From Candidatus Omnitrophota bacterium (GTDB taxonomy: Bacteria; Ratteibacteria; UBA8468; MWAK01): a stretch of 12,143 bases of DNA. Each line of letters begins with the position of its first letter. The first letter of the stretch is position 1. Shown piece by piece: positions 1 to 12,143 of the stretch. The notes beneath the pieces were generated by a model. The model saw nothing but the letters and a program-made list of their open reading frames with translations. It made no database searches and was not told the origin of the DNA. The stretch spans positions 1 through 12,143 of the forward strand of contig JAZDPL010000009.1 of assembly GCA_043797665.1 (NCBI GenBank), read 5' to 3'. Made by a program: the position numbers and the translations under genes.

Positions 1-306
1 TGGAGCATGCCGAGTTTGGGGAAGGGCTCGTCAAAATCCCTGCAAACAACAACTGCCGAAACGGCAAACTATCTGGCGGCATAATGCCGTCACTCCCCTC
101 TGACTGCCTGTGGTTGGAGTGCGGAGCGGAAACAGGCTCTGATTCTTCACTCTGTCTTGAGGTGAAGAAGCGAGAACTAAATCGGGGCTACGGTCAGACC
201 ATCCTGCCGACGGGAGGGTCTGACAATAAGACAAAACACCGGACAAGCATGTAGTGCCAACCGCTCTTTATTCCAGGACGGGGGTTCACTACCCCCCGCC
301 TCCACC
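1..306 (+). ncRNA. ssrA: tmRNA, 5' end truncated by the window edge
   Basis: GCATGCCGAG near the start with matching AAGCATGTAG at 245-254. pk1-like pairings CGAG(11-14)/CTCG(27-30) and GGGA(19-22)/TCCC(37-40). AACT then resume codon GCC, reading AETANYLAA-TAA with the stop in hairpin CGGCA-TAA-TGCCG. T-arm GGGGG(280-284)/CCCCC(292-296). Acceptor 3' strand CGCCTCC (297-303, U70 at 301), then A-CC. Confidence 0.95.
55..84 (+). other. tmRNA proteolysis tag reading frame, (A)AETANYLAA*
   Basis: GCC GAA ACG GCA AAC TAT CTG GCG GCA TAA directly after AACAACT; the C-terminal LAA is typical of ssrA tags. Confidence 0.92.
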
Positions 307-331
307 TACGCTGAAACTTCGGTGGATACAG
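301..331. repeat. Imperfect palindromic REP-like element at the tmRNA 3' end
   Basis: TCCACC-TACGCTGAAACTTC-GGTGGA-TACAG, followed immediately by a second TCCACC(A) at 332-338. Confidence 0.6.
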
Positions 332-367
332 TCCACCATCCCACCGATTATCAACCCAGGAACGGAC

Positions 368-396
368 TTGACAATGTAAATAATTTACGGTATAAT
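368..396 (+). promoter_or_regulatory. Consensus sigma70 promoter for the operon
   Basis: TTGACA (368-373), 17-bp spacer, TATAAT (391-396); both boxes are perfect. Confidence 0.9.
375..389. promoter_or_regulatory. Putative RpiR-family operator O1, in the promoter spacer
   Basis: TGTAAATAATTTACG with palindromic core GTAAAT-A-ATTTAC; resembles TGTA-N7-TACA boxes of HexR/RpiR regulators. Confidence 0.7.
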
Positions 397-404
397 TATT
401 ATAA

Positions 405-1301
405 ATGAAAATAATTTACAAACCGGACCGGACACAAAACTCCCATAACTGCCTCTCGCGCCTGAAAGTACTTGCCCTCAGTAAGTCCAAAACTTCAACC
501 GTTATCGCCAAATATCTTTTAGACCATACCCGAAATGTTACGCACCTGACCATCTCGGAACTCGCCCAAGAAATAGGGACCAGTGTGGCCACTATCTCCA
601 GATTCTGCAACCGCCTGGGCTACCGGAATTTTCGCACCTTCAGTCTGGCTCTGGCATCTTCGTTGGTCAACAACGGCTCTCCTATTTCTGACATCTTCCA
701 GCCCGGAGATAAGCCCGGGGCAATCGTGAAAAAGGCTTTTGCCATCAACCGCCAGAGCCTTTCCGATACCGAAGCCATCCTTAAAAACGACGAGGTAATC
801 TCGGTGGTGAAACTGTTCCGACGCAGGGGGAAGGTCTTCCTTTTCGGAATCGGCGGCTCCGGTCTGATTGCCAAAATCGGGGCGCTAAGATTTACCGCAC
901 TTGGTATAACTGCGTTAGCGATTTCTGACCCCTATGAGGGACTTCTATCTTTGACTTCAGGCACTAAAGACGACGTGGCGATTGGAATCAGCCATACCGG
1001 CCGGAGTGCCGGAACATTGAACCTGATAAGGTTAGCCCGGACCAAATGCCTCAAGACCGTGGGGATAACGAATTATCTGGATTCACCTCTGGCAAAATCG
1101 GTTGATTTCCTTCTTTTGACTTCATTTCCGGAGCGACGGGTAAATGCGGCGGTCTCTTCGTCCCGCATCGCCCAGATGTGCATTCTGGACGCCCTCTATT
1201 TTCTTACCGCTTACTATCAAGGTAAAAAGGCGGAAAGGGTTGCCCTGGATGTAGAAGTATCGGCCGAGAAGTTTTTACGATATGGGGTTGCTAAACAATA
1301 A
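405..1301 (+). CDS. MurR/RpiR-family transcriptional regulator (HTH + SIS domain)
   Basis: HTH LTISELAQEIGTSVATISRFCNRLGY; SIS motifs FGIGGSG, ISHTGRS, ITNYLDSPLAK and SSRIAQMCILDALY. Confidence 0.95.
   Translation: MKIIYKPDRTQNSHNCLSRLKVLALSKSKTSTVIAKYLLDHTRNVTHLTISELAQEIGTSVATISRFCNRLGYRNFRTFSLALASSLVNNGSPISDIFQPGDKPGAIVKKAFAINRQSLSDTEAILKNDEVISVVKLFRRRGKVFLFGIGGSGLIAKIGALRFTALGITALAISDPYEGLLSLTSGTKDDVAIGISHTGRSAGTLNLIRLARTKCLKTVGITNYLDSPLAKSVDFLLLTSFPERRVNAAVSSSRIAQMCILDALYFLTAYYQGKKAERVALDVEVSAEKFLRYGVAKQ
406..420. promoter_or_regulatory. Putative RpiR-family operator O2, overlapping the regulator start codon
   Basis: TGAAAATAATTTACA, 13/15 identical to O1 and offset by 31 bp. Confidence 0.65.
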
Positions 1302-1307
1302 AGGAGG
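1302..1307 (+). promoter_or_regulatory. Shine-Dalgarno site for the RLP gene
   Basis: AGGAGG ends 5 nt before ATG 1313. Confidence 0.8.
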
Positions 1308-1312
1308 AGAAG

Positions 1313-2659
1313 ATGTATGAACGGTACTATAATCCGGAGATTTTTGTCCAGACTTTTGATGGAATTGACCGGGACAACTACGTGGTTGCTACTTACTACA
1401 TGGATGATGTCCTTCCCGGCGAAGACTTTATCGACCATTTTACCCTGATTCAGGCAATGGCTTTAGAGGGTTCGACCGGAACTTGGGAAAAAGTAGCGGA
1501 GGACACCGCGGAGATGCGGCAGGTCTTTTCCAGTAAATTAGTCGGCTATTTTGAAATTCCAACCCCTGAACCAGATAGAAGGCAGGCGGTTGTTCAATTA
1601 GCTTTTCCCGTTGATGCCTGGGGCGACAATGTACCGATGATGCTCCTGGCCATTGCGGGAAACTGTTTTGCCTATAGTCCAAACTTGAGACTCCTTGACG
1701 TCTTTCTTCCCAAAAATTTTCTTGCCTTCTTCAAGGGACCAAAATTCGGTGTCCCCGGTATTCGGAAAATGCTTGGCGTACCGAAACGGCCCCTTTCGCT
1801 CCACATCATCAAACCAAAGATGGGTATGACCCCGCAGCAGGTGGCAAATCAATGTTATCAAACCGCCCTGGGCGGCGTGGATTTGATTAAGGACGATGAG
1901 ATGACCTCAGACGTATCCAACAACAACTATCTTGACCGGCTTAAAGCCGTAAGGGAAGCACTGGACAAGGCGGAATCAAAAACCGGGAAGAAAGTGATAT
2001 ATCTGCTAAGCATTACCCATGAACCCAAACAGATACTTGAACGTGCTTACAAAGCGGTGGAAGCCGGAGCAAACGGCCTTCTGGTAACCTATTCGGCGGG
2101 ATTGGGTTCTTTCCGTCAGCTGACGGAAGACCCCAAAATCAATGTCCCGGTTATGATGCACGGTTCCCATATGATTGCCGGGATGAAAAGCATCGCCTGG
2201 CCCGTATTTGCGAAGATGTGCCGGATATGCGGTGCGGATATGATGCTGACGCCCACGATGTGGTCTTCCATTCCGATGGTAAGTTTGGAAGAAGGCATCC
2301 GGACCAGCCAGGTGAAATTAGCACCGTTAGGACACATTAAGCCCACCTGGCCTATGCCGTGCGCCGGTGTCTATCCCGGGCTTGCCCCGGTCCTCATCGG
2401 CGAGTACGGATTGGATATCATCATACCGGCCGGCGGCGGAATGCTTGGCCATCCCGACGGATATACTGCGGGAGCAAAGGCGTGGCAGCAGGCAATTGCC
2501 GCGGTAATGTCTCCGGAGGAAAGTTTTCTGGATTTTGCCCGGAAACCTGAAAATAAAGAACTCCGCCGGGCGATTGAAAAGTGGGGCTACCTGGAAAGAC
2601 CTAAGTCTCCCTGGCTTCGGGTCGCACCAAAGTTTCATCCCAAAAAGATGGAGTTTTAA
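1313..2659 (+). CDS. RuBisCO-like protein (form IV RLP), not a CO2-fixing RuBisCO
   Basis: Has EGSTGTW, AGN, GPKFG, IIKPKMG, GGVDLIKDDE (carbamylated Lys/Mg motif) and AGGGMLGHPDG. Lacks equivalents of R295, H327 and loop-6 K334. Confidence 0.95.
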   Translation: MYERYYNPEIFVQTFDGIDRDNYVVATYYMDDVLPGEDFIDHFTLIQAMALEGSTGTWEKVAEDTAEMRQVFSSKLVGYFEIPTPEPDRRQAVVQLAFPVDAWGDNVPMMLLAIAGNCFAYSPNLRLLDVFLPKNFLAFFKGPKFGVPGIRKMLGVPKRPLSLHIIKPKMGMTPQQVANQCYQTALGGVDLIKDDEMTSDVSNNNYLDRLKAVREALDKAESKTGKKVIYLLSITHEPKQILERAYKAVEAGANGLLVTYSAGLGSFRQLTEDPKINVPVMMHGSHMIAGMKSIAWPVFAKMCRICGADMMLTPTMWSSIPMVSLEEGIRTSQVKLAPLGHIKPTWPMPCAGVYPGLAPVLIGEYGLDIIIPAGGGMLGHPDGYTAGAKAWQQAIAAVMSPEESFLDFARKPENKELRRAIEKWGYLERPKSPWLRVAPKFHPKKMEF

Positions 2660-4122
2660 TGAAAGGAACAAAAAAATTTCTCGCTTTTGACATCGGTGCC
2701 TCCAACGGCCGGGCAATGGCCGGTTTTTTTGACGGGGAAAAGATTATCCCTGAGGATATCCACCGGTTTGTAAATGAACCGGTCTTTGTCAACGAAAGTC
2801 TCCACTGGGATGTCTTGAGGATTTTTTCTGAGATGAAGACAGGGCTTTGCCTCTTTTCCAAGAAGTACGGCCGGGAACTCGACGGCATCGGGATTGATAC
2901 CTGGGGGGTTGACTTTGGACTCCTGGACAAAGATGGGAAATTGCTCAGTAATCCGTATCACTACCGGGATAACCGTACCGCCGGACTTGCGGAAGAGATA
3001 AAAGGAATGATTGACGGCTACGATATTTACCGAACAACCGGAGCGCAGATTACTTCTATCAGCACCCTGTGCCAGTTATATGCTATGGCAAAACAGAAAT
3101 CCCCGCAACTGAAAATAGCAAAAACCCTTCTGCTCATGCCCTCCCTGCTGAACTACTTTTTGAACGGGAAAATCTACGCGGAATATTCCAGCATCACACC
3201 GACCGGCCTCTTTGATATCGTCAGAAATAAACCCGCTTACAAATTCTTCCGGAGACTTGGTATTCCTCCCAATCTCATTCCCAAGGTTGTCCGGCCCGGG
3301 ACAATAATAGGGAGCCTGGAAAAAGTCCCCATTATTGCACCGGCAACCCACGATACCGCCAGTGCGGTCATCTCGGTTCCCGCGGACAGCGATAAAGAAT
3401 GGGCATTTTTAAGTTGTGGGACCTGGTCGGTCCTTGGTTTTGAATCCGGCCGACCGGTAACCACACCCGAAGCATACGGACAGGGGATTATCAATGTTGC
3501 CACTGCCGAAGGTAAGTTTGCCACGGTTGCGAATATTACCGGTCTGTGGCTCCTTCAGGAATGTAAAAGAATATGGGAGAATAACGGAACATTTCTAAAA
3601 TATCCGGAGATGGTGGAATTGGCAAAAAAGGCCCGGCCTTTTTCCGCACTTATAGACGTTGACCATCGTACCTTTGTCAGACCGGATAATATGCCCAATG
3701 CGATCGCGGATTTCTGCCGGAGAACAGACCAGCAACCTCCTTCTGATAAAGACGCTCTTATCCGTGTGGTCTTGGAAAGCCTGGCTTTGAAATACAAAGA
3801 GGCTAAAGATAAATTAGAACGGTTCCGGGGCAAAAAGTTTGAGGTCCTGCACCTGGTCGGAGGCGGGGCACACAACATACTTCTGTGCCAATTTACCGCC
3901 AATGCCTTAGGTATTCCTGTTCTGGCCGGTCCCTTTGAGGCAACCAGCCTGGGTAACATTCTGGCACAGATGGTTGGTGCTAAAGCAATCAGTTCTATTT
4001 CCGAAGGCCGCCGGATCTTGCGGAATTCCATAAAAGTTTCTCTTTATCAACCAAGGGATACCGAAAAGTGGACTGCGGAATACTACCGCTACCAAAAAAT
4101 TATTTCTAGGAAAATAATCTAA
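2659..4122 (+). CDS. Rhamnulokinase-like FGGY-family ketose kinase
   Basis: FDIGASNGR, GIDTWGVDFGLLD, YHYRDNRT, THDTASAV, SCGTWSVLG, NITGLWLLQE, VGGG and GPFEATSLGN. The ATG overlaps the RLP stop (TAATG). Confidence 0.93.
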   Translation: MKGTKKFLAFDIGASNGRAMAGFFDGEKIIPEDIHRFVNEPVFVNESLHWDVLRIFSEMKTGLCLFSKKYGRELDGIGIDTWGVDFGLLDKDGKLLSNPYHYRDNRTAGLAEEIKGMIDGYDIYRTTGAQITSISTLCQLYAMAKQKSPQLKIAKTLLLMPSLLNYFLNGKIYAEYSSITPTGLFDIVRNKPAYKFFRRLGIPPNLIPKVVRPGTIIGSLEKVPIIAPATHDTASAVISVPADSDKEWAFLSCGTWSVLGFESGRPVTTPEAYGQGIINVATAEGKFATVANITGLWLLQECKRIWENNGTFLKYPEMVELAKKARPFSALIDVDHRTFVRPDNMPNAIADFCRRTDQQPPSDKDALIRVVLESLALKYKEAKDKLERFRGKKFEVLHLVGGGAHNILLCQFTANALGIPVLAGPFEATSLGNILAQMVGAKAISSISEGRRILRNSIKVSLYQPRDTEKWTAEYYRYQKIISRKII

Positions 4123-4146
4123 TACAAACGCATTAAATATTTTAAC

Positions 4147-4223
4147 GTAGGGGTCGGATCCCTGTTTACTACACACAGGGACAGGTTTATCCGACCCGCG
4201 GGTTTGATAAATCAAACCCCTAC
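4147..4223. repeat. GTAG-type REP doublet 1 (77 bp) with a nested 27-bp hairpin insert
   Basis: GTAG-GGGTCGGA[TCCCTGTTTACTACACACAGGGACAGG]TTTATCCGACCC-GC-GGGTTTGAT-AA-ATCAAACCC-CTAC. Confidence 0.9.
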
Positions 4224-4254
4224 AAATGATGTAATATTACGAAAGGAGCCGAAT

Positions 4255-5232
4255 ATGCTTAAAAAGTTTAAATTGGGGGCTTGTCTTCCCGCATTCGGCT
4301 CTTGTGCCGATAGATATTGTCTTTCCGGATACGGCGGAGGCGGCAAGACCATGGAAGAGATGCTTGACTTAGCGGTCCAGGTGAAAGAACTTGACGGCCT
4401 GGAACTGGTAAGCAACTGGCATGTGAATGATAAAAACATCAATTATGTGCGAAAGATTTTCGCGGAAAATAATCTCAAGATTTGTATGGTGGTCCCTGAC
4501 CTGTGGACCCAGGCCAAATGGGGCAAGGGAAGCCTTGCCTCTAATAACCCCGGGATTCGCAGGGCGGCCATTGCCGAAATCAAAAAATCCATGGATTGGG
4601 CGGAAGGATTAGGGTGCGGGTACATTGACGTCTGGCCCGGACAGGATGGTTTTGATTACCCCTTTCAGGCAAACTTTCCGGATGCCTGGAAGTACTTGCG
4701 CGACGGAATTGCGGAATGTTCGGTCTACAACAAAAAGGTACGACTTCTGGTGGAGTACAAACTCAAAGAACCCCGGACACACTGTTTTATAAACAGCGCG
4801 GCCAAGACCATTCTGCTCCTGCAGGGTCTTAAAAATGTCGGATGCCTCCTTGACGTGGGTCACAGCCTTGCCTCCGGCGAGAACATGGCTGAGGCGGCCG
4901 CACTCCTTGCCGATTACGGAATGCTGGATTACCTGCATCTTAATGACAACTACCGGCTCTGGGACGACGACATGCTGGTCGGAGCAGTAAATATTCCGGA
5001 ATACCTGGAATTAGTCTTCTGGCTCTGGGAACTGGATTATTCCGGGTGGCTGACCCTGGACATTTTCCCGTATCGCGAAGAAAAAATACCCGCGGTCAGA
5101 AACTGTTTTGAATGGTTAAACGCCCTTTTTACTGCGGTGGAAAGAATCGGACTGGAGAAAATTCAGCAGGTGATTCAAAAGGGGGATGCCAACGAGTCGT
5201 CCCGCCTTGTCCGGGAAATGCTTTTCAAGTAG
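4255..5232 (+). CDS. Xylose isomerase-family (TIM barrel) aldose-ketose isomerase, substrate unknown
   Basis: VWPGQDG, VEYKLKEPR, LDVGHS, HLND, DDD and LDIFP metal/substrate motifs. Start moved from TTG 4204 (inside a REP) to ATG 4255, which has AAGGAG at 4243-4248. Confidence 0.88.
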   Translation: MLKKFKLGACLPAFGSCADRYCLSGYGGGGKTMEEMLDLAVQVKELDGLELVSNWHVNDKNINYVRKIFAENNLKICMVVPDLWTQAKWGKGSLASNNPGIRRAAIAEIKKSMDWAEGLGCGYIDVWPGQDGFDYPFQANFPDAWKYLRDGIAECSVYNKKVRLLVEYKLKEPRTHCFINSAAKTILLLQGLKNVGCLLDVGHSLASGENMAEAAALLADYGMLDYLHLNDNYRLWDDDMLVGAVNIPEYLELVFWLWELDYSGWLTLDIFPYREEKIPAVRNCFEWLNALFTAVERIGLEKIQQVIQKGDANESSRLVREMLFK

Positions 5233-5305
5233 GGGTTCGATCCCTGTTTAACCCATACAGGGACATGTTTATCGAACCCGCGGGCGCCATAAATGGCGCC
5301 CCTAC
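5229..5305. repeat. GTAG-type REP doublet 2 (77 bp) with a nested 27-bp insert; supplies the isomerase stop codon
   Basis: GTAG-GGGTTCGA[TCCCTGTTTAACCCATACAGGGACATG]TTTATCGAACCC-GC-GGGCGCCAT-AA-ATGGCGCCC-CTAC; TAG 5230-5232 is the stop. Confidence 0.9.
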
Positions 5306-5337
5306 ATTGAGAAATTCGTATTCTCACGGGAATTAAA

Positions 5338-6306
5338 ATGGAAAACAAGATATCCTCAAAAATCCTCCTTGACATGTACCGGAAGATGAAGGAGATTCGC
5401 CATTTTGAAGATACCGTGTATTTCATGTTCCTGGAAGGTATCCTTCCCGGAACGGTGCATCTCTACCAGGGTCAGGAAGCAATTGCGGCCGGCGTCTGTG
5501 CAAATTTGACCAGAGAGGACGTGATTCTCTCCACGCACCGGCCCGATGGCCACGCCATCGCCAAAGGGGTATCCTTGCGTTCCTGCATGGCAGAATTCTT
5601 CGGCAAAGCCACCGGCTGCTGCAAGGGAAAGGGCGGCGCCATGCACCTGGGCGATATTGAGGTGGGCATGCCTCCGGCGATTGCGATTGTTGCCGGAGGA
5701 GTACCGCTTGCCTGCGGTGCCGGCCTGGCGTTCAAATTCCAGAAGAAAAAGAATGTGGCGGTAACCTTCTTCGGTGATGGGGCTACCAACGAAGGGGTGT
5801 GGCACGAGTCTATGAATATGGCTTCCCTCTGGGACTTACCGGTAATATTTGTCTGCGAGAATAACCTTTACGGCGCCTCAACCCACATTACCAGGGTGAT
5901 GAAAATACCGGATATCGCCAAGCGTGCCGATGCCTACGGGATACCCGGATTGGCGGTGGATGGAAATAACGTAATAGAAGTATACAAAACAACCCGGAAT
6001 GCGGTGGAAAAAGCAAAAGCGGGTGACGGTCCTACCTTGATTGAATGCAAGACCTACCGGAGAAGCGGACATTCCCGGGGGGACGCAAACCAATACCGGG
6101 ATAAAGACGAAGAAAAAGAGTGGCTGGCAAGAGACCCCATTATCATTGCTCAAAACAGGCTGAAGGACCTGGGAATTCTTACGGAAGAGAAGATCAAAAA
6201 GATTGACGAAGAAGTAAAGGCGGAAATAGAAGAAGCGGTTCAATTTGCTAAAAACAGTCCTTTTCCGGCAATAGAAGATGCCGGCGAAGACCTCTGGGCA
6301 GAATAA
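5338..6306 (+). CDS. TPP-dependent dehydrogenase E1 alpha subunit (AcoA/PdhA-like)
   Basis: HLYQGQEA, STHRPDGH, GKGGAMH, TPP motif GDGATNEG...CENNLY, VDGNN and TYRRSGHSRGD. Confidence 0.95.
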   Translation: MENKISSKILLDMYRKMKEIRHFEDTVYFMFLEGILPGTVHLYQGQEAIAAGVCANLTREDVILSTHRPDGHAIAKGVSLRSCMAEFFGKATGCCKGKGGAMHLGDIEVGMPPAIAIVAGGVPLACGAGLAFKFQKKKNVAVTFFGDGATNEGVWHESMNMASLWDLPVIFVCENNLYGASTHITRVMKIPDIAKRADAYGIPGLAVDGNNVIEVYKTTRNAVEKAKAGDGPTLIECKTYRRSGHSRGDANQYRDKDEEKEWLARDPIIIAQNRLKDLGILTEEKIKKIDEEVKAEIEEAVQFAKNSPFPAIEDAGEDLWAE

Positions 6307-6314
6307 AAAAAGTA

Positions 6315-6347
6315 TGTCATTCCCGCGGATAATAAGCGGGAATCCAG
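6315..6347. repeat. YGTC-type / dRS3-like palindromic repeat
   Basis: TGTC-ATTCCCGC-GGATAATAA-GCGGGAAT-CCAG resembles the GTCATTCCCGC...GCGGGAATCCA repeat family. Confidence 0.7.
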
Positions 6348-6359
6348 AATAAGGAACAG

Positions 6360-7373
6360 ATGCCAAGGTTGACTTATGTCCAGGCCTTAAGAGAGGCAAT
6401 CAGGGAAGAGATGCAGCGCGACCAACGGGTCTTCTGTATCGGTGAGGATATCGGTATCACCAAGGGGTTCGGCGGTGCCTTTACCGTAACCTTAGACCTT
6501 TCCGAGGAATTTGGTCACGAAAGAATTCTGGATACCCCTATTTCCGAAGCCGGATTCCTCGGCATCGCCATCGGTGCGGCAATGATGGGAATGCGGCCCA
6601 TCGCCGACGTCCAGTACGGTGACTTCCTCTTTTGTGCCATGGACCAGATTGTCAACCAGGCAGGTAAACTGCGCTATATGTCCGGCGGCAAAGTAAAAGT
6701 CCCCCTTGTCCTGCGTGCGCCGGTGGGCGCAACCCAGCGGGGAGCCCAGCACAGCCAGTCGGTGGAGTCATACTTCACCCACTGTCCCGGCTGGAAAATT
6801 GCCTGTCCCGCCAACGCTTACGACGCAAAGGGCCTTCTTAAGACCGCAATCCGGGACGACAACCCGGTCCTCTTCTTTGAACATAAAAAACTTTACGGCG
6901 CCAAAGGTATCCGGAAAGTAGAGGGAAGTTTAGATGCCTCATCCGAAGTACCGGACCAGGAGTATCTCATACCTTTTGGGAAGGCGCAAATCGTCCGGCC
7001 AGGACAGGACGTTACCATACTTGCCAACCTGCGGATGGTTTACGAATCATTGGCAGCCGCGGAAGAGTTAAGCCGGGAAGGCATTGAGGCTGAGGTGATT
7101 GACCCGCGGACCCTTATTCCTTTTGATTACCGGACCCTGGCCGATTCCCTGAAGAAGACCCACCGCCTGGTAATCGTCCATGAGGACAATCTTACCGGCG
7201 GCTGGGCCAGCGAGATTTCTGCCCGGGTCTGCAGTGAGATGTTTGATTATCTTGACGCGCCAATCCAGAGGGTCTGCGCACCGGATACGCCGGTCCCTTT
7301 TTCGCCGCCGCTGGAAAAGTCTTATCTCCCGGACAAGGAGAAAATTAAAAAAACGATAAAAAATTTGTGGTAG
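6360..7373 (+). CDS. TPP-dependent dehydrogenase E1 beta subunit (AcoB/PdhB-like)
   Basis: GEDIG, DTPISEAG, GMRPI, DQIVNQAGK, AQHSQ, PVLFFEHK, EVIDPRTL and YLDAPIQRV. Confidence 0.95.
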   Translation: MPRLTYVQALREAIREEMQRDQRVFCIGEDIGITKGFGGAFTVTLDLSEEFGHERILDTPISEAGFLGIAIGAAMMGMRPIADVQYGDFLFCAMDQIVNQAGKLRYMSGGKVKVPLVLRAPVGATQRGAQHSQSVESYFTHCPGWKIACPANAYDAKGLLKTAIRDDNPVLFFEHKKLYGAKGIRKVEGSLDASSEVPDQEYLIPFGKAQIVRPGQDVTILANLRMVYESLAAAEELSREGIEAEVIDPRTLIPFDYRTLADSLKKTHRLVIVHEDNLTGGWASEISARVCSEMFDYLDAPIQRVCAPDTPVPFSPPLEKSYLPDKEKIKKTIKNLW

Positions 7374-7419
7374 GGGTCGGATTTATCCGACCCGCGGGCT
7401 CAATGAAGTGAGCCCCTCC
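7370..7419. repeat. GTAG-type REP doublet 3 (50 bp); supplies the E1 beta stop codon
   Basis: GTAG-GGGTCGGAT-TT-ATCCGACCC-GC-GGGCTCAAT-GA-AGTGAGCCC-CTCC. The right unit is slightly degenerate; TAG 7371-7373 is the stop. Confidence 0.88.
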
Positions 7420-7476
7420 AGTTTCTTAAAAAGGAAATTCCTATACAATTAAATTTAACGGAAGGTGCGATAGAAC

Positions 7477-10245
7477 ATGGTTGAATTGAACAAGCGGCTT
7501 CCGGTGCGGGTGAACCCCATCTTACGACATCAATACGAACAGCCTTTAACCCTGAACGGTAAATGGTCTTTTCGGCTTGACCCGGAAGATAAGGGTAAGA
7601 GCCTGCAGTGGTTTAAAAAGCCGGAGGTTTTTAAAGATAGAATTACGGTACCGGGTTGCTGGCAGGGTCAGGGTTTTGGTAATAAGGACAAAGATGAGAT
7701 ATGGGATTTCAAGATTCAGGCACGGGTATTTCGCGCCACCTATCACGGCACCGGTTGGTACGGTAAAAACTTCCGGGTACCCGGAAAATGGAAAAGGGAG
7801 AAAATCTGGTTAAATCTTGGCGGCGTATTTCCTTCCGCGGAGTTCTGGCTGAACGGGAAAAAACTGGGCAGGCATTCCGGACCTTTTGTTCCGTTCGCTT
7901 TTGATGTTACCGATATCGTCTCTTCTGAAAATGACAATTTCTTAGCCGTACGGATTTATGAAGAAAACCGCTGGCTTGGACTTGCTTATAACTGGCAGGG
8001 TTATTGGTCCGGCCTTTACCGAAGTGTGTATCTGTCAACAACCGGTAAATCCTGGTTGGAACGTTTCTGGATTTATCCGGATGTGGATGGCAAAAGACTT
8101 AAGTTTCACATTAGGTTAGGGGGGAATCCGGAACCAACCAGTCTGGCCATTAAGGTTTCTCCTGTTGCCGGCAATCCGGCAGCGGAAATTACCAGAAATA
8201 TAAGCAAGACCGGAGAAATACGTTTTGGATTGCCAATCCCCTCTCCGAAACTCTGGTCTCCGGATGAACCAAACCTTTACCGGGTGGATGCCCTCCTCTA
8301 CGCCGGGAAAGAGATTCTTGACGCCCTGGTAGAACGGTCTGGATTTGTAAAGATTTCGACCAAAGGAAAGCATTTTCTTATCAATGACCAGCCTTATTAT
8401 CTCAGGGGCACCGGAGATTTCGCCGGTAACCCGGAGACCGGCAGTCCGGATACGGACCGTGATAGATGGCGGAAGAAATTAACCGCCCTCAAGAACTACG
8501 GCTATAACTATGTCCGCTGCCAGTCTTATGTGCCGGCGCCTGAGTATTACGACGTTGCGGATGAGGTGGGCTTACTGATTCAAGGCGAGATGGGCATGCT
8601 CGGAGCCTGGGGTGGAGCAAACATCCGGCACATATATGCCTGGCCCCAGCCGCTGCCGGAATACAGAAAATGGCTCCGGTTTCAATGGGACAATACCGTA
8701 ATGCGGGACGTAAACCATCCTTCAGCCAATATCTATTGTATGAGCAACGAACTGGGTCAGCAAACTCTATTTCCTCAAACCGCCTGGCAGTGTTATCGGA
8801 CAACGAAGAAAATTAAACCTTCCGCTCTCGTCATCTGGACCGATGGCGGATATAATGCAAAACTACCGGCCGATTTCATAAATGCGGAAGCCAAGATAGA
8901 TAAAGAATCTTCTCTGCCGGTAATCCAGCACGAGTTTCGCTGGTGGAGCGCTTATCCGGATATCAGAATTAAAGATAAGTATCGGGGTGCGGTCCGGCCA
9001 TATGCAATTGAGATCGCTGAAGAGGCTGCGGCTGCCAACAGAATGGCCGGCCTTTTACCCCTGGCGGCGCAAAATAGCCAAAGTCTACAGTACTTGGAGG
9101 CAAAGACGAAACTGGAAAACTGCCGCCGGGACAACCCAAAACTTGCGGGTATCTGCCATTTTAACGCTATGGATATTGGTCTTTCGCCCCAGGGCATAGT
9201 AGATGAATTTTACGAGACCAAATATGCGGAACCTGAGACCTGGCGGCAGACAAACGGTGACACGGTGATATTGATAGACCGGAATTTTGCCGACCGTATT
9301 CTGATTGGAGGGGAGTTATTTCAAACCACCTTATCTCTTTCCGATTTCTCCCATCCACCCCTCAGGAATCCTGAGTGTGAATGGAAATTGACCGAAGGTA
9401 AAAGATGCCTTGCTTCCGGAAAACTTACCTTCCGAGCCAAACCTTTCCAGACGCACCCCTTAGGGAAAATAGGGGTGGTTTTACCTGAGACGGCAAAGCC
9501 CCTGACCATAAAACTTCAGGCGATGATATGCGAGGGTAAACGGGCTTTTTCTAACCAGTGGAATTTCTGGATTTTCCCCAAAGACTCTAAACTCCCCGAA
9601 TCCGTAGGCATATATGGCCGGCCGAAAAATACCTGGTTAAAAAGACTGAAAAATATTCCTTGTTTATTTCCCGATAATCTTTTTACGGGAAATATGCCTC
9701 CGGTGATTATGACCGAAATCTTTGACGAAAATATGTCTAAATATGCTTCTAAGGGCGGCCGGATTCTCCTGAGCGCTTCCGAAGATTTGGTTCGGCCTTT
9801 TCATCCTAAACTTGGCTTAACAGAAGGCCGCTACTTCTTCCTGCCGCCGGCAAATTATCCGCCCTATGAAGATGGCCACACCGGAACCCTCGTTCAGAAC
9901 CATCCGGCGTTAGGAGATTTTCCCCACGAGGGATTCTGCGGACTGCCGTTCTATCGTATGATTGCCGAATCTCCACCGGTCAGTTTGAACTCTTTTGGCT
10001 CTTTATCCCGGGAGCCGGTAATCAGAGTCTTTGGTACCTATGTTTGTTGTCAACAGTTAGCTTACTTAATGGAATTTTCCTATGGCAAAGGCGGTATTAT
10101 TATCTGTAGTCTTGACCTCAACCCCAATTTTCCGGAAGCCAGATACCTACTCTATACCATACTCCAATACGCGTCCGGTAATAGATTTCGGCCGAAAGAA
10201 CGCCTTTCCGGAAAGGGATTTCAACATCTAATACAAATGACTTAA
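7477..10245 (+). CDS. Glycoside hydrolase family 2 protein, probably cytoplasmic
   Basis: LNGKWSFRLDP, TVPGCW, GWY, WLNG...PFAFDVT, LWSPDEPNLY, FLINDQPYYLRG, GYNYVR, ADEVGLLI; acid/base NHPS...SNE; putative nucleophile PVIQHEF. No signal peptide is visible. Confidence 0.9.
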   Translation: MVELNKRLPVRVNPILRHQYEQPLTLNGKWSFRLDPEDKGKSLQWFKKPEVFKDRITVPGCWQGQGFGNKDKDEIWDFKIQARVFRATYHGTGWYGKNFRVPGKWKREKIWLNLGGVFPSAEFWLNGKKLGRHSGPFVPFAFDVTDIVSSENDNFLAVRIYEENRWLGLAYNWQGYWSGLYRSVYLSTTGKSWLERFWIYPDVDGKRLKFHIRLGGNPEPTSLAIKVSPVAGNPAAEITRNISKTGEIRFGLPIPSPKLWSPDEPNLYRVDALLYAGKEILDALVERSGFVKISTKGKHFLINDQPYYLRGTGDFAGNPETGSPDTDRDRWRKKLTALKNYGYNYVRCQSYVPAPEYYDVADEVGLLIQGEMGMLGAWGGANIRHIYAWPQPLPEYRKWLRFQWDNTVMRDVNHPSANIYCMSNELGQQTLFPQTAWQCYRTTKKIKPSALVIWTDGGYNAKLPADFINAEAKIDKESSLPVIQHEFRWWSAYPDIRIKDKYRGAVRPYAIEIAEEAAAANRMAGLLPLAAQNSQSLQYLEAKTKLENCRRDNPKLAGICHFNAMDIGLSPQGIVDEFYETKYAEPETWRQTNGDTVILIDRNFADRILIGGELFQTTLSLSDFSHPPLRNPECEWKLTEGKRCLASGKLTFRAKPFQTHPLGKIGVVLPETAKPLTIKLQAMICEGKRAFSNQWNFWIFPKDSKLPESVGIYGRPKNTWLKRLKNIPCLFPDNLFTGNMPPVIMTEIFDENMSKYASKGGRILLSASEDLVRPFHPKLGLTEGRYFFLPPANYPPYEDGHTGTLVQNHPALGDFPHEGFCGLPFYRMIAESPPVSLNSFGSLSREPVIRVFGTYVCCQQLAYLMEFSYGKGGIIICSLDLNPNFPEARYLLYTILQYASGNRFRPKERLSGKGFQHLIQMT

Positions 10246-10265
10246 GTAATTTTACATCAAAAACC

Positions 10266-10315
10266 GTAGGGGCTTGATTTATCAAGCCCGCGGGTCGGAT
10301 GAATCCGACCCCTAC
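10266..10315. repeat. GTAG-type REP doublet 4 (50 bp)
   Basis: GTAG-GGGCTTGAT-TT-ATCAAGCCC-GC-GGGTCGGAT-GA-ATCCGACCC-CTAC. Confidence 0.92.
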
Positions 10316-10332
10316 ATAAAGGTTTTAAGTAA

Positions 10333-11148
10333 ATGAATAAAGTAGCCGAGTTAATAGAGAGATATACCTCGGAAAAGAAGAAGGTGAAATTTTTTGATGC
10401 TAACTCCTGGCTGGGTGCGCCTGTTCCGGGCTCATTAAGGAAAGTCCCGGAGAAAACAGCGGAGATTTTAGAGGTAATGAACGATTACGGAATAGAAAAG
10501 GCGGTGGTTGCGGATTCCCTGACTTTAAACTATAACGCCGCCTACGGAAATGAAAGGCTCTTAAAGGAGATAGGGAAGAACGAGAGGTTATATGCGGCGG
10601 CGATACTTTTACCTGATGGTACCGAAGAATCAGGTAACCTCTCCGACTATCTCTCCTTTCTTACCAGCCATAAGGTGGTAATGGTAAAACTCTTTCCTAA
10701 AGTTCATAATTTTGTCCTTTCTGACTACTGCAGCGGAAGACTGTTGAGATTGTTGGAGGAACGAAAAATCCCGGTAACCCTCTGGCATACCCAGACGGAA
10801 TGGAATGAGGTTGACAGGTTATGTGAAACCTATCCCCATATCCCGATTATAATAGAAGGAGTGGCCAGAAAACTCTTTTATGATACCAGAATCTTCTACC
10901 CTTTACTTGCGAAACACCGGAATTTATTTCTGGAATCTCACAGCCTGACAAATTATCTGGGTCTGGACGATATAGTCAAGAAATTCGGTGCCGGGAAAGT
11001 CATCTTTGGAACATTCATACCGGAAAATGACCCTGAAGCTGCTTTAATGCCAATTGTCTACGGGAATTTCACACTTAAAGAGAAGCAGATGATTGCCTCA
11101 GGTAATTTGTTATCACTGATTGAAAATATTGAGGAACAAAATTCATGA
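10333..11148 (+). CDS. Amidohydrolase-fold protein (Amidohydro_2-like) with a degenerate metal site
   Basis: Family pattern MNDYGIEKAVV, GNERL, FGAGKVIFGT and IASGNL. DANSW replaces DxHxH and FGTF replaces FGSD. Confidence 0.8.
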   Translation: MNKVAELIERYTSEKKKVKFFDANSWLGAPVPGSLRKVPEKTAEILEVMNDYGIEKAVVADSLTLNYNAAYGNERLLKEIGKNERLYAAAILLPDGTEESGNLSDYLSFLTSHKVVMVKLFPKVHNFVLSDYCSGRLLRLLEERKIPVTLWHTQTEWNEVDRLCETYPHIPIIIEGVARKLFYDTRIFYPLLAKHRNLFLESHSLTNYLGLDDIVKKFGAGKVIFGTFIPENDPEAALMPIVYGNFTLKEKQMIASGNLLSLIENIEEQNS

Positions 11149-11930
11149 ATCCCAAAATTGATTATATAGTTGATGCACATGCACACATAGGTTATGTCAA
11201 CAATCTTTACGCTCCGGATGTTTCAGTTGAAAGTATATTAAGTATGATGAATAAGTTACATGTAGACAAAATGCTTCAGACGCATACCATTTTGTTTTGT
11301 GATGAATATGAAATAGGAGTAAATGAATCAGTTGAAGCATTTGAGAAATCTTCAGGAAGGATTCTTTCTTACCTGGTATTTAATCCGCGCCAGCCTGAGA
11401 AGAGCCTGAAGTCCATCGATGAGAACATCCGCCAGGAACCGTTTATCGGGATAAAAATTCATCCTTCAATTCATCTCTATCCGGCGGATGGAGAAGGTTA
11501 TGAGAGAATCTGGAAATATGCCTCAGAAAACAAGACTGTTCTCCTGAGCCATTCCTGGGCCATCTCTCCGGTAAATCCCAGCCAGTCTTATTCCCAGGTG
11601 AAATTATTCGAGAGATATCTGAAAAAATATCCGGAAGTGAACCTGGTTTTAGGCCACAGCGGTGGTTTAAAAGAAGGAATTCGCAAGGCAGTGGAACTGG
11701 CTAAAATTTATCCCCACCTCTACCTTGATATTGCCGGAGATATCCTCTTTTTCGGTCTCATCGAATTTTTGGTAGAAAGCATAGGGGCAGACCGAATCCT
11801 TTTTGGCTCGGATTTAACAATGCTCGACCCGAGAATAAACTTAAGTAGAGTGCTTATGGCAAAGATTGATTTAGAAGCTAAAAGAAAAATATTAGGCTTG
11901 AATGCTTGCAATGTTTTTGGATTATTATGA
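11145..11930 (+). CDS. Amidohydrolase-family protein (Amidohydro_2-like) with intact metal ligands
   Basis: VDAHAH, GIKIHP, LSHS, LGHSG, GADRILFGSD and ILGLNA. ATGA overlap with the upstream gene. Confidence 0.92.
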   Translation: MNPKIDYIVDAHAHIGYVNNLYAPDVSVESILSMMNKLHVDKMLQTHTILFCDEYEIGVNESVEAFEKSSGRILSYLVFNPRQPEKSLKSIDENIRQEPFIGIKIHPSIHLYPADGEGYERIWKYASENKTVLLSHSWAISPVNPSQSYSQVKLFERYLKKYPEVNLVLGHSGGLKEGIRKAVELAKIYPHLYLDIAGDILFFGLIEFLVESIGADRILFGSDLTMLDPRINLSRVLMAKIDLEAKRKILGLNACNVFGLL

Positions 11931-12053
11931 ATATGACTGAAAAAGAAATAGTAAAACATACATTGGTACATAAAAAGACACCGAAAGTACCATACTACCT
12001 GAAAAAAAGCGTGAAAAATGATATTTCCTTTAACAATAAATAGCCGGATTAGA

Positions 12054-12082
12054 TTGTAACTACTATGAAAATTGCATATAAT
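12054..12082 (+). promoter_or_regulatory. Possible sigma70 promoter for a gene beyond the window
   Basis: TTGTAA (12054-12059), 17-bp spacer, TATAAT (12077-12082). The region is AT-rich, so a chance match is possible. Confidence 0.5.
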
Positions 12083-12143
12083 ATTAGCGACAAAACCCCT
12101 CTGGCAGAACCCTACTTAAAAAGTAGCATTGTGCCCGATGCCC

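Follow-up and report, generated by a model that had tools for sequence, protein, structure and literature searches.

Organization of the locus

The DNA analyzed (hereafter referred to as the window) is an entire contig, C66, of 12,143 nucleotides. It contains nine intact ORFs, all on the forward strand, between positions 405 and 11930 (Table 1). Their families match those named in an earlier note on this DNA, which described a single co-oriented cluster with translational coupling between the genes for a RuBisCO-like protein (RLP) and a kinase; this description holds, as the RLP stop and kinase start codons share one nucleotide. The two amidohydrolase ORFs, AH1 and AH2, overlap by 4 nt. The search for sigma-70-type promoters found two sites, versus 0.3 expected in shuffled sequences, and the tmRNA and the promoter with 12/12 matches, both at the start of the contig, show that the operon has a genuine 5' edge here. 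The rpiR transcript is possibly leaderless. Of 53 related loci, 12 carry an exact TGTAA-N-TTACA sequence upstream of rpiR, and the two palindromes at 375-389 and 406-420 are candidate RpiR operators, at which the regulator is predicted to bind. At the other end, the contig terminates in an insertion sequence end at 11997, so the 3' edge is cut and the operon may have continued past AH2. The REP-like palindrome has 452 pattern matches genome-wide (both strands counted).

Table 1. Features of the window
Feature	Position	Strand	Remarks
tmRNA	1..307	+	Rfam RF00023, 106 bits; 5' end cut at contig edge; upstream bound, outside the operon
Sigma-70-type promoter	368..396	+	12/12 consensus matches, 17-nt spacer
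Candidate RpiR operator, palindromic	375..389	.	within promoter spacer; second copy at 406-420, over rpiR start
RpiR-family regulator	405..1301	+	HTH and SIS sugar-phosphate sensor; without RBS
RLP	1313..2659	+	RuBisCO-like protein, uncharacterized clade
FGGY kinase, RhaB/FucK-type	2659..4122	+	start overlaps RLP stop
REP-like GTAG palindrome	4147..4223	.	further copies at 5229-5305, 7370-7419 and 10266-10315
Xylose-isomerase-fold isomerase (TIM barrel)	4255..5232	+	ATG with RBS; TTG at 4204 possible
E1 alpha, TPP-dependent	5338..6306	+	distinct clade; motifs HRP-x-GH, PAIAIV, GHSR
E1 beta, partner of E1 alpha	6360..7373	+	NF006667, 357 bits, above cut-off of 321
GH2 glycoside hydrolase	7477..10245	+	accessory, not core
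AH1, amidohydrolase-fold	10333..11148	+	weak match, below cut-off; accessory amino-sugar module
AH2, amidohydrolase	11145..11930	+	predicted de-N-acylase of accessory module
Insertion sequence end, multicopy	11997..12143	.	interrupts short reading frame starting at 11927

Family placement of the enzymes

The RLP matched PF00016 and PF02788 above the cut-off, and its structural model (pLDDT 90.5) resembled known RLPs (TM 0.81). The K-D-D-E Mg/carbamate motif was invariant in 100 of 100 RLP sequences, and E52, N117, K167, K169, K193, D195, E196 and H283 were kept in 99-100 of them. The protein belongs to the RuBisCO superfamily, form IV. The protein retains the Mg/carbamate and 1-phosphate sites but has neither a distal-phosphate site nor the loop-6 Lys: the second-phosphate Arg/His and CO2 Lys of RuBisCO (R295, H327 and K334 in spinach numbering) are replaced by G284, L312 and S319, with L312 and S/T319 each found in all 100 sequences. 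This 1-phosphate core without the distal residues fits a monophosphate with a non-polar tail. A carboxylating RuBisCO (forms I-III) was rejected on the basis of these replacements and a score of 214 bits, versus 497, with the form III model.

The RLP formed its own clade and scored below the cut-offs for MtnW, OiaX and RuBisCO; it is thus not the standard MtnW or OiaX ortholog that, according to the earlier note, would have spoken against a new pathway. MtnW (the form IV-YkrW enolase; PDB 2OEK, 2ZVI) provided the best matches by HMM, PDB sequence and fold (258 bits; TM 0.81; about 30% identity), and displays a similar loss of distal-phosphate residues. Nevertheless, the RLP reached only 258 of 409 and 210 of 514 bits with the two MtnW models, retains K169 and has Asn117 in 100/100 sequences where MtnW has its catalytic Lys (N123 position). 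No mtnX, mtnB or mtnD was found among the recurrent neighbor clusters of the 134 related loci, whereas a Priestia control locus has all three. The OiaX decarboxylase model (NF042437) gave 143.5 of 700 bits, and DUF1537-linked RLPs fell in another clade. These RLPs and OiaX/OiaT (apionate) use a Mg-enediolate to break or move the C-C bond adjacent to a 2-keto 1-phosphate, as is predicted here, but their substrates are oxidized acids produced by dehydrogenases, and they are accompanied by DUF1537 kinases. The structure 3QFW, presumably of the Rhodopseudomonas palustris-type RLP clade, matched the window RLP with an E-value of 1e-28, a much weaker match than those to MtnW.

The kinase scored 403.5 bits with TIGR02627 (cut-off 528) and matched PDB 4C23 and 2CGJ. 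The catalytic HDT is kept, but the GIQF and NEGG motifs of RhaB have diverged, as in most cluster kinases; with the sub-threshold score, this sets the enzyme apart from canonical RhaB. The canonical motifs persist in L017, L020, L021, L032, L049 and L052. Although not filed as RhaB, the enzyme is predicted to be a ketose 1-kinase of the RhaB/FucK group, members of which yield ketose 1-phosphates according to a passage of PMC3245297.

The isomerase has the metal-ligand residues of a xylose-isomerase-fold, two-metal aldose-ketose isomerase, to which family it is assigned: E167, K169, D200, H203, H228, D237, D239 and D269 were invariant in 32 of 32 sequences. Its nearest solved relative is PDB 3KTC (TM 0.92), which we take to be ApsI, followed by the Pseudomonas stutzeri L-rhamnose isomerase (TM 0.90). 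It nevertheless lies in its own clade (28 rows, support 99/99), separate from the 3KTC-type group (33-36% identity). Members of the 3KTC family have a split transketolase and a kinase resembling AplK as neighbors, which corresponds to the apiose arrangement; no AplK or AptA ortholog was found in the 134 loci, and a D-apiose isomerase was rejected.

The E1 subunits belong to the architecture of the 2-oxoacid/acetoin dehydrogenase complexes, with E1 alpha/beta, E2 and E3 all available: E2 is absent from the window, but the seed genome has one E2 elsewhere (C40) and one E3 (C82). A lipoyl E2 was present in 33 of the 36 long loci carrying E1, with E3 added in one locus, and the lipoyl and His motifs were found in 48 and 46, respectively, of 55 E2 ORFs. 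This association suggests that the TPP step is likely to be oxidative, with cleavage probably proceeding via E1/E2/E3 to give an acyl-CoA. E1 alpha fell below both PDH cut-offs (363 of 394 and 258 of 411), and the linked E1 alphas grouped into a single clade (68 rows, support 98), their motifs differing from those of PDH and of seven of the eight other E1 alpha copies of the seed genome, in which a total of nine E1 pairs occur in a variety of sugar contexts. No AcoA structure was found among the PDB matches for E1 alpha. AcoABCL (acetoin/methylacetoin dehydrogenase) also combines E1 alpha/beta, lipoyl E2 and E3 and can split an acyloin into an acyl-CoA and an aldehyde or ketone; a passage of PMC3744081 describes the conversion of methylacetoin to acetone and acetyl-CoA by AcoAB/C/L. 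Unlike AcoABCL, the E1 considered here has distinct alpha motifs and is linked to sugar kinases, suggesting a phosphorylated substrate.

Distribution of the module

Comparisons covered 134 related loci, 47 long loci, 43 cluster genomes and 54 GTDB loci, the last representing 13 named phyla. The long loci contained the isomerase in 40 cases, E1 in 36, E2 in 33, the kinase in 29 and the isomerase and E1 jointly in 32. The earlier expectation that close RLP homologs co-occur with kinase, isomerase and E1 was thus borne out. Of 201 Terriglobia genomes, four, the seed among them, carry both the RLP clade and the isomerase clade, with the two genes sharing a contig, whereas the remaining 197 have neither, indicating that this grouping is not due to chance. 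An RpiR regulator was present in 64 of the 134 loci.

No aldolase or NAD-dependent dehydrogenase domain was found within the window. The absence of an aldolase, a central claim of the earlier note, held for the window and for 31 of the 47 long loci, but 16 had an aldolase-fold gene and the seed genome has two class II aldolase-family genes outside the window. In L009, L032 and L044, aldolase, acylating aldehyde dehydrogenase and microcompartment genes lie in an operon with RLP, E1 and E2; in L035, L049 and the RLP-free L259, LsrF directly follows E1 beta. These arrangements suit sequential more than redundant steps.

In a counterpart without RLP, the same E1 family is accompanied by D-lyxose isomerase, PfkB and a protein of the FBA-II fold in which Asn-Glu replaces the Asp-His motif (seven of the eight loci fetched); GH38 is present in five of the eight. 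A metal-enediolate enzyme therefore precedes this E1 family in two different contexts.

RhaM, RhaT, GH78, GH106 or RhaA was found in 19 of the 134 loci and 16 of the 47 long loci, yet a canonical rhamnose isomerase is encoded outside the cluster in 32 of the 43 cluster genomes, suggesting that the substrate is likely to be a modified rhamnose. Against this, six loci retain canonical RhaB motifs (see above), and no canonical rhamnose isomerase was found in the seed genome (86% complete), so plain rhamnose is a possible substrate in this host.

Proposed pathway and alternatives

Our interpretation builds on what the analysis showed directly, namely which genes are present, how they are conserved, to which families they belong and which residues line their active sites. 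The operon likely breaks down a modified L-rhamnose-type sugar to acyl-CoA, the substrate and each reaction being predicted. The isomerase and kinase would convert the sugar to a ketose 1-phosphate, the RLP would convert this at its Mg site to a 3-keto acyloin, and E1 with shared E2/E3 would cleave the acyloin oxidatively to give an acyl-CoA. We consider it fairly probable that the RLP makes an acyloin oxidized by E1/E2. The backbone proposed earlier (isomerase, ketose 1-kinase, RLP, TPP enzyme) is thus kept, as these genes co-occur in related loci, with the amendment that the TPP step is likely oxidative, with E2. As in the L-rhamnose/L-fucose pathways (RhaA-RhaB-RhaD, FucI-FucK-FucA), an isomerase precedes a RhaB/FucK-type kinase, and RhaM, RhaT and rhamnosidase neighbors occur in related loci, but the isomerase clade differs and the RLP and E1/E2 take the place of the aldolase. 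Three Terriglobia loci with RLP-kinase-isomerase and no E1 within about 8 kb, the 11 of 47 long loci lacking E1, and the absence of the RLP from 13 of the 17 Terriglobia genomes carrying this E1 family argue against this scheme.

Our tentative first choice, although less likely than not, is a 3-C-methyl-branched sugar (evalose type) giving acetyl-CoA. In an alpha-ketol 1,2-shift catalyzed by the RLP, the C4-C6 chain would migrate from C3 to C2, generating a methylacetoin-like tertiary acyloin, which E1/E2 would cleave to acetyl-CoA and 5-deoxy-pentulose 1-phosphate; conversion to DHAP and a second acetyl-CoA would then fall to a class II aldolase and microcompartment, or to a dehydrogenase and LsrF thiolase, encoded in the locus or elsewhere. 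In favor of a branched sugar, the isomerase is nearest to 3KTC, the family of the apiose arrangement, and apiose is C3-branched. However, the isomerase clade is distinct from that group, the catalytic core would equally serve simple C3-H abstraction, only 17 of the 43 cluster genomes have LsrF, which all four Terriglobia carriers lack, most long loci lack an aldolase-fold gene, and the module is widespread whereas a passage of PMC12961483 describes 3-C-methyl sugars as rare. No alkyl shift by an RLP was found in the passages of RLP literature examined. In its boldest form, which is less likely than not, the RLP would debranch 3-C-methyl deoxysugars of microbial cell walls by this carbon-skeleton rearrangement, with a sugar-phosphate-specific E1/E2/E3 producing acetyl-CoA, and a repurposed FBA-II-fold enzyme would play the equivalent part for D-manno sugars. 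If true, RLPs would gain a new reaction and E1 enzymes a new class of substrate, and there would be a way to catabolize C-methyl sugars, for which the literature searched yielded no route. Likewise, we found no description of a route combining RLP, isomerase, rhamnulokinase-type kinase and E1, consistent with the earlier note, which had not recognized the combination.

Close behind this branched version comes carbonyl migration without skeletal change, a possible reading, likewise less likely than not, with an epimer of an unbranched 6-deoxyhexose, 3-O-methyl-rhamnose or 3-amino-rhamnose as the substrate. The RLP would remove C3-H and the carbonyl would move to C3 (a substituted C3 losing methanol or ammonia) or further to C4, as with the Rhodospirillum rubrum RLP; E1/E2 would then give lactaldehyde and 3-phosphoglyceroyl-CoA, or glyceraldehyde 3-phosphate and lactoyl-CoA. 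This matches known RLP chemistry (passages of PMC6302742 and PMC10176493) and the full enolization core of the RLP. A parallel is the R. rubrum methylthioribulose 1-phosphate 1,3-isomerase, in which an RLP moves the carbonyl of a ketose 1-phosphate with a non-polar tail, as predicted here, although our locus has no methionine-salvage or cupin context and the parallel is drawn from the described reaction. The low score of the R. palustris-type entry 3QFW (see above) counts against carbonyl migration. The counterpart's FBA-II fold without its Asp-His motif suits proton transfer over aldol cleavage, and the recurring URO-D/MtaA-like genes, with a corrinoid protein in two loci, may point to O-methyl sugars; rhamnulose 1-phosphate regained after demethylation would, however, leave E1/E2 needless. 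Carbonyl migration also leaves the aldolase and microcompartment genes of L009, L032 and L044 unexplained, and no conserved thioesterase, CoA-transferase or aldehyde dehydrogenase for the predicted products was found among recurrent neighbors.

Two further readings are improbable, to a similar degree. The RLP might itself be the missing aldolase, cleaving C3-C4 via a Mg-enediolate to release lactaldehyde, with E1/E2 oxidizing the non-DHAP fragment that remains when C3 carries a substituent. The FBA-II-fold protein taking its place before the same E1 family, a fragment identical for D- and L-series sugars, and microcompartment and aldehyde dehydrogenase genes in 3-4 loci are consistent with this, but only four of 134 loci have an aldehyde dehydrogenase, the canonical Asp is missing from the FBA-like partner, and class II aldolases persist beside the RLP in 11 of 134 loci. 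Alternatively, the RLP might be a C3 epimerase or repair isomerase feeding the ordinary rhamnose/fucose aldolase route, with E1/E2 serving as a pyruvate- or acetoin-type dehydrogenase under the same regulation that handles lactate or pyruvate formed downstream. A passage of PMC7325909 deems most RLPs likely isomerases or epimerases, E1 beta exceeds the PDH E1-beta cut-off, and the loci without E1 and the nine E1 pairs fit this reading; the single E1 alpha clade with its own motifs, its recurrence beside a kinase in the RLP-free counterpart and the dedicated E2 do not.

A C3-branched or 5-deoxy pentose is less probable still: apiose, aceric acid (with the RLP an OiaX-like decarboxylase), or 5-deoxyribose or methylthioribose (with the RLP giving a DXP-like product and E1/E2 acetyl-CoA and glyceraldehyde 3-phosphate). 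D-apiose pathway I (ApsI, AplK, AptAB; Carter et al. 2018, as cited in passages of PMC13001218 and PMC6302742) has, like our locus, a 3KTC-family isomerase, a kinase of the FGGY family and a TPP enzyme of two subunits, and apiosidase-like PF13204 proteins occur in 11 of 134 loci, with GH127 and GH28 in three each. However, the kinase is RhaB-like rather than AplK (one 56-residue match, E 1.6e-4), E1 and lipoyl E2 replace the split transketolase, an RLP is inserted, RhaM, RhaT and GH78/GH106 neighbors indicate a pyranose, and the OiaX score is low. Ketoses of the apiose, aceric acid and 5-deoxyribose types, with no 5-OH, are not expected to form the furanose bound by RhaB, which also counts against a pentose. 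Finally, a methionine-salvage enolase beside sugar genes by chance is scarcely credible despite the top MtnW matches, given its sub-threshold scores, Asn117, separate clade and lack of mtnX/mtnD-like neighbor clusters.

Accessory genes

The earlier note saw GH2 as the source of the pathway aldose and listed the amidohydrolases in the cluster. GH2 was found in only four of 134 related loci and is incidental. The amidohydrolase pair, present in 11 related loci, was accompanied in all 11 by a class III aminotransferase and belongs to a separate amino-sugar module.

Organization of the cluster

The nine genes read by the earlier note as a single cluster (rpiR, RLP, FGGY kinase, isomerase, E1-alpha, E1-beta, GH2 and the amidohydrolases AH1 and AH2) are all intact and lie in one orientation, and their claimed families were borne out by Pfam and NCBIfam. 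The translational coupling of RLP and kinase also held, the RLP stop codon overlapping the kinase start by one base. The window is the entire contig C66 of a genome (G000) with a completeness of 86%, and stops at its 3' side in an IS end that recurs on nine further contigs, so that the operon may reach beyond it. A join of C66 to contig C73, which carries a second isomerase, an SDR and an aminotransferase, across this IS is not supported, because the target duplications mismatch. The short frame cut by the IS resembles the N-terminus of the URO-D family by eye only. No shared RpiR operator was found, with one mismatch allowed, at the satellite loci on contigs C4, C61, C73 and C87. Near-identical tmRNA copies (98.7%) open two contigs, C66 and, at its end, C57, which then diverge; either the strains vary here or an island has entered at the tmRNA. 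Counting both strands, the GTAG palindrome pattern has 452 matches genome-wide, of which one falls within the IS.

Features of the window and related loci
Feature	Position	Details
tmRNA	1-307	
tmRNA stretch near-identical to the C57 end	1-305	
Sigma-70 promoter	3' of tmRNA	perfect; palindrome in spacer, second palindrome copy over rpiR start
REP-like GTAG palindromes	4147-4223	intergenic
REP-like GTAG palindromes	5229-5305	intergenic
REP-like GTAG palindromes	7370-7419	intergenic
REP-like GTAG palindromes	10266-10315	intergenic
24-residue frame	11927-11998	3' of AH2, cut by IS
Run with divergent RLP	L059:477-6224	G000, contig C33
RLP-free counterpart loci	L254-L259, L261	genomes G273, G151, G149, G197, G209, G267, G275

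Phylogenetic placement of the RLP

Among 8000 candidates scored, 1192 relatives of the RLP were recovered at E ≤ 1e-30, and the 120 relatives listed are 68-100% identical to the window protein. The clade is tightly conserved (50-89% identity, 13 phyla), mostly in uncultured bacteria; plasmid searches returned zero members (best match 33%), and the ESM Atlas yielded only generic RuBisCO clusters. The FastTree phylogeny drew on 12 cluster proteins, 60 of 97 full-length representatives and five references, 77 rows in all, and placed the RLP in a 14-row clade (support 99) apart from the methionine-salvage enolase MtnW, a photosynthesis-linked RLP and DUF1537-linked RLPs. Its bit scores were below the cut-offs for MtnW (258/409), form III (214/497) and the apionate-pathway RLP OiaX (143/700). 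Given this separate clade and the two missed cut-offs, it is no standard MtnW or OiaX orthologue, a possibility that the earlier note had named as fatal to its proposal. The analysis corrects the MtnW enolase label that many JGI records give to RLPs of this clade.

Compared with MtnW and other RLPs, the structural model (pLDDT 90.5) gives a TM of 0.81, with sequence identity near 30%. Across 100 aligned clade members, with positions fixed by sequence alignment, the metal, carbamate and 1-phosphate residues are retained, other residues replace Arg and His at the second-phosphate site and Lys in loop 6, and an Asn stands at the position of the MtnW Lys. Equivalent positions follow spinach RuBisCO numbering. 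A second, divergent RLP (27%) occurs in G000, in a run with a SIS isomerase, an FBA-II, another E1 pair and a TIM-barrel epimerase. According to PMC10176493, the reaction has been worked out for very few RLPs, and PMC7325909 describes an RLP that adjoins an epimerase and a DeoR domain and is related to proteins from Spirochaetes and Planctomycetes.

Conservation of the neighbourhood

Co-occurrence of RLP homologues with the isomerase, kinase and E1 was confirmed in a set of 134 loci, made up of 54 GTDB loci, covering 13 named phyla, and the best 80 of 446 metagenome matches; these loci are not independent, some being near-identical and two genomes giving several each, and many are short. The isomerase was found in 84, E1-alpha in 78, the kinase in 73, E1-beta in 70, E2 in 68, RpiR in 64, a second isomerase clade in 11 and GH2 in four. 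Among the 47 long loci (at least 3 kb upstream and at least 7 kb downstream), the corresponding numbers were 40 for the isomerase, 36 for E1, 33 for E2 and 29 for the kinase; isomerase, E1 and kinase occurred together in 21, and three had none of them. The linked isomerases form a clade of their own (28 of 36 rows, 99/99). Of 201 Terriglobia genomes sampled blind, tallies for which may include the unpublished G169, the same four, the seed among them, carry both the RLP and the isomerase clade, and no other genome has either. The three non-seed loci read RpiR-RLP-kinase-isomerase-URO-D, and no E1 was found within about 8 kb of them.

The module is real and conserved. Functionally it resembles a cross between the rhamnose and apiose routes and acetoin dehydrogenase, and its proteins fell outside MtnW, OiaX, the rhamnulokinase RhaB and the 3KTC-type apiose isomerase in the membership tests for each. 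It is apparently an undescribed variant of RLP-based sugar catabolism: no description of the gene set was found in full-text literature, a coverage that excludes most subscription papers and theses, and published RLP networks may include the clade.

Two further gene sets touch on this system. A KynB-like cyclase, a second E1 pair from another clade and a HAD phosphatase recur beside the RLP (L014, L119, L121, L132, L136 and L146) and stand alone in G000 (L063, contig C61). Locus L239 (G000, contig C87) holds four URO-D-like genes, an ADP-ribosylglycohydrolase-like gene, RhaM and an apiosidase-like gene; these are 57-61% identical to RLP neighbours in other genomes, and the locus is likely a satellite of the RLP system.

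E1, E2 and aldolases

The linked E1-alpha clade comprised 68 of 83 rows, including one RLP-free G000 copy adjoining GH2 and GH106. E2, not present in the window, was found in 33 of the 36 long loci carrying E1, and L044 also encodes E3 and PduL. G000 has nine E1 alpha/beta pairs (contigs C30, C33, C40, C43, C61, C62, C66, C73 and C74) in varied sugar, polyol and amine contexts; since only one E2 and one E3 were found, the window E1 would borrow these single partners.

The lack of an aldolase, noted earlier for the window, does not extend to related loci: an aldolase-fold gene occurs in 27 of the 134 and in 16 of the 47 long ones (class II, 11; class I/LsrF, 11; FBA-II, 6; HpcH, 2, over the 134), as scored with profiles built from sequences of this data set, which their seed loci match by construction. 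In L009, L032 and L044, an aldolase, an acylating aldehyde dehydrogenase and microcompartment genes share one run with RLP, E1 and E2. LsrF as an obligatory next step was rejected, being present in only 17 of 43 carrier genomes; it occurs in none of the four Terriglobia carriers versus 22 of 201 Terriglobia overall, G169 included. RhaD-dehydrogenase fusions matched in 11 of 43 genomes, two over the cut-off, with at most 20 candidates scored per genome, so this count carries little weight. In G052 (C63), G055 (C53) and G080 (C73), lineages not known for AI-2 uptake, aldolase-dehydrogenase fusions have an LsrF orthologue no more than about 3 kb away.

An RLP-free counterpart

Exclusive association of the E1 family with the RLP is ruled out, as 13 of the 17 Terriglobia genomes (of 201) with this family lack the RLP. 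Eight of the 16 non-seed genomes were fetched; in seven, a D-lyxose isomerase, a PfkB kinase and an FBA-II-fold protein adjoin E2-E1, and GH38 is present in five. The Asp-His motif of canonical FBA-II is Asn-Glu in the six FBA-like proteins aligned, which keep two other His ligands. In G267, the counterpart E1-alpha shares 76% identity with an RLP-linked E1-alpha, and LsrF comes after it. The E1 family is thus preceded by an L-manno set (rhamnosidases, RhaM/RhaT, RhaB-type kinase and RLP) and by a probable D-manno set (GH38, lyxose isomerase, PfkB and altered FBA-II); no other observation hints as strongly that the E1 substrate is prepared by the RLP. The RLP-free cluster itself looks like a second undescribed pathway.

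Proposed pathway

The gene set, conservation, family placement and active-site residues established here can be fitted into one frame, which we consider more likely than not. Isomerase and kinase would yield the ketose 1-phosphate of a modified 6-deoxyhexose, the Mg site of the RLP would convert it to an acyloin, and E1/E2/E3 would cleave the acyloin to acyl-CoA, much as AcoABCL cleaves methylacetoin (PMC3744081).

Within this frame our tentative choice is a 3-C-methyl branch and an alpha-ketol shift, a fit made after the fact, because it covers both the apiose-type isomerase family and the need for E1/E2, and explains a later aldolase/LsrF step on 5-deoxy-pentulose 1-phosphate, the C4-oxidised form of which is the LsrF substrate in NF006081. 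The structure nearest to the isomerase is 3KTC, which we take to be the apiose isomerase ApsI, followed by P. stutzeri L-rhamnose isomerase. A 3KTC-type gene sits beside a split transketolase and a kinase that shares 41% identity with E. coli AplK (locus tag from PMC13001218). Against the 3-C-methyl reading, such sugars are called rare in PMC12961483, and most carriers lack LsrF. Nearly as likely is that the carbonyl migrates on a sugar that is unbranched or carries a 3-O-methyl or 3-amino group, a reading that builds on known RLP chemistry (PMC6302742 and PMC10176493). An alpha-ketol shift, carbonyl migration or an RLP acting as aldolase would each, if true, imply a new RLP reaction or substrate, with the E1/E2 complex as the cleaver of a sugar phosphate. 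Because the clade is tightly conserved and the enzymes of the flanking steps are co-encoded, its function could be probed using five purified proteins against a small set of sugars.

Substrate clues

RhaM, RhaT, GH78, GH106 or RhaA occurs in 19 of the 134 loci, and RhaA, RhaM and GH78 adjoin the RLP cluster in L052. Plain L-rhamnose as the purpose of the module is weakened by a canonical rhamnose isomerase elsewhere in 32 of 43 carrier genomes (RhaA or RhaI-type, the latter counted at E ≤ 1e-40, with only 4 of 12 exceeding the cut-off). None was found in G000 (86% complete), which has five GH106 genes. All 11 loci with the amidohydrolase pair encode a class III aminotransferase, and nine each an SDR and the second isomerase; the remaining parts of this block in G000 are on contig C73. 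The block occurs in RLP loci (e.g. L096, L106 and L127) and, without the RLP, in L189 (G145, contig C7), with RhaM, GH106 and RhaT. This block is a candidate route for N-acyl-amino rhamnose analogues, apparently serving as a feeder. If the proposed RLP pathway holds, it would show how decorated 6-deoxysugars are recycled by microbes. The complete genome behind L044 (G076) has five RhaB-like kinases, suggesting that it holds several deoxysugar routes.
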